From IMG/VR virus record IMGVR_UViG_2657245112_000033: 7,153 nucleotides of DNA; one strand, written 5' to 3'. Each line of letters begins with the position of its first letter. Positions within the stretch are counted from its first letter, which is position 1. This document shows, one piece after another, positions 1 through 7,153 of this stretch. Made by a program: the position numbers and the translations under genes. The notes under the pieces are model-generated. The model did not search any database. It was not told the DNA's origin and saw only the letters and a list, made by a program, of their open reading frames with translations. This stretch comes from a virus. Lineage: Duplodnaviria; Heunggongvirae; Uroviricota; Caudoviricetes.

Positions 1-162
1 TAGCTATAAATACATCTAAATACCTATATCCCTTCCCTTATGGCTAGATTGCGAGAAGTGCTTAACGCGATTTTCAGCGCCCCCCGATCTGGAAAATCCA
101 GAATCCCCAAATATCAGCAAGGAATTTTCTTGCGTAATCAACATCGTTTTTACCTATTAAAT

Positions 163-189
163 CATTACACAGAAAGCCTTTCTGTAATG
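163..189. repeat. Near-palindromic site carrying the ATTACACAG motif (ATTACACAGAAAG-c-CTTTCTGTAAT)
   Basis: 12-bp arms are reverse complements apart from one bulged base. The left arm contains the same ATTACACAG motif that recurs through 505-1900. Confidence 0.6.
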
Positions 190-442
190 TCTCTCACTAA
201 ACTTTCACTAAACACGAGAATGATCGGTTTTATGTCGGATCAGATGCTAGAAACAGCACCACGTCTCACAAGGGCTGTAAGCGATGAAACCAGTGTTTAT
301 GCGGGTGCAGGTCAAAATATAGGCCAAAATCCATTTAACATAATAATCGTAATATGCACTAAGGAACACATAGAACGCCTTGAGTTGATGTATCAGGGGA
401 AAAGTGATGGATTTTTTACGTAGGAGCACGAGAGGGCTTCTG

Positions 443-470
443 TTGACTTTTGTGTGCTATGAAATATAAT
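443..470 (+). promoter_or_regulatory. Sigma70-like promoter, TTGACT-16 bp-TATAAT
   Basis: TTGACT at 443-448 and a perfect TATAAT at 465-470 with a 16-bp spacer. It points rightward into the repeat region, where no ORF of 60 aa or more follows. Confidence 0.5.
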
Positions 471-504
471 TAAAAGTTTTTTGTTTTTATCGTGTGATGT
501 AGTG

Positions 505-951
505 GATTACACAGGGGAATAGATTAAATGGTGTTCTGTTTATACAGGTTTATTTGTTAGATCAACAATTTGGCATTTCTAAACAGATGTTTGAACGTTG
601 CCAAATGTCTTGACAACACAAGAAAAGGGCTTGCTATGCCACGCATTACACGAAATAAGGCTGTAAAAACAAAATAAATTTTAAAATTTGCACAAACAAG
701 AAAACTCATTAAGAAACAAGCAGAACAATTTTTAGCCAACAATTTCTGATGGTGCTCTGTAAGCCGCATTACACAAGGATTTGCGAAAGTGATGTAAAAG
801 TGAAGAAAGTAAGAATTGAACTTTTAAGCTACTTTTTTCATTGAATTTTTAGTATGGAATTACACAGGAATAAGTTAGGGATATTCTATGATTTACACAG
901 GGAATATAGGGGGGATTATGGCACACACATAGAAAGGCATTACACAGAGTG
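505..951 (+). repeat. Dispersed direct copies of the ATTACACAG(G)RAATA motif (6 copies)
   Basis: Copies at 505-522 (gattacacaggggaatag), 644-660, 767-780, 858-874 (aattacacaggaataag), 891-910 (atttacacagggaatatagg) and 938-951. All share the TTACAC core in the same orientation. Confidence 0.75.
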
Positions 952-966
952 CTATGTGACAAATGG

Positions 967-1072
967 ATGTAACGAGAGGTTACATTCAGCTATCTGAAAT
1001 GCTCTTTGTAAGAAAGTTGGTAGTAACGATATGTTACATAGACTAATTATTGAATGTAACGATATTACACAT
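967..1072. promoter_or_regulatory. Three tandem inverted-repeat operator-like sites (ATGTAAC-N5-GTTACAT)
   Basis: 967-985 atgtaac-gagag-gttacat (perfect 7-bp arms); 1021-1040 tagtaac-gatat-gttacat; 1054-1072 atgtaac-gatat-tacacat; plus a half-site at 1086-1095. The arm sequence GTTACAY is the TTACAC-family core. Confidence 0.55.
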
Positions 1073-1097
1073 CGGAAGATGATTGAATGTAACGGTA

Positions 1098-1138
1098 GCT
1101 CACAGTGAGCTAGGGGTAGGTCATAGTGAACTACCCCC
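1098..1138. repeat. 13-bp perfect palindrome GCTCACAGTGAGC plus about 1.5 units of the 22-bp iteron family
   Basis: gctcacagtgagc at 1098-1110 is its own reverse complement. It is followed by taggggta-ggtcatagtgaactac-ccccc, which matches the unit repeated at 1355-1436; ggggtag and ctacccc form a 7-bp inverted repeat. Confidence 0.7.
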
Positions 1139-1146
1139 ACAGAATT

Positions 1147-1198
1147 CTGTTACCCCTATCAAGTCTGATACCCCTATCAAAACTGATACCCGATAAGA
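1147..1198 (+). repeat. Three tandem 18-bp repeats (CTGWTACCCCTATCAA)
   Basis: ctgttacccctatcaag (1147-1163), ctgatacccctatcaa (1165-1180), ctgatacccgataag (1183-1197, degenerate); period 18 bp. Confidence 0.7.
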
Positions 1199-1208
1199 AT
1201 AAATAACA

Positions 1209-1309
1209 CCTAGGAAATGATTTCCGATCTATTTAGGAAGTAACCTAGGAAGTGGTTTCCTACCTACTTAGGAAATGAGTTCCTACCTACCTAGGAAATG
1301 AGTTCCACC
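1209..1309 (+). repeat. Four to five direct copies of a 15-bp motif TAGGAARTGRKTTCC, each with an internal GGAA-N5-TTCC inverted repeat
   Basis: Copies at 1211-1225, 1246-1260, 1269-1283 and 1292-1306 (the last two identical), plus a degenerate copy at 1234-1245; spacing mostly 23 bp. The architecture resembles plasmid centromere or iteron arrays. Confidence 0.7.
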
Positions 1310-1331
1310 AATACTATAATTAAATAATATA

Positions 1332-1354
1332 AATAATATTCTTTATACTATATA
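1332..1354 (+). repeat. 23-bp perfect direct repeat, copy 1 (aataatattctttatactatata), left of the iteron array
   Basis: Identical to 1482-1504. AT-rich and contains a TATACT -10-like hexamer. Confidence 0.85.
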
Positions 1355-1436
1355 GGTCACTGTGACCTAGGGGGTAGGTCATAGTGAGCTAGGGGGTAGG
1401 TCATAGTGAGCTAGGGGGTAGGTCACTGTGAACTAC
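1355..1436 (+). repeat. 22-bp tandem iterons, about 3.7 copies (GGTCAYWGTGASCTAGGGGGTA)
   Basis: Units at 1355-1376, 1377-1398 and 1399-1420 (the last two identical), plus a truncated unit at 1421-1436. The first unit contains the perfect 13-bp palindrome ggtcactgtgacc. AT-rich tracts lie on both sides. Confidence 0.85.
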
Positions 1437-1481
1437 AATAAGACTATTAATAAAACTATATTAGATTATTAATTAGATCAT

Positions 1482-1504
1482 AATAATATTCTTTATACTA
1501 TATA
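1482..1504 (+). repeat. 23-bp perfect direct repeat, copy 2, right of the iteron array and its AT-rich tract
   Basis: Exact match to 1332-1354; the flanking bases differ on both sides, so the repeat is exactly 23 bp. Confidence 0.85.
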
Positions 1505-1509
1505 TATAT

Positions 1510-1930
1510 GATCTTTTGCCTTCCGGCGTTAGCTTCACTCTCTGGCAAGCAGCCTTACTCCGCTACCTTTCGGGCTTCGTGGCTGGCCCGTTCCGCTCAC
1601 ACCGAAAGCAAAGCGTTACTTTCTTCGTGTAACTATCGTGGCGGTAACGCCCACGAAGAAATACTATTGCGCTGTGCGCAGAAGAGTAATCACCTAACCA
1701 ATCATACTGATTGCTTATGTGTAACTCTCTACCTCTTAATTCCACTTCCTACATTTAATAACTCTCGTTATTCTCTGTAGTTGTGTAATTACTCGAAGAG
1801 AGCGGCTAAAGCTCAATTACACTCTGCTTTCCTCGTGTAATTTCACTAAGCCTCAATACAATTTCACTTCCTACATTCTGTAGTCGTGTAATTGTTTTCG
1901 GTGGAAAAGCCAGAGGCGACACCGAAAGAG
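1510..1930. other. GC-rich island with dense hairpin potential; candidate structured RNA or single-strand DNA initiation element
   Basis: Visibly more GC-rich than its AT-rich flanks. Predicted stem-loops: 1621-1660 (outer ttcttcg/cgaagaa around a GC stem capped by a GUAA tetraloop), 1668-1680 (tgcgc-tgt-gcgca), 1749-1780 (ctaca...tgtag enclosing aataac-tctc-gttatt) and a shorter paralogous module at 1862-1893. The 7-mer ctctggc (1540-1546) is complementary to gccagag (1909-1915), and caccgaaag occurs at both ends (1600-1608, 1920-1928). Inverted TTACAC copies lie at 1626-1633, 1717-1725, 1782-1790, 1834-1843 and 1885-1893. Confidence 0.35.
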
Positions 1931-1962
1931 AATTCTGATCTTATTAATCTTATCTATCTTAG

Positions 1963-2001
1963 TTATCTTACTTACTTATCTTACTTACTTTATCTACTTT
2001 A
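1963..2001 (+). repeat. 13-bp tandem repeat (TTATCTTACTTAC, about 3 copies) inside a G-depleted AT-rich tract
   Basis: ttatcttacttac at 1963-1975 and 1976-1988, with a degenerate third copy at 1989-2001. The plus strand from about 1939 to 2020 contains almost no G. This could be a DNA unwinding element. Confidence 0.65.
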
Positions 2002-2515
2002 TTATTAATAATATCTTTATAAGCTCTGTGTAGCTCTCTGACGCAAGAAACAGCATTCAGGAAGGGAATCACCTTAGAAAAGTGTTCTTTGCGTCATAAT
2101 GTGTTTTATGAAGGATTCAGAGGTGTTTCATAACAGAGATGTATAGAGGATACTTTAGGTAATTAAAAATAAGGGGTCTAAATGCTTCTCTAACAACATT
2201 AAGCAGGGTAGGGAATGGAAACGCATTGCCTACATATAATAAACTCACTACAGGGCTTTACAGAGCGTTTTATAAAGTGACTCTCTGTTTTATATCTATC
2301 ATCATCTAACAAATACAAAATAAGCCACTTAAATAAGCCTCTGGCGAGCTAAACAGCCATTAGATAAGGGAATGTATTGCTTTTATCAAAATCTCGTTAG
2401 AACGCGTTTTAGAGCGTTTTAGACAATAAGGAAGAATAGCACTACATAGGAGAGCACGAATTGCTAAGAAAAAATGTAAGTGCATGAAAAAGATCAGATT
2501 TTTTATGAAAAGGTA

Positions 2516-2544
2516 TTGACAAATGTTTCTTTATATGTAATAAT
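2516..2544 (+). promoter_or_regulatory. Sigma70-like promoter with extended -10 (TTGACA-17 bp-TGt-AATAAT), probable promoter of the 2656-4950 operon
   Basis: TTGACA at 2516-2521, TG at 2536-2537, AATAAT at 2539-2544. The leader downstream contains a short hairpin (aagcc-gtca-ggctt, 2603-2616) and a T-run at 2625-2635 before the first ribosome-binding site. Confidence 0.55.
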
Positions 2545-2655
2545 AGGTATTAGAGGGACAGAAAAACATTCTTCTCTAAATAATCAAAATCAATGCACTT
2601 TGAAGCCGTCAGGCTTGCAAGGTGTTTTTTCTTTTAACTGAATAAGGAGTTTTTT

Positions 2656-2844
2656 ATGAAATGGTTTACACCTGAGCACGTCGTCCAGGCATTTAAAAAA
2701 GGTGAGCTTACACGCCACCAAGTAGTAATGAATCGTAATATGGCAAGGAGTCGAGGTTATCCAGAGCGAGCAGCTTGCTTCAATGAAGCACTCAAGATTA
2801 TTGATGAACTAAGAAAAAATGAAAAAGAATCTGAAACAGAGTAA
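2656..2844 (+). CDS. Hypothetical small protein (62 aa)
   Basis: ATG at 2656 preceded by AAGGAG (2644-2649); first gene after the predicted promoter; no family recognised. Confidence 0.6.
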   Translation: MKWFTPEHVVQAFKKGELTRHQVVMNRNMARSRGYPERAACFNEALKIIDELRKNEKESETE

Positions 2845-2863
2845 AGAAGAGAAGGAGAAAACT

Positions 2864-3034
2864 ATGAGCGAAACTACAGAAAAGAAAAGACAACCACGCA
2901 CTTGCTTTCATATTCCTGATGAAGTATTTCAGGTGTTATTTAAAGAAGCCAGAAGTAGACGGATCACTGTCACAGATTACATTCTTGATATGTTGAAAAG
3001 AGAGGCTGAAACACTCTCAAATAAAAGCAAGTGA
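2864..3034 (+). CDS. Ribbon-helix-helix-like (CopG/Arc-type) small DNA-binding protein, about 56 aa
   Basis: The track ORF is 2819-3034, but the ATG at 2864 has an AAGGAG site (2852-2857) and lies after the upstream stop (2842-2844), while 2819 has none. The segment RTCFHIPDEVFQVLFKEARSRRITVTDYILDMLKRE fits a strand-helix-helix pattern. Confidence 0.5.
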   Translation: MSETTEKKRQPRTCFHIPDEVFQVLFKEARSRRITVTDYILDMLKREAETLSNKSK

Positions 3035-3087
3035 TTTTTATCACCATAGTAGCGCCATAGAGCGTGATTACATCAAGGAGATTTTTA

Positions 3088-3780
3088 ATGATTAACCAAC
3101 TAACTTTTACAAAACACTATGACACGTTTGATAATGTATCAAAGATTTATTCTGATAAATTCCCTCAAGGAAAAGATTTAGATCTATTACATATTGTGCT
3201 TTATTTTCGATTCCTTAGTTATCAGGAAAACAACCTTAATTGTTATGAAAGTCACGAAACATTAGCTAAGATTTTTAAGTCTTCAGCGTCAACAATTAAA
3301 CGTAAGATAAACGATCTTAAAGAGATGGGATTATTAGAAACATCCCCACATCCTGATCCGTATATTTCATCTTTGATTTACAATGCTCTCCCTCTCACAG
3401 ATGCACATATTACTCCCCCAGGAGAATCATCACTCTCTGATCTTTCTGAGGCAGAAGAAGCACAGGAACAACCTAAAGGCCATAAACAGCCTTCTTTTGA
3501 TGTTCTTGATGATGATTGGGATACGCCTTTACCGTGGGAGACGGAAGAAACACCTGTTTCATCAAGTGAAAAGGTAGCTAATGATAATGAGGAGGATGTG
3601 TTAAAGAATTTTGCCTCTCTTATTATCAAGCAGAAGAATACTAGAACAGGAGGAGCATCATTTATAGAATTTGCAACATCGTTAGCCTATAAGCACAGGT
3701 TAAAGCTACCAAATGGTATTGAGGCATATTTTGCTAAGAAACATCCCAAAGTATACGAAGACTTTGATATTCCATTTTAA
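3088..3780 (+). CDS. Winged-HTH-like DNA-binding protein with acidic C-terminal region ending in an SSB-tail-like DFDIPF; possible replication initiator or organiser
   Basis: The track ORF starts at GTG 3064; the in-frame ATG at 3088 has AAGGAG at 3075-3080 with a 7-nt spacer. The N-terminal part (LHIVLYFRFLSYQENNLNCYESHETLAKIFKSSASTIKRKINDLKEMGLLE) fits a winged-HTH pattern. The C-terminal half is acidic (DDDWDTPLPWETEE) and the last residues are EDFDIPF. Confidence 0.7.
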   Translation: MINQLTFTKHYDTFDNVSKIYSDKFPQGKDLDLLHIVLYFRFLSYQENNLNCYESHETLAKIFKSSASTIKRKINDLKEMGLLETSPHPDPYISSLIYNALPLTDAHITPPGESSLSDLSEAEEAQEQPKGHKQPSFDVLDDDWDTPLPWETEETPVSSSEKVANDNEEDVLKNFASLIIKQKNTRTGGASFIEFATSLAYKHRLKLPNGIEAYFAKKHPKVYEDFDIPF

Positions 3781-3791
3781 TAAGGAGGGTT

Positions 3792-4070
3792 ATGATTCAA
3801 TATTTAGTAAAAAATCAAGTAGACAGAATTCAGTGTAACGACACAGGAAAACGCATCTACGAAACACTTGCTTACCTCTATAAAGGAAAGCCAACACCGC
3901 TAAAATATAGCGATGTGTTACATCGAGCAGGGTGCTCTGAAGATGGTTTAAAATTCTGGCTGAAACAGCTATCAAACTTCGGTGTTATAGAAATTAAAGA
4001 ATTATCTTTCTCTACATTCAATCTCAAAAGACTAGATAAAGAAATAGAATTCATCTATTCCACTCTCTAA
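3792..4070 (+). CDS. Small winged-HTH-like protein (92 aa)
   Basis: ATG at 3792 preceded by AAGGAGGG (3782-3789), 11 nt after the upstream stop. The segment IYETLAYLY...KYSDVLHRAGCSEDGLKFWLKQLSNFGVIEI follows the same helix-turn-wing pattern as the upstream protein. Confidence 0.65.
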   Translation: MIQYLVKNQVDRIQCNDTGKRIYETLAYLYKGKPTPLKYSDVLHRAGCSEDGLKFWLKQLSNFGVIEIKELSFSTFNLKRLDKEIEFIYSTL

Positions 4071-4111
4071 AATCTCTCTATGTAATTAAAATATAAAAGG
4101 AAAACATTATT

Positions 4112-4231
4112 ATGATAGTAGCTATGTATTGGTTATTGTTCTTTCTCACGTTAGAAACATACTTCGGGGTGTTTTCCTTTAAAAGAAAAGGAAAAGTAAA
4201 TAATGGCAAAAAGAAAAAACAACGTTGTTAA
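4112..4231 (+). CDS. Candidate small hydrophobic peptide (39 aa, MIVAMYWLLFFLTLETYFGVFSFKRKGKVNNGKKKKQRC)
   Basis: Not in the ORF track because it is under 60 aa. ATG at 4112 with AAAAGGA (4096-4102) upstream. One hydrophobic segment followed by a lysine/arginine-rich tail. Its 3' end overlaps the start of the next gene out of frame. Confidence 0.25.
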   Translation: MIVAMYWLLFFLTLETYFGVFSFKRKGKVNNGKKKKQRC

Positions 4232-4613
4232 GAAAATCGGGGATTCAGCTTCTCTTCTAAGTAAACCTAAATCTATTCTAAGACGCAAAGACTTTAAAGA
4301 GCTAGTTACGCTCACCAAGCAAAATAGCGCCCCTGGCGAATGGAAAACAGAGATCATAGAACATTCTCCCTCTGTGCCTTGCGGAGATGAATTTAACGCC
4401 TTACAAGAAATCTTATCTTCAACACCTGGCGTATTCTGGAAACCTAGAAAAAGAAAAGAGTATATCGTTGATAGCTCTGATTTACGCAAATACCAGATTT
4501 TAGGATTTGAAGACTATAACCACTACGTTGGTTATCTCGCCACAAATGGCCTAAATAACTTAGTTCCAGACTTCCAGATTCTAGATAATGCTGATCACTA
4601 TGGAGACTTTTAA
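4203..4613 (+). CDS. Hypothetical protein (136 aa) with basic N-terminus
   Basis: ATG at 4203 with AAGGA (4188-4192) upstream; the N-terminus MAKRKNNVVKK is basic; no family recognised. Confidence 0.6.
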   Translation: MAKRKNNVVKKIGDSASLLSKPKSILRRKDFKELVTLTKQNSAPGEWKTEIIEHSPSVPCGDEFNALQEILSSTPGVFWKPRKRKEYIVDSSDLRKYQILGFEDYNHYVGYLATNGLNNLVPDFQILDNADHYGDF

Positions 4614-4614
4614 T

Positions 4615-4950
4615 ATGAACAAAAACACGTATGACACAATTTACTCACTAATTAATTATTATGAGGATGATTACCTTCTGCCTTTAAACCGCGCTGAACT
4701 TGAAGCATACAAAGAAAACACACCAGCGTCACTAAATGAGGCGTTTAAACACTGGGATTTAGCTGTGAATGCCTTTGAGCACCTCTCTAAGCGTGTAGAG
4801 ATGCTCTGTAAGCGCGAAAACGCATACCTGACAGCCGATCAGATATGGGAGCTATCAAACTGGATAGAAGATATCGAATCTGATGTTCGCTATGTGGGAG
4901 ATGGACTTGTCGAACTCGCTCAACGCTTAGGCACTATCACAGAAGAATAA
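4615..4950 (+). CDS. Hypothetical protein (about 111 aa)
   Basis: The track ORF starts at 4588. In-frame ATGs at 4600 and 4615; the one at 4615 follows GGAG (4602-4605) and the upstream stop (4611-4613), so 4615 is preferred but uncertain. Confidence 0.55.
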   Translation: MNKNTYDTIYSLINYYEDDYLLPLNRAELEAYKENTPASLNEAFKHWDLAVNAFEHLSKRVEMLCKRENAYLTADQIWELSNWIEDIESDVRYVGDGLVELAQRLGTITEE

Positions 4951-4979
4951 AAAAAGCAACAAAAAAGTTGTAAAATATC

Positions 4980-5008
4980 TTGACATTCCATCTATTATAT
5001 GTTAATAT
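4980..5008 (+). promoter_or_regulatory. Sigma70-like promoter with extended -10 (TTGACA-17 bp-TGt-TAATAT)
   Basis: TTGACA at 4980-4985, TG at 5000-5001, TAATAT at 5003-5008. Same architecture as the promoter at 2516-2544. Confidence 0.5.
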
Positions 5009-5146
5009 AATTATATGGGGTGATTATTTTTCCTTTATTGGTTCGATATTAAAAATTCTTCTTGTCGTTAAAGGGGAGTAAAATCTCCGCTCCCCGCTTC
5101 TCCTCCTTAAGTAAATACTGTGTCATTATTACCTCTTTTTTCCTTT

Positions 5147-5176
5147 GTTATGCATACATCTTGGAGTATGCATAAC
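5147..5176. promoter_or_regulatory. Perfect 11-bp inverted repeat GTTATGCATAC-N8-GTATGCATAAC (operator-like)
   Basis: Arms at 5147-5157 and 5166-5176 are exact reverse complements. The half-site GTTATGCA recurs at 5242-5249 next to a second small inverted repeat (caactt-aa-aagttg, 5248-5261). Confidence 0.6.
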
Positions 5177-5205
5177 ATAGGGTAATTACATAGGTACAAG
5201 TTAAT

Positions 5206-5238
5206 AAAAGGCGGCTCTAAATGCTGCCTTTTATTTTG
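5206..5238. terminator. Rho-independent terminator hairpin, possibly bidirectional
   Basis: aaaaggcggc (5206-5215), loop tctaaat, gctgcctttt (5223-5232): about a 10-bp stem with one G-U pair, followed by ttttatttt. The A-run upstream gives a matching U-run on the opposite strand. Confidence 0.6.
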
Positions 5239-5299
5239 CCCGTTATGCAACTTAAAAGTTGTATTTCTTACTTTAAACAAGGTAACAAGGTTTATATAA

Positions 5300-5512
5300 A
5301 TGTTGTTCTTAAATGATAAAGAGCAAATCATCAAGTATAAAGATGAAATGCTGAAAATAAATCCACAAATTACCGAAATGGTAGCTAAATACGCTGGGTG
5401 TTCTGTAGAAGAAGTAGAAAGATGTGTTGAAAAATATTTTTCTCCTTCTTCTCCGTCTACACCTTCCCTTAATGAATTAATCAAATTAAAAGCTAAGGAG
5501 ATTACTAAATGA
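5300..5512 (+). CDS. Hypothetical small protein (70 aa)
   Basis: Its stop overlaps the next start (ATGA at 5509-5512), suggesting translational coupling. Weak ribosome-binding site (aagg near 5288). Contains a Ser/Pro-rich segment SPSSPSTPS. Confidence 0.5.
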   Translation: MLFLNDKEQIIKYKDEMLKINPQITEMVAKYAGCSVEEVERCVEKYFSPSSPSTPSLNELIKLKAKEITK

Positions 5513-5871
5513 TTATTGATTTAGACACTCTGTTTCCAGTTCGAAAGACTTTCACAGATATTGTAAGTTATTGTACTGATCCGTTTGCCTCTGTAGAAAG
5601 CAAGGTTTTTGCTTCTCTTCCTGCTGATGTTGAATGCGGCGACTTGATCACCAGCACTGGCGCTAAATATGTATCAGGAGATGATATCTATGTTGTTATG
5701 AGTGAATTTGTAACGGCTGGAGAAAACAAACCTGTAGATGTTTTACGTAGCAATGCTGGGCTTGTATGCATCAAAGCTGATGCGCTGAATGCTGTAAGTG
5801 AAGCAGCAAAAACAGCATTAATTAAAAAAGGCTTCCAGCTTGAAGGGTTCCATTCTGTTTTCACTTCTTAA
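5509..5871 (+). CDS. Putative head decoration or accessory head protein (120 aa), assigned by position only
   Basis: AAGGAG at 5495-5500, ATG at 5509. It sits immediately upstream of the major capsid gene, where lambda has gpD, but I see no clear sequence similarity to gpD. Confidence 0.55.
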   Translation: MIIDLDTLFPVRKTFTDIVSYCTDPFASVESKVFASLPADVECGDLITSTGAKYVSGDDIYVVMSEFVTAGENKPVDVLRSNAGLVCIKADALNAVSEAAKTALIKKGFQLEGFHSVFTS

Positions 5872-5889
5872 TAAAAGGAATAATAATAA

Positions 5890-6918
5890 ATGATTCTAGG
5901 CAATGATTACGTTGATTTGATCCCTCTGTTCCAGACACACAGCACGCGTAACTTCCTGCTCTCTACTCTTGATTTTACGGATTCTGTAGGGGTTACATCT
6001 CATAAAGTAGCTGTTTCCCAGCTTGTCGAAAGCAACGAATCTCTCTTTAACAAAGAGACAAGCCGTTTTAGTTCTGAACACAATGTTACTAAGCGAGAAC
6101 AAGGTAAAGAATGGCTGATCGAGATCCCTTACTTCCTGCGTGAAGATGTGATCCGTCCTTCTGATGTTCAAGGCAAACGTAAACCTGGCACTGATTTCCA
6201 GGAAACACTCACTGATATTTATGCGGAATATATCGCTAAACACCACGTAGCGTATCAGCGTACAAAAGAGAGCGTATTGGCTGCTTCTTTGTTCTCGGGC
6301 AAAACTTATACACCGAAAACTGATGATGTTCTTATCGAATGGGGCAAGCTGTTTAACGTATCAGCTATGAAAGCCACTGTGAACGCTTCCAGCACTGACA
6401 CCACGAAGATTTTTAAAGAATTTGATCAGATTGCTACTGACATTATCGAGAAAGCACAAAGCCAGGCGTCTGCTGTAGAGCGTATTGTTGTTTTCTGTAA
6501 ACCTGAAGCCTTCTCCGCAATTCGATTCTCTGCTGGTATGGCAAACGCATTCCAGTATGTAAGCCCACTGGAAGAGGGGAACGTTGTGTATCAGCGTCGT
6601 GACCTGCTGCCAGGGGTGACAGCGTTCACTATCCCAGGAACTAACATTGATGTTGTTAAACTGGTAGATCCGCTACACCTTGCACATATGACTTCTGATG
6701 CGGTTGCGATTCCGAAGTTTGCTAAAGGCTCTAATGTATATCAGAACATCTACGGGGCTGCTTCCAGCACTTTTGAACTGATCAATGCCGCTCCTGCTGA
6801 GGTGTATAGCTATAGCTATGAATCTTCTCGTGGTGATGCTGTTAACGTTGTTACAGAGAATAGCCAGATGGTTGTAAACCACGGTGTAGGCTTCTCCGTT
6901 CAAATCACTGTTAAATAA
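5890..6918 (+). CDS. Major capsid protein, lambda gpE family (342 aa)
   Basis: AAGGAA ribosome-binding site before ATG 5890. Length matches gpE (341 aa). Several segments resemble my recollection of lambda gpE: SVLAASLFSGKTYTPKTD vs AVSAVLKGKYTMTGE, ASAVERIVVFCKPEAFSAIRFS vs ASGVVNIIVFDPKGWALFRSF, DLLPGVTAFTIPG vs NFLPDNTMVLG, and C-terminal GFSVQITVK vs EFVSVQLA. Recalled, not aligned. Confidence 0.85.
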   Translation: MILGNDYVDLIPLFQTHSTRNFLLSTLDFTDSVGVTSHKVAVSQLVESNESLFNKETSRFSSEHNVTKREQGKEWLIEIPYFLREDVIRPSDVQGKRKPGTDFQETLTDIYAEYIAKHHVAYQRTKESVLAASLFSGKTYTPKTDDVLIEWGKLFNVSAMKATVNASSTDTTKIFKEFDQIATDIIEKAQSQASAVERIVVFCKPEAFSAIRFSAGMANAFQYVSPLEEGNVVYQRRDLLPGVTAFTIPGTNIDVVKLVDPLHLAHMTSDAVAIPKFAKGSNVYQNIYGAASSTFELINAAPAEVYSYSYESSRGDAVNVVTENSQMVVNHGVGFSVQITVK

Positions 6919-6958
6919 TATTTAACGTGTAATAGAGGCGTGGCGCTGAGAGATCCCC

Positions 6959-7153
6959 TCATAATTTCCCCAAAGCGTAACCATGTGTGAATAAATTTTG
7001 AGCTAGTAGGGTTGCAGCCACGAGTAAGTCTTCCCTTGTTATTGTGTAGCCAGAATGCCGCAAAACTTCCATGCCTAAGCGAACTGTTGAGAGTACGTTT
7101 CGATTTCTGACTGTGTTAGCCTGGAAGTGCTTGTCCCAACCTTGTTTCTGAGC
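6959..7153 (-). CDS. Possible 3' end of a convergent gene running off the window (C-terminal 64 codons, unknown function)
   Basis: The minus-strand frame entering at 7153 is open for 64 codons (...GMEVLRHSGYTITREDLLVAATLLAQNLFTHGYALGKL) and stops at 6959-6961. It is absent from the track because no Met start lies in the window. The composition is protein-like, but a chance open frame is not excluded. Confidence 0.3.
   Translation of the reverse strand, partial: AQKQGWDKHFQANTVRNRNVLSTVRLGMEVLRHSGYTITREDLLVAATLLAQNLFTHGYALGKL

Follow-up and report, generated by a model that had tools for sequence, protein, structure and literature searches.

A near-consensus bacterial promoter that reads into several hundred nucleotides of repeat-rich DNA raises the question of whether promoter and repeats form one functional unit. 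Such an arrangement lies at 443-960 of the 7,153-nt stretch of viral DNA analysed here (the window; IMG/VR record IMGVR_UViG_2657245112_000033), for which a preliminary description had proposed either a non-coding transcript or transcription through an origin-like region. Here, we show that 443-960 straddles the joint of two separable non-coding modules, an optional cassette that carries the promoter and an array of short sites. Our reading of the whole, in which the array would be a DNA-level element, the promoter an optional addition and their carrier a probable satellite of phi92-like phages, is in our judgement evenly poised between right and wrong. Taken alone, the promoter is a minor and optional feature. 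Its surroundings are more interesting, comprising an apparently undescribed satellite family, mimicry of a presumed helper phage and the site array itself, a conserved and strongly enriched motif array bracketing a predicted replication origin that came to light through the follow-up of the promoter.

An island with a variable slot

The window is 100% identical to an E. coli O111:H11 chromosome. In uninterrupted copies it belongs to an island of 12.3 kb with tRNA-Thr (thrW) on one side and a tyrosine integrase on the other; window positions 6945-7153 are an IS10/ISVsa5 insertion. A control region of about 3.7 kb comes first and contains no conserved gene except one 52-aa ORF. Next come a promoter with its leader terminator and two small genes; these are followed by rep, which encodes a winged-helix Rep-like initiator (HTH_36, phrog_270), by the gene for a 92-aa protein and by several small ORFs. 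Genes for a lambda-E family major capsid protein, a tape-measure-like protein and a Dit-like tail protein complete the series. A search of 5426 complete E. coli genomes found 80% or more of the window in 245. Three features make up its left end:

39-116, minus strand: 78-bp copy of the right boundary of a phi92-like direct terminal repeat (DTR), phi92 343/344 corresponding to window 62/63; candidate packaging or cleavage signal
117-499, no strand assigned: optional 383-bp non-coding cassette in a variable slot, with breakpoints at 116/117 and 499/500
443-470, plus strand: sigma-70-type promoter-like site TTGACT-16-TATAAT, matching the consensus at 11 of 12 positions; predicted start at about 477

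Comparison with related loci shows that both breakpoints of the cassette are sharp (L006-L008, L011, L012 and L016), and the promoter lies within the final 57 bp. The cassette was found in 334 of the 5426 E. coli genomes, always as a single copy and at least 95% identical, an identity that could reflect either youth or function; frameshifting indels are present within it. A scan of metagenomes with a cassette 23-mer recovered it solely in this island context, all compared contigs matching the island. One 13.2-kb metagenome contig runs from attL to attR of the island without terminal overlap and is thus uninformative on packaged ends. Elsewhere the same slot holds other cargo. In thiM islands and other thrW islands it is occupied by a 179-aa serine recombinase that brings repeated sites of its own, and tRNA-Gly islands have a 192-aa tyrosine recombinase there; these recombinase genes are all transcribed away from the array.

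Whether promoter and motif array are conserved together had been put forward as a check on their connection, and they are not. The array block is present in 563 of the 5426 genomes (80-100% identity) against 334 for the cassette, so about 40% of array-bearing genomes do without the cassette, and relatives carry a recombinase gene in its slot. Nor do cassette-less relatives have a comparable plus-strand promoter upstream of the array: L027 has none of at least 9/12, and L029 and L007 have only weak matches of 9/12. Judged by this distribution, the promoter is an optional, lineage-specific add-on that lies outside the conserved machinery.

The promoter-like site and the transcript it would make

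The preliminary description gave the position and strand of TTGACT-16-TATAAT exactly, and with a 16-nt spacer the hexamers have the sigma-70 form (TTGACA/TATAAT-like, spacer of 16-18 nt). Its appraisal as a near-ideal promoter applies to the hexamers only. The site has no TG extension before the -10 and no UP-like element, the upstream 25 nt (gtaggagcacgagagggcttctg) being G+C-rich, and matches of at least 11/12 arise by chance at a mean of 0.33 per window (300 dinucleotide shuffles), with two observed (443-470 and 2516-2544). The site is real as sequence, and a match of this quality does not by itself exceed chance. In a set of 31 distinct cassette sequences the -35 is unchanged in 28, three carrying singleton changes, and the -10 reads TATAAT in 25 and CATAAT in six, which amounts to three of six variable positions in the -35 and one of six in the -10. 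Cassette positions 201-300 have only 5% variable sites, and the promoter segment is more variable; across the 31 sequences the hexamers are no less variable than the remainder of the cassette and show no conservation above its background.

On its hexamers the promoter is rather probably active in vivo, and a role of its transcript in replication is doubtful. The site may also be inert or vestigial, which for the promoter itself is nearly as likely. AT-rich horizontally acquired DNA is full of promoter-like sites, and 443-470 could be a fortuitous one or, for example, the orphaned promoter of a cargo gene lost from the variable slot, with no role at all. The chance expectation given above would suit such an origin, as would a slot that is a cargo hotspot for serine and tyrosine recombinases in relatives, the tolerated hexamer variants and the G+C-rich upstream flank without an UP element. 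We regard a site with no role as unlikely, however, in view of the -35 and TATAAT hexamers kept in 28 and 25 of the 31 distinct sequences and of the near-identity of the cassette across 334 genomes, even though the latter may mean youth as well as function.

Downstream of the promoter, the earlier observation of only very short plus-strand ORFs for about 500 nt held. The sole plus-strand ORF of at least 40 aa within 471-1000 is at 854-997 (47 aa), and its ATG is absent in L006, L018 and L027. PGAP annotates no gene from the left end of the island to the first gene at 2656, in the source genome and in relatives alike; a conserved protein-coding gene directly downstream, which had been named as one finding that would speak against the proposal, was thus not found. 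The ORF at 40-423, previously noted just upstream, does exist as an open frame. It is very probably not a gene, given that it is frameshifted in relatives L021 and L014 and not annotated, has no Pfam or PHROG match, and consists in its first 80 nt of a copy of phage genome-end sequence. A minus-strand ORF at 247-429 was likewise rejected as a gene, since relatives have frame-shifting indels inside it.

The hairpin with a T-run at 420-452 that was flagged by a scan folds no better than shuffles (z = 0.0), and there is no recognisable intrinsic terminator between the 443 promoter and the origin, nor any before 2595. The plus strand has more G than C over 400-1200, by inference making the RNA a poor Rho substrate. 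The predicted transcript shows no signal of a structured RNA. Folding of 477-960 is not significant on either strand (z = -1.8 for plus, -0.9 for minus), and RNAalifold on the conserved core of eight lineages found no covariation, with 0 compensatory pairs among 30 predicted pairs. A scan of the window with Rfam 15 (E <= 1) returned one chance-level match (E = 0.69), outside the region, and a tRNA scan of the window returned none. Duplex formation by a putative transcript of 477-1000 reached z of -0.5 to -1.5 with the leader, the rep initiation region or the G+C-rich block, and over all targets, the capsid-operon leader among them, z was between -1.5 and +0.7.

These results bear directly on the opening question. 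Promoter and array would be one unit if transcription from 443 were required for origin activation, in the manner of pR and ori-lambda, or if the repeat region encoded a functional non-coding RNA. Such a unit would explain a near-consensus promoter aimed at the origin, a path without a recognisable intrinsic terminator before 2595, a downstream region that is non-coding in all relatives and a G>C skew that would disfavour Rho; the lack of a DnaA box in 1-2650 suggests in addition that origin opening may need other help. It is harder to square with the roughly 40% of array genomes that have no cassette, the cassette-less relatives also having no comparable plus-strand promoter, with hexamers that are not preferentially conserved, and with the absence of an RNA-structure signal and of covariation. 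We consider a single unit improbable, and continue with the two modules as separable.

The ATTRCAC array, the origin and candidate binders

The remaining features of the region, from the array to the operon behind it, are as follows:

500-1075 (end approximate), plus strand at all sites: left arm of the ATTRCAC array, with sites at 506, 645, 768, 859, 892 (TTTACAC), 939 and 1064
722-900, plus strand: most conserved array core, with the invariant 18-mer ATGTAAAAGTGAAGAAAG (792-809) and sites 768 and 859
1092-1435, plus strand: Rep-linked iterons GGGGTAGGTCATAGTGAGCTA of 21/22 bp, two adjacent copies at 1092-1133 and three at 1371-1435 with 22-bp spacing
1627-1892, minus strand: right arm of the array, with ATTACAC at 1783, 1835 and 1886, GTTACAC at 1627 and 1719, and one plus-strand copy at 1816
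2516-2544, plus strand: operon promoter TTGACA-17-AATAAT with TG, 11/12
2595-2636, plus strand: intrinsic leader terminator with a 13-bp stem, 4-nt loop and U6 run (fold of 2551-2655)
3792-4070, plus strand: p92, a 92-aa winged-helix protein encoded directly after rep; AlphaFold2 pLDDT 82

Six copies of ATTACACAG had been reported in 443-960. The repeat is real, but only three copies are exact 9-mers (506, 859 and 939), two having one mismatch (768 and 892) and one having two (645, ATTACACGA), and the array extends past that interval. The shared core is the 7-mer ATTACAC, or more generally ATTRCAC. ATTACAC occurs 12 times in the window against 0.96 +/- 0.94 expected, a count that none of 200 shuffles reached, and is thus repeated well beyond chance. 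Eleven of the 12 copies fall in 164-1892, and ATTRCAC has zero copies in 4.3 kb of coding sequence. Left of the origin there are seven or eight plus-strand copies, including one further site inside the cassette, at 164; ATTACAC itself occurs seven times on the plus strand within 164-1070. Right of the origin there are three to five minus-strand copies, the right arm lying inside a G+C-richer block (1508-1930). The spacing of array sites, 33-139 bp, is irregular and not helically phased.

Conservation of the array core was read from an alignment of eight lineages at three integration sites, and the most distant E. coli matches begin at 722-737. In the non-coding DNA of five lineages, again covering three integration sites, ATTRCAC is enriched to a count reached by at most 1 of 300 shuffles in each. 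Lineages with unalignable flanks still have 5-7 ATTRCAC copies in the non-coding region and keep the polarity of the array, plus-strand copies predominating on the left and the right-block copies being on the minus strand. The right block of L005, L027 and L029 cannot be aligned, yet it has one or two inverted ATTGCAC copies. Islands without the promoter cassette keep both arms. A scan of the genome collection with an invariant 19-mer gave, besides one E. coli contig, chance matches in unrelated taxa only, and Blast of three of the 19-mer matches (L031, L032 and L035) found no other similarity to the window. From this pattern of enrichment and conservation the array is likely a functional DNA-level element.

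Two further identifications of the motif were tried and rejected. Against a promoter or recurrent motif of the helper phage, ATTACAC was counted only 28 times over the two strands of the 146-kb Justusliebigvirus A150 genome, by rough estimate not an enrichment. In a by-eye comparison with consensus sequences, no Ter/Tus, TyrR, CpxR, OmpR, LexA or IHF site fits.

Between the two arms, the GGGGTAGGTCATAGTGAGCTA repeats at 1371-1435 have the dimensions of iterons (units of 17-22 bp, spacing of about 22 bp, an AT-rich neighbour). Other repeat families lie between the two iteron groups, and the repeats are flanked by AT-rich DNA and by a perfect 23-nt direct repeat (1332 and 1482). A change of Rep allele goes together with replacement or deletion of the iteron segment (L019, L020, L021, L016 and L006): loci whose Rep is 41-58% identical keep window 1-992 or 500-1037 at 96-97%, and about 1000-1460 is replaced. 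On this comparative evidence the GGGGTAGGTCATAGTGAGCTA repeats are a Rep-specific origin, and the Rep-iteron and AT-rich origin spans 1092-1507. The origin-like region suspected downstream of the promoter is thereby given a more definite form, and the promoter points at it. No match to the DnaA box TTATNCACA with at most one mismatch occurs in 1-2650.

Are the ATTACAC repeats then ordinary parts of this origin, either iterons for Rep or DnaA boxes? They are oriented and adjoin the AT-rich origin, as such parts would. Yet the array shows no co-variation with the Rep allele, being 96-97% identical where Rep is 41-58% identical, and it is the 21/22-bp repeats that swap with Rep instead. Units of 7-11 bp at a spacing of 33-139 bp also fall outside the range for iterons, and the DnaA box search found nothing. 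The lineages differ in addition in site flavour, one group having ATTACAC only and the other ATTGCAC on the right with a mixed left arm, and this flavour differs in L005, in which the N-terminal half of Rep (first 124 aa) is 96% identical. We hold ordinary origin parts to be extremely unlikely; as far as allele comparison can tell, the array is independent of the Rep allele and its sites are not for Rep.

The arms could instead act through RNA, as in P4 immunity, for which a constitutive promoter, a long untranslated leader and repeated complementary boxes are established. AUUACAC in the 443 transcript would then pair with inverted GUGUAAU 1.1-1.4 kb downstream, or with a processed small RNA, and cause termination or processing. 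Left copies on the plus strand and right copies on the minus strand are indeed complementary within one plus-strand transcript, and other lineages change the right copies to GTGCAAT and some left copies to ATTGCAC. The complementarity is only 7-9 nt, however, several copies have the same sense and irregular spacing, which fits a protein better, and islands without the promoter keep both arms. With no significant duplex (z -0.5 to -1.5) and no structural covariation, and with neither the conserved leader structure nor the extended complementary boxes of P4-type immunity detected, control by RNA is very unlikely.

We therefore return to the array as a DNA-level element, in which the ATTRCAC sites would be binding sites for a factor common to all these elements and other than Rep. 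Candidates were sought in the operon to the right. Its promoter has counterparts in L007, L027 and L029 (promoter-like matches of 10-11/12 at the position equivalent to 2516-2544), and the terminator at 2595-2636, between that promoter and the first gene, is kept in sequence in L005, L006, L027 and L029. The best candidate for binding the sites would be p92. Its model has as top Foldseek matches the CodY DNA-binding domain, ArsR, HlyU, MarR, TubR and PapI (prob ~1, TM 0.5-0.6), and its allele tracks site flavour in every locus having p92. The allele of p62 (2656-2844), a 62-aa protein with a confident three-helix model, no PDB structural neighbour and no family match, tracks flavour in 19 of 20 loci; flavour follows neither the alleles of Rep nor those of the RHH protein (2864-3034).

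Several observations temper the case for p92. The correlation with site flavour comes from two to three independent lineages only, and the whole right half of the island, including the structural module, has also diverged in the same lineages, so that the correlation could be linkage. The difference between ATTACAC and ATTGCAC is not a clean switch, and the thiM island L006 has a full array (seven plus-strand and three minus-strand copies) and no p92 gene. The binder could equally be a protein of the host or of the helper phage. We consider p92 a possible binder of ATTRCAC, tentatively proposed from its predicted fold and allele distribution, and treat it as a lead and not as a result.

If the sites are bound in this way, the two arms with their protein would enclose the origin and govern its firing, as happens through accessory sites and looping at plasmid origins or P4 ori/crr, and the array would probably control either origin firing or the coupling of the origin to packaging. 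The promoter could feed into this control in the lineages that have it. If host RNA polymerase uses 443-470, it would make an untranslated transcript that has the orientation of the array, crosses the origin and extends no further than the intrinsic terminator at 2595-2636. The passage of the polymerase could help to open the origin or displace bound protein, as an accessory, lineage-specific input.

Links to phi92-like phages and known satellites

The left end of the island ties it to a particular group of phages. Window 43-88 is 93.5% identical to phi92 318-363 on the opposite strand, and the annotated phi92 DTR is 1-343 (343 bp). In Klebsiella and Citrobacter relatives the similarity spans window 39-116. 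The boundary block matches 62 phage records, which are Stephanstirmvirinae in every record whose taxonomy was checked. Of the 13 thrW loci that have kept its 31-nt core, 12 share the core without change irrespective of the cassette that follows, and L016 differs at five positions. A search for the left DTR boundary of phi92 found no copy in the island, and one for a phage terminus found none in the tRNA-Gly island L029. Non-coding DNA that precedes the phi92 terminal repeat is matched over 22 nt at 2161-2182, with relative order and orientation agreeing with those of the boundary copy.

Further links lie in the genes. Among phages, homologues of the tape-measure-like protein are confined to the tape measures of Stephanstirmvirinae (134 records), and at their 5' ends the tape-measure and Dit-like genes have patches of about 90% nucleotide identity to Justusliebigvirus tail genes. 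A 42-nt stretch just upstream of rep, including its start codon, exactly matches the translation-initiation region of a Phapecoctavirus gene, and a 30-nt exact match inside rep is among the further links to phi92-like phages. The Rep protein itself has no match in phage genomes, and the island capsid protein reaches no more than 25% identity to the phage capsids of the collection.

The island also has the general make-up of a satellite: 12.3 kb in length, it has a tyrosine integrase, Rep with iterons and, as its only structural genes, those for the capsid, tape-measure-like and Dit-like proteins. To this are added features that match a presumed helper both in cis and in protein, namely the DTR-boundary copy, the tape-measure relationship, the patches of about 90% identity and the 42-nt copy. 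Carriage of the DTR-boundary copy makes a satellite of phi92-like phages probable, and with gene content and sequence mimicry as the two sources of evidence we infer that the island is likely a satellite of phi92-like (Stephanstirmvirinae) virulent myophages.

A more far-reaching proposal, which we advance tentatively, is that a widespread family of Stephanstirmvirinae satellites exists in E. coli and has its first recognised representative in the island, in which the 78-bp boundary copy would direct packaging, the copied initiation region would time rep, the ATTRCAC array with a small winged-helix protein would control the origin, and exchangeable cassettes with a strong promoter or a site-specific recombinase would tune that control. 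The searchable literature, which excludes subscription-only papers, holds no description of the island, its proteins or Stephanstirmvirinae satellites. The family is present in several percent of complete E. coli genomes and bears the marks expected of a satellite whose helpers are large virulent phages from phage-therapy collections (relatives of phi92 and phAPEC8). If the proposal is true, it offers an example, accessible to experiment, of mimicry of the packaging signal of a direct-terminal-repeat phage, and it bears on the prediction of host range and failure modes for therapeutic Stephanstirmvirinae phages.

Among known systems, ori-lambda is transcriptionally activated by rightward transcription from pR. 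As in the island, a sigma-70 promoter lies upstream of an initiator-iteron origin and reads towards or through it, the coding content of the transcript being irrelevant. The promoter of the island differs in three ways: around 40% of related elements do not have it, its distance to the nearest Rep iteron is about 620 nt, and its activity is a predicted one. P4 combines ori and crr with the RNA immunity leader PLE-CI. Like the island it is a satellite with its own initiator, with a short motif in direct and inverted copies at two places flanking or distant from the origin, and with a promoter followed by an untranslated leader. The two share no sequence or protein homology, no Pfam or PHROG matches to the P4 alpha primase-helicase, sid, psu or delta being found among the island proteins, and in the island the sites do not follow the Rep allele and no RNA-structure evidence was found.

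For the boundary copy, the closest parallel is the concatemer junction of T7, where plasmids bearing the junction are packaged by the phage. The island copies the right boundary only. In both cases a short cis sequence from a DTR boundary would direct a foreign replicon into the packaging of the helper, and the 78-bp block at 39-116 would be the analogue of the junction.

Portal, protease, adaptors and small terminase are parts of the head and packaging module of capsid-forming PICIs (cf-PICIs), and none has a Pfam or PHROG match among the island proteins. The resemblance to cf-PICIs is that of an E. coli satellite-type element that encodes its own major capsid protein. In the island, the capsid is the only head gene recognised and the tail genes are related to a virulent phage group, whereas cf-PICIs carry a full head and packaging module, according to a preprint (10.1101/2022.09.08.507074), and use temperate helpers (PMC12772148).

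The nearest comparison overall is with PLE of Vibrio cholerae, a 12-18 kb island that is a satellite of the virulent myophage ICP1 (PMC8096241, PMC10945586). Both elements are chromosomal, with an integrase, their own RepA-type initiator, an iteron origin and, for the island presumptively, a large virulent myophage as helper. They differ in host, no homology was detected between them, and the island has its own capsid gene, a tape-measure homologue and a copy of the DTR boundary of its presumed helper. If our reading is right, the island would be the E. coli counterpart of the Vibrio PLE/ICP1 system.

Repeat families and conserved blocks around the origin

Several distinct repeat families are stacked between window positions 960 and 1320, and a G+C-richer block adjoins the AT-rich origin.
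964-1095: TGTAACGA-N-GTTACA palindromes
1147-1197: three copies of GATACCCCTATCAA
1208-1310: four copies of CCTAGGAAATGAGTTCC
1508-1930: G+C-richer block
Each of these repeat families is amplified in relatives that carry other Rep types (the related locus L027, the thiM island L006 and the tRNA-Gly island L029), and iteron sets for different initiators seem to be pieced together, mosaic-like, in the origin region. The variants of the G+C-richer block found in other lineages are unalignable apart from islands such as CCGCTCACAMCGAA and TTGCGCTGTGCGC; the block may act as a single-strand initiation signal or form some other structured element. Further to the left, ATGTAAAAGTGAAGAAAG (792-809) shows no variation across eight lineages and three integration sites, with diverged flanks on either side.

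Where this island has the promoter cassette (window 117-499), other islands carry a small serine recombinase (PF00239, phrog_125 invertase) in the same slot, and tRNA-Gly islands a 192-aa tyrosine recombinase.
L007 (related locus) 599-1266: recombinase gene
L006 11334-12000: recombinase gene
L027 5194-5745: recombinase gene
L029 4879-5457: recombinase gene
In the intergenic DNA inspected in L006 and L007, the serine recombinase is accompanied by repeated CATTTGG sites.

Replication-operon leader and capsid module

Strong promoter-like sites precede both the replication operon and the capsid module, and the end of an insertion sequence lies just past the capsid gene.
2516-2655: segment with the operon promoter, TTGACA-17-AATAAT with TG
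4980-5008: TTGACA-17-TAATAT with TG, another strong promoter-like site, upstream of the capsid module
6945-7153: IS10/ISVsa5 end, inserted directly downstream of the capsid gene
Within about 50 nt after the operon promoter, and before the ribosome-binding site of the first gene, lies a strong intrinsic terminator (2595-2636) that is conserved in distant relatives. The replication operon looks attenuated and may need antitermination. A hairpin with a T-run (aaaggcggctctaaatgctgccttttatttt), seen by eye at about 5205-5240, also follows the promoter-like site at 4980-5008. The IS10/ISVsa5 insertion is limited to two O111:H11 genomes; the other copies of the island run on into tail genes. One metagenome contig (Ga0233370_1000059, 13,247 bp) matches the island end to end, attL through attR, with no other DNA, as would fit either an excised form or an assembly that broke at the att repeats.

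Sequences shared with phages

The left end of the window carries a copy of a phage terminal-repeat boundary.
39-116: 78-bp copy of the right-hand boundary of the direct terminal repeat (DTR, 343 bp) of phi92-like phages
Of the 13 thrW loci that keep its 31-nt core, 12 have it in identical form and one, the related locus L016, has five positions changed; the copy is a candidate packaging or cleavage signal. Collinear with it is a 22-nt patch at 2161-2182, which at 21 of 22 positions agrees with non-coding sequence preceding the right terminal repeat of phi92 (L003 2735-2756). Directly outside the boundary copy, tandem repeats of the ATAAATAG/ATAAATAC type (14940-15030 in L001, the sequence holding the window with its left flank) lie just left of window position 1 and extend into 1-30; a run resembling them is also present in L029, at about 5800-5830.

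Several near-perfect Fur-box-like palindromes (AATGATAATCATTATC) also occur in the terminal repeat of phi92 and in the sequence preceding it; none was seen by eye in the inspected parts of the island.
L002 (phi92 terminal region) 78-97: Fur-box-like palindrome
L002 270-295: Fur-box-like palindrome
L003 (phi92 terminal region) 2809-2880: Fur-box-like palindromes

Two exact identities to other phages lie at and in rep. Inside the gene, 30 nt (about 3392-3421) are identical to inny_184 of the Justusliebigvirus phage inny, with no similarity in the flanks and no homology at the protein level. Ahead of rep, 42 nt (3054-3095) are identical, with sharp edges, to a sequence of Phapecoctavirus Mt1B1_P17 that lies directly upstream of a 328-aa gene and includes its start codon; this suggests that translational or transcriptional control was copied.

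Follow-up and report, generated by a model that had tools for sequence, protein, structure and literature searches.

Gene organization of the island

The DNA analyzed here, hereafter the window, is the 7,153-nt IMG/VR record IMGVR_UViG_2657245112_000033, whose numbering is used throughout. Over positions 1-6937, many STEC strains of serogroups O26 and O111 carry the same sequence in their chromosome with 100% identity, and in strain E2865 the window lies within a ca. 12.4-kb island between tRNA-Thr and a tyrosine integrase. Positions 6938-7153 are the end of IS10 (ISVsa5/IS4 family) located just after the capsid gene, and identical islands elsewhere lack IS10. The island consists of about 3.7 kb of gene-free, repeat-rich DNA and of genes encoding small proteins, a 230-aa HTH_36 Rep, a major capsid protein, a tape-measure-like protein, a tail protein, and an integrase. 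A strong sigma70 promoter (2516-2544) is located ahead of the first gene.

No terminase or portal gene was annotated on the island, and none of the proteins tested resembled either of them. Since these genes were not found, the island is most likely a phage satellite. Downstream of the window (L001 19221-21798), a 609-aa tape-measure-like protein and a tail/baseplate-like protein are encoded besides the capsid protein of the island, which is an unusual gene set for a satellite. Related mosaic islands were found in 676 of the 5426 complete E. coli genomes (ca. 12%) at several integration sites; a capsid-protein scan of the genome contigs returned only one locus. We found no published description of this island family in the literature searched, in which the only relevant paper was a study of the ICP1 nuclease Odn (PMC8263062). 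At the left end of the window, an ORF encoding an unrelated 127-aa protein (40-423) stands where sister islands (L002 3986-4525) carry a serine recombinase of the resolvase/invertase type (179-183 aa; Resolvase, PF00239), which occurs in two variants with 61% identity.

Repeat arrays in the origin region

The palindromes at the center of this study are the leftmost of several repeat arrays in the gene-free DNA (Table 1). From left to right, the order is four B units, two C, one F, three D, and five E units, an AT-rich stretch, four further C units, and an AT-rich region.

Table 1 Positions of repeats, AT-rich segments, and rep in the window.
Feature	Position	Strand	Description
ATTACACR	164-171, 506-513, 645-652, 768-775, 859-866, 939-946, 1064-1071	+	Rightward
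B1 unit	967-985		ATGTAAC-GAGAG-GTTACAT; perfect 7-5-7 dyad (inverted repeat)
B2 unit	1021-1039		TAGTAAC-GATAT-GTTACAT; 5-bp cores (GTAAC/GTTAC) perfect, two outer arm bases unpaired
B3 unit	1054-1072	+	ATGTAAC-GATAT-TACACAT; left arm intact, right arm degenerate and overlapping a ATTACACA site
B4 unit	1087-1105	+	ATGTAAC-GGTAG-CTCACAG; junction unit with a B-type left arm only
Two C-type dyads (TAGCTCACAGTGAGCTA, TAGGTCATAGTGAACTA)	1096-1133		Predicted iterons cognate to the N1-type Rep of the window; repeat family D1
Single F-type unit (ACAGAATTCTGT, CCCCC before it)	1139-1150		Repeat arrayed in N5-type elements
D-type repeats (GTTACCCCTATCAA, TGATACCCCTATCAA, TGATACCCGATAAG)	1149-1197	+	Expanded to 5 copies in N4-type elements
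E-type repeats (CCTAGGAAATGAnTTCC, 4-5 copies)	1208-1306	+	Repeat family D4; abuts the AT-rich region in N2-type elements
First AT-rich stretch	1307-1352		Ends in the left copy of an exact 23-bp direct repeat; repeat family D11
Four C-type iterons, 22-bp period (TAGGTCAyaGTGAnCTA + GGGGG)	1353-1435		Predicted working iterons of the resident Rep; repeat families D1 and D2
AT-rich region (AATAAGACTATT...; GC 0.26-0.28)	1436-1510		Candidate unwinding element; holds the right copy of the 23-bp repeat
ATTACACR	1782-1789, 1834-1841, 1885-1892, 6926-6933	-	Leftward
Rep (230-aa initiator, HTH_36 winged helix)	3088-3780	+	N-terminal domain of type N1; C-terminal domain common to the family

A preliminary description of this DNA had listed three inverted repeats and a half-site in the B region. 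The cluster was confirmed, but only B1 and B2 are true GTAAC-N5-GTTAC dyads. B3 contains no inverted repeat with an N5 spacer, and its right arm reads as a TTACAC site. In B4, the right half is the first arm of the adjoining C-type repeat TAGCTCACAGTGAGCTA. The start-to-start distances from B1 to B4 are 54, 33, and 33 bp, all multiples of 11. Four phased units, of which two are intact dyads, one is degenerate, and one is truncated, thus describe the array better than three palindromes and a half-site. GTAAC-N5-GTTAC with up to one mismatch occurs twice in the window against 0.17 expected, and four same-strand GTAACG sequences fall inside 130 bp, whereas the maximum in 2000 dinucleotide shuffles was two. 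These controls show that the B cluster is real and non-random.

A further repeat, ATTACACR, has 11 copies in the window against 0.55 expected. Its copies converge on the origin, those at 164-1071 pointing rightward and those at 1782-1892 leftward, and it is present in every Rep type described below. For this reason, ATTACACR appears to be a separate class of site and not a set of monomer sites for the B-binding protein. The earlier suggestion that one protein binds both the TTACAC direct repeats and the B palindromes is therefore unlikely, as the B array tracks only one Rep type (N3). In L004, forward and reverse ATTACAC copies both shift to TTGCAC, which hints at co-variation. DnaA boxes (TTWTNCACA, up to 1 mismatch) were not enriched in the window (17 against 19.5 expected), and the idea that the TTACAC sites are DnaA boxes was rejected on this ground.

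To the right of the origin and ahead of the operon promoter, most relatives keep a GC-richer block (1508-1930), which contains leftward ATTACAC sites. This block gave no Rfam match, and RNA folding of 1505-1700 was weak (z-scores of -1.8 and -2.1). An Rfam scan of the whole window returned only one sub-threshold chance match. Positions 1935-2001 are a run of degenerate short repeats with CTTATCT and TTACTTA units.

Conservation of the B units in related elements

We compared the B units of the aligned relatives and gathered all B units from 43 distinct loci. The consensus was WWGTAAC-GA-nnn-GTTACAY. Both arms and the spacer GA were invariant across the relatives (GTAAC.GA...GTTACA), while spacer positions 10-12 varied; B1 had GAGAG or GATGG and B2 had GATAT, GATTC, or GATAC, and GAAAG was also found. 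Conserved arms with variable spacers are the pattern for which a comparative alignment had been proposed as a check, and the alignment bore it out. Shared segments are 80-100% identical in this young, recombining family, so conservation of the arms is by itself weak evidence and is not proof of selection.

The copy number of B ranged from 0 to 7 across the relatives. The odd B3 unit is kept as such in N1, N3, and N4 elements. In N3-type relatives, the final unit is a full dyad, TTGTAAC-GAAAG-GTTACAC, in contrast to the half-site-like B4 of the window. Dyad symmetry is intact in two of the four units of the window, one being degenerate and one truncated, compared with three to five intact units in N3 elements. 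In many apparently intact non-N3 elements, B is reduced to a single half-site. The left arm of B, that is, at least a half-site, remains beside the first downstream iteron in almost every element, whatever the Rep type.

Similar dyads also occur outside the family. IMG/VR was scanned for the exact pattern of two GTAAC-N5-GTTAC dyads separated by 18-39 bp, which gave 85 stretches, many with three or more phased copies. In eight unrelated viral contigs (L028, L061, L069, L077, L079, L086, L091, and L102), the dyad array lies within an O-like or DnaD-like initiator gene, the same arrangement as that of lambda ori within gene O. L023, L026, L029, and about 20 similar IMG/VR loci are low-GC prophages of ca. 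38-40 kb, in which two GTAAC-N5-GTTAC dyads 21 bp apart surround a TTGAC...promoter-like sequence. In this group, the motif is a probable repressor operator. As the motif flanks a promoter in these unrelated prophages, it cannot by itself name the protein that binds it.

Pairing of Rep types with repeat arrays

The Rep of the window and its relatives match the PHROG replication-initiation and "replication initiation O-like" families. Rep is modular. Its variable N-terminal winged-helix domain (ca. 120 aa) occurs in at least five types, and its C-terminal domain is common to five of the six aligned Reps, the exception being the differing C-terminus of L004. The N1 domain of the window shares at most 37% identity with N3. 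Comparison of the 37 distinct family loci showed that every N-domain type goes with a particular dyad-containing array, located next to AT-rich DNA (AATAAGACTA...). N1, the type of the window, pairs with the C array (TAGGTCAyaGTGAnCTA + GGGGG, 22-bp period), N2 with the E array (CCTAGGAAATGAnTTCC), N3 with the B array (palindromes as at 967-1105), N4 with the D array (TGATACCCCTATCA), and N5 with the F array (CCCCCACAGAATTCTGTTA). Homologous AT-rich DNA lies directly 3' of the last iteron in every Rep type.

All 11 distinct N3 loci (L004, L005, L085, L104, L107, and L137-L142) have B units only, three to seven in number, abutting AATAAGACTA. The five units of L004 are spaced by 54, 33, 22, and 33 bp, all multiples of 11. 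L140 and L141 are hybrids in which an N3 N-domain is joined to a C-domain and backbone of the window type, and since their arrays are still B-only, B follows the N-domain of Rep. N3 loci share the DNA 3' of the array with N2 elements and with Rep-untyped elements that have N5-like F arrays; therefore, this DNA cannot hold N3-specific sites. Counted over the entire collection, 77 genomes contain the B4-B5 junction with the AT-rich DNA and 76 contain N3 coding DNA. The six records common to both listings carry the junction and N3 coding DNA about 1.5-2.4 kb apart. In N1 loci, all 12 distinct ones keep at least two C units, while GTAACG half-sites vary from one to five. A PDB sequence search with the N3 Rep returned nothing meaningful.

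Among the records listed, which are part of each set (60 of the 82 N3-carrying records and 40 window-identical records), there was no overlap between the two, and no trans-acting N3 Rep was seen in the window's own strains. APEC E19019 has N3-type island DNA both on its chromosome (NZ_CP126937.1, L004) and on a 166-kb plasmid (NZ_CP126938.1).

Alternative functions of the B units

The preliminary description had interpreted B as a multi-operator array bound cooperatively by a dimeric repressor encoded in 2864-4070 (an RHH or the 92-aa winged-helix protein), which would silence the island. The units do look like sites for a dimeric protein: they are 19-bp dyads with conserved arms and variable spacers, they are phased in whole helical turns, genes for an RHH-like and a small winged-helix protein are found downstream, and GTAAC-N5-GTTAC flanks a promoter in unrelated prophages. 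However, 960-1100 is free of promoter-like sites, and the closest strong ones are found at 443-470 and 2516-2544. The second of these is the operon promoter; it is separated from B by about 1.5 kb and does not differ among elements having zero to seven units. Neither the three unrelated RHH types nor the presence or absence of the 92-aa protein tracks the array, and L010 shares its 62-aa, RHH, and Rep proteins with L006 yet has lost the array. In general, the presence and copy number of B followed neither the RHH type, the 92-aa protein, and the 62-aa protein nor the Rep type of the window. We consider an operator array very improbable. Of the candidate binders in 2864-4070, the product of 3088-3780 does belong to the family most likely to bind such sites, but B follows N3, a class that is not encoded here. 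The earlier observation was thus largely right and its operator interpretation largely wrong.

Even less probable is a role of B as accessory res-like sites, bound by the small serine recombinase whose gene lies a few hundred bp to the left in sister elements. In Tn3/gamma-delta res, sub-sites I, II, and III are spaced by 53 and 34 bp, and each sub-site has 25-34 bp with 12-bp half-sites and a 2-bp crossover center. The center spacing of B (54 and 33 bp) resembles this, and many relatives carry the 179-183-aa resolvase/invertase-type gene about 600 bp upstream. On the other hand, the B units have only 17-19 bp and an odd N5 spacer, unlike the res sub-sites. Moreover, the window, L005, and L008 keep B units without the recombinase, and neither the two recombinase types (61% identical) nor recombinase absence tracks the copy number of B.

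It is also conceivable, although unlikely, that B binds a common factor (the 62-aa protein or a host nucleoid or helper-phage protein) and serves as an architectural or enhancer element of the origin for any Rep type. The B left arm persisting beside the first downstream iteron in nearly every element would fit such a role, as would the right arm of the third unit, which is a ATTACACA site of a family-wide repeat class. In addition, the 62-aa product of the first gene is the only one conserved across all Rep types; its homologues were found in Escherichia only and are unnamed. Against this, many apparently intact non-N3 elements are down to a single half-site, the confident model of the 62-aa protein is a three-helix bundle that matched no DNA-binding fold significantly, and DnaA boxes were not enriched. 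A common factor also leaves the N3-only pattern unexplained.

Proposed identity of the B units: orphan iterons of the N3 class

That B co-varies with N3 points instead to an initiator. We propose, with a probability of roughly 0.7, that the B palindromes are iterons cognate to the N3 class of a lambda-O-like winged-helix initiator in this E. coli island family. Each palindrome would be bound by an initiator dimer. In N3 islands, three to seven B units form the sole array, phased by multiples of 11 bp and set against the AT-rich candidate unwinding region. The island of the window is composite, with a Rep of class N1 and C as its predicted cognate array. Because its Rep is N1 with cognate C repeats, the B sites of the window are best read as orphan iterons in a composite origin and not as repressor operators. 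The label "orphan" follows from two findings, namely that the Rep of the window is of the N1 type and that B and N3 co-vary elsewhere (11/11 loci).

About 200-340 bp of other arrays lie between the B array and AT-rich DNA in the window, so that the direct adjacency seen in N3 loci is absent here. An exact 23-bp direct repeat (AATAATATTCTTTATACTATATA) at 1332-1354 and 1482-1504 brackets the module of four C units and AT-rich DNA. This bracketing makes the layout look like an N2-type origin (compare L013) fused in tandem with an N1-type origin, and the repeat is consistent with tandem fusion of two origins via recombination in the AT-rich region. No inversion between the inverted C repeats was found in the four blastn-aligned relatives (L002-L005) or in the array regions compared.

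The B array of the window would accordingly be a partly eroded remnant of the swapping or fusion of origin and Rep modules, and the resident N1 Rep is expected to fire without needing it. The sites are probably binding sites in kind but idle with the resident initiator. An N3-domain protein acting in trans, such as the Rep of a sibling island or the phage inny chimeric nuclease described below, could still bind them. The assignment of B to N3 rests on co-occurrence, and the association could partly reflect linkage. The survival of a B half-site in almost every element could mean that it has a role independent of N3.

Taken alone, the B sites are ordinary, being the predicted iteron array of an O-like initiator; their family context is of more interest. 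They help to define the replication origin, and with it a five-class code of initiator domains and arrays, in a common E. coli island family whose origins appear to accumulate non-cognate arrays through module swapping.

Similarity of island sequences to phage chimeric proteins

Short near-identical stretches link the island to coliphages of ca. 146-151 kb, and the two records that we fetched belong to Stephanstirmvirinae. One such stretch covers the leader and the beginning of rep (3047-3095) and has its counterpart in phage Mt1B1_P17, at the leader and first ca. three codons (start codon region) of a gene. The product of this gene (328 aa; L021 3042-4028) begins with an N5-like domain (82% identity) and continues with an N2-like and a further C-terminal domain. 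Gene 184 of phage inny (L143 5001-6104) encodes a 367-aa protein, in which an N3-like domain is followed by an N2-like domain (91%) and by the C-terminal domain shared with the Mt1B1_P17 protein. Identity between residues 1-140 of inny_184 and the N3 domain (L004 Rep 1-140) is 88-93%. A BI-EHEC phage protein has the N5 and N2 domains, as in Mt1B1_P17. The C-terminal domain of the chimeras matched Pfam MUG113 only at threshold; further matches were genes of T5-like and other phages that carry an annotation as homing or GIY-YIG endonuclease. A full-length chimeric gene was present in only about three to four phage records. No match to the N1 N-domain was obtained by tblastn against phages, and a PDB sequence search with inny_184 gave nothing meaningful.

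The coding tail of a type-2 RHH-like gene is located just upstream of inny gene 184. The DNA preceding the chimeric genes in the phages is nearly identical to window 3047-3095 and to L004 6400-6465, which covers the rep leader/ribosome-binding region and the 3' end of the RHH gene. Such near-identical leader DNA implies recent exchange of an RHH-Rep 5' module between phages and islands. A 46-bp segment of the window (43-88) is 93-97% identical to about 40 coliphage genomes of ca. 146-151 kb, and its counterpart in phage Antha (L022 3001-3046) is located in repeat-rich DNA that is probably non-coding. This segment could be a shared packaging or regulatory signal.

Comparison with known replication origins and with PLE/ICP1

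Lambda ori consists of several iterons of roughly 19 bp, which are inverted repeats with a short spacer, followed by an AT-rich region, and the N-terminal domain of the initiator O binds these iterons as dimers. The Rep family of the window matches PHROG O-like families, and its origins likewise combine dyad iterons, to which binding is predicted, with an AT-rich region. There are three differences. The island origin lies about 1.5-2 kb upstream of rep, whereas lambda ori is inside the O gene; the B units are 22-54 bp apart, in contrast to the tight tandem of lambda; and the window holds arrays for about five specificities, with a B array that is non-cognate to its own Rep. The B sites also resemble the lambda OR/OL operators in presenting several 17-19-bp dyads on one helix face, but they have neither an overlapping promoter nor a co-varying repressor gene.

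In SaPI/PICI origins, Rep-specific iterons reportedly flank an AT-rich region, with a specificity that differs between islands, as described by Ubeda et al. The SaPI Rep is a helicase. Like SaPI/PICI, the present islands are integrated and encode their own initiator, and they are probably also phage-dependent and equipped with matching iterons. The initiator family differs, and the iterons of the present islands are dyads, compared with short direct repeats in SaPI/PICI, and several non-cognate arrays have accreted.

Another parallel is the PLE of V. cholerae, a satellite of a virulent myovirus that has RepA and three semi-palindromic iterons (PMC8263062). The phage ICP1 encodes Odn, a nuclease with a copy of the DNA-binding domain of PLE RepA, which cuts the PLE iterons, and PLEs escape Odn by altered iterons or swapped replicon modules (PMC8263062). 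The present islands share with PLE three or more semi-palindromic iterons and an initiator N-domain that is exchanged together with the origin as a module among similar elements. In both systems, a phage chimera joins the DNA-binding domain of a satellite initiator to a nuclease domain of the GIY-YIG superfamily, as suggested here by the MUG113 match at threshold. At the sequence level, inny thus encodes a nuclease-domain protein with a copy of N3, the initiator domain predicted to be cognate to the B repeats, as expected for a target of an Odn-like protein. By analogy, we hypothesize that the B palindromes are the target of the inny protein and that shuffling of Rep domains and iterons is the response of the satellites.

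More broadly, and still tentatively, Stephanstirmvirinae (phAPEC8-like) and E. coli islands may be engaged in an arms race as in PLE/ICP1, in which initiator-iteron pairs of at least five classes are swapped under attack by "double-headed" origin-directed nucleases. If so, B (967-1105) and E (1208-1306) would be exactly the two arrays recognized by the inny nuclease. Orphan arrays could then expose the island to inny, or serve as decoys or sensors.

The two systems differ in several respects. PLE RepA is named for its RepA_N-type domain (PMC8263062), whereas the island Rep is HTH_36/O-like and had no RepA_N match in a Pfam scan at E<=0.1. The present islands are probable satellites, with these coliphages as their putative helpers. 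The nuclease-like domain of the coliphage proteins matches MUG113, at threshold, and not T5orf172. Finally, the coliphage proteins carry two satellite-type domains in tandem (N3+N2 or N5+N2) with 82-93% identity, in contrast to 42% for ICP1 Odn. If confirmed, this would be a second, independent case of origin-directed anti-satellite nucleases, in a tractable host and with clear predictions of which phage cuts which island.

Follow-up and report, generated by a model that had tools for sequence, protein, structure and literature searches.

Organization of the locus

The stretch of DNA analysed here (the window) comprises 7,153 nucleotides and derives from a viral record assigned to the Caudoviricetes (IMG/VR record IMGVR_UViG_2657245112_000033). 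Its features are listed in Table 1. At every locus examined the order is constant, namely iterons, an AT-rich stretch with GATC sites, a folded element, an early promoter, a 62-aa gene, an Arc-like gene and the gene for the Rep initiator, and the same order is found in minimal islands consisting only of an integrase, cargo and the replicon module (L004, L016 and BL21(DE3)). An equivalent early promoter is present in nearly all lineages. The element belongs to a satellite-like island located at tRNA-Thr, a context that was missed by the first-pass annotation, which had been made from the sequence alone. The insertion sites used by the island family are tRNA-Thr, tRNA-Gly and the inside of the thiM riboswitch, and capsid and tail genes, or defence cargo, are found on some of its islands. 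The element has homologues in hundreds of E. coli genomes, in Citrobacter and Enterobacter, and in metagenomes; B strains have it too, among them BL21(DE3), where it lies at about 2,085,690-2,086,300 of NC_012892.2.

The left part of the locus has the attributes of an iteron-type theta origin, i.e. at least three direct repeats, an AT-rich stretch and a cognate initiator gene nearby, which in the window lies 1.2 kb downstream. Rep matches PHROGs 270, 428 and 391 (replication initiation or O-like), with E values down to 2.7e-9. Iteron type and Rep allele vary in concert: L002, L007, L009-L013 and L049 encode Rep proteins that share at least 92% identity with that of the window and have the same iteron array beside the AT-rich stretch, whereas islands with other proximal iterons encode Rep proteins that are only 41-58% identical to it. 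In every lineage, A+T reaches 70-97% in a 40-base segment that precedes the core anchor by 80 to 230 bases, and in most lineages a GATC site lies 34 bases ahead of this anchor. In the 330 bases that precede the core, neither a DnaA box (TTATCCACA, at most one mismatch) nor an IHF consensus is conserved; a lone DnaA box with one mismatch is found in L016 only.

A terminase gene is absent from the islands, and scans with Pfam and PHROGs detected no primase domain in any of the island proteins scanned and no HUH domain. A rolling-circle single-strand origin, which had been among the roles proposed for the segment, is unlikely and was rejected, as the initiator is an HTH_36/O-like protein and not an HUH Rep. 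An RSF1010-type ssi was rejected for lack of an island-encoded primase, and a retron msr-msd, previously judged unlikely, for the absence of a reverse transcriptase from both the window and the island. A tblastn search for a helper, in which Rep was compared with phages, gave one partial homologue only, in phage inny, and the literature on this island family, on phi92/phAPEC8-like phage satellites and on transcripts of the BL21 locus yielded nothing relevant.

Table 1. Features of the origin region and the folded element (window coordinates)
Feature	Position	Strand	Description and basis
Origin-proximal iteron array	1355-1436		About four copies of GGTAGGTCAYWGTGARCTAGGG, partly palindromic; read from sequence
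AT-rich stretch with GATC sites	1437-1510		Presumed DNA-unwinding element; composition across lineages
Short hairpin region	1511-1543	-	Between GATC site and core; window form GCC-TTCC-GGC; from alignments
Core	1544-1599	-	Plus-strand text GGC-AAG-CAGCC...GGCTG-GCC (hairpin 1544-1588), then CGTTCCGCTCA
Branched hairpin	1621-1660	-	Outer 9-bp stem around GGCG-GTAA-CGCC (1640-1651) in the window
Invariant hairpin	1669-1679	-	GCGC-TGT-GCGC; seen in 19/20 representatives
Hairpin	1691-1721	-	CAC-C-TAA-C-CAATCA / TGATTG-C-TTA-T-GTG; covariation helix 6
Long stem around paralogous module 1	1725-1802	-	CTCTCT.../...AGAGAG; covariation helices 3-5
Hairpin	1804-1852	-	GGCT...AGCC, inner stem AATTACAC/GTGTAATT; covariation helices 1-2
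Paralogous module 2	1858-1895	-	ACAATT-CAC-CTACA...TGTAG-GTG-AATTGT; sequence reading and alignments
Long-range closure partner	1909-1915	-	GCCAGAG, partner of 1540-1546 (CTCTGGC); conserved in all homologues
Hairpin with 14-bp stem	2039-2097		TGACGCAAGAAACA / TGTTCTTTGCGTCA, then GTGTTTTATG; sequence reading and local folding
Early sigma-70 promoter	2516-2544	+	TTGACA-17-AATAAT with TG; directed away from the element
Rep initiator, winged-helix HTH	3088-3780	+	Pfam HTH_36 (E = 2.8e-5), DUF6945; PHROG matches

A conserved, non-coding element selected for folding

Positions 1510-1930 of the window constitute a genuine, conserved, non-coding element of about 420 bases (320-500 in relatives) that is selected for single-strand folding. 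The segment had been described as a GC-rich island of 420 bp. This holds for 1501-1700 (GC content 0.505; flanks 0.30-0.40), which covers the first ~170 bases of the element, but not for 1700-1930, where the GC content is ordinary (0.36-0.40). The hairpin at 1621-1660, the paralogous modules and the terminal complementarity reported at the same time were each recovered. The structure extends past 1930, up to the hairpin at 2039-2097, which has local z-scores of -3.0 on the plus strand and -3.7 on the minus strand and is homologous to a conserved hairpin-plus-TTTT block downstream of the element in other lineages.

Frames of 90 aa (plus strand) and 60 aa (minus strand) overlap the element. The ORF at 1508-1780 showed no conservation; its frame is shifted in homologues, including close relatives, by single-base indels (for example CCTTT-GGGC; CG-TGG versus CGTTGG; GGCC-CG versus GGCCTCG), and L016 and L018 have other frames open. 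Because of these indels we reject the coding hypothesis, in agreement with the earlier view that a protein is unlikely. A tRNA/tmRNA scan gave no match.

The first-pass annotation had proposed comparing the folding energy with that of shuffled sequences and looking for covariation among homologues, and both analyses support its view of a structured segment. For 1500-1940, the plus strand folds at -127 kcal/mol (shuffles -97.2 +/- 5.9; z = -5.0) and the minus strand at -156.5 kcal/mol (shuffles -110.8 +/- 5.1; z = -9.0), and none of 100 shuffles was as good as the native fold on either strand. It should be noted that the folds of the neighbouring iterons also give strong z-scores, because these repeats are palindromic. 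RNAalifold applied to a global MAFFT alignment recovered few helices, since whole modules have been swapped between lineages; a sub-region and the core were therefore tested separately. In the sub-region (56 pairs, 18 distinct sequences), 83.7% of the cells are paired, versus 32-40% with slid partners, and 21 of the 56 pairs have changes on both sides, versus 3-7 in the slid controls; the observed covariation score was attained by none of 500 shuffles. In the core stem, 93.7% of the cells are paired, versus 9-38% with slid partners. A second core haplotype, present in BL21(DE3) L050, L052 and L053, differs by three compensatory pairs (CAGCC/GGCTG to TGACC/GGTCA), and the core of L051 has one G.U on the minus strand.

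The core, whose apical loop on the minus strand is C-GAAA-G, is almost invariant among lineages that are otherwise 43-53% identical. To its left, other lineages have GGCG-N5/6-CGCC, plus GCAAA-GATCW-TTTGC. The outer stem of the branched hairpin pairs TTCTTCGTG (1621-1629) with CACGAAGAA (1652-1660) in the window; in other lineages this hairpin is a Y-shaped three-way junction, with stem alleles GTGCA/TGCAC versus GTGCC/GGCAC and arm alleles ACCG/CGGT versus TGAC/GTCA, TCG/CGA and CTGAC/GTCAG. Changes on both sides affect five pairs of helix 6 and 11 pairs of helices 3-5. The outer stem of 1725-1802 is CTCTACCT/AGGTAGAG or GCTGACT/AGTCAG in other lineages, and the inner stem of 1804-1852 is ACTGG/CCAGT or ACCGT/ACGGT.

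As noted previously, the modules at 1740-1792 and 1862-1893 share their flanks, and the first (CCTACAT...TGTAG) holds an inner hairpin, AATAAC-TCTC-GTTATT. This inner hairpin is found in both modules in L002, and module 2 contains it in L002, L003, L016 and L018; module 2 is replaced by a different long hairpin in L004, L022 and L030, and in L017 the inter-module segment has been lost through recombination between both modules. The 7-bp complementarity between 1540-1546 and 1909-1915, suggested as a possible closure of the whole domain, exists and is conserved, GCCAGRG being present in 34 of 34 distinct homologues, but it hardly covaries and competes with the local GGC/GCC closure of the core hairpin. 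On the minus strand, the pair that varies is either U.G or U.A, and the window has an extra T that pairs with an A that is bulged in other lineages.

The minus strand is the folded strand

It is the minus strand that folds, the one opposite to the genes, a point that the first-pass annotation had missed. The 40 pairs common to the folds of both strands contain 589 Watson-Crick cells, 30 cells that are G.U on the minus strand and one that is A.C. This asymmetry emerged only when counts were made on pairs shared by both strands' folds; G.U counts from whole-element minimum-energy folds were uninformative. A conserved U.G pair on the minus strand of 1691-1721, present in 12 of 18 sequences, corresponds to a C.A mismatch on the plus strand. 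In five divergent homologues the z-scores (minus/plus) are -5.1/-2.4, -3.8/-2.7, -6.3/-2.5, -5.7/-3.2 and -3.1/-2.8, the minus strand being the stronger in all five. In nine lineages, the unpaired positions of the minus strand consist of 34-42% A, 26-29% G, 21-28% U and 8-14% C. The pairing is thus strand-specific, in a manner that does not separate DNA from RNA, as G.T pairs would fit DNA too.

These data bear on two other explanations. GNRA loops are present on both strands, and those of the plus strand (GTAA, GAGA and GTGA) lie in one arm of the branched hairpin. Together with the conserved T-run after the hairpins downstream of the element and the plus-strand folding energy, which also beats the shuffles (z = -5.0), they would suit a long, structured RNA, either a leader or a regulator, that is transcribed in the gene direction and ends at the hairpin-plus-TTTT that precedes the early promoter. 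We regard such a plus-strand RNA as very improbable, however: the plus strand has 30 A.C versus one G.U even when the structure is taken from plus-strand folds, its z-scores in homologues are weak (-2.4 to -3.2), its loops are G-poor and pyrimidine-rich, and no plus-strand promoter was found in the AT-rich stretch. The other explanation, that the segment has no function of its own and represents a decaying gene, chance palindromes or protein-bound duplex inverted repeats, could appeal to the overlapping 90-aa and 60-aa frames and to the strong fold z-scores of the adjacent palindromic iterons. It is already contradicted by the covariation, the G.U asymmetry and the core-stem results, and we find it hardly credible: frame-breaking indels occur in close relatives, the structure, with 21 covarying pairs, is kept at 43-53% identity, and a strand asymmetry cannot come from duplex symmetry.

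A proposed Rep-independent part of the origin

Four islands (L005, L006, L008 and L014) have other proximal iterons and Rep proteins that are 41-58% identical to that of the window, whereas their elements are 96-97% identical to the window's. As iterons and Rep have been swapped while the element has been kept, the element serves something common to all islands. It is a real, non-coding, structured and strand-specific element that is tied to the origin. We favour the view that it is the strand-specific, Rep-independent, generic half of the origin from which a family of integrated satellite-like replicons is replicated, to which we assign a probability of about 0.5. The replication-priming role suggested in the first-pass annotation is plausible because the element abuts an origin made up of iterons and an AT-rich stretch, with the cognate Rep encoded 1.2 kb downstream, although that proposal missed the strand and the island context.

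We infer a priming role along the following lines. Rep would bind the iterons and open the AT-rich stretch, after which the folded minus strand would allow DNA synthesis to start, using factors shared by all hosts or helpers. The minus strand may act in either of two forms. It may be a structured RNA that is read leftward into the AT-rich stretch and serves as primer or pre-primer, or forms an R-loop, in a manner similar to ColE1 RNA II. Alternatively, it may act as single-stranded DNA, i.e. as the leading-strand template for a fork moving rightward in the gene direction, which once unwound would present a hairpin signal to the host primase or primosome, comparable to the G-site of plasmid R1. 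If this view is correct, a common E. coli island family has a modular origin, in which iterons plus Rep are freely exchanged and a conserved, strand-specific folded element performs the generic work of starting synthesis. It would also add a new large structured nucleic-acid family for enterobacteria, explain how the islands can be amplified although they encode neither a primase nor a helicase loader, and offer a handle on satellite-helper biology.

Known ssi sites span 40-140 bases, and a covarying structure of 420 bases therefore exceeds what a simple priming signal needs. Also weighing against the favoured view are the missing minus-strand sigma-70 promoter in the window, the occurrence of an extended -10-like motif in a minority of lineages, the lack of similarity to known priming signals in the phage and plasmid collections, the GNRA loops on both strands and the lack of a conserved DnaA box. 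A more tentative proposal is that the element is an undescribed large structured minus-strand RNA of 450-700 bases, which would serve as a universal, exchangeable engine in a hybrid between a Rep-iteron and a ColE1-like origin. In such an origin, the protein initiator with its swappable iterons would set the time and place of opening, and the RNA would be read into the AT-rich stretch once this is open, to prime synthesis or recruit the host or helper replisome. Hundreds of E. coli genomes, including that of the laboratory strain BL21(DE3), would carry this design of initiation.

The position of the element next to the origin is by itself no proof of a role in replication. It could merely reflect that this is the sole large non-coding region of the island, in which case the element might encode a large structured minus-strand non-coding RNA that acts in trans and is unrelated to origin firing, for instance in regulating or interfering with the helper phage, in sequestering a host or phage protein, or in controlling island induction. 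Structured RNAs typically show covariation, a G.U asymmetry and loops rich in A and G, a length of 320-500 bases with modular hairpins resembles large prophage-associated RNAs, and the almost invariant core suggests a conserved binding partner. In addition, only 6 of 16 lineages have an extended -10-like element (TGnTAnnnT) on the minus strand, at a fixed position and back to back with the early promoter. We nevertheless consider a trans-acting RNA rather unlikely. The minus strand has no general promoter and no terminator: in the window, no sigma-70 promoter was found on this strand within ~600 bases to the right of the element, and scans of both strands for sigma-70 promoters and terminators gave no convincing flanking signals. 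A transcript would moreover run on into both the AT-rich stretch and the iterons. No fixed position would be required of a free-standing RNA gene, and the strictly fixed position and orientation of the element relative to the AT-rich stretch in every lineage, including the minimal islands, therefore counts against it.

Comparison with known systems

Judged by sequence comparison, the element appears to match no described RNA or plasmid priming signal. A permissive search of Rfam 15 gave no match over the element at E <= 1 for the window and at E <= 5 for L003, L004, L016 and L018. No match to the element was obtained by blastn at E <= 0.01 among 50,697 phage records, which should include G4-like microviruses; at E <= 10 the core gave only a chance match to T7 (E = 7), a 42-base resemblance to the 3' end of gene 10B. 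Likewise, blastn of the L018 element against 72,556 plasmid records gave no match, and nothing akin to the priming signals of G4, R1, F, R6K or ColE1 was found in the phage and plasmid collections.

The phage search also bears on whether the element could be a packaging site (pac or cos), or another DNA site recognized by a protein, with the core as recognition sequence of a helper terminase. Islands that lack a terminase gene must still be packaged if they are satellites, and the core is conserved whatever the Rep type, as a site dictated by the helper would be. A packaging site is, in our opinion, very unlikely, since neither the core nor the element has a counterpart in the phage records beyond the chance match to T7, and the compensatory changes and the 30:1 G.U asymmetry point to selection on the pairing of one strand rather than on a duplex site.

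With respect to layout, plasmid R1 provides a close parallel. It has a G4-type single-strand initiation site (G-site) downstream of oriR, and related ssi sites exist in F, R6K and R100. As proposed here, a hairpin signal specific to one strand, the leading-strand template, follows the initiator-bound origin; it is exposed by unwinding and read by the host primase, and no promoter is required. G4-type sites are about 100-140 bases long and form three hairpins, whereas the element has 320-500 bases and eight or more helices and shows no sequence similarity to G4-like phages or plasmids. The ssoA and ssoU single-strand origins of rolling-circle plasmids and the minus-strand origin of filamentous phages are orientation-specific folded single-stranded DNAs of 150-300 bases that are read by host RNA polymerase or primase. 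Like the element, they combine a short conserved core with flanking stems kept by compensatory change. Such systems require a rolling-circle HUH Rep and a double-strand origin, whereas the initiator encoded here is a winged-helix, O-like protein with iterons, which indicates theta-type replication.

The prophage RNAs ROOL and GOLLD resemble the element in having several hundred bases, many hairpins and phage-related carriers, but no Rfam model matches the element and, to our knowledge, ROOL and GOLLD are not tied to an origin. We also know of no sequence relation between the element and the RNA-based origins of mycobacteriophages. In extrachromosomal mycobacteriophage prophages, a non-coding RNA region beside the maintenance functions is required for replication (PMC7157519). 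These are phage-related replicons with a non-coding region, as is the case here, but they have no Rep protein and belong to a different host phylum.

In the oriV of RSF1010, iterons, an AT-rich region and hairpin priming signals are combined in one compact origin (PMC8567376), an arrangement similar to the one described here. Its ssiA and ssiB, two inverted repeats of 40 bases, lie on opposite strands and are used by a primase that the plasmid itself encodes, RepB'. The islands, by contrast, encode no primase, and the element is specific to one strand.

The ColE1 ori, of about 600 bp, encodes a primer RNA, the extension of which exposes an ssi/pas site (PMC3167613). Like the element, the region for RNA II of ColE1/pMB1 is structured and non-coding, with a length of about 500-600 bases, and RNA II, a structured transcript of about 550 bases, is directed toward the start of DNA synthesis, as a minus-strand transcript of the element would be, given the structure and its orientation. 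The ColE1 origin uses host factors only, as the element would, and therefore does not depend on an element-specific specificity determinant (PMC3167613). ColE1 is initiator-independent, whereas the islands have a Rep initiator together with iterons and an AT-rich stretch for unwinding; neither a clear RNA II-type sigma-70 promoter nor an antisense RNA I was found, and the L018 element has no sequence homology to ColE1-like origins among the 72,556 plasmid records.

The window also contains IS10 sequence. Among the best 20 matches listed in a megablast search with the whole window, plasmids H41 and H42 cover most of the non-IS10 sequence, aligning in two to four pieces to parts of 728-3456, an extent that is not resolved to 1510-1930; the other matches among these 20 lie within IS10.

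Conservation and folding of the segment

Of 5426 complete E. coli genomes, 438 carry the segment at 1510-1930 of the window; identity ranges from 80 to 100%, and the copy is always chromosomal. Exact-word scans with its conserved core collected further loci from IMG/VR contigs (L005-L014), Enterobacter nematophilus, Citrobacter sp. NCU1, Escherichia sp. E1V33 and some two dozen contigs from metagenomes. The resulting set contains 34 distinct sequences, many of which are only 43-53% identical overall to the window. E. coli B strains, among them BL21(DE3), and 46 other genomes have a type that has diverged further. Between close relatives, indels of single bases are scattered along the whole segment, and its open reading frames differ from lineage to lineage, which rules out a protein-coding gene, as the first-pass annotation had expected. 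That annotation also described a GC-rich island with nested inverted repeats. The high GC content holds for 1501-1700 and not for the remainder; the 1621-1660 hairpin enclosing a GTAA-capped GC stem, the two paralogous modules (1740-1792 and 1862-1893) and the seven-base complementarity between 1540-1546 and 1909-1915 are all present.

When 1500-1940 was folded as RNA, none of 100 shuffles equalled the real fold on either strand. The plus strand gave -127 kcal/mol versus -97.2 +/- 5.9 for its shuffles (z = -5.0), and the minus strand -156.5 versus -110.8 +/- 5.1 (z = -9.0). A sliding scan placed the structured stretch at about 1560-1960, with an extra hairpin near 2040-2100.

The element is selected to fold. 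Whole hairpins are swapped between lineages, with a different sequence and the same shape. The counterpart of the 1621-1660 hairpin in other lineages is a Y-shaped junction, with GTGCA/TGCAC or GTGCC/GGCAC as stem and ACCG/CGGT, TGAC/GTCA, TCG/CGA or CTGAC/GTCAG as arms. The covariation that the annotation had proposed to look for was counted in the sub-region equivalent to 1667-1859 (18 distinct sequences, 56 pairs). Paired cells amounted to 83.7%, versus 32-40% when partners were slid by 1-3 columns, both sides had changed in 21 pairs versus 3-7, and the covariation score was 0.245 versus 0.05-0.10, a value reached by 0 of 500 shuffles; the consensus structure came from a vote over folds of these very sequences, which biases the count in its favour, and the MAFFT alignment is not structure-aware, which biases it against. 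The core hairpin (1544-1588) is nearly invariant in most lineages; in the B-strain type, TGACC/GGTCA replaces CAGCC/GGCTG, so that a single stem shows three compensatory pairs, and all remaining core variation lies within predicted loops or bulges. Set against this pattern, an element without function is hardly conceivable.

In Escherichia sp. E1V33 (L017), a natural deletion of ~120 bases fuses both paralogous modules; either the part between them (~1790-1880 equivalent) is dispensable or this copy is defective. Directly to the right of the element, an AT-rich tract built from CTTATCT and CTTACTT units (1935-2030) varies in copy number between strains by whole-unit indels; higher-GC lineages do not have it.

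The folded strand

The stronger z-score belongs to the minus strand, both for the window and for each of the five divergent homologues tested. Among the 40 pairs common to both strands' folds, 589 cells are Watson-Crick, 30 show G.U when read on the minus strand (A.C when read on the plus strand) and one is the opposite; a one-base core-stem variant in L051 is likewise G.U on the minus strand. Unpaired minus-strand positions are A 34-42%, G 26-29%, U 21-28% and C 8-14% in nine of nine lineages, and an A/G-rich, C-poor composition is usual for structured-RNA loops. From the z-scores, the G.U asymmetry and the loop composition we conclude that the folded strand is the minus strand, opposite the genes. 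GNRA-type loops are found on both strands and do not settle the matter. A plus-strand leader RNA, which would use the strand with the weaker fold, albeit one that also beats all its shuffles, is very improbable. It should be noted that G.T pairs are tolerated in DNA hairpins too, so the strand bias does not separate RNA from single-stranded DNA.

Origin context

The order of features is identical in every locus: roughly four iterons as a set; 40-100 AT-rich bases that include GATC sites; the element, core first; a further 150-200 bases or so containing conserved hairpins and a T-run; between one and three strong promoters on the plus strand; and a 62-aa gene, an Arc-like gene and the initiator gene rep. 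Some islands comprise little beyond an integrase, cargo (e.g. a TIR protein) and this replicon module, and the minimal islands of L004, L016 and BL21(DE3) are inserted in the thiM TPP riboswitch. The L004 island is flanked by a partial second aptamer copy, and the thiM site of BL21(DE3) and other B strains holds an IS1-truncated island remnant.

The iterons adjoining the AT-rich stretch vary between islands, and Rep varies along with them. Rep is at least 92% identical to that of the window where the iterons are of the window type, and 53%, 58%, 41% and 54% identical with ACAGAATTCTGT-, CCTAGGAAATGA-, GTAACG- and GATACCCCTATCA-type iterons, respectively. The elements of four contigs (L005, L006, L008 and L014) are nevertheless 96-97% identical to that of the window despite differing iterons and Rep. 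The element is thus independent of Rep specificity and, judging from these comparisons, must act with something common to all islands, be it its own fold or factors of the host or helper. Neither a DnaA box nor an IHF site is conserved in the origin region of these loci.

The non-coding stretch 480-1440 contains at least five different repeat families in series, several of which are the origin-proximal iterons of L006, L014, L017, L018 and BL21, which have other Rep alleles. Some repeats in the island of the window may therefore be spare sites, or decoys, to which initiators of rival islands bind. The higher-GC lineages have a small HTH gene that ends ...RYAVSRATIYRWVK, with its stop right at the first iteron; the island of the window lacks this gene.

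Proposed role

Its constant placement and orientation next to the presumed unwinding stretch, its independence of Rep specificity and its strand-specific fold lead us to view the element as an origin accessory, the generic half of the origin, with a probability of roughly 0.5. An RNA acting in trans without relation to replication would share the fold and leave the fixed position aside; we consider it unlikely.

An accessory of this kind could work in two ways. In variant (a), a minus-strand RNA would read leftward into the AT-rich stretch and serve as primer, pre-primer or R-loop former. In this it would follow ColE1 RNA II, which acts in an origin of ~600 bp (PMC3167613). In variant (b), the minus strand would act as single-stranded DNA, being the leading-strand template of a rightward fork moving in gene direction, and the core would be the part exposed first. 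Such a site would resemble the G-site of plasmid R1, which depends on primase and lies downstream of oriR. It would also resemble the ssi sites that form part of RSF1010 oriV (PMC8567376).

Variant (a) is slightly ahead. In its favour are loops of RNA-like composition, good tolerance of G.U pairs, a large fold that covaries and the lack of a terminator before the AT-rich stretch. Against it, no sigma-70 promoter was found on the minus strand of the window, and only 6 of 16 lineages carry a motif resembling an extended -10 that stands back to back with the early promoter. Variant (b) needs no promoter, but known ssi sites are far smaller and show no sequence similarity to the element.

Folded single-strand signals and primer RNAs are already known from other origins. 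This element fits none of the described families and is paired with a Rep-iteron origin; it is also widespread, being present in hundreds of E. coli genomes, BL21(DE3) included. Rfam gave no family match, a scan for tRNA and tmRNA was negative, and the element of L018 had no similarity in 50,697 phage records or in plasmids. No reverse transcriptase, HUH Rep or primase gene lies near the element, in line with the earlier doubt about a retron.

The island carrying the element

The window comes from the chromosome of O111:H11 and O26-type E. coli strains (100% identity to NZ_CP077567), and at least 80% of it is found in 245 complete genomes. The island, of ~12 kb, is inserted at tRNA-Thr, adjoining proA. 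Genomes other than O111:H11 strains match the window only to 6945.

Features of the island and of related loci (window positions unless a locus is named; L001 is the larger region holding the window, L050 a BL21(DE3)-type locus)
Feature	Position	Remarks
Gene-free, repeat-array-filled part		~3.6 kb
TTACACAG-type repeats	500-950	6 copies
ATGTAACG-type repeats	960-1095	
CTGATACCCCTATCA repeats	1140-1195	
CCTAGGAAATGAKTTCC repeats	1210-1310	5 copies
GGTCAYWGTGA repeats	1100-1140, 1355-1436	
Sigma-70 promoter	2516-2544	small genes after it
Winged-helix initiator (Rep)	3088-3780 (+)	230 aa; Pfam HTH_36 + DUF6945; PHROG families annotated replication initiation or O-like
Lambda-E-type major capsid protein	inside window	Pfam/PHROG-annotated; capsid, tail and integrase genes together at L001 20890-26156 (window 5890-6918 + downstream)
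Tape-measure-like protein	downstream of window	PHROG 16051, E = 1e-54
Dit-like distal tail protein	downstream of window	
Tyrosine integrase	downstream of window	
IS10/ISVsa5 end	6956-7153	last 200 bases; inserted just past capsid gene in O111:H11 strains
thiM riboswitch insertions	L004 1-71 + 10864-10961; L016 4393-4489; L050 11883-11979	
Small HTH gene, stop at first iteron	L003 7728-7770; L004 7640-7760; L050 8643-8825	

The island yielded no terminase, portal, primase or helicase gene and therefore looks like a phage satellite in its gene content. Capsid, tape-measure-like, Dit-like and integrase genes without terminase or portal are an unusual set for a satellite, and we found no published description of it. 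That the element is a packaging site seems a remote prospect.

The best phage match of the core was the 3' end of T7 gene 10B (34 of 42 bases for 1546-1587, minus strand, including AGCCCGAAAGG...GGCTGCT); with E = 7, this resemblance is treated as chance. Matches of 40-50 bases with 91-100% identity link 43-88, 3047-3095 and 3384-3426 to phi92/phAPEC8-like phages (Stephanstirmvirinae), and the N-terminal part of inny_184 of phage inny (Justusliebigvirus; 367 aa, 2914-4017 of L054) is 34% identical to the N-terminal half of Rep. Both may be traces of exchange between islands of this family and a helper-phage group. Finally, a hairpin AAGCC-GTC-AGGCTT with a T-run after it (2596-2632), which has counterparts in other lineages, lies in the interval from the early promoter to the first ORF (2656) and may be an attenuator.

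Follow-up and report, generated by a model that had tools for sequence, protein, structure and literature searches.

The G-depleted, AT-rich tract at 1939–2022 of the 7153-nt stretch of DNA analysed here (the window) is, in our judgement and with slightly better than even confidence, a lineage-specific, slippage-prone AT spacer that derives from an AT block of the neighbouring origin and has no essential sequence-specific role. The unwinding element would instead be 1436–1509 and/or 1303–1354, the AT blocks that flank the repeats to which the replication initiator appears matched. A first-pass annotation, made from the letters of the window, had suggested the tract as a DNA unwinding element or single-strand-binding site, acting together with the structured island on its left as one unit for replication initiation or priming.

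Genomic setting of the element

The window appears to come from an integrative satellite-like element, seemingly undescribed, that is widespread in E. coli and present in other Enterobacterales. Many E. coli genomes contain positions 1–6930 unchanged as a chromosomal segment, 6938–7153 are an IS10/ISVsa5 end, and of 5426 complete E. coli genomes 739 contain relatives. In strain E2865 the window corresponds to the left part of a ~12-kb element beside tRNA-Thr; a tyrosine integrase lies at the opposite end of the element. The first 2655 nt are non-coding and carry many repeat families; the coding part, which begins at 2656, includes the following genes.

3088–3780, plus strand: replication initiator Rep, with an HTH_36 domain, O-like/DnaD-like, and a C-terminal DFDIPF, assigned from matches to PHROG replication-initiator families
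5890–6918: Phage_cap_E capsid protein

Promoter-like sites were seen at 443–470 (strong, plus strand) and at 2516–2544, the operon site, which is ~500 bp downstream of the tract. Relatives were gathered via homologues of the capsid protein; these occur in Citrobacter, Klebsiella, Enterobacter, Cronobacter, Dryocola, Sodalis and Serratia, with the gene order preserved. A contig profile search with the Rep alignment gave three loci only, because Rep is too variable. Our literature searches did not turn up a published account of a matching satellite family. Identity with CP-933H/Sp1 of O157 at thrW was considered and proved wrong, as Sakai Sp1 is an unrelated lambda-like remnant. A distant blastn search of 1440–2320 against 50,697 phage records found no match, and a phage search with the whole window gave just 40–50-bp matches, located in other parts of the window. 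In the Rfam scan of the whole window the sole match (SurA, elsewhere in the window, E 0.69) was at chance level, and ARAGORN found no tRNA or tmRNA in the window.

Composition and repeat structure of the tract

The features of the tract and of its right-hand surroundings are as follows.

1939–2022: G-depleted AT-rich tract, T/C/A-rich on the plus strand and purine-rich on the minus strand
1949–1999: degenerate tandem-repeat core of period 13 with CTTA/ATCT sub-units (TRF), the hypervariable part of the tract
1937–1948: left arm (12 nt) of an AT inverted repeat, GATCTTATTAAT, holding the only GATC of the tract
2004–2015: right arm of the same inverted repeat, ATTAATAATATC, pairing with 1937–1948
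2039–2096: inverted repeat with 14-bp arms 30 nt apart, immediately to the right of the tract and within the type-A-specific segment described below (RNA –21 kcal/mol, z –1.4)

Over 1939–2020 (82 nt, TCTTATTAATCTTATCTATCTTAGTTATCTTACTTACTTATCTTACTTACTTTATCTACTTTATTATTAATAATATCTTTAT) the plus strand has A22 C13 G1 T46, with its sole G at 1962. The G-free run that follows, 1963–2022, is at 60 nt the longest run free of any one base anywhere in the window. When the whole window was shuffled with dinucleotides preserved, a single-base-free run of at least 60 nt arose in 4 of 300 shuffles and an 82-nt stretch with at most one of some base in 1 of 300; shuffling 1300–2100 alone gave 2 and 1 in 1000, respectively. 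The G-depleted tract is thus real and moderately unusual, and the description of about 80 nt with almost no G in the first-pass annotation holds.

TRF describes 1949–1999 as 3.9 copies of period 13 with 84% matches (consensus CTTATCTTACTTA), and there are overlapping descriptions of period 4 (CTTA) and period 9, within 1938–1999. The unit TTATCTTACTTAC is exact in two copies only, at 1963–1975 and 1976–1988, and the flanking copies at 1950–1962 and 1989–2001 are degenerate, which makes the earlier count of about three 13-bp copies a fair one. The G depletion of the tract is largely a by-product of the expansion of this G-free unit. The two 12-bp arms that bracket the repeats, a feature that the first-pass annotation did not mention, are 92% complementary.

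Among 80-bp stretches of the window, 1942–2021 has the second lowest stability by nearest-neighbour energies (–0.98 kcal/mol/bp, against a window mean of –1.267 with an sd of 0.087). A prediction of helical stability across 1300–2100 had been proposed as a check; the low stability was recovered, but 1437–1516 ranks first. For 40-bp stretches of the window, stability is lowest at 1314–1353, 1467–1506 and 1982–2021. As single strands both sides of the tract are unstructured, with folding energies of –0.75 and –2.15 kcal/mol as DNA and –3.5 and –4.0 kcal/mol as RNA, and z above 0 throughout (+0.6 for the plus-strand RNA at –3.5 kcal/mol). Apart from the local 12-bp AT inverted repeat, no long-range pairing partner was found for the tract of the kind seen in type-B elements (below). 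The tract matches 1434–1453 over 20 nt at 75% and 2484–2501 over 18 nt at 83%, both weak and at chance level for AT-rich DNA.

Length variation among type-A elements

E. coli elements of the kind found in the window, which we call type A, have 1482–2660 in common at 91–100% identity. The tract is part of a segment that they carry:

1929–2199: 271-nt segment specific to E. coli type-A elements, comprising the tract, the inverted repeat at 2039–2096 and ~100 nt more

We found 13 tract alleles of 70–85 nt among 19 type-A loci. They differ by 4, 9 or 13 nt, always within the repeat core, and both flanks of the tract, the bracketing inverted repeat included, are invariant in 13 of 13 alleles. Such unit-step length changes between fixed flanks point to slipped-strand mispairing. 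The tract in fact combines the two hallmarks of bacterial simple-sequence repeats, namely short units placed head to tail (as TRF finds) and length polymorphism in steps of the unit with conserved flanks, and like the repeats known to undergo slipped-strand mispairing it lies in non-coding, AT-rich DNA. It differs from these in having a composite, degenerate 4/9/13-nt unit rather than a clean homopolymer or tetramer, and from phase-variation repeats in lying outside any promoter spacer or ORF. The only ORF over the tract, a 38-aa TTG ORF at 1892–2008, was rejected, as its frame is broken by 4-nt and 13-nt indels in relatives.

The segment 1929–2199 was matched over 258–279 bp in 425 genomes, at 445 places. 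It occupies a median of one place per genome and at most two, none of them on plasmids. A mobile MITE was considered for this segment and rejected, given one place in the median genome and the fact that it always travels with the element. The tract was kept in every type-A locus examined, and in 418 of the 425 genomes with at least 80% coverage. This retention, together with the invariant flanks and inverted repeat, would fit selection too. Type-A elements are only 91–100% identical, so that retention is weak evidence either way.

Iterons, AT blocks and the probable origin

The part of the non-coding region to the left of the tract contains the following features.

1303–1354: second AT block, on the opposite side of the cognate iterons from 1436–1509, with a 52-nt G-free run (low stability and opening model)
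1353–1435: cognate iterons, 3.8 copies of 22-bp TAGGTCACAGTGAGCTAGGGGG (TRF-type repeat and co-variation with Rep)
1436–1509: AT block abutting the cognate iterons, the most probable DNA unwinding element (least stable 80 bp and opening model)
1510–1935: hairpin-rich, GC-richer island, the structured island of the first-pass annotation, homologous across Enterobacterales, with the conserved end GCCAGAGG (folding and alignments)

Every relative shows the same order of an iteron array, an AT-rich block directly after it and then the hairpin island. The iterons themselves fall into different families, and across genera the N-terminal domain of Rep is 66–89% identical within an iteron family and 20–35% identical otherwise. 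The families, with our locus labels and Rep N-terminal identities, are as follows.

TAGGTCAC: window, L007 and L008, 89%
CCTAGGAAATGAG: L027 and L029, 71%
CCCCTATCAA: E. coli L004 and Enterobacter L046, 68%
ACAGAAnnCTGT: E. coli L028 and Citrobacter L048, 66%
ACATCAAAATGATGT: Klebsiella L044 and Cronobacter L051, 80%
Different iteron families (all other pairs): 20–35%

Since Rep co-varies with the iteron array that abuts the AT block, the origin of the element is probably made up of the iterons at 1353–1435 flanked by the AT blocks 1303–1354 and 1436–1509. In four of the four E. coli type-B loci tested, no other 80 bp in the locus is less stable than the block equivalent to 1436–1509; in four of the eight loci from other taxa, this block holds the least stable 60 bp found in non-coding DNA. 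Block 1436–1509 touches the iterons and is a better candidate, and more widely conserved, than the tract, which begins at 1939, 503 bp from the last iteron (ending at 1435) and ~430 bp from the AT block, with the hairpin island between.

Predicted strand opening

Stress-induced opening was modelled with our own simplified implementation, which uses AT/GC copolymer energetics, at most four open runs and a linear domain; the values quoted are for a 5-kb domain at sigma –0.045 to –0.065 unless noted. P(open) was 0.80–0.997 for 1436–1509 and up to 0.90 for 1303–1354. For the tract it was 0.008–0.051 in the 5-kb domain and 0.002–0.051 overall. In this model the tract is easily melted alone, yet outcompeted by the AT blocks that touch the iterons.

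The tract resembles known unwinding elements, such as the AT-rich region of the lambda ori and the 13-mers of oriC and RK2 oriV, in its AT-richness, low stability, 13-nt period and strand asymmetry; it also begins with GATC and lies within the non-coding region of a Rep/iteron origin. It differs from them in lying away from the initiator sites with a 430-bp hairpin island between, in being outcompeted by 1436–1509 and 1303–1354, in its unstable copy number and in its lack of conservation. An unwinding element is expected to be the DNA most easily melted under negative superhelical stress, to adjoin its initiator sites within tens of bp, and to keep its position and AT-richness in related replicons. 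The tract is second in nearest-neighbour stability with a P(open) of no more than 0.051, is 503 bp off, and is absent in other genera. Preferential unwinding at the tract is therefore not what the model predicts, opening being expected at 1436–1509 and 1303–1354 instead, and the reading of the tract as an unwinding element fails in silico on opening, on adjacency and on conservation. Of the proposed part in replication initiation, what stands is that the tract lies within the neighbourhood of a putative Rep/iteron/AT-block origin, but the unwinding site is predicted elsewhere.

The hairpin island and the same position in relatives

Both strands of the island at 1510–1935 fold more stably than shuffled sequences do (z –4.1 and –6.6, and –5.9 and –7.1 in another run). 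Its hairpins show compensatory changes across genera, with 18–19 double-change pairs in a four-sequence set; in the nested hairpins, for example, TTGTGCAA...TTGCACAA stands against TGTGCC...GGCACA among the sequences compared. Folding z-scores favour the minus strand in most genera, and wobble pairs occur on both strands. The island has no matching Rfam family, and no sigma-70-like promoters or terminators were found to flank the island or tract, on either strand, in the window, L008 or L046. Judged from its folding and alignments, the island is a conserved folded or palindromic element beside the origin.

In type-B E. coli elements the island is replaced by a different, partly homologous one that has the core CCGCTCACA...TTGCGCTGTGCGCAGAA in common with it. 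The type-B island ends in an unrelated low-complexity tract, CACAGACAACAACCAACAACAAACAAAAAAGAAAGAA, which is CAA-rich, T-free, G-poor and of average duplex stability. A GTTTTTTGTTTGTTG stretch upstream complements this tract, over 23 nt at 87% in L008 and with comparable pairings in L027. The presence of G-poor, low-complexity DNA at the end of this second E. coli island type as well is a hint that an unstructured linker poor in G is needed repeatedly at this position.

Outside E. coli, we compared eight loci, from Enterobacter, Citrobacter, K. pneumoniae, K. aerogenes, Dryocola, Cronobacter and two unassigned assemblies. Their islands are clearly homologous to that of type A and end in the same GTGCCAGAGGGCG, and the next conserved block, GGGTAGGGA (window 2207–2216), follows ~45–60 nt after the island end. 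None of the eight has an AT tract between these two points; the 80 bp past the island end contain 23–27 G and 12–19 C and are of average or higher stability. On these alignments, only type-A E. coli elements have 1929–2199 with the tract, and G-poorness at the position recurs within E. coli only. As neither AT-richness nor low stability is conserved there, the tract need not accompany the island. Conservation of the strand asymmetry in relatives, on which the first-pass proposal in part depended, is likewise largely not seen, other genera having G-rich DNA of normal stability and type B having G-poor but unrelated DNA. Most lineages keep the island without the tract, and so 1510–2020 does not form the single, obligatory replication unit that had been proposed.

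Origin of the tract

The right-hand end of the tract points to its provenance.

2001–2022: 3' end of the tract, ATTATTAATAATATCTTTATAA, which copies part of the origin-proximal AT block (motif AATAATAT(T)CTTTATA)

This end is 82% identical to 1465–1486 in the origin AT block. Within the origin, 1332–1354 is identical to 1482–1504, and both carry the motif AATAATAT(T)CTTTATA (AATAAT-AT(T)CTTTATA) that 2001–2022 carries as well. In addition, TGATCTT occurs at both borders of the island, at 1508 and 1936. From these likenesses we infer that the tract arose by partial duplication of the origin AT block followed by expansion through slippage. We also infer that it has no essential sequence-specific function. 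Partial copying of the block would have provided the seed, and replication slippage of a G-free unit would have expanded it into the 13-nt repeats built of CTTA/ATCT. Such a history would produce the G depletion and strand asymmetry automatically. Melting would take place at the iteron-flanking AT blocks 1303–1354 and 1436–1509 and not at the tract, which, if active at all, would passively separate the hairpin island from the module that follows, as an unstructured spacer tolerant of length changes.

Alternative roles for the tract

There are other possible explanations for the tract. One, which amounts to a weakened form of the first-pass idea and which we regard as unlikely, is that in type-A E. 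coli only the tract provides a second easily melted, non-self-pairing zone beyond the island. Acting with 1436–1509, it would let the island melt and extrude its hairpins, or would offer a landing zone for helicase, SSB or primosome. Its second-lowest stability among 80-bp stretches of the window is in keeping with this, as are the absence of single-strand structure on both strands beside a strongly folding island and the motif in common with the origin AT block. The tract also begins with a GATC-containing AT-rich 13-mer, GATCTTATTAATC, which we take to be loosely like the 13-mers of oriC. It could come open after the primary site has been occupied, or under greater stress, and the SSB-tip-like DFDIPF end of Rep could recruit SSB partners such as PriA. 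AT-rich flanks promote extrusion of C-type cruciforms, as studies of ColE1 established, and by analogy the inverted-repeat-rich island, bracketed by AT-rich 1436–1509 and 1939–2022, might find itself in a similar context, although the right-hand AT flank is missing in other genera. Such a role would have to be reconciled with a P(open) of at most 0.05, as against at least 0.8 for the iteron-adjacent block, and with the 503 bp to the last iteron. It would also have to tolerate length changes of 4–13 nt, the lack of the tract in five other genera and its replacement by DNA of average stability in type B.

A role in RNA seems to us somewhat more doubtful again. The tract could be the unstructured, G-poor (C>G) 3' linker of a plus-strand island transcript, rut-like or serving as a protein platform ahead of 2039–2096; read on the minus strand, it would form a purine-rich 5' leader. 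A rut site calls for 70–80 nt of unstructured RNA with C over G, and the plus strand of the tract has this over ~80 nt (C:G 13:1, no RNA structure). C makes up just 16% of the tract, however, which is low for a rut site, and the tract is not conserved, other genera keeping the island without it. The compensatory changes in the nested island hairpins are typical of a folded single strand, and in type B the G-poor tract at the same position forms one arm of a long-range complementarity. Yet the island has no Rfam match, and wobble pairs leave its strand undecided, with the minus strand folding better in most genera. For transcription there is the strong plus-strand promoter-like site at 443–470, and a U-rich stretch follows the hairpin at 2039–2096; that site, the nearest on the plus strand, is nevertheless >1 kb upstream, and neither strand has a sigma-70-like promoter flanking the island in the window or its relatives.

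Quite improbable, in our estimate, is a protein-binding or architectural array (of the H-NS, IHF or Fis type, or for a regulator of the element) or a UP-like AT element that tunes or silences the downstream control region. The AT-rich, repeated TTATC/GATAA-like units, the invariant flanks and the position between two regulatory modules, ~500 bp upstream of the operon promoter at 2516–2544, would suit such an array, but inspection found no IHF WATCAA core and no DnaA box, shifts of 4, 9 and 13 nt in unit number and spacing are not in helical phase, and relatives that have this operon promoter do not conserve the tract.

We would likewise put little weight on a bipartite arrangement for type-A E. 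coli, in which opening by Rep at 1436–1509 spreads through the island, the tract holds the far end open, and hairpins of the single-stranded island load primosome or primase for the DFDIPF-tailed initiator. If true, an AT-bracketed hairpin-island origin would be an architecture not described for phage satellites.

Implications

Under the spacer reading that we prefer, the tract itself is of little weight: it is a commonplace AT spacer prone to slippage, and seeing it for what it is keeps it from being annotated as an unwinding element. Its length polymorphism might allow type-A elements to be typed at fine scale. The greater gain is a by-product of the analysis, which locates a probable origin in a widespread satellite-like element and shows modular exchange of Rep–iteron pairs across genera. 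The 430-nt hairpin island next to this origin, conserved with compensatory changes, for that reason deserves experimental attention.

A satellite-like element at tRNA-Thr

Positions 1-6930 of the window are part of an integrative, satellite-like element of about 12 kb at tRNA-Thr (10.9-23.2 kb in locus L002 of our set of related elements), for which we found no published description in the literature searched. It carries genes for the initiator Rep, an integrase, a Phage_cap_E capsid protein, a protein of about 610 aa and a Dit-like protein, but lacks genes for a terminase, a portal protein and a primase. The element is carried by 739 of 5426 complete E. coli genomes, and the same gene order is found in elements of Citrobacter, Klebsiella, Enterobacter, Cronobacter, Dryocola, Sodalis and Serratia. 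In the source of the window, an IS10/ISVsa5 (IS4 family) end at 6938-7153 marks an insertion directly past the capsid gene; strain E2865 is without it.

To the left of the non-coding region, most E. coli elements have a small serine recombinase gene, and those of other genera have a small (~190-aa) tyrosine recombinase gene. One resolvase-like enzyme seems to have been replaced by an analogous one. The gene is missing from the variant in the window, and its positions in four related elements are as follows.

Recombinase gene left of the non-coding region
L007, 1939-2490
L008 (type-B island version, E. coli), 1918-2469
L044 (Klebsiella), 1968-2585
L046 (Enterobacter), 3166-3726

Rep and iteron cassettes

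Across genera, the N-terminal domain of Rep co-varies with the iteron family (Rep at 3088-3780 and the iteron region at 1094-1435 in the window; related loci L004, L007, L008, L027-L029, L044, L046, L048 from Citrobacter and L051 from Cronobacter), which indicates that the origin cassettes are modular. Three different iteron families are present in the window.

Iteron families in the window
1146-1191, first family
1208-1306, second family
1353-1435, third family, cognate to Rep

As there are three families but a single Rep, two of the arrays are non-cognate, and these may be relics or incompatibility decoys. At the other end of the protein (3757-3780), Rep of all variants terminates in ...DFDIPF or a similar sequence, much as E. 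coli SSB has DFDDDIPF at its C-terminal tip. This likeness suggests that Rep recruits host replication proteins that interact with SSB.

Hairpin island and motif polarity

The island at 1510-1935 is kept across genera as nested hairpins with compensatory changes, and it folds far better than shuffled sequences on both strands. It has no match in Rfam, and no sigma-70 promoter was found flanking it. On the plus strand, eight copies of ATTACAC(A) lie to the left of the iterons (within 163-1070) and five copies of its complement, GTGTAA, lie inside the island (within 1625-1890), so that the motif points in opposite directions on the two sides of the origin. Type-B islands have GTGCAA/TTGCAC in place of these motifs, as the arms of long inverted repeats of up to 34 nt at 88% (E. 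coli locus L028).

Promoters and control sites

The window has an operon promoter and a further promoter-like site.

Promoter and promoter-like site in the window
443-470, rightward, sigma-70 promoter-like site close to consensus (11/12; TTGACT, 16-nt spacer, TATAAT)
2516-2544, within the control region 2516-2634, operon promoter (TTGACA, 17-nt spacer, AATAAT)

The site at 443-470 is directed to the motif field and origin and could be a source of transcription across the latter. Between the operon promoter and the first ORF lies a leader hairpin with a U-run (2595-2634; -18.7 kcal/mol, z -2.4). This layout of promoter and leader is kept in relatives of other genera and has the look of a control point for attenuation or antitermination. 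A palindromic region at 2383-2426 holds two tandem copies of GCGTTTTAGA. As E. coli relatives have also kept GCGTTTTAGAG upstream of their operon promoter, the region is a probable operator.

Matches to rV5-like phages

Virulent rV5-like phages (Phapecoctavirus, Justusliebigvirus) show matches of 40-50 bp at 93-100% identity to positions 43-88, 3047-3095 and 3384-3426, one of which takes in the start codon of Rep together with its RBS. These short matches may hint at the identity of the helper phage or at regulatory signals in common.

Follow-up and report, generated by a model that had tools for sequence, protein, structure and literature searches.

A putative replication and regulation operon in an integrative island of Escherichia coli, and the co-variation of its initiator-like protein with upstream palindromic repeats

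The genes and their products

The window (the whole 7,153-nt stretch of viral DNA analysed here) contains three consecutive genes at 2864-3034, 3088-3780 and 3792-4070, all on the + strand, as the sequence-only reading had placed them. They match exactly the RefSeq CDS calls WP_000005469.1, WP_000609982.1 and WP_000617148.1 in an IS-free copy of the locus, and a strong Shine-Dalgarno sequence precedes each of them (AGAAGGAGAAAACTATG before 2864, ATCAAGGAGATTTTTAATG before 3088 and TAATAAGGAGGGTTATG before 3792). The reading frames are kept in diverged variants, at identities of 45% for the first, RHH-like protein, 22-27% for the 230-aa protein and 24% for the 92-aa protein, and we therefore regard them as genes and not as chance open frames. 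The features of the operon are as follows.

2516..2544, + strand: sigma-70-like promoter, TTGACA-17-AATAAT with TG, 5' of the operon and conserved in all islands
2595..2640, + strand: 13-bp leader hairpin with a U-run after it, directly 5' of the first ribosome-binding site; terminator/attenuator-like
2656-2844, + strand: first gene of the operon, 62 aa, the most conserved of the module (58-100% identity)
2864..3034, + strand: 56-aa RHH-like protein, type 0 of three types; putative CopG/Arc-like regulator
3047..3095, + strand: intergenic, ribosome-binding and start segment, 96-100% identical to the DNA 5' of phage chimeric genes (Mt1B1_P17, BI-EHEC)
3088..3780, + strand: 230-aa predicted replication initiator (Rep, N-type A), from profile, fold and iteron co-variation
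3184-3387, + strand: Rep aa 33-100, winged helix-turn-helix (wHTH) in the AF2 model
3385-3420, + strand: Rep aa 100-111, ALPLTDAHITPP
3430-3582, + strand: Rep aa 115-165, disordered acidic linker (pLDDT <50)
3586-3762, + strand: Rep aa 167-225, four-helix domain in the AF2 model
3754-3777, + strand: Rep aa 223-230, SSB-like tip YEDFDIPF
3792..4070, + strand: 92-aa stand-alone winged-helix protein (p92), type 0 of two types, in the AF2 model

The 62-aa gene heads the same gene train and lies outside the earlier three-gene finding; scans of Pfam, PHROG and NCBIfam gave no family match for its product. The leader hairpin has a predicted dG of -25.1 kcal/mol (z -2.1), and in two related islands, L008 and L012, a matched deletion hits both arms of its stem.

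DNA-binding-type folds had been read into all three products. This stands for the 230-aa and 92-aa proteins, both of which AF2 models as winged helices, in line with the structure prediction that had been proposed as a check, while the 56-aa protein is RHH-like on weak-to-moderate sequence evidence. The further suggestion that the two winged-helix proteins are paralogous is not borne out: with a BLASTP E of 1.4 and a profile-profile hhalign probability of 1.5%, they share the fold class alone. Direct sequence matches in the PDB were found for none of the three.

Profile searches, likewise put forward as a check, are most informative for the 230-aa protein, referred to below as Rep. It matches HTH_36 in Pfam (E 3e-5; 24.2 bits, just below the gathering score of 25) and, in PHROG, the replication-initiation families 270 (E 2.9e-9) and 428 (E 1.7e-6) together with a DnaD-like loader family. 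The matches to families 270, 428, 391 and 678 run across the wHTH region and beyond it (E 2.9e-9 to 2e-4). No curated initiator model passed for Rep (Pfam RepA_N, Phage_rep_O, NCBIfam). The AF2 model has a confident wHTH (helices 33-47, 56-62 and 67-79 and a beta-hairpin; pLDDT 84-93) and a C-terminal domain, and its best PDB neighbours by Foldseek are the RepA_N plasmid initiators 4pql, 4pt7, 4pta and 5kbj (a Rep-DNA complex) and the DnaD N-domain 2v79. Their E-values are weak (0.04-0.16), which reflects how generic the wHTH fold is. The statement that none of the three proteins matches one that can be named thus fails for the middle one, which matches replication-initiator families and also shares a cassette of ~380 nt, with one mismatch, with a phage gene described below.

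Two hallmarks recur among 22 diverse members of the Rep family (mean identity 30%), the motif ALPLTDAHxxPP and a C-terminal [DE]F[DE]x[IL]PF tip, which mostly ends in IPF or LPF and is kept in most of these members. Judged by its residues, the tip fits the pattern of an SSB docking peptide, with an acidic C-terminus and [IL]-P-F-COOH following a disordered linker; in E. coli, partners of SSB dock on its C-peptide, DFDDDIPF (PMC3936761). Mimicry of a helper-phage SSB was considered as an explanation for the tip and rejected, as none of the open reading frames of phage inny ends in one. A literature search found no precedent for an initiator that bears an SSB-type tip.

For the 56-aa protein Pfam offers only a FitA-like RHH match (E 0.22), and a PDB profile search found nothing. 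The Arc-like repressor family phrog_582 is matched by five of nine members of its family (best E 1.3e-3), and hhalign places the family in register with Arc, Mnt and CopG (E 2.7e-4, Prob 42%). It is also 46% identical to inny_185, whose gene lies just upstream of a phage chimeric gene considered below. Its most likely role, as predicted, is to regulate the operon in the manner of CopG or Arc.

The model of p92 is a canonical H1-b1-H2-H3-b2-b3 winged helix (pTM 0.74, core pLDDT ~90) that matches the CodY C-terminal domain (TM 0.62, rmsd 2.2 A, E 1e-3) as well as viral wHTH and initiator N-domains. Its type follows the C-terminal half of Rep and the backbone of the island, and because it is inseparable from the backbone its co-variation is unusable for assigning a function. 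The protein may be an accessory DNA-binding factor that is inherited with the C-terminal half of Rep.

Upstream repeats and their co-variation with the Rep N-domain

Several repeat families had been noticed upstream of the genes, and we find five palindromic site classes at 969-1439, 1.4-1.9 kb upstream. They are far more frequent than in shuffled sequence (class A, 6 observed against 0.0 expected; class C, 4 against 0.03). Exact palindromes were too strict for the site-class census, and k-mer and degenerate-pattern counts were used instead. The features of this region, which carry no strand, are as follows.

969..1070: three B-class sites, GTAACGAnnnGTTAC-like palindromes, at 969, 1023 and 1056; predicted cognate of Rep N-type B and not of the island's own Rep
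1096..1133: two A-class iterons, 17-bp palindromes 21 bp apart (at 1096 and 1117); TAGCTCACAGTGAGCTA is a perfect palindrome
1137..1188: one D-class site, ACAGAATTCTGTTA, and two E-class sites, CCTATCAAnnnTGATA; predicted cognates of N-types D and E elsewhere
1211..1306: four C-class sites, TAGGAAATGAkTTCC, at 23-35 bp spacing; predicted cognate of Rep N-type C and of the second wHTH of the phage chimeras
1301..1352: AT-rich block (>=85% A+T) to the left of the tandem A array; candidate DNA-unwinding element
1332-1354 and 1482-1504: 23-nt perfect direct repeat, one copy in each AT-rich block
1353..1435: four tandem A-class iterons, TAGGTCAyrGTGAsCTA plus GGGGG, at exact 22-bp phasing; proposed array for the island's own initiator
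1436..1510: AT-rich block to the right of the A array, holding the second copy of the 23-nt repeat

The A class thus has six copies in the window, of which the four in tandem lie between the AT-rich blocks. This tandem array is found in every island with a type A N-domain and is missing from the type B islands. No exact DnaA box was seen in the origin region, and tRNA and Rfam scans of the non-coding region found nothing.

Among 34 related islands the N-domain of Rep falls into five types (A-E), and there are likewise five iteron classes. The class that corresponds to the island's own N-type is the most abundant upstream palindromic class in 33 of the 34, with a permutation p <= 5e-5 that overstates independence since the islands are related. 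Part of the co-variation is linkage, both for this reason and because the iterons lie only 1.3-1.7 kb from rep. The match holds in 11 of the 12 combinations of N-type, backbone and RHH type that were found; in one island (L006) the p62 identity is 63% and the RHH type is another one, yet a type A N-domain is accompanied by six A sites. In a k-mer control, words of the A and D iterons split 11/11 versus 0/9. The window also retains non-cognate arrays, with four C and three B sites.

On the sequence-only reading, the number of binding proteins roughly matched the number of site classes, which suggested a self-contained origin/operator-binding module. Put in its strict form, this model would give every one of the three proteins an upstream class of its own. 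The encoding of three probable DNA-binding folds together, downstream of several palindromic classes, is what speaks for such an arrangement, which we nevertheless consider quite improbable: classes A-E follow the N-domain type of a single protein and correspond to five alternative specificity types of that domain, and islands with a single dominant class, such as the B-type islands with 4 B sites and 0 A, C or D sites, still encode all three proteins. The RHH types fare no better, as islands with RHH type 0 or type 1 share no specific site class and the promoter and leader do not vary with RHH type, being identical between type 0 and type 1 islands in an alignment of the promoter region grouped by RHH type. 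In an unbiased 10-mer association no k-mer tracks RHH type anywhere in the 3.6 kb upstream; the best k-mer (7/12 versus 0/16) reflects linkage to D-type iterons. Nor was an operator for p92 found in the upstream region of the islands. A separate candidate, AGAGCGT, common to two F repeats and the rep leader, was rejected as a general phage promoter motif since it occurs at 9 scattered places in inny. We therefore predict that classes B, C, D and E are sites for alternative Rep N-types, carried by sister islands and phage chimeras, and not sites for the RHH-like or 92-aa proteins. What survives of the proposed origin/operator-binding module is the middle protein as a predicted origin-binder, from its PHROG matches, its fold neighbours and the 33/34 concordance; one site class per protein does not.

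The same protein might act instead as a transcriptional regulator, one that represses or activates genes of the satellite or senses infection by the helper, with the palindrome arrays as its operators. Public and NCBI names for it ('transcriptional regulator', 'HTH domain-containing protein') would agree with this, as would a wHTH fold common to MarR, ArsR and Fur regulators and an island that has no helicase or primase. However, the best profile matches are to replication-initiator families, and 4-6 phased sites with AT-rich flanks, 1.7 kb from any gene start, look like an origin and not like an operator. It is not obvious what an SSB-like tip and an acidic linker would do in a repressor, and the architecture parallels that of PLE RepA, so that we regard a regulator as unlikely. 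Most likely, the 230-aa protein is an initiator whose target is one of the repeat classes upstream.

The island and its phage counterparts

The operon belongs to an integrase-bearing island of ~12 kb at tRNA-Thr, with a non-coding region of ~3 kb. Against Pfam, PHROG and NCBIfam, island proteins match just a Phage_cap_E capsid, a Dit-like tail protein, HTH_36 and an integrase; the same scans found no primase, helicase, AlpA, TerS, portal or protease, and the island has no helicase, primase or loader gene. The island encodes homologues of the major head protein of phage inny, of inny_105 and, at 61% identity, of the Dit-like inny_106. Because it carries homologues of their capsid and tail genes, the island is probably, to judge from these similarities, a satellite of phi92/phAPEC8-like myophages (Stephanstirmvirinae). 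A literature search did not find a satellite tied to phages of this group, and the putative E. coli satellite of phi92/phAPEC8-like lytic phages, although very common, is apparently undescribed.

The module is matched in 1,045 of 5,426 complete E. coli genomes, or about one in five, among them EHEC O111/O26 lineages. This prevalence bears on whether the locus is a decaying prophage remnant whose three open reading frames have no current function. The copy in the window is cut off by IS10, and several relatives (L001, L007 and L008) have IS elements or truncations, as a remnant would. However, the frames are intact across 22-45% protein divergence, the same island occurs at ~100% identity in about 245 genomes, islands sit at several integration sites, each with its own integrase, and cassettes have been exchanged recently with phages. 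We consider decay highly improbable. Stephanstirmvirinae are popular candidates for phage therapy and biocontrol, and for this reason their exploitation or blocking by a resident satellite would have consequences for host range and efficacy.

The exchange with phages is seen in chimeric proteins, of which inny_184, QNJ49226 of Mt1B1_P17 and an open reading frame of L042 were tested. Some phi92/phAPEC8-like phages encode two of the island wHTH types, at 82-100% identity, fused to a GIY-YIG-clan domain. The wHTH domains are 100% identical to the island form over 104 aa for type D, 88% over 140 aa for type B and 82-89% for type C; for type A the identity is complete across aa 1-126, and ~380 nt of the DNA show a single mismatch. 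The C-terminal domain matches MUG113 marginally (E 2e-4, 22.3 bits, which equals the cut-off) and T5orf172 at E 0.025, and the chimera is 36-46% identical to proteins of T5-like phages annotated as homing endonuclease or GIY-YIG. A 97-kb viral contig carries a chimera of types A and C, and the idea that type A is an escape type with no phage counterpart was rejected on this account. For N-type E no phage counterpart was found among the records searched.

The phages do not appear to carry the corresponding sites. In the complete inny genome A and B sites are missing altogether and no class forms an array; it has only a single isolated C-like match and scattered D- and E-like matches at chance level. 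Queries with A/C/D/E, D and B arrays against 50,697 phage records gave no match; the exact A iteron is confined to island contigs. Shared iterons by which the satellite would mimic a helper origin were accordingly rejected.

The chimeras raise another role for Rep, that of a protective decoy that occupies the iterons, or titrates a partner, and so shields the island from cleavage while replication is driven otherwise. Such a role would suit phage wHTH domains that are 82-100% identical to N-types A, B, C and D and are joined to a GIY-YIG-clan domain. It would account less well for type E, with no phage counterpart among the records searched, and the conserved C-terminal domain and SSB-like tip favour recruitment over mere occupancy, as does the homologous PLE situation, in which an initiator is set against a nuclease. 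We think it very improbable that protection is the main function.

We propose that the segment 2656-4070 is the replication and regulation operon of an integrative phage satellite and that the 230-aa protein is its initiator, a reading to which we give a probability of roughly two in three. In this model, the ~12-kb island at tRNA-Thr would parasitise phi92/phAPEC8-like myophages, and the type A N-terminal winged helix of Rep would bind the 17-bp A iterons, probably as a dimer. The duplex would then open at the AT-rich blocks (1301-1510) around the tandem A array. The disordered acidic linker would join the wHTH to the helical domain and the YEDFDIPF tip, which may be a copy of the SSB docking peptide DFDDDIPF, and the tip could bring SSB-client replication proteins (e.g. 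PriA, primase or the clamp-loader chi subunit) to the origin.

Comparison with known systems

Established satellite groups are recognized by hallmark genes: the alpha primase, Psu, Sid and Delta in P4; AlpA and a Pri-Rep primase-helicase with TerS or capsid-remodelling genes in PICI; and a full HK97 head module with portal, protease and TerS in cfPICI. In the Pfam, PHROG and NCBIfam scans the island lacks the hallmark genes of P4-like elements, PICI, cfPICI, PLE and PICMI, and it is set apart from them by the published definitions.

The Rep family ends in [DE]F[DE]x[IL]PF-COOH (DFDIPF in the window), and a long disordered acidic linker precedes this end, as in E. coli SSB. Unlike SSB it has no OB fold, and the peptide sits on a predicted site-specific dsDNA-binding protein. 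If this is correct, an initiator with an SSB docking peptide would constitute a new initiation route that has no dedicated helicase loader. The winged-helix N-domain has its best structural neighbours in the RepA_N initiators of Firmicutes (pSK41 and pTZ2162 RepA) and the DnaD N-domain. In RepA_N initiators the N-domain binds iterons and a separate C-terminal domain engages host replication factors, an arrangement that is predicted for Rep as well; there is no significant sequence match to them, and the C-terminal part of Rep consists instead of an acidic linker, a helical bundle of ~60 aa and the SSB-like tip. As with initiators of the lambda O type, found among the PHROG matches, phased palindromic iterons lie beside an AT-rich region and are predicted to be bound. 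However, the iterons here are 1.7 kb upstream in non-coding DNA and not inside the initiator gene, the protein is shorter, and no P-like or DnaC-like loader gene adjoins it.

The placement of a small RHH-like gene directly 5' of the initiator gene, with which it is probably co-transcribed, recalls the copG-repB operon of pMV158-type plasmids, and the 56-aa family aligns in register with Arc, Mnt and CopG. It differs from these in that its turn lacks the usual glycine and statistical support for the fold is moderate; unlike in copG-repB and Arc/Mnt, no operator was identified for it, and changes of RHH type are not matched by changes in the promoter region.

A close parallel is with PLE, a satellite with established swappable RepA/ori modules, and the Odn nuclease of phage ICP1 (PMC8263062). 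In both cases the initiator has an N-terminal DNA-binding domain and there are semi-palindromic iterons in non-coding DNA, to which binding is predicted here; pairs of initiator type and origin are swapped as modules whatever the backbone; and some lytic helper phages encode a chimera of a T5orf172/GIY-YIG-clan domain with the initiator DNA-binding domain, the phage itself having no iterons (PMC8263062). The differences are considerable. The host is E. coli and not Vibrio cholerae, and the phages are Stephanstirmvirinae; Rep matches HTH_36 in Pfam and has no RepA_N match; the phage chimera joins a wHTH of type A, B or D to a second one of type C, in place of a single domain; and the phage and satellite domains are 82-100% identical, compared with 42% in the case of Odn and PLE RepA. 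Five specificity types occur, several site classes are stacked in one origin, and an RHH gene travels with the cassette. The nuclease activity and anti-satellite role of the chimera are predictions from the analysis.

We put forward tentatively, at clearly less than even odds, that there may be a second, independent arms race around an 'origin-directed nuclease', with this module on the side of the satellite. The wHTH of the initiator and its iterons would have diversified into at least five types, phages would repeatedly have captured the cassettes, two per protein, and fused them to a GIY-YIG nuclease that cuts the satellite origin, and Rep would fire the origin by displaying a copy of the host SSB docking peptide at a specific dsDNA site, where host SSB-client replication proteins would be recruited with no helicase, primase or loader encoded by the satellite. 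The five matched wHTH/iteron pairs would provide a natural specificity-swap series for the evolution of winged-helix targets, and the phage chimeras suggest that the strategy of ICP1 Odn, so far from one Vibrio system, is of wider generality.

The putative replication operon and its products

All three ORFs lie exactly where the sequence-only reading had placed them, each has a strong Shine-Dalgarno sequence, and they correspond to RefSeq CDSs in an uninterrupted copy. They encode a 56-aa RHH-like protein, a 230-aa protein (Rep, the proposed initiator) and a 92-aa protein (p92), and across variants the reading frames are kept at identities down to 45%, 22–27% and 24% respectively, which speaks against the alternative that the locus is a dead remnant. 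A fourth gene, absent from that reading's finding, comes first in the same tightly spaced gene train. Its 62-aa product (p62) is the best-conserved protein of the module, with an invariant GYPER..CF..ALKIIDELRK, and neither a family match nor a phage homologue was found for it.

Features of the operon in the window
2516-2544: conserved sigma-70-like promoter, upstream of the 62-aa gene
within 2516-2640: leader of ~95 nt after the promoter, ending in a terminator-like 13-bp hairpin and U-run that abut the first RBS of the operon
2656-2844: gene for p62
2864-3034: gene for the RHH-like protein
3088-3780: gene for Rep
3792-4070: gene for p92

Two island variants carry a matched one-base deletion in both stem arms of the leader hairpin. 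This element may act as an attenuator, or as a small RNA that gates replication-operon expression.

Rep matches PHROG replication-initiation families (phrog_270, E 2.9e-9; phrog_428, E 1.7e-6) as well as DnaD-like and O-like families, and its match to Pfam HTH_36 (E 3e-5) is slightly below the cut-off. The family is narrow: a set of 1.84 billion proteins yields 40 representative clusters. The AlphaFold2 model, for which 22 diverse family members were aligned, has a confident winged helix (residues 33–100), a disordered stretch (115–165) and a confident four-helix C-terminal domain (167–225). The solved structures nearest to it are those of RepA_N plasmid initiators (4pql, 4pt7, 4pta and the Rep-DNA complex 5kbj) and of DnaD-N; generic regulators of the MarR, ArsR and Fur families rank after these. 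That Rep is a pure transcriptional regulator is a less likely alternative. Two hallmarks are universal in the family alignment: ALPLTDAHxxPP, immediately past the wing, and [DE]F[DE]x[IL]PF at the C-terminal tip, which reads YEDFDIPF in the window. In E. coli, SSB-interacting proteins dock on the SSB C-peptide, DFDDDIPF (PMC3936761). The module is degenerate in some islands: in L027 an out-of-frame fusion joins Rep to a downstream gene, with loss of the IPF tip, and L007 is a truncated island beside thiM, without iteron arrays.

Profile searches gave no family match for p92, for which a canonical winged helix is predicted (pTM 0.74). Among solved structures the CodY DNA-binding domain comes closest (TM 0.62, rmsd 2.2 Å), and many wHTH domains among viral models, initiator N-domains included, are similar to it. 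The suggestion that the two wHTH proteins are paralogous was not borne out, as homology between the 230-aa and 92-aa proteins is not detectable. Moderate evidence from profiles suggests that the 56-aa protein is RHH-like: five of nine family members match the PHROG 'Arc-like repressor' (best E 1.3e-3), and the profile aligns in register with Arc/Mnt/CopG reference sequences (E 2.7e-4 in a single comparison, Prob 42%), while Pfam and PDB profile searches returned nothing.

Iteron classes and Rep types

Using the conserved 62-aa gene as anchor, we typed 34 islands. The Rep N-terminal domain falls into five types, A–E (N-types; that of the window is A), on two main C-terminal/backbone types ending in DFDIPF or IYDSIPF; the RHH-like protein comes in three types and p92, whose type is inseparable from that of the backbone, in two. 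Each N-type is accompanied by a palindromic iteron class of its own, repeated at intervals of about 22–24 bp, and a C-rich spacer adjoins the palindrome in classes A, C, D and E.

Iteron classes
A: TAGGTCAyrGTGAGCTA + GGGGG
B: GTAACGAtaTGTTAC
C: ACCTAGGAAATGAkTTCC
D: ACCCCnACAGAAwwCTGTTA
E: TACCCCTATCAAnnnTGATA

When sites with up to two mismatches are counted, the island's own class is the commonest in 33 of the 34 (permutation p ≤ 5e-5, which overstates independence, because related loci were counted and because sites and rep gene are linked), and N-type and iteron match in 11 of the 12 combinations of N-type, backbone and RHH type that were observed. Between the window and the related locus L006 the match is kept though the p62 and RHH genes in between are different. 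The pattern is still the one expected of cognate initiator-iteron pairs.

The window contains six A sites, four of them in tandem at 22-bp phasing with an AT-rich block on either side, and directly left of this array are stacked B (three), D (one), E (two) and C (four) sites. A module with one protein per site class, as had been proposed, is an unlikely alternative here; the five classes follow the N-type of one protein family, and among the typed islands no site class or k-mer tracks RHH type. The window's five repeat families thus correspond to a single protein family with five alternative specificities. A perfect 23-nt direct repeat, AATAATATTCTTTATACTATATA (1332-1354 and 1482-1504), flanks the array of four tandem A sites; perhaps this array came in, or was swapped, as a cassette, or perhaps the unwinding element is duplicated. 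Beside the C-type iterons of locus L023 (4744-4808) a 13-nt AT-rich unit, AATACTATAATTA, occurs in at least five tandem copies, and a single degenerate copy is found at about 1310-1335 in the window.

In the initiator model that we propose, the Rep winged helix would bind the A array, the AT-rich DNA flanking it would open, and the acidic linker and SSB-like tip of Rep would recruit host SSB-client replication proteins, with the RHH-like protein tuning operon expression in the fashion of CopG.

The island and its phage relatives

E. coli O111:H11 chromosomes match the window at 100% identity. The window's genes sit in a ~12-kb island bounded by tRNA-Thr and a tyrosine integrase, in the order ~3 kb of non-coding DNA, small-gene operon, capsid gene, 609-aa protein and Dit-like tail protein. 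The right end of the window (about 6930-7153) is the end of an IS10/ISVsa5 element (IS4 family), inserted just past the capsid gene, that cuts off the remaining island; IS-free copies continue with a 67-aa gene, the 609-aa gene, the Dit-like gene and the integrase. The capsid gene is of lambda-E type (Phage_cap_E, E 1e-14), its product being 21% identical over the full length to the major head protein (inny_96) of the large phage inny, which belongs to the genus Justusliebigvirus. The 609-aa protein is a homologue of inny_105, and the Dit-like protein (E 3e-29) of inny_106 (61% identity).

Island features shared with phages or among islands
Window 5890-6918; island L002 21221-23798: structural genes with inny homologues
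Window 49-85; inny 138625-138661; Antha 14660-14705: 37-nt segment TTGCGAGARGTGCTTAACGCGATTTTCAGCGCCCCCC
Window 2235-2272 and 2384-2421: two copies, about 150 bp apart, of a repeat ending (T)AGAGCGTTTTA

About 245 complete E. coli genomes carry this island at ~100% identity, and the module is matched in 1,045 of the 5,426 genomes, where it occupies several integration sites. The family seems restricted to Escherichia. Two 'Bacillota bacterium' MAG contigs, L011 (JAEYLX010000052.1) and L013 (JAEWTL010000083.1), carry the island with anchor identities of 94% and 63%, most likely through binning contamination. The structural-gene set differs from those of described satellite families. Pfam, PHROG and NCBIfam profile scans of the island proteins gave no P4-like, PICI, cfPICI or PLE hallmark genes, and a literature search found no paper tying satellites to Stephanstirmvirinae. 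Because of the integrase/tRNA context, the inny structural homologues and the prevalence, we infer that the island is a satellite of phi92/phAPEC8-like phages.

Many islands (besides the window, L002, L006, L009, L013-L021, L024, L028, L035 and L038) share the TTGCGAGARGTGCTTAACGCGATTTTCAGCGCCCCCC segment, at 93–97% identity, with about 40 Stephanstirmvirinae-like phages, in which it lies in a non-coding region. It is a candidate for a cis signal common to both, as a packaging site or a phage-specific promoter. The same phage non-coding region contains another short match, between inny 137363-137384 and window 2161-2182. The (T)AGAGCGTTTTA repeats are kept in nearly all islands, whatever their type, with a related AGAGCGTGATTA at 3059 in the rep leader; this type of motif is not common in inny.

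Phage chimeras

In phage inny, and in both records of Mt1B1_P17, one protein combines two HTH_36 winged helices with a C-terminal MUG113/T5orf172 domain (GIY-YIG clan), and BI-EHEC has a full-length homologue. The C-terminal domain is 36–46% identical to annotated homing endonuclease/GIY-YIG proteins of T5-like and other phages. The first winged helix (wHTH1) of Mt1B1_P17 is 100% identical to island type D over 104 aa and that of inny 88% identical to type B, and the second (wHTH2) of both is 82–89% identical to type C. In L042, a 97-kb viral contig with phage neighbours, a type A wHTH1 precedes a type C wHTH2, with one mismatch to the window rep over its first ~127 codons (about 380 nt), and both junctions are sharp. 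Since inny_185, immediately upstream of the inny chimera gene, is island RHH type 1, the RHH-wHTH pair is syntenic in phage and island. No iteron array of any class is present in the complete inny genome, and iteron-array queries found no match among 50,697 phage records. A complication is that four C sites are retained in the window, yet all chimeras seen carry a C-type wHTH2. A less likely alternative is that Rep is a protective decoy rather than the initiator that we favour.

The general direction of the sequence-only reading, a DNA-binding, origin-related module, was right. The replication module itself belongs to a known kind, of which it is a variant, and the wider satellite/phage system, which appears undescribed, deserves experimental follow-up. 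Odn, the origin-directed nuclease of phage ICP1, is a T5orf172 nuclease that cuts the origin of the Vibrio cholerae satellite PLE via a copied PLE RepA DNA-binding domain, and PLE RepA/ori modules swap between backbones (PMC8263062). The E. coli phage chimeras and islands would follow the same logic as ICP1 Odn and PLE RepA, with origin cutting here a putative activity.

Follow-up and report, generated by a model that had tools for sequence, protein, structure and literature searches.

The 230-residue protein encoded at positions 3088 to 3780 of the window, that is, of the whole 7,153-nucleotide stretch of caudoviral DNA analyzed here (IMG/VR record IMGVR_UViG_2657245112_000033), most likely starts replication, as judged from sequence and gene context, by binding the origin of a small E. 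coli island that parasitizes phages. In its full form our reading, to which we assign a probability of about one half, is that the protein serves a ~12-kb integrative, satellite-like island, that a swappable winged-helix-turn-helix (wHTH) domain places it on iterons, and that its terminal hexapeptide DFDIPF acts as a docking peptide of the kind found at the C-terminus of the single-strand-binding protein (SSB-Ct). Iteron binding, initiation, docking of the tip in SSB-Ct pockets and the identity of the partners are the parts of this reading that we infer; what the analysis shows is the domain architecture, selection on the tip, its identity with true SSB tips, the covariation of iterons with the N-terminal module and the lack of recognizable replisome genes on the island.

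Architecture of the 230-residue protein

The gene starts with ATG at 3088 and is closed by a TAA stop at 3778-3780, the protein ending with KKHPKVYEDFDIPF (KVYEDFDIPF). The RefSeq annotation carries the identical ORF, for which NCBI gives the product name 'transcriptional regulator' and nothing more. The features of the gene and its product are as follows.

3076-3081, plus strand: ribosome-binding site AAGGAG, 6 nt 5' of the ATG (direct sequence reading)
3088-3780, plus strand: gene of the 230-aa initiator-like protein, stop codon included (ORF; identical to RefSeq WP_000609982.1)
3088-3420, plus strand: predicted N-terminal winged-HTH DNA-binding (specificity) module, residues 1-111 (HTH_36, AlphaFold2, Foldseek)
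3385-3420, plus strand: motif ALPLTDAHITPP closing the N-terminal module, residues 100-111
3421-3582, plus strand: disordered acidic and Pro-rich linker including FDVLDDDWDTPLPWETEE, residues 112-165 (pLDDT <50)
3583-3759, plus strand: small four-helix C-terminal domain, residues 166-224 (AlphaFold2: helices within 168-225, pLDDT ~90)
3760-3777, plus strand: SSB-Ct-like tip DFDIPF, residues 225-230 (conservation and identity to SSB ends)

In the N-terminal module the Pfam family HTH_36 was matched by residues 38-83 with an E-value of 2.8e-5 and 24.3 bits, 0.7 bit below the Pfam cut-off of 25 bits for this family. The AlphaFold2 model exhibits helices at 33-47, 56-62 and 67-79 followed by a beta hairpin at 83-100 (pLDDT 85-92), and D105, H107 and P111 are invariant in alignment A1. 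An ordinary SSB was considered and rejected, as no OB fold was found by Pfam, by the search of PDB sequences or in the AlphaFold2 model. PF00436, the family matched by true SSBs with the identical tip, is not matched by the 230-aa protein. A winged-HTH N-terminal domain in place of an OB fold had been proposed in the earlier note, and HTH_36, the model and the Foldseek neighbors agree with it. The same note had read the ending as EDFDIPF, which the ORF confirms with a stop directly after F230. It had also placed a long acidic stretch immediately before the tip; the stretch exists, but it comprises residues ~112-165 and thus lies about 55 residues upstream of the tip.

In SSB the disordered linker is capped by the acidic tip; here an acidic disordered linker and the tip are both present, with a folded domain of ~60 aa between them. 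Relatives contain an internal DD[ILV]P[FC]xWD motif inside the linker region. For the C-terminal domain no relative was found in Pfam or among PDB sequences. In the AlphaFold2 model the tip is a non-helical extension of lower confidence beyond the last helix, and the folded helical domain ends only ~5 residues before it. Since a long flexible linker directly in front of the tip, as in SSB, is missing, access of the tip to partner pockets is an assumption.

Iterons and likeness to replication initiators

Upstream of the rep gene, at a distance of 1.65-2.0 kb, the window contains an array of 22-bp iterons together with AT-rich repeats.

1094-1137, no strand: two type-A iterons with the palindromic core TAGGTCACAGTGAGCTA (repeat analysis)
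1208-1306, no strand: a further iteron type, ACCTAGGAAATGAGTTCC, present four times; the sole type found with the MIKNIK-type Rep of island L030
1351-1439, no strand: four tandem 22-bp type-A iterons, TAGGTCAC[A/T][G/A]TGAGCTAGGGGG, putative binding sites of the 230-aa protein
1437-1510, no strand: AT-rich segment of 27% GC beside the iterons, containing short repeats; candidate DNA-unwinding element
2864-3034, plus strand: short gene ahead of rep, annotated by RefSeq with 56 aa (longest ORF from 2819); it may encode a ribbon-helix-helix protein regulating the rep operon

Altogether six type-A iterons occur in the window, their flanks having a GC content of 27%, and directly repeated iterons adjoin an AT-rich region, as with iteron-binding wHTH initiators. 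Iterons and AT-rich repeats are found at a conserved distance upstream across the islands, and other islands likewise have AT-rich repeats, 12-13-mers, after their iterons. Near the iterons no DnaA-box consensus was detected, the sole TTWTNCACA match lying in an IS10 end at chance level. The ORF-poor region 1-2650 yielded no structured RNA at the Rfam gathering threshold. The 56-aa upstream gene gave a weak Arc-like match (phrog_582, E 0.004), and the gene order hyp62-hyp56-rep is conserved.

Across 14 loci the type of iteron covaries with the N-terminal module, five module types being accompanied by an iteron core of their own. The MINQLTF type occurred with type A at seven of seven loci, the MINEEQ type with type C (2/2) and the MPKKKK type with type D (3/3); the MIKNIK type is associated with the type B iteron and the module type of L007 with type E. 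With other N-modules type A is absent, except for single matches with up to three mismatches in L028 and L030. The N-terminal modules of L023 and L030 show only 18-21% identity to that of the query, whereas identity over the C-terminal 100 aa reaches 82-83%; the N-terminal module is swapped between islands and the C-terminal half (~82% identical) stays constant. An action of the protein in a sequence-specific manner at the upstream origin-like region, as suggested in the earlier note, is strongly supported by this covariation.

Profile and structure comparisons point in the same direction. Ten of the 15 PHROG matches belong to replication-initiator, O-like, DnaD-like or replisome-organizer families, including phrog_270 (2.7e-9) and phrog_428 for replication initiation, the DnaD-like phrog_186 and the O-like phrog_391/678. 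The best Foldseek matches were the RepA_N initiators 4pql/4pt7/5kbj and the DnaD N-domain 2v79, all of them weak with E-values of at least 0.014, and many further neighbors are generic wHTH proteins of the MarR/Fur type. By these matches the wHTH is of the HTH_36/RepA_N/DnaD-N/lambda-O-like initiator type, with an HTH_36 score just below the cut-off and weak Foldseek values. From these matches, the upstream iterons and the covariation of iteron and N-module, the protein is best read as a putative iteron-binding replication initiator.

The RepA_N plasmid initiators (pSK41/pTZ2162 RepA) and the DnaD- and lambda-O-like proteins, which provide the top structural and profile matches, would share with it an N-terminal wHTH on iterons and a separate C-domain recruiting host replication proteins. 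They differ in that the matches are weak, the C-domain of the 230-aa protein is without relative in Pfam or among PDB sequences and the rep gene has neither a loader gene nor a helicase gene as neighbor. Among the initiators with short docking motifs for host factors, RK2 TrfA binds iterons and recruits the sliding clamp via QLSLF. The concept of a short linear motif by which an initiator captures a component of the host replisome would be common to both; TrfA carries a clamp-binding motif, in contrast to the SSB-Ct-type tip found here, and the presumed target differs.

Conservation of the tip and its likeness to SSB tails

All 120 of 120 close homologues terminate with YEDFDIPF, YDDFDIPF or YEDFDLPF. 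The 23 relatives below 80% identity all have the terminal Phe; Pro is found at -1 in 19 of them and Ile, Leu or Val at -2 in 21, and positions -3, -4 and -6 are mostly acidic. The query itself exhibits acidic residues at D227, D225 and E224, I228 at -2, P229 at -1 and F230 with the free carboxylate given by the following TAA. At the motif level the features of SSB-Ct are therefore all found: the terminal Phe, Pro at -1 with an aliphatic residue at -2, and acidic residues from -3 to -6. The tip persists even in relatives whose last 60 residues match the query at only 18-34% identity, and every full-length relative keeps it, whether from Escherichia, Enterobacter, Serratia, Buttiauxella, Citrobacter or Erwinia. 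The few deviant relatives differ at critical positions (...EISF, ...DIGF, ...DIKF, ...YIAF); the first of these has the Pro-to-Ser change of ssb-113. By a rough composition-based estimate, an ORF would end with D-x-D-I-P-F by chance with a probability below 1e-5 per protein. As far as alignments can tell, conservation is the decisive evidence against a chance ending, ahead of this estimate, and the tip is under selection.

E. coli SSB ends with ...PPMDFDDDIPF. The exact hexapeptide is a true ending of genuine phage SSBs: in IMG/VR, DFDIPF directly followed by a stop was matched exactly 20 times, and six of these matches are SSBs, of which PF00436 confirms three and the N-terminal sequence points to SSB for the other three. 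The match to real SSB tips claimed in the earlier note is thus borne out. Precedents on non-SSB proteins are a DnaB/RecA-like ATPase and an SF2 helicase with DDDIPF ends, both encoded on IMG/VR contigs.

SSB-Ct is established as the docking site of many partners, primase and PriA among them (PMC5872125, PMC10164576, PMC5531588). The 230-aa protein shares with it the acidic-hydrophobic terminal peptide, I-P-F with a free carboxylate, and also a Pro-rich acidic disordered segment. The bearer is different, being a winged-HTH protein with predicted binding to double-stranded DNA and without OB fold, and the tip is directly preceded by a folded helical domain, whereas in SSB a disordered linker precedes it. 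From motif identity and conservation we infer that the tip may recruit SSB-partner proteins of host or helper.

A non-SSB replication protein with an SSB-type acidic tail ending in Phe has a counterpart in the helicase-primase gp4 of phage T7. Its acidic tail engages a partner surface that is shared with the tail of gp2.5. The tails of gp4 and of the SSB gp2.5 are regarded as equivalents on the polymerase (PMC12339929). In T7, however, tail and partner are both phage-encoded and the bearer is a helicase, whereas here a putative origin-binding satellite initiator carries a tail that copies the host-type SSB tip. An earlier account of SSB-tip mimics on initiators, or of the DFDIPF string, was not found in the literature searched, and absence there is no proof.

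The island, its probable helper and the proposed role of the tip

The rep gene is located in a ~12-kb island at tRNA-Thr that has the appearance of a satellite of phi92-like myoviruses. It contains a capsid gene; a terminase was not recognizable by Pfam or PHROGs, and no helicase, primase or polymerase family was recognized by Pfam, PHROG or NCBIfam. A 46-bp sequence at 43-88 reproduces the terminal-repeat boundary of the helper and is more likely than the iterons to be the packaging signal. Satellites of phi92, Phapecoctavirus or Stephanstirmvirinae have no prior description in the literature searched, although absence there is not proof either.

RepA of the PLE satellites of Vibrio cholerae is similar as a satellite initiator with a RepA_N-like wHTH, iterons and swapped replicon specificity types. 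Host clade and helper phage are different, and the likeness is one of architecture, not of sequence comparison. We know of no SSB-like tip on PLE RepA. The ICP1 nuclease Odn copies the DNA-binding domain of PLE RepA and cuts the PLE origin (PMC8263062). Phage Mt1B1_P17 encodes the protein QNJ49226, in which two DNA-binding modules of the kind described here (82% and 85% identical) are fused to a GIY-YIG-related MUG113/endonuclease domain. Odn is likewise a phage chimera of an initiator DNA-binding domain and a nuclease of the GIY-YIG superfamily (PMC8263062), the coliphage protein differing by its second DNA-binding module.

In the proposed mechanism, the exchangeable N-terminal wHTH module would recognize the 22-bp iterons (1094-1137, 1351-1439) beside the AT-rich unwinding region. 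The constant C-terminal half, consisting of flexible acidic linker, small helical domain and free tip DFDIPF, would be the effector, with the tip as an SSB-Ct-type docking peptide. Several initiators on the iteron array would then display [DE]-F-[DE]-[IL]-P-F-COOH as SSB partners recognize it on SSB-coated DNA, and helicase-loading or priming proteins would thereby be brought to a DnaA-box-less origin on an island that lacks its own helicase, primase and polymerase. Partners to be considered are PriA, PriC, DnaG or the Pol III chi subunit of the host, or replication proteins of the helper adapted to host SSB. As the island appears tied to phi92-type lytic phages, the recruited partners could be those of the helper instead of the host. 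A phi92-like genome gave no phmmer match to E. coli SSB, a search that a gp32-type or divergent SSB could escape, and acidic tails ending in F were found there only on the RNR beta subunit and one 136-aa protein. An IPF-tipped SSB of the helper as the model for the tip was sought in this genome and not found. With neither an E. coli-type SSB nor an IPF-tailed protein seen in the helper, a helper-phage partner is pure conjecture.

Acidic tails of SSBs compete with DNA for the binding cleft, and self-regulating tails are present in SSB, T7 gp2.5 and T4 gp32. The acidic and aromatic tip, together with the acidic linker, could in the same way fold onto the basic DNA-binding surface of its own protein or onto the C-domain, and so tune iteron binding or oligomerization instead of recruiting other proteins. 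The position of the tip directly after a folded domain and the strongly acidic linker would fit, and tail-polymerase electrostatics have been discussed (PMC12339929). We consider such autoregulation rather unlikely as the primary role. N-modules of unrelated specificity types (18-21% identity) are swapped while the tip is fixed, a pattern not readily expected of a tip co-adapted to a single DNA-binding surface, and the precise [IL]-P-F-COOH, identical to host-type SSB tips, goes beyond the needs of an electrostatic tail. It is, in any case, compatible with docking as the main explanation.

Satellites often interfere with their helpers. PLE is an example (PMC8263062). The identity of the tip to real SSB tips would also suit a decoy that titrates SSB partners or SSB-using helper proteins and so inhibits the DNA metabolism of helper or host, DNA binding being secondary. 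This idea, likewise raised in the earlier note, found no specific support and appears clearly unlikely: a decoy would require high abundance, and a conserved, specificity-swapping DNA-binding module matched to iterons in cis is what one expects of a factor bound at its site and not of a competitor in solution.

Lambda gpNu1 and SaPI TerS combine a wHTH, a self-association region and a C-terminal partner-binding tail. An analogous packaging factor, in which the wHTH sits on satellite repeats and the tail engages the large terminase of the helper, would make the likeness to SSB-Ct coincidental. The resemblance in architecture and an island with a capsid gene and no recognizable terminase speak for it, and covariation of repeats and DNA-binding module would suit a pac site as well. 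We nevertheless regard it as very unlikely, given that no terminase family was matched (Pfam, PHROGs, NCBIfam) and most PHROG matches are of replication type. The structural neighbors are RepA_N and DnaD, the repeats are flanked by an AT-rich region of the unwinding type, a separate and likelier packaging signal is found at 43-88, and the parallel to the Odn-like phage nuclease points to an origin.

A tip serving as beta-clamp-binding or other non-SSB motif, for example for clamp recruitment in the manner of TrfA, or as C-terminal degron, is highly improbable: x-F-x-I-x-F loosely resembles the clamp hexapeptide QLxLxL and two relatives end with Q-S-T-I-P-F and Q-S-A-V-P-F, but the defining Gln is missing from the query tip and in 21 of 23 family members, acidic residues are conserved instead, and authentic SSBs use the exact hexapeptide. 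Least probable of all is a plain transcriptional regulator with a fortuitously SSB-like end and without a role in replication, as the NCBI name and the many MarR/Fur-type neighbors would have it; replication-type PHROG matches, the iteron/AT-rich architecture and the Odn-like phage counterpart stand against it, and with the tip conserved among relatives at 24-47% identity the ending cannot be an accident.

Returning to the docking initiator, we tentatively extend the proposal. An array of initiators bound to double-stranded DNA might mimic SSB-coated single-stranded DNA and capture PriA, PriC, DnaG, chi or the helper replisome independently of DnaA and a loader. This could take place in a previously undescribed, capsid-encoding family of phi92-like (Stephanstirmvirinae) satellites engaged in an Odn-like arms race with phage nucleases built on copies of the initiator's DNA-binding modules, and might be one case of a wider and largely unrecognized use of SSB-Ct by non-SSB phage proteins.

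The identity of the tip to the SSB docking peptide suggests a possible shortcut for replisome assembly at the island origin. If the tip truly docks into SSB-Ct pockets, the island would fire a compact origin without helicase, loader or primase of its own and apparently without DnaA, by an initiator that displays on duplex DNA the peptide by which SSB universally recruits its partners. Outside SSB, motifs of the SSB-Ct type may represent an under-annotated class of viral host-mimicry signals. Together, the Odn-like phage nuclease and the candidate packaging signal of the helper suggest that the PLE-ICP1 system of Vibrio has a counterpart in E. coli, which would be a far more accessible model.

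Anatomy of the Rep protein

Translation of the reading frame gives a protein of 230 residues (Rep), whose coding region comprises the following features.

3076-3081, plus strand: AAGGAG before the Rep ATG, read from sequence
3088-3780, plus strand: Rep ORF, ATG at 3088, TAA stop, 230 aa, C-terminal end ...AKKHPKVYEDFDIPF

The SSB-like C-terminal DFDIPF (residues 225-230, the tip) described in an earlier note on this DNA is borne out by this translation and by the identical protein of E. coli O26:H11 11368, annotated by RefSeq as WP_000609982.1. The proposal of a winged HTH instead of an OB fold also stood. Residues 38-83 match Pfam HTH_36 (E 2.8e-5, 24.3 bits, cut-off 25 bits), the Pfam search of Rep did not find the SSB family and a PDB sequence search returned zero matching chains. 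In an AlphaFold2 model (alignment of 16 sequences, mean pLDDT 73) residues ~20-100 form a confident wHTH (pLDDT 85-92), followed by a disordered part (112-165, pLDDT <50), a confident four-helix domain (168-225, pLDDT ~90) and a short, non-helical C-terminal end. Identification of Rep as an SSB was rejected, since the defining OB fold was tested for and is absent. The long acidic stretch is likewise present, but it does not adjoin the tip: the segment SDLSEAEEAQEQ...FDVLDDDWDTPLPWETEETP...NDNEEDV is a central linker ~55 residues upstream, with one folded domain in between.

At the end of the wHTH, the motif ALPLTDAHITPP (window 3385-3420, residues 100-111) is the top-conserved segment in most family members, and its D105, H107 and P111 are invariant in the alignment of Rep relatives. 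It is missing from one type of N-terminal module (MINEEQ) and from the phage nuclease QNJ49226. A second acidic/aromatic motif lies within the linker (window 3493-3540, residues ~136-151). Its form in relatives is D[FL]DD[ILV]P[FC]xWD, e.g. PDLDDIPFACD, which looks like an internal DFDDDIPF; Rep itself has a degenerate version (FDVLDDDWDTPLPW).

Conservation and occurrence of the tip

It is established that many genome-maintenance proteins, primase and PriA among them, dock at the C-terminal peptide of bacterial SSB (SSB-Ct, DDDIPF; PMC5872125, PMC10164576, PMC5531588). Judged at motif level, the Rep tip agrees with it in every sequence feature. The chance of an ORF ending in D-x-D-I-P-F is <1e-5 per protein by a composition-based estimate, and conservation among relatives is a strong argument for a tip beyond chance. 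The 120 closest database relatives end in YEDFDIPF (77), YDDFDIPF (29) or YEDFDLPF (14). The family is narrow, as an exhaustive HMMER search returned just 40 relatives among 1.84 billion cluster representatives. Full-length relatives of 24-47% identity end in DFEIPF, DFDIPF, FDPIPF, EFELPF, FEDLPF or YDSIPF, and further ones in SAVPF, FGTPF, DDIGF or EDIKF; eight genome loci drawn from Enterobacter, Serratia, Buttiauxella, Citrobacter, Erwinia and E. coli show DFDTIPF, FDPIPF, FEISF, EDLPF, YDSIPF, FDALPF, DFDSIPF and QSTIPF. Within a non-redundant set (n=23, <80% identity) the terminal F occurs in 23/23 sequences, P at -1 in 19/23 and I/L/V at -2 in 21/23, with acidic residues dominant at -3, -4 and -6. 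When the C-terminal domains are aligned alone, identity to Rep drops to 13-36% and the terminal Phe is the sole invariant column, which shows selection of the tip for itself and not within a conserved fold. By sequence comparison, the terminal [DE]-F-[DE]-[IL]-P-F-COOH, the same as in real SSB tips, is under purifying selection, and we are highly confident that the tip is functional.

The exact coding pattern D-F-D-I-P-F-TAA yielded 20 matches in IMG/VR. About 11 are Rep family members, two are other non-SSB proteins (ImmA/Peptidase_M78-like and DUF5675), one is a 7-residue fragment and six are SSB-type judged by N-terminal sequence, one such protein ending in ...PPMDFDDDFDIPF; all three of the SSB-type proteins scanned match PF00436. 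DFDIPF is therefore an authentic SSB ending. Among the matches listed for DDDIPF-TAA in IMG/VR, a DnaB/RecA-like ATPase, an SF2 helicase and several unclassified small proteins occur together with canonical and T7-type SSBs; hence SSB-type tips on non-SSB phage proteins appear to be commoner than the searched literature suggests. For a replication protein that is no SSB but shares the tail of its SSB, T7 gp4/gp2.5 is a characterised precedent (PMC12339929).

By a crude HMM, many DDDIPF-ending proteins of the viral contigs L037-L156 (e.g. L039, L098, L126, L145, L153) fall outside the canonical OB-fold SSBs; some unclassified ones may still be divergent SSBs. The matches listed also include a 122-aa protein ending in EPPMDFDDDIPF, an RHH-like protein of 191 aa and 12 helical proteins of 73-76 aa that form one family; the SF2 helicase carries ResIII and Helicase_C.

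Iterons and the initiator reading

The DNA upstream of Rep has, by its sequence, the make-up of a textbook origin-like region.

1094-1137 and 1351-1439: six copies of a 22-bp unit (type A), palindromic core TAGGTCACAGTGAGCTA plus GGGGG
~1139-1157: type-C-like iteron copy
1146-1191: 18-bp repeat TCTGATACCCCTATCAAA, 2.6 copies, resembling a repeat of the compared locus L003
1208-1306: second repeat unit (type B) ACCTAGGAAATGAGTTCC, four copies
~1400-1550: AT-rich tracts, 27% GC
1949-1999: 13-bp repeat CTTATCTTACTTA, 3.9 copies
2404-2423: GCGTTTTAGA, two copies

No DnaA-box consensus was found near the iterons. Positions 1094-1440 are a mosaic of six type-A copies, which match this Rep, four type-B copies of the kind paired with the MIKNIK Rep of locus L030, one type-C-like copy and the 18-bp repeat; the repeats other than type A may be relics of recombination, sites for cross-replication or decoys. 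The first ~2.6 kb (1-2650) lack both a convincing ORF and an Rfam match but are conserved among islands; they hold the iterons, a sequence resembling a direct terminal repeat (DTR), CTTATCTTACTTA and GCGTTTTAGA. Most E. coli-type islands have the CTTATCTTACTTA repeat too, at ~-1.0 to -1.15 kb, and it occurs with each of the three Rep N-module types they carry.

Residues ~30-190 of Rep fall in the PHROG replication-initiation families phrog_270 (2.7e-9), phrog_428 and phrog_8102, and also match O-like phrog_391/678 and DnaD-like phrog_186. In Foldseek, the model comes closest to N-terminal domains of RepA_N plasmid initiators (4pql, 4pt7, 5kbj), with DnaD-N 2v79 also present; all are weak (E >= 0.014) and stand amid generic MarR/Fur wHTH proteins.

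The decisive comparative test was the covariation of iteron type with the N-terminal specificity module (N-module, residues 1-111) across 17 loci. A TAGGTCAC-type iteron lies at -1.65 to -2.0 kb in 7/7 loci with a MINQLTF... Rep, whereas MINEEQFVK... Reps (n=2) have ACAGAATTCTGTTAGACA instead. The iteron is ACCTAGGAAATGAGTTCC for the MIKNIK... Rep, TCAGGCACTATACCGGA for MPKKKK... Reps and TCGGTCAGAGTGACGTA for the Rep type of locus L007. Four loci (L003, L008, L010, L011) contain none of the five cores and are therefore uninformative. Arrays lie at a similar upstream distance, in several loci followed by AT-rich 12-13-mer repeats. Across these loci, comparison of the sequences shows iteron type to covary with the N-module. 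In addition, the Reps of two loci (L023, L030) are 18-21% identical to the query over the first 100 residues and 82-83% over the last 100. Rep is therefore modular: its specificity domain is exchangeable and matched with iterons in cis, and its effector half is constant and ends in the tip. Similar to RepA_N, DnaD and lambda-O type initiators, Rep would work as an iteron-binding wHTH protein, and by analogy it may be likened to PLE RepA. We put the probability that Rep is an origin-binding replication initiator at roughly 0.8.

An acidic tail folding back for autoregulation is unlikely, as N-modules are swapped under a fixed tip, which speaks against co-adapted intramolecular binding. A soluble decoy is less probable still, given an N-module matched to cis iterons.

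A link to phi92-like phages

The gene lies in a ~12-kb island flanked by tRNA-Thr (thrW) and pao genes. Island-related DNA was found in 626 of 5,426 complete E. coli genomes, with at least 80% coverage in 297 of those. Besides small unknowns, the island has genes for a major capsid protein (Phage_cap_E), a tape-measure-like protein of 609 aa, a Dit-like tail protein and a tyrosine integrase; a recognisable helicase, primase, polymerase, loader or terminase was not found in it, nor were a portal, a protease or other head/tail genes. The capsid, tape-measure-like and Dit-like genes are at 5890-6918 of the window and 16822-19399 of the genome locus L001; to our knowledge, this set is unlike P4-like, PICI, cfPICI or PLE satellites. 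At 6930-7153 the capsid gene is directly followed by the inserted end of an IS10/ISVsa5-type element, while in O26:H11 11368 a 67-aa gene, the tape-measure-like 609-aa gene, the Dit-like gene and the integrase follow. Directly upstream of rep, a small gene (2864-3034) looks ribbon-helix-helix (Arc/CopG-like), and DNA of phage 'muut' is similar to 2852-3098 (67%). A 92-aa gene (3792-4070) with its own GGAGG starts 12 nt past the rep stop and is syntenic in related islands; both genes could be parts of a replication module.

Window 43-88 (46 bp) matches phi92 nt 318-363 in reverse orientation with 93.5% identity; at nt 343 this phi92 segment crosses the point where the left direct terminal repeat is annotated to end. 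The 43-88 sequence recurs in ~50 related phages (Justusliebigvirus/Phapecoctavirus genomes), and six E. coli islands that differ in Rep type share its 28-bp core (58-85) exactly. It may be a packaging or terminal-repeat signal that has been hijacked.

Phapecoctavirus Mt1B1_P17 encodes a 328-aa protein, QNJ49226 (L012 4042-5028), in which two HTH_36 modules, 82% and 85% identical to MINEEQ-type and MIKNIK-type N-modules, are fused to a MUG113/GIY-YIG-related endonuclease region. It has no IPF tip and is related to window 3047-3095 and 3384-3461. Together with the 43-88 sequence it ties the island to phi92-like myoviruses (Stephanstirmvirinae). This combination of initiator DNA-binding modules and nuclease region resembles ICP1 Odn, which copies the DNA-binding domain of PLE satellite RepA and cleaves the PLE origin (PMC8263062). 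The matching architecture independently supports the view that Rep is a phage satellite's origin-binding initiator.

That Rep is a TerS-like packaging factor is improbable: terminase signatures are absent, the iterons have an AT-rich flank, a helper DTR-like sequence exists separately, and there is the parallel to Odn. A clamp-binding motif, for which the Gln is missing, or a degron has slightly poorer prospects as an explanation of the tip, and a plain transcription factor is the least credible reading.

As an initiator, Rep would bind the iteron array and open the adjoining AT-rich DNA, presenting several tips per origin on the flexible acidic linker and small helical domain. These may engage replication proteins at their SSB-Ct pockets, from which helicase loading and priming would start; we lean slightly towards such SSB-Ct-type docking. 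Candidate partners are host PriA, PriC, DnaG and chi or, if lytic infection shuts down host functions, replication proteins of the helper that ordinarily act on host SSB. Neither an E. coli-type SSB nor an IPF-tailed protein turned up in one phi92-like genome, and a helicase/primase and a UvrD-type helicase are listed in a relative's published annotation (PMC12210895).

In the limited literature searched we found no earlier report of an origin initiator with an SSB-Ct tip, nor a publication on such phi92-linked E. coli satellites. The tip finding is specific, strongly conserved and open to direct testing. If the 43-88 sequence is a hijacked signal, the island would be a satellite of phi92-like myoviruses, and Rep looks like part of an undescribed E. 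coli satellite-helper system.

Follow-up and report, generated by a model that had tools for sequence, protein, structure and literature searches.

The 349-bp gap between the early genes and the head genes of this island has, in our estimation, an even chance of being a satellite's transcriptional gate at its early/late boundary, set either to a terminated leader RNA or to read-through. The arrangement of promoter, leader RNA, terminator and head genes is, as judged by sequence comparison, the most conserved architectural feature of the element family and, since it is kept in every relative, expression of the capsid probably depends on reading through the terminator.

According to the proposed mechanism, in the resting island the polymerase leaving the promoter at 4980–5008 would halt at the terminator and free a short structured RNA, and polymerase coming from the early operon, itself without a terminator, would halt at the same place. 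Activation by a helper phage would make the polymerase resistant to termination, or termination would be overridden otherwise, and the capsid and tail-related genes would be turned on. The opening factor, not a recognisable relative of lambda Q, could be one of the island's small early proteins or a function supplied by the helper phage. The short RNA might have a second job in trans, via CCUCC(UUA) loops.

Satellites need their morphogenesis genes to be silent until the helper arrives. The known routes to this silencing are protein repressors (SaPIs and PICIs), late activators of the helper (P4) and antisense RNA (P4 CI). Here, a different device is found at the early/late boundary of every family member, in which a structured RNA lies between a strong promoter and a terminator. 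Should the gate model prove true, it would offer a testable handle on capsid timing in a satellite of virulent myoviruses and point to an antitermination factor, and the long covarying leaders of the relatives would represent new structured RNAs, absent from Rfam.

The island and its probable helpers

The window, the whole stretch of 7,153 nucleotides analysed here, is part of an island of about 12.4 kb located at a tRNA-Thr gene (thrW) of E. coli O111:H11, which looks like a phage satellite with its own capsid, tape-measure-like and Dit-like genes. Its gene set comprises small early ORFs, an HTH_36 rep-like gene, a gpE-type capsid gene and the tape-measure-like and Dit-like genes, with the integrase at the far end; portal, terminase and protease genes were neither annotated nor detected in the island. 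Upstream of the rep-like gene, the island has copied a 5′ untranslated region of the helper. No recognisable protein repressor was found in the ORF list or with Pfam and PHROGs.

P4 is characterised by sid, psu, delta and primase; PICIs by int beside alpA and pri-rep; and capsid-forming PICIs by an HK97 capsid with portal, protease and terminase. Compared with the descriptions of these families, the island has the typical gene set of neither P4-like, PICI, capsid-forming PICI nor PLE satellites. It appears to be an undescribed kind of satellite, encoding a capsid, a tape-measure homologue and a Dit-like protein, and no description of the element family was found in the literature. About 6% of complete E. 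coli genomes carry a member of the family, as do many Klebsiella, Citrobacter and Enterobacter.

The island capsid presents 24–27% identity to the capsids of large virulent myoviruses, and its tape-measure homologue 35–37% identity to the tape-measure proteins of Stephanstirmvirinae. From these similarities, the probable helpers are large virulent Stephanstirmvirinae myoviruses and not lambdoid phages. Two assignments were rejected: positions 43–88 of the window are not a tRNA-derived att remnant, the sole thrW repeat being at 23299–23317 of locus L001, and the island is not the same element as that at thrW of O157 Sakai, so the published Sakai RNA maps are not applicable.

Elements of the gap

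Every sequence element listed in the initial annotation of this DNA was found in place; the features are collected in Table 1. All genes from 2656 through the capsid gene lie on one strand.

Table 1. Coordinates, strand and basis of the features in and around the gap
Feature	Position	Strand	Basis and details
136-aa early protein	4203..4613	+	ORF list; family kept in most relatives
111-aa acidic helical protein, last early gene	4615..4950	+	ORF list
H_up, small hairpin/palindrome	4956..4972	+	GCAAC-AAAAAA-GTTGTA; pattern count, clade comparison
Sigma-70 promoter, extended -10	4980..5008	+	TTGACA, 17-nt spacer, TG-n-TAATAT
Non-coding leader RNA / sRNA, predicted, ~222 nt	5015..5237	+	Start placed 7 nt past the -10, at the A of A-U-GGGG
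Hairpin A	5073..5095	+	GGGGAGU / GCUCCCC, loop AAAAUCUCC; in MFE and centroid folds
C-rich anti-Shine-Dalgarno-like element	5096..5112	+	UCCUCCUUAA at 5101–5110, weak hairpin loop (GCUU/AAGU stem)
Palindromic hairpin, 16-nt arms, 8-nt loop	5142..5181	+	Inverted-repeat scan, predicted fold
Intrinsic terminator	5203..5237	+	13-bp stem, GC core GGCGGC/GCUGCC, U-run UUUUAUUUU
H_post, hairpin past the terminator	5245..5264	+	AUGCAACU-UAAA-AGUUGUAU; second GCAAC-N6-GTTGTA copy (5247–5263)
Translation initiation region, first head-module gene	5276..5302	+	Tandem AACAAGGT x2, ATG at 5300
70-aa protein, first gene past the terminator	5300..5512	+	ORF list; kept in all clades
120-aa head-module protein	5509..5871	+	ORF list
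Major capsid protein, lambda gpE-type family	5890..6918	+	PF03864, E=1e-14

The promoter first proposed at 4980–5008 matches the sigma-70 consensus at 10/12 positions (-35 at 4980–4985, -10 at 5003–5008, TG at 5000–5001). The consensus search returned 15 promoter-like sites against 22 expected in shuffles, so a match alone is not beyond chance, and the site is credible because it is conserved: the -35 is invariant in the 35 distinct sequences of the window's clade, the TG and -10 present a diversity of 0.013 against 0.05–0.10 at third codon positions of the flanking genes, and a promoter with at least 9/12 matches occupies the equivalent place in 87/87 distinct relatives. The head genes, which follow the terminator as had been claimed, have no sigma-70 promoter of their own, and the sigma-70 scan returned no promoter-like site in 5238–5299. 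A T4-type late promoter, TATAAAT at 5295–5301, was rejected, since it runs into the start codon and other clades lack it.

The strong terminator of the initial annotation was confirmed as a GC-containing hairpin followed directly by a U-run, with 13-nt arms (5203–5215/5223–5235) that are 92% complementary, a 7-nt loop, a T-run to 5237 and a dG of -17.3 kcal/mol. A relaxed scan of the 7.15-kb window found no other strong terminator on the + strand; this one had escaped a stock scanner, since its stem runs on into A/T pairs. Being symmetric, it could work on both strands. Its core is kept in all variants of the window's clade, including the forms with a 17-nt deletion, and no alternative antiterminator pairing was seen for its 5′ arm.

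The transcript is predicted to run from about 5015 to about 5237, close to 222 nt, with its start site, termination efficiency and read-through all deduced from the sequence. Its coding content is just a 2-codon ORF, and its fold is more stable than those of shuffled sequences on both strands (z = -6.4 on + and -4.4 on -). The search of the window against Rfam 15 (E<=1) gave only a spurious SurA match, of 16 bits against a gathering score of 100, and that of seven relatives returned tRNAs and no other RNA family.

Within this RNA, the segments GGGGAG (5073–5078), CTCC (5085–5088) and CTCCCC (5090–5095) had been read as two mutually exclusive hairpins. The segments are present and the fold pairs GGGGAGU with GCUCCCC in Hairpin A, whose diversity is 0.0025 in the 35 sequences; the GGAG/CUCC alternative has just 4 bp, and no sign of a switch between the two was seen. 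The perfect 11-bp inverted repeat noticed at 5147–5176 (arms 5147–5157/5166–5176) is real and extends to 16 nt at 94% (5142–5157/5166–5181). The smaller palindrome, GCAAC-N6-GTTGTA, occurs exactly twice in the window, against 0.14 expected. Its upstream copy, H_up, lies 7 nt before the -35, or 9 nt if the distance is taken from the 14-bp core CAAC-N6-GTTG (4957–4970), and clade C has TAAC-ATAAAA-GTTA at the same distance. The downstream copy is contained in H_post.

Natural variants of these palindromes are G-U wobble substitutions that keep the RNA pairing, and for this reason they appear to behave as RNA hairpins rather than as the operators that they were first taken for. In the 5142–5181 hairpin (diversity 0.017), A5168G in 15/35 sequences changes U-A to U-G and leaves the dG of -21.3 unchanged; in H_post, G5247A in 7/35 changes G-U to A-U. 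Substitutions of the wobble type are found in three hairpins of the window's clade, H_post among them. The repeated half-site GTTATGCA is present, as described, at 5147–5154 and 5242–5249, but an operator role for it was not upheld, the second copy being GTTATACA in the 7/35 clade members in which the substitution destroys the half-site. One clade A variant of H_up, GCAAT..GTTGC, keeps its pairing via a double change, and the equivalent of H_post in clades C/E, TAAC-N6-GTTA, is 99% paired with two compensatory pairs. A hairpin of the RNA type downstream of the terminator would imply that read-through transcripts are made.

In the window's clade, diversity is 0 to 0.02 in the promoter, Hairpin A, the palindrome hairpin, H_post and the start region (0.002 in the translation initiation region, 35 sequences), compared with 0.05–0.10 at codon position 3 and 0.19–0.30 in the linkers.

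Leaders of the relatives and competing explanations

The order promoter, RNA, terminator, hairpin and ribosome site is kept in all 87 distinct relatives examined. A gene-free gap of 329–1087 nt is present in all of about 95 loci, and the leaders range from about 220 to about 950 nt with almost no common sequence. The terminator has an equivalent in the same position in 84/87 distinct relatives and a long-loop version in the remaining 3; it stands 13–87 nt (median 65) before the ATG, and about 62 nt in the window. The leaders start with TA(t/a)(A/G)GGG in all clades, and those of clades C/E share with the window the whole framing of promoter, A-GGG start, terminator, hairpin and ribosome site. 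In the 60–90 nt past the terminator, no common motif was found across clades besides this hairpin and the ribosome site.

No match at E<1e-3 was found by blastn between the gap of the window and those of other clades, and neither this gap nor that of one long relative matched any of 50,697 phage records. With the longer leaders, the window leader shares only the 10-mer UCCUCCUUAA and a bias for CUCC-type motifs. For leaders of other clades, the fold z values were -5.4, -9.6 and -7.6. RNAalifold on the full 885-column alignment gave fragments only because the leaders are mosaic, and the helices were therefore set by hand. Among 31 distinct clade C/E leaders, 45 pairs, hand- or alifold-derived, are 90% paired, against 37–53% with the partners slid; 17 pairs present double changes, and the covariation score was reached by 0/500 shuffles. 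The boxA-like CGCTCTTTA of clade C leaders proved to be an arm of a covarying hairpin and not a conserved boxA. Selection on leader structure in the relatives exceeds what a passive leader needs, which hints at another or an additional function.

A broader reading of these data is possible, and we consider it doubtful: the promoter-to-terminator stretch would be the shortest in a new class of non-coding RNAs, modular and highly structured (220–950 nt), exclusive to the early/late boundary of an undescribed enterobacterial family of satellites of virulent Stephanstirmvirinae. Their loops would mimic the 16S 3′ end (CCUCCUUA) and the RNA would act as a switch, which at rest binds Shine-Dalgarno regions to hold early or late genes off; on infection, a helper or satellite factor would turn the same locus into a leader that is read through into the capsid, tape-measure and Dit genes.

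The leader CCUCC(UUA) loops are identical to the 3′ end of 16S rRNA, and through them the leader RNA may act also in trans. In clade A and in some of clade C, each locus has a single copy of the 10-mer UCCUCCUUAA, which invariably lies in the leader; in clade C it forms the loop of a conserved hairpin. CCTCC and CTCCT rank within the top 4 of all 1024 5-mers for enrichment in leaders and are present in all clades, while GGAGG is absent from the leaders of all of them. In addition, the loop AAAAUCUCC (5080–5088) and GGAGAUUUU, which lies at the ribosome site of the rep-like gene, are complementary, and L037-type islands have a leader with a 16-nt perfect antisense match to an early-gene start region (family-wise p=0.003).

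These observations would also speak for a stand-alone gene for a trans-acting regulatory RNA, for immunity or control as with P4 CI and P1 C4, or a Shine-Dalgarno sponge, with the terminator as its 3′ end. It would be the sole obviously constitutive sigma-70 unit in an island with no recognisable protein repressor, and such a role would be compatible with a dual one as in StxS or IsrK. We nevertheless regard it as unlikely to be the primary role of the unit. In the window, the best antisense match to the island start regions, at the start of the rep-like gene, is not significant after correction (family-wise p=0.105), nor is that of 10/11 other representatives tested; for sequestration of the head-gene ribosome sites, the duplex energies are no better than those of shuffles (z = +0.4 to +0.9); no C4, CI or other Rfam family is matched; and the RNA-type hairpin kept past the terminator is left unexplained.

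The conservation of H_post and of the start region, which is extreme, would suit a reading in which the terminator serves just to close off the early operon and to form the end of the small RNA, and the head genes are transcribed from a helper-specific, non-sigma-70 promoter in 5238–5299. Large virulent myoviruses, which are the probable helpers, commonly redirect transcription, and the island already has a copied helper 5′ untranslated region in front of its rep-like gene. We consider this improbable: the 5238–5299 stretch has no similarity to any phage record, only the hairpin and the ribosome site are common to the clades past the terminator, and H_post varies like an RNA helix, which would confine a start site to within about 8 nt of the U-run.

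It is quite improbable that the palindromes are operators at the DNA level, bound by a repressor or activator of the island, such as an Arc-like protein of 56–71 aa, that controls the promoter or loops the DNA of 4956–5263. The two copies of GCAAC-N6-GTTGTA flank the unit, the fixed distance to the -35 is found in two divergent clades with half-sites changed in step (CAAC/GTTG and TAAC/GTTA), and the ORF at 2819–3034 has a weak Arc-like match. On the other hand, the variants tolerate G-U and U-G, so that DNA symmetry is broken and RNA pairing kept; neither palindrome overlaps the promoter core and the big 16-nt one sits at +127 to +166; the two flanking hairpins are mutually unrelated in clades B and D; and the upstream and downstream copies differ in locus L005.

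The initial annotation had compared the gap with the lambdoid pR'-tR' unit and proposed that either upstream gene could encode the regulator. The layout withstood our analysis, and the hairpin past the terminator argues for read-through, but the Q/lambdoid framing did not, and the lambda-Q analogy is one of layout only. That an upstream product is a Q-type antiterminator loading at the promoter is very improbable, even though the gene order (conserved small gene, strong promoter, ~200-nt RNA, terminator and late genes) matches Q-pR'-6S-tR' and GATTAT, a -10-like hexamer (4/6 match), is found at roughly +8 to +13. AT-rich DNA often contains such hexamers, and this one has no conserved equivalent in other clades. 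No Q-family similarity or other antiterminator candidate was identified for these proteins with Pfam, PHROGs, NCBIfam, PDB profiles or structure models. The 136-aa protein has tblastn matches in other clades and 387 homologues, and no match in Pfam, PHROGs, NCBIfam or PDB; its structure model was unusable for annotation (AF2 pLDDT 53). Its N-terminus is basic. In clades A, C, D and E, the gene for the 111-aa protein directly precedes the promoter. The AF2 model of this protein (pLDDT 77) is a plain three-helix bundle, a generic helical fold with no Foldseek PDB match at E<1; PDB profile searches with both proteins returned nothing. Moreover, its 77 loci form one family, which stands upstream of at least 5 different types of promoter spacer and upstream sequence, and the island context, with Stephanstirmvirinae as probable helpers, is not lambdoid.

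Hardly credible, finally, is a DNA-level packaging site (cos/pac) or replication origin in place of a transcription unit: the gap has several short direct repeats and lies between the replication and head modules, the typical position of pac/cos sites, but promoter and terminator are kept in all relatives while the intervening sequence turns over completely, folding differs between the strands and the bias in motifs is specific to one of them, the helices covary, and there is no similarity to any phage sequence.

Comparison with known systems

The lambda late unit is formed by the Q gene, the pR' promoter, the 6S RNA and the tR' terminator. The island gate proposed here resembles it in a small gene, a strong promoter that looks constitutive, a terminated RNA of about 200 nt and late genes without a promoter of their own. 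It differs in lacking both a Q-like protein and a conserved pause element near the promoter, in that the downstream genes are satellite head genes instead of the lysis genes of lambda, in its helpers, probably Stephanstirmvirinae, and in the leaders of the relatives, of 350–950 nt with covarying helices.

Antitermination by lambda N relies on this arginine-rich protein and on an RNA site, boxA plus boxB, that precedes the terminator. The succession of early genes, hairpin with A-rich loop (H_up), terminator and delayed genes resembles cro-nutR-tR1, with a second copy of the hairpin downstream; the hairpins at 4956–4972 and 5247–5263 are boxB-like, with 5 bp and an A-rich loop. However, their loops have 6 nt and not 5 nt, a complete promoter and RNA gene is placed between hairpin and terminator, and neither a boxA, searched by eye in the sequence, nor a recognisable N protein was seen.

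The antisense RNAs CI of P4 and C4 of P1 and P7 confer immunity. The island, as a satellite with no recognisable protein repressor, a small RNA predicted to be constitutive and, in one clade, antisense matches to start regions of early genes, is similar to these systems. It differs in having no Rfam match, in the place of the unit, which is before the head genes and not in the early leader, and in the antisense match of the window, which is not significant.

The arrangement proposed for the island, a short terminated RNA and a read-through isoform, is that of IsrK of prophage Gifsy-1, whose single promoter yields both a terminated short RNA and an mRNA made by read-through, with expression of the latter controlled by the former (PMC4825925). 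The two differ in that the island RNA has no Rfam match, in that antQ lies downstream in Gifsy-1 and head genes in the island, and in that complementarity of the island short RNA to the head-gene starts of its long transcript is not above chance. In Shiga-toxin phages, StxS is a short RNA that ends at the terminator of an always-active late promoter, within a Q-controlled lambdoid unit, and is itself regulatory (PMC7547250). Although StxS has no sequence or Rfam relationship to the island leader, by analogy a dual role may be possible for the island leader RNA.

Organization of the island and its probable helper phage

An E. coli O111:H11 chromosome is 100% identical to the window. The last ~200 bp of the window are a copy of IS10/ISVsa5, inserted after ~6945, just behind the capsid gene, and limited to this strain and one sister strain. 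By this insertion the tape-measure-like and Dit-like genes are cut off from the capsid gene. An uninterrupted island of ~12.4 kb, which contains the window, was found in strain E2865 (locus L001, 10932-23317). It extends from the 3′ end of thrW (tRNA-Thr) to a second, 19-nt copy of that end in direct orientation, adjoined by a tyrosine integrase at the far end of the island. Apart from the integrase, all island genes lie on the + strand. The gene set, in which no portal, terminase or protease was found, is judged to be that of a phage satellite, not of a phage. Literature searches returned no paper on this family, which appears to belong to no described kind of phage satellite. Hardly any genes are annotated in the left 3.7 kb of the island.

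Features of the window and of the adjoining island, with nucleotide diversity over 35 distinct clade-A sequences
Feature	Position	Strand	Diversity	Remarks
127-aa ORF	40-423			unannotated; kept in clade B
Phage-like patches	43-88; 3047-3095; 3384-3426
Promoter-like sites	443-470; 2516-2544			strong; the second is probably the early promoter
Conserved segments	728-1078; 2300-2650			clade A vs clade B
62-aa early ORF	2656-2844	+		conserved in most clades; faint NCBIfam match to 'RNA-binding regulator' model NF058537 (E=0.027, far below cut-off)
56-71-aa early ORF	after 62-aa ORF	+		weak Arc-like match
GGAGAUUUU	3076-3084			ribosome site of rep-like gene
HTH_36/replication-initiator-like (rep-like) protein	true start ATG 3088	+
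ORFs of 92, 136 and 111 aa	between rep-like gene and gap	+
Upstream hairpin	4956-4972
Promoter	4980-5008		0 (-35); 0.013 (TG and -10)
Leader RNA (inferred)	5015-5237		0.02 (5015-5072)
Hairpin A	5073-5095		0.0025	contains GGGGAG, CTCC and CTCCCC
UCCUCCUUAA	5101-5110
Palindromic hairpin	5142-5157 / 5166-5181		0.017
Terminator	5203-5215 / 5223-5235			T-run to 5237
GTTATGCA, second copy	5242-5249
Post-terminator hairpin	5245-5264		0.0125
Ribosome-site region			0.002
ORFs of 70 and 120 aa	directly after gap	+
Major capsid protein, lambda-gpE-type	after 120-aa ORF	+		PF03864, E=1e-14
IS10/ISVsa5 copy	~6946-7153
67-aa ORF	downstream of window, after capsid	+
Tape-measure homologue, 609 aa	downstream of window	+		phrog_16051, E=1e-54
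Dit-like tail protein	downstream of window	+		PF21821, E=3e-29

The stretch 4600-5520 is found in 308 of 5,426 complete E. coli genomes, and capsid homologues occur in Klebsiella, Citrobacter, Enterobacter, Kluyvera, Buttiauxella, Cronobacter, Serratia and Sodalis. The island capsid is at most 24-27% identical to any phage capsid, the matches being large virulent myoviruses, and the tape-measure homologue is 35-37% identical to its counterpart in Stephanstirmvirinae, represented here by the ~150-kb Phapecoctavirus/Justusliebigvirus myoviruses of E. coli. Three 40-50-bp patches of the window share 93-100% identity with the same phages. One of them (3047-3095) spans the start of the rep-like gene, from its 5′ untranslated region through the ribosome site to the start codon. 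Despite this near-identical DNA the phage homologue of the protein is only 33% identical, which suggests that the island has recombined with the probable helper or mimics it. On these matches, the helper is probably a phage of the Stephanstirmvirinae group, not a lambdoid one.

The promoter-leader-terminator unit and its relatives

The 349-bp gap (4951-5299) between the early and head genes contains no ORF longer than two codons. All elements placed there by the initial annotation were recovered: a promoter with TTGACA and TAATAT 17 nt apart and a TG upstream of the -10; a terminator formed by a 13-nt inverted repeat with a 7-nt loop (-17.3 kcal/mol); a perfect 11-nt inverted repeat, which extends to 16 nt at 94%; the second GTTATGCA copy; and the G- and C-rich segments of hairpin A. 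A promoter-like match by itself is unremarkable, given that the window is AT-rich (15 found vs 22 expected). The terminator was missed by the stock scan because its stem continues into A-U pairs; in a relaxed scan it was the only strong + strand terminator of the whole window, the early operon having none of its own.

Through alignment of capsid homologues, more than 100 related islands were fetched from genomes, metagenomes and IMG/VR. Every one has a gene-free gap between an ORF of ~100-120 aa and the 70-aa ORF that is the first gene of the head module. The gap measures 329-352 nt in clade A, which includes the window, about 990-1,090 nt in clade B, 560-750 nt in clades C and E, and 514-570 nt in clade D. 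A sigma-70 promoter (at least 9/12) is present at the 5′ end of all 87 distinct gaps, and a hairpin with a T-run near the 3′ end of 84, the other three having a long-loop version; the distance from the end of the stem to the start codon is 13-87 nt (median 65). Between terminator and ribosome site, relatives carry a small AT-rich hairpin. All clades share TA(t/a)(A/G)GGG downstream of the -10, and therefore the leader RNAs begin A(U)GGG. The sequence from promoter to terminator is not alignable between clades.

The RNA inferred for the window folds at -65.8 kcal/mol (z = -6.4; opposite strand, -4.4) and had no match in Rfam or phage records; nor did the relatives searched. The window RNA is the shortest version of the leader. 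Those of relatives (L005 8791-9337, L002 8458-9370, L081 5977-6325; alignment A2) are modular, 350-950 nt long, with covarying helices and the conserved loops AUUCGAAUC, UUUCCCAUAG and UCCUCCUUAA; their fold z values were -5.4 (349 nt), -9.6 (547 nt) and -7.6 (913 nt). Across 31 distinct clade C/E leaders, the 45 pairs of nine helices were 90% paired, vs 37-53% with partners slid; 17 pairs showed double changes, and none of 500 shuffles reached the covariation score. On this evidence, the leaders carried by relatives are genuine structured RNAs.

Proposed gating of the head genes and alternative roles of the leader

The order of promoter, RNA, terminator and head genes in the initial annotation stands, as does its likely gating role. 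In a resting island, polymerase from the gap promoter would stop at 5237 and release an RNA of ~222 nt, and polymerase arriving from the early operon would stop there too; upon helper infection termination would be overcome and the head, tape-measure-like and Dit-like genes expressed. The sequence itself shows a conserved strong promoter, a structured RNA that is not translated, the sole strong coding-strand terminator, an RNA-type hairpin past it and no promoter-like site ahead of the head genes. We give this terminated-leader gate about an even chance.

That the leader is primarily a trans-acting RNA, which is compatible with the gate, seems unlikely. In an unbiased 5-mer count, CTCCT and CCTCC rank in the top 4 of 1,024 words by enrichment in the leaders and are present in all five clades; GGAGG is absent from the leaders of every clade (0.1-2.8 expected per clade). 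Each locus of clade A and of part of clade C has a single copy of the 10-mer UCCUCCUUAA, always within the leader; in clade C it forms the loop of a conserved hairpin. Because CCUCCUUA is the 3′ end of E. coli 16S rRNA, leader loops could pair with Shine-Dalgarno sequences. Complementarity to head-gene start regions was no greater than in shuffles. The best match of the window leader is the start region of the rep-like gene (AAAAUCUCC vs GGAGAUUUU, family-wise p 0.105); GGAGAUUUU, complementary to the hairpin A loop, is also the integrase ribosome site (L001 23157-23165, - strand), with a third copy near L001 11694 (11694-11702, - strand). A clearly non-random antisense match was found only in L037-type islands, where leader positions 5733-5748 match 4764-4779, the ribosome site and start codon of a 73-aa early ORF (16 nt perfect, family-wise p=0.003), with more complementarity in the flanks. 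On these results, a trans role is possible, and unproven, in the window.

Expression of the head genes from a helper-specific promoter hidden behind the terminator is rather improbable.

Within clade A, third codon positions in the flanking genes have a diversity of 0.05-0.10, and two linkers of the gap, which have independent indels, one of 0.19-0.30. The few hairpin substitutions are RNA-type: A5168G (15/35) turns U-A into U-G in the palindromic hairpin with unchanged predicted energy; G5247A (7/35) turns G-U into A-U behind the terminator, keeping the pairing while destroying the proposed GTTATGCA half-site; and one sequence has GCAAU/GUUGC for GCAAC/GUUGU upstream of the promoter. These changes speak for RNA hairpins rather than protein operators, and the first reading of the palindromes as DNA operators is very improbable. 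With such a hairpin beyond the terminator, the region past 5237 must be transcribed, and read-through RNA would be part of the island biology.

GCAAC-N6-GTTGTA occurs exactly twice in the window (0.14 expected), at 4956, ending 7 nt before the -35 (9 nt from the core CAAC-N6-GTTG), and at 5247, behind the terminator. In those clade C islands whose promoter is related, TAAC-N6-GTTA stands at both places, at equal distance from the -35; no such likeness exists between the two hairpins of clades B and D. The pair looks like a shared recognition element, and the 62-aa early protein is a lead for its binder.

A Q-type regulator encoded directly upstream, as initially proposed, found no match in similarity or structure. 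The 111-aa gene forms a single family across clades A, C, D and E (77 loci), and the promoters behind it are of at least five types by spacer and upstream sequence; its product resembles no family or PDB entry, and its model (pLDDT 77) is an acidic three-helix bundle for which no structural neighbours were found. The 136-aa protein likewise has no recognisable identity, and its model is poor. With nothing in favour of a Q-type protein and a probable helper that is not lambdoid, the lambdoid framing is wrong or unsupported, and the literal lambda-Q model is barely tenable. A pac site or origin in the gap is the least credible reading.

Comparison with known systems

In lambda, boxB hairpins are placed before terminators. 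The flanking hairpins resemble them, although no boxA was seen and no N-like protein was found. The likeness to lambda Q-pR' is one of synteny, the 111-aa gene lying directly before the promoter. The gap unit varies a known regulatory design. The satellite family that carries it is apparently undescribed, and the units of the relatives are tied to long structured RNAs absent from Rfam. A dual role as trans-acting RNA and gate would be comparable to StxS (PMC7547250) and IsrK (PMC4825925).

Follow-up and report, generated by a model that had tools for sequence, protein, structure and literature searches.

Known phage satellites either resize the coat protein of their helper, as is the case for P4, SaPIs and PLE, or bring a complete head, as do the capsid-forming PICIs (cfPICIs). 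The cfPICIs possess the complete set of genes for head formation and packaging (portal, protease or scaffold, head–tail connectors and small terminase) and take only the tails, from temperate phages. P4 carries a copy of the packaging site of its helper P2, by means of which the helper terminase packages P4 into a small capsid. The core genes of PLE encode a large serine recombinase, RepA, TcaP and others. The cfPICIs of Proteobacteria and Firmicutes were reportedly characterised by Alqurainy et al. in 2023, and markers for their detection are said to have been given by de Sousa et al. in 2023. According to one report (PMC10945586), PLE of Vibrio cholerae is a chromosomal satellite of the large virulent myophage ICP1, ends in small capsids and restricts its helper; it takes the ICP1 coat protein and resizes it via TcaP.

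The locus described here lies in a stretch of 7,153 nt (the window) which, as seen in intact relatives, is part of a 12.4-kb island. It is considered probable that its capsid module belongs to an integrative satellite of Enterobacterales of this size, which parasitises virulent myophages of the phi92/phAPEC8 type (~150 kb). As with the cfPICIs, this is a chromosomal island of ~10–15 kb with an integrase and its own HK97-fold capsid protein, not the remodelled protein of a helper, and the rest of the virion would come from the helper. In contrast to the cfPICIs, it has no portal, connector or terminase of its own (no island protein matched a portal, head–tail connector or small terminase in Pfam, PHROGs or NCBIfam), it carries a tape measure and a tube initiator, and its sequence links lead to virulent 150-kb myophages. 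The likeness to P4 consists of a satellite-borne decoration protein (Psu in P4) and of the size, 11.6 kb for P4 and 12.4 kb for the island. However, P4 has neither a capsid protein nor tail genes and uses the external scaffold Sid and the alpha primase-helicase; no family match to alpha primase-helicase, Sid, Psu or Delta/Epsilon was obtained for any island protein. The helpers differ as well, P2 being temperate with cos ends and the inferred helpers of the island being virulent with direct terminal repeats. Unlike PLE, the island has genes for a coat and a cement protein of its own; its integrase is a tyrosine recombinase, and searches of PHROG and Pfam families suggested no PLE-like proteins. 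From among the markers of classical PICIs, the island has the integrase and an initiator-like protein of the winged-helix type; primase, AlpA, TerS and Rpp were not detected in it.

The phi92-type phages are virulent and possess no integrase. The local gene orders of phi92 (scaffold–decoration–capsid in the head region; small gene, tape measure, tube initiator in the tail region) are the same in the island, which holds only these pieces of a Stephanstirmvirinae genome, but adds an integrase and a putative origin of its own.

Extent, gene order and distribution of the island

In the E. coli chromosome, the island is located at tRNA-Thr (thrW). Its length of 12,386 bp is the distance between the att repeats, two copies of 28 bp from the 3' end of tRNA-Thr that delimit it. 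The elements are arranged successively: non-coding arm with iterons, small regulators, initiator-like protein, 70-aa protein, decoration protein, capsid protein, 67-aa protein, tape measure (609 aa), tail-tube initiator and integrase. Two structural modules are thereby present: (i) a head module, composed of the 70-aa protein, the gpD-fold decoration protein and the E-family capsid protein; (ii) a tail module, composed of the 67-aa protein and the tape measure, to which the tail-tube initiator is added in the E. coli type of island.

The initial annotation had pointed to the absence of terminase, portal and protease genes near the capsid gene, and this holds for the whole element. No portal, terminase, protease, neck, sheath, tube, baseplate or fibre gene was found within the att-bounded 12.4 kb, and the tape measure is the sole island ORF long enough to be a portal. 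Host genes lie on both flanks, and the conventional head cluster that might have stood just outside the window is not there.

At least 80% of the window is present in 266 of 5,426 complete E. coli genomes and some part of it in 739, a prevalence of ~5–14%; STEC strains of O26, O103 and O111 are carriers. The same core has been found in E. coli, Citrobacter, Kluyvera, Buttiauxella, Scandinavium, Enterobacter and Klebsiella, and relatives of the core genes are very common in the last genus.

Several origins had been suggested for the capsid gene. A phage-plasmid does not agree with a chromosomal island carrying an integrase at a tRNA gene, and a capsid-like shell in a non-virion context is improbable, given that tape measure and tail-tube initiator genes accompany the capsid gene. 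A rearranged phage genome finds no support in a compact, att-flanked island whose gene set and order are kept across several genera at 55–65% protein identity, with core genes under purifying selection (dN/dS 0.07–0.26). The same conservation makes it very improbable that the island is what remains of a decayed prophage, phi92-like or other, with a few structural genes left beside the integrase by chance. Such a remnant would explain the phage derivation of the genes, the ~3.7 kb nearly devoid of ORFs and the IS elements inside some copies, but its presumed parents are virulent and lack an integrase, what is seen in the non-coding arm is conserved blocks and iterons, not pseudogene debris, and the capsid protein is distant from all sequenced phages (no more than 26% identity). 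The evidence favours the further option raised at the time, a satellite with its own capsid and with other functions borrowed.

Head module

The capsid operon is preceded by a leader (4980–5237, plus strand) with a near-consensus sigma-70 promoter (4980–5008), a 16-bp perfect inverted repeat (5142–5181) and a terminator-like hairpin (5206–5237), whose position is kept in the islands of other genera, with a different sequence. The search for a helper-specific late promoter common to island and helper gave nothing diagnostic, both having sigma-70-like TTGACA promoters.

The first gene (5300–5512, plus strand) encodes a helical protein of 70 aa, conserved in all related islands. It overlaps the start of the decoration gene and occupies the position of the phi92 scaffold gene; that its product is a small scaffold or size factor is a possible, weak assignment.

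The product of the second gene (5509–5871, plus strand; 120 aa), for which a decoration role had been proposed from its position, indeed has a gpD-type fold, that is, a small beta-rich fold like that of lambda gpD and its relatives, and the capsid gene is adjacent. Proteins of the gpD type bind to capsids as trimers, at the three-fold sites. The fold and a C-terminal ...VFTS motif are held in common with phi92 gp123. BLASTP between the two proteins revealed nothing, and hhalign aligned the last 30 residues only (E 0.034); the assignment as a capsid decoration (cement) protein was made because of the fold, not because of sequence homology. In the 70-aa protein, a C-terminal S..ELI..KA resembles the C-end of the phi92 scaffold gp122 without significance (BLASTP E 0.37, hhalign E 0.11), and its identification as a mini-scaffold on this ground was rejected.

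The third gene (5890–6918, plus strand) encodes the 342-aa major capsid protein of the Phage_cap_E family (HK97 fold), in agreement with the earlier confident call. The match to PF03864 (E 1.1e-14) reaches 54.7 bits, against a cut-off of 22.9, and places residues 22–341 on positions 17–329 of the 329 in the profile. The reference to lambda was only loosely right, the relevant relatives being the phi92-type myophages. A full-length alignment with phi92 gp124 gives 22% identity (E 1e-9), and with the family profile gp124 ranks first among solved structures (E 4.7e-18). The capsid gene shows a dN/dS of 0.07–0.16, and the capsid and decoration proteins of the island group in a clade of their own, made up of chromosomal sequences only.

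Tail module and links to phi92-type phages

Five separate features link the island to the ~150-kb virulent myophages of the phi92/phAPEC8 type (Stephanstirmvirinae): the tube initiator, the tape measure, the capsid protein, the C-terminus of the decoration protein, and a 75-bp element at window positions 41–115. The tube initiator is 61% identical to phi92 gp135, and 55 phage records fall in the band of 60–80% identity. Homologues of the tape measure have been identified in 134 phage records; all those listed are phages of 130–152 kb, nearly all from E. coli or Klebsiella, with relatives of phi92/phAPEC8 in every case in which the taxonomy was read.

The tape measure has helper-like ends and a diverged middle, the identity to phi92 being 28–55% depending on the region. 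Both ends of the protein are conserved, and the first 87 nt of the gene show 86% DNA identity to phi92 gp134. In a Citrobacter island, the tape measure is 32–39% identical to the same phages, compared with 27% to the E. coli island copy. With 609 aa against 659 aa in phi92, the E. coli protein is ~7% shorter, which counts against the satellite reading.

Resemblance to the terminal repeat of phi92

The direct terminal repeat of phi92 is 343 bp long, and its inner (right) boundary is matched, in reverse orientation, by the 75-bp element (41–115, plus strand), designated block A. A segment of 46 bp is 93.5% identical to phi92 318–363, spanning the annotated end of the repeat (E 9e-9, 2.3 Gb searched), and the annotated terminus falls within block A at GTGCT^TAACGCG (window 58–69). 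The 46-bp match is also found in dozens of phi92/phAPEC8-type phages; all phage records that start at the terminus have it at 318–363, and within the 114 kb of phi92 compared it occurs in the terminal repeats only. For a related phage, a terminal repeat of 342 bp has been determined from reads with PhageTerm (PMC12210895). A point against is the BME3 record, in which the annotated repeat lies 73 nt off the phi92-equivalent position. Block A was found by nhmmer in 34 satellite loci, on one strand throughout, and its core of 26–27 nt is invariant among E. coli, Klebsiella and Citrobacter phages. These comparisons make block A a candidate terminase recognition or cleavage site.

It counts against the satellite reading that only the inner boundary and a weak interior block of the helper repeat are mirrored in the island. 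The outer boundary was sought in the islands and has no counterpart there, local alignments being no better than those of shuffles, and the block A variants of other genera gave no match when compared with all phage records. The interior block, block B (561–606, plus strand), is a second conserved non-coding block, collinear with block A, with a weak likeness to phi92 repeat positions 135–184 (70% over 50 nt, E 0.001 in a small search); it is 84–85% identical in Buttiauxella and Citrobacter islands. Folding of the conserved attL-proximal block as RNA gave no signal (z −0.78), and the sole Rfam match in the window and the whole island was the tRNA.

Alternatively, an ORF of variable extent (MARLREVLNAIF...) may begin at block A. 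In that case the island would still be a satellite, but block A would mark the beginning of a short conserved gene, or would be a regulatory sequence that the helper also possesses, and packaging specificity would lie elsewhere, for example in a small protein redirecting the helper terminase. An ATG opens the ORF in the majority of islands, as it does in Klebsiella phage phi1_175008, and the three differences between block A and phi92 are all synonymous in its frame; the missing outer boundary and a 136-aa core protein with no assigned role also agree with this alternative. It is nevertheless distinctly unlikely. The ORF varies in length from 9 to 143 aa, it is broken in near-identical E. coli copies and interrupted by an in-frame stop in one island, and phi92 and Citrobacter phage Tr1 have no ATG. 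In the phages of three host genera, the core containing the terminus shows no synonymous variation despite diverged flanks, a pattern which fits a DNA site.

Putative replication origin and small genes

The AT-rich, iteron-rich region at 1019–1440 contains six copies of a 22–23-nt repeat, GGTAGGTCATAGTGAGCTAGGG, and three or four other repeat families, and is likely to be the replication origin of the island. It is adjoined by a conserved GC-rich non-coding element (1535–1598), 92% identical in a Citrobacter island whose proteins are only ~63% identical. As single-stranded DNA, the segment 1520–1665 folds better than shuffles (z −2.7 and −3.0), and the element is possibly a part of the origin.

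Two small genes (2656–3034, plus strand), encoding 62 and 71 aa and conserved in related islands, are preceded by a sigma-70-like promoter (2516–2544). Their products are presumed regulators, the 71-aa protein giving a weak Arc/ribbon-helix-helix-like match. They are followed by the gene of a 238-aa winged-helix protein (3064–3780, plus strand) similar to phage replication initiators (Pfam HTH_36, E 3e-5; PHROG 270, replication initiation protein, E 2.9e-9), which presumably binds the iterons. Homologues of its N-terminal part occur in the Stephanstirmvirinae phages muut and Mt1B1_P17; comparison of the other small island proteins with all phages yielded phage muut alone, for the 71-aa protein and the initiator region. 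The subsequent three genes (3792–4950, plus strand; 92, 136 and 120 aa) have no family matches. The 136-aa protein belongs to the core, with 387 homologue clusters and a very common occurrence in Klebsiella, and its structure model is poor (mean pLDDT 54.5, pTM 0.20).

Proposed propagation and its alternatives

Upon infection by the helper, the island would excise and then replicate, using the putative origin that it carries. The capsid and cement proteins of the island would form a small shell with room for ~12.4 kb; if P4 and PLE are a guide, this would be of T=4 and ~45 nm, and the helper portal is assumed to be the centre around which this shell assembles. The helper terminase would recognise block A, the island copy of the terminal-repeat boundary, and package unit-length island DNA, while the tails would consist of helper baseplate, tube and sheath around the island tape measure and tube initiator. 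With shell and tape parts from the island and portal, baseplate, tube and sheath from the helper, the particles would therefore be chimeric, and the helper yield would probably be lowered.

Two properties of a satellite have been found: virion and packaging genes are partly absent, and specific sequence links to one helper phage group are present. Further points against are that every island contig found, whether from isolate, metagenome or IMG/VR data, is integrated, and that the capsid protein is only 22% identical to that of the helper, around whose portal it is assumed to assemble. Among the contigs of 11–14 kb from Logan, ENA, IMG/VR and JGI, no excised, circular or virion-derived island was found; all were integrated copies, with host flanks or an assembly break at the tRNA.

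Integrated copies alone, with no encapsidated or excised form among the contigs examined, would also be expected of an anti-phage island that is itself unpackaged and whose diverged capsid protein, tape measure and tube initiator act as poison subunits, co-assembling with the structural proteins of phi92-type phages, aborting helper morphogenesis and protecting the population. The homology of the structural proteins to parts of one specific phage group agrees with this proposal, as does a tape measure with helper-like ends and a diverged middle, such as a competitive inhibitor might have. Interference of satellites and islands with tail assembly has been reported (PMC11364771). Poisoning, however, needs neither a full-length capsid protein with its own cement protein, both under strong purifying selection, nor a conserved copy of the helper terminal-repeat boundary in fixed orientation, nor an origin with an initiator; in addition, no island protein matched a PADLOC defence model beyond generic HTH matches. 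This alternative is judged unlikely; interference and transfer are compatible with each other.

The satellite reading can be extended to a whole family in Enterobacterales that swaps selected virion parts, placing its own shell, cement and tape measure, with or without the tube initiator, on helper portal, neck, baseplate, tube and sheath, and is packaged via a mimic of the terminal-repeat boundary. The chances of this wider proposal are evenly balanced; a full-text literature search found no description of such a satellite family. If true, it would represent a new satellite strategy, with an own shell on a foreign portal and a replaced tail ruler. It would provide the first satellite known whose genes include one for a tape measure, the first in which a capsid protein comes without a portal, and the first to exploit an obligately lytic phage in E. 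coli or Klebsiella. Stephanstirmvirinae are used in phage-therapy collections, and the presumed helpers, lytic phages of broad host range, are being considered for therapy; the yield of a therapy phage could drop in the presence of a resident satellite, or chromosomal DNA could be moved by it between pathogens. Candidate helpers are phi92, phAPEC8 and BASEL-type phages, so the satellite reading is testable with available strains and phages.

IS10 insertion in the window copy

The window closes with an IS10/ISVsa5 end (6946–7153, minus strand), from which it retains the terminal CTGAGAGATCCCC... and the 3' portion of the transposase gene. The convergent ORF noticed downstream of the capsid gene does exist on the minus strand, but it belongs to this insertion, which is present at this spot in only 2 of 5,426 E. 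coli genomes and is strain-specific and foreign to the island. The intrinsic terminator 3' of the capsid gene is cut by IS10, its left half remaining at 6935–6945 (plus strand), as read directly at the junction; the intact hairpin, GAGGCGTGGCGTGTATTCACGCTTCGCC, with its T-run is located at L001 21935–21959. The insertion separates the head from the tail module and lengthens the element by 1.3 kb, and the window copy may therefore be impaired. An island with the same IS10 has also been seen in O111:H11, and some island copies are interrupted by IS elements.

Organization of the island

Positions 1-6945 of the window are E. coli chromosome, share 100% identity with many complete genomes of the O26, O103 and O111 types, and make up the left-hand and central portion of an island that is intact in relatives such as strain E2865 (locus L001). 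The island ends in a 28-bp direct repeat of the tRNA-Thr 3' end adjoining proA, the two copies being spaced 12,386 bp apart. The element is probably a phage satellite differing from the described kinds.

The island opens with a nearly ORF-free arm of about 3.7 kb, followed successively by 62-aa and 71-aa genes, an initiator-like protein of 238 aa, three further genes (92, 136 and 120 aa), and a leader region. Next come the 70-aa gene (5300-5512), the decoration gene (5509-5871) and the capsid gene (5890-6918), these three on the plus strand, and a terminator. Beyond the terminator lie a 67-aa gene and the genes for a tape measure protein of 609 aa (PHROG 16051, E 1.4e-54) and a Dit_like protein of 237 aa (PF21821, E 3.4e-29); the last gene, on the opposite strand, encodes a tyrosine integrase.

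The three ORFs named in the initial annotation are all present in the window, and the one of 342 aa encodes a Phage_cap_E protein of full length (Pfam E 1.1e-14) that also matches PHROG 29, major head protein. The module is indeed preceded only by small genes and a winged-helix protein similar to phage replication initiators. Its isolation, pointed out at the same time, extends beyond the window: a head cluster just outside, which would speak against it, was sought and is absent, host genes flanking the island on both sides, and the 12,386 bp contain no terminase, portal, protease, neck, sheath, tube, baseplate or fibre genes. In one lineage the place of the winged-helix initiator is taken by a protein of 485 aa that gives a faint DEAD-helicase match (L020 6118-7575; L021 1778-3235); the replication module varies and is therefore exchangeable.

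The convergent ORF reported downstream of the capsid gene exists, but it is the IS10 transposase gene and no island gene, because the window from 6946 to its end (7153) is the inside end of IS10/ISVsa5 (at 9297-10630 in the IS10-bearing locus L016). The insertion point is the terminator hairpin 3' of the capsid gene, so that IS10 cuts the head module off from the genes for the 67-aa protein, tape measure, tube initiator and integrase. Of 5,426 complete E. coli genomes, only two have this junction, and both are O111:H11. An IS600 copy has been inserted in the same island in another strain (NZ_CP074826.1); the island has therefore been struck by IS elements more than once.

Protein relationships with phi92-type phages

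The gene order of phage phi92 matches that of the island in the head (scaffold gp122, decoration gp123, capsid gp124) as well as in the tail (gp133, tape measure gp134, gp135). The Dit_like protein shares 61% identity with gp135, named tail tube initiator in some records. Homologues of the tape measure were found in 134 phage records; all those listed are phages of 130-152 kb, nearly all of E. coli or Klebsiella, and the taxonomy-checked ones are phi92/phAPEC8 relatives. At 609 aa the island protein is only about 7% shorter than that of phi92 (659 aa). Identity to gp134 is 55% over the first 66 residues and 28% in the middle, and the C-terminal end is also conserved. At the DNA level the first 87 nt of the gene (L001 22222-22308) share 86% identity with phi92 68605-68691, far above the remainder, which suggests a recent exchange with a helper or a very strong constraint on the N-terminus.

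The head proteins are more distant. The capsid protein aligns with gp124 from end to end at 22% identity (E 1e-9), and gp124 is the top match of the capsid family profile among all solved structures (E 4.7e-18). The decoration protein and gp123 both end in VFTS, and the underlying DNA matches exactly over 17 nt at this place. A close phage relative of the capsid and decoration proteins was sought and none was found; their homologues all lie in Enterobacterales chromosomes. The 70-aa protein occupies the scaffold position of phi92 and has a C-terminal motif in common with the phi92 scaffold, the similarity not being significant.

A copy of the phi92-type terminal-repeat boundary

The first clue to this relationship came from near-identical DNA matches of 40-50 bp between the window and E. 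coli myophages of about 146-151 kb. Window 43-88, within a 75-bp element (block A, 41-115, plus strand), is the reverse complement of phi92 318-363, a segment crossing the annotated end (position 343) of the 343-bp direct terminal repeat. Over the 114 kb of phi92 compared, the match is confined to the two repeat copies, and in phage records beginning at the physical end it always falls at the same coordinates. A core of 26-27 nt that includes the terminus (TTGCGAGAGGTGCT^TAACGCGATTTT) does not vary across E. coli, Klebsiella and Citrobacter phages, in contrast to its diverged flanks. A profile of block A located it in 34 related islands, on a constant strand, with the capsid gene some 5.4-6 kb downstream; the variants from other genera had no match among sequenced phages. 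Block B (561-606), also conserved among islands, shows a weak, collinear similarity to the phi92 repeat interior. A counterpart of the outer repeat boundary was sought in the islands and none was found.

In the related phage BME3, a 342-bp repeat has been determined from reads (PMC12210895), in agreement with the 343-bp length in phi92. The BME3 record (L100, PP239276) ends exactly at the phi92 genome start. Its DTR-L feature (1558-1899) stands 73 nt off the phi92-equivalent repeat position, probably an annotation offset, though one that leaves some doubt on the exact terminus.

Block A may alternatively be a peptide-coding or regulatory sequence, since it is also the start of an ORF (window 40-423, MARLREVLNAIFSAPR..., 127 aa here). 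All three island-phi92 differences in the 46-bp match are synonymous in this frame, and Klebsiella phage phi1_175008 has an ATG at the ORF start. However, phi92 has no ATG there, the ORF ranges from 9 to 143 aa among relatives and is broken in close ones, and the core has no synonymous variation among phages. A DNA site is accordingly favoured over a peptide-coding or regulatory sequence as the reading of block A. A CCCCT(C)AAATATC motif occurs in phi92 as an inverted pair (148248-148259 and 291-302), one copy just outside the outer boundary of the repeat and one inside near the inner boundary; of these two, the islands have just the inner one, which lies within block A.

Non-coding arm and operon leader

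Judged from its sequence, the non-coding arm is organised and not debris. Window 1019-1440 carries several tandem repeat families of 22-33 nt with AT-rich DNA between them: GGTAGGTCATAGTGAGCTAGGG in six copies, ACCCCTATCAA..CTGAT in three, ACCTAGGAAATGA.TTCCTACCT in three or four, and in addition two 33-mers. This region looks like a candidate iteron origin. Several blocks of the arm are kept in other-genus islands though the proteins are only about 63% identical. Among them, a 66-nt GC-rich block (1535-1598) is 92% identical between E. coli and Citrobacter islands, and the 146 nt around it form more stable folds than shuffled sequences do, on either strand (z -2.7 and -3.0). Left of the window, beside attL, about 350 bp (L001 13985-14334) are 70-96% conserved in Buttiauxella, Kluyvera and Citrobacter islands; this segment yielded no convincing ORF, Rfam match or folding signal (z -0.78).

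The capsid operon is headed by a strong, near-consensus sigma-70 promoter, then a perfect 16-bp inverted repeat, then a terminator-like hairpin (5206-5237) before the first gene. Islands of other genera (L005, L008, L010, L013) also carry a hairpin at the equivalent place, about 70-90 nt upstream of the 70-aa gene, but its sequence differs. This leader arrangement hints at a putative control of the operon by repression, termination or anti-termination.

Proposed mechanism and comparison with known satellites

In the proposed cycle, helper infection would lead to excision of the island and its replication from the putative iteron origin. The island capsid and cement proteins would assemble on the helper portal into a small shell with room for 12.4 kb, perhaps of about T=4 by analogy with P4 (11.6 kb) and PLE. 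The helper terminase would act at block A, and helper tail subunits would assemble around the island tape measure and tube initiator. Excised, circular or virion-derived copies were sought in Logan, ENA, IMG/VR and JGI contigs of 11-14 kb, and none were found.

In its operation the island most resembles a capsid-forming PICI, but the complete head and packaging module defining that group is absent. It shares a decoration protein, and perhaps a packaging site of the helper, with P4, whereas all P4 marker genes are missing. Like PLE, it is apparently directed at a large virulent myophage; unlike PLE, it has its own coat protein. No description of the element was found in the full-text literature searched, the coverage of which is incomplete. 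To our knowledge, no satellite with a tape measure gene, or with a capsid gene but without a portal gene, has been reported.

Distribution, selection and recombination

The core, comprising the 136-aa and 70-aa proteins, decoration, capsid, 67-aa protein, tape measure and integrase, recurs at different integration sites in E. coli variants, Citrobacter, Kluyvera, Buttiauxella, Scandinavium and Enterobacter. Homologues of core proteins were further found in Klebsiella, Cronobacter, Leclercia and Serratia, and the tube initiator is confined to some island lineages.

Three structural genes of the islands show purifying selection, with dN/dS values, taken from pairs unsaturated at synonymous sites, of 0.07-0.16 for the capsid, 0.12-0.26 for the decoration protein and 0.15-0.26 for the tape measure. 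Between islands the tape measure diverges much faster than the capsid (27-34% against 63% identity), and the Citrobacter island's tape measure has closer relatives in phAPEC8-type phages (36-39%) than in the E. coli island. This divergence fits a part that would need to stay compatible with the local helper.

The metagenome contig L012 has a mosaic make-up: the left arm shares 97-100% identity with the window's island, and the regulatory genes and capsid match an E. coli variant of 72% identity (L001 and L007 compared). Its composition indicates recombination between island lineages, as read from these identities; its label as a Bacillota bacterium MAG is probably a binning error.
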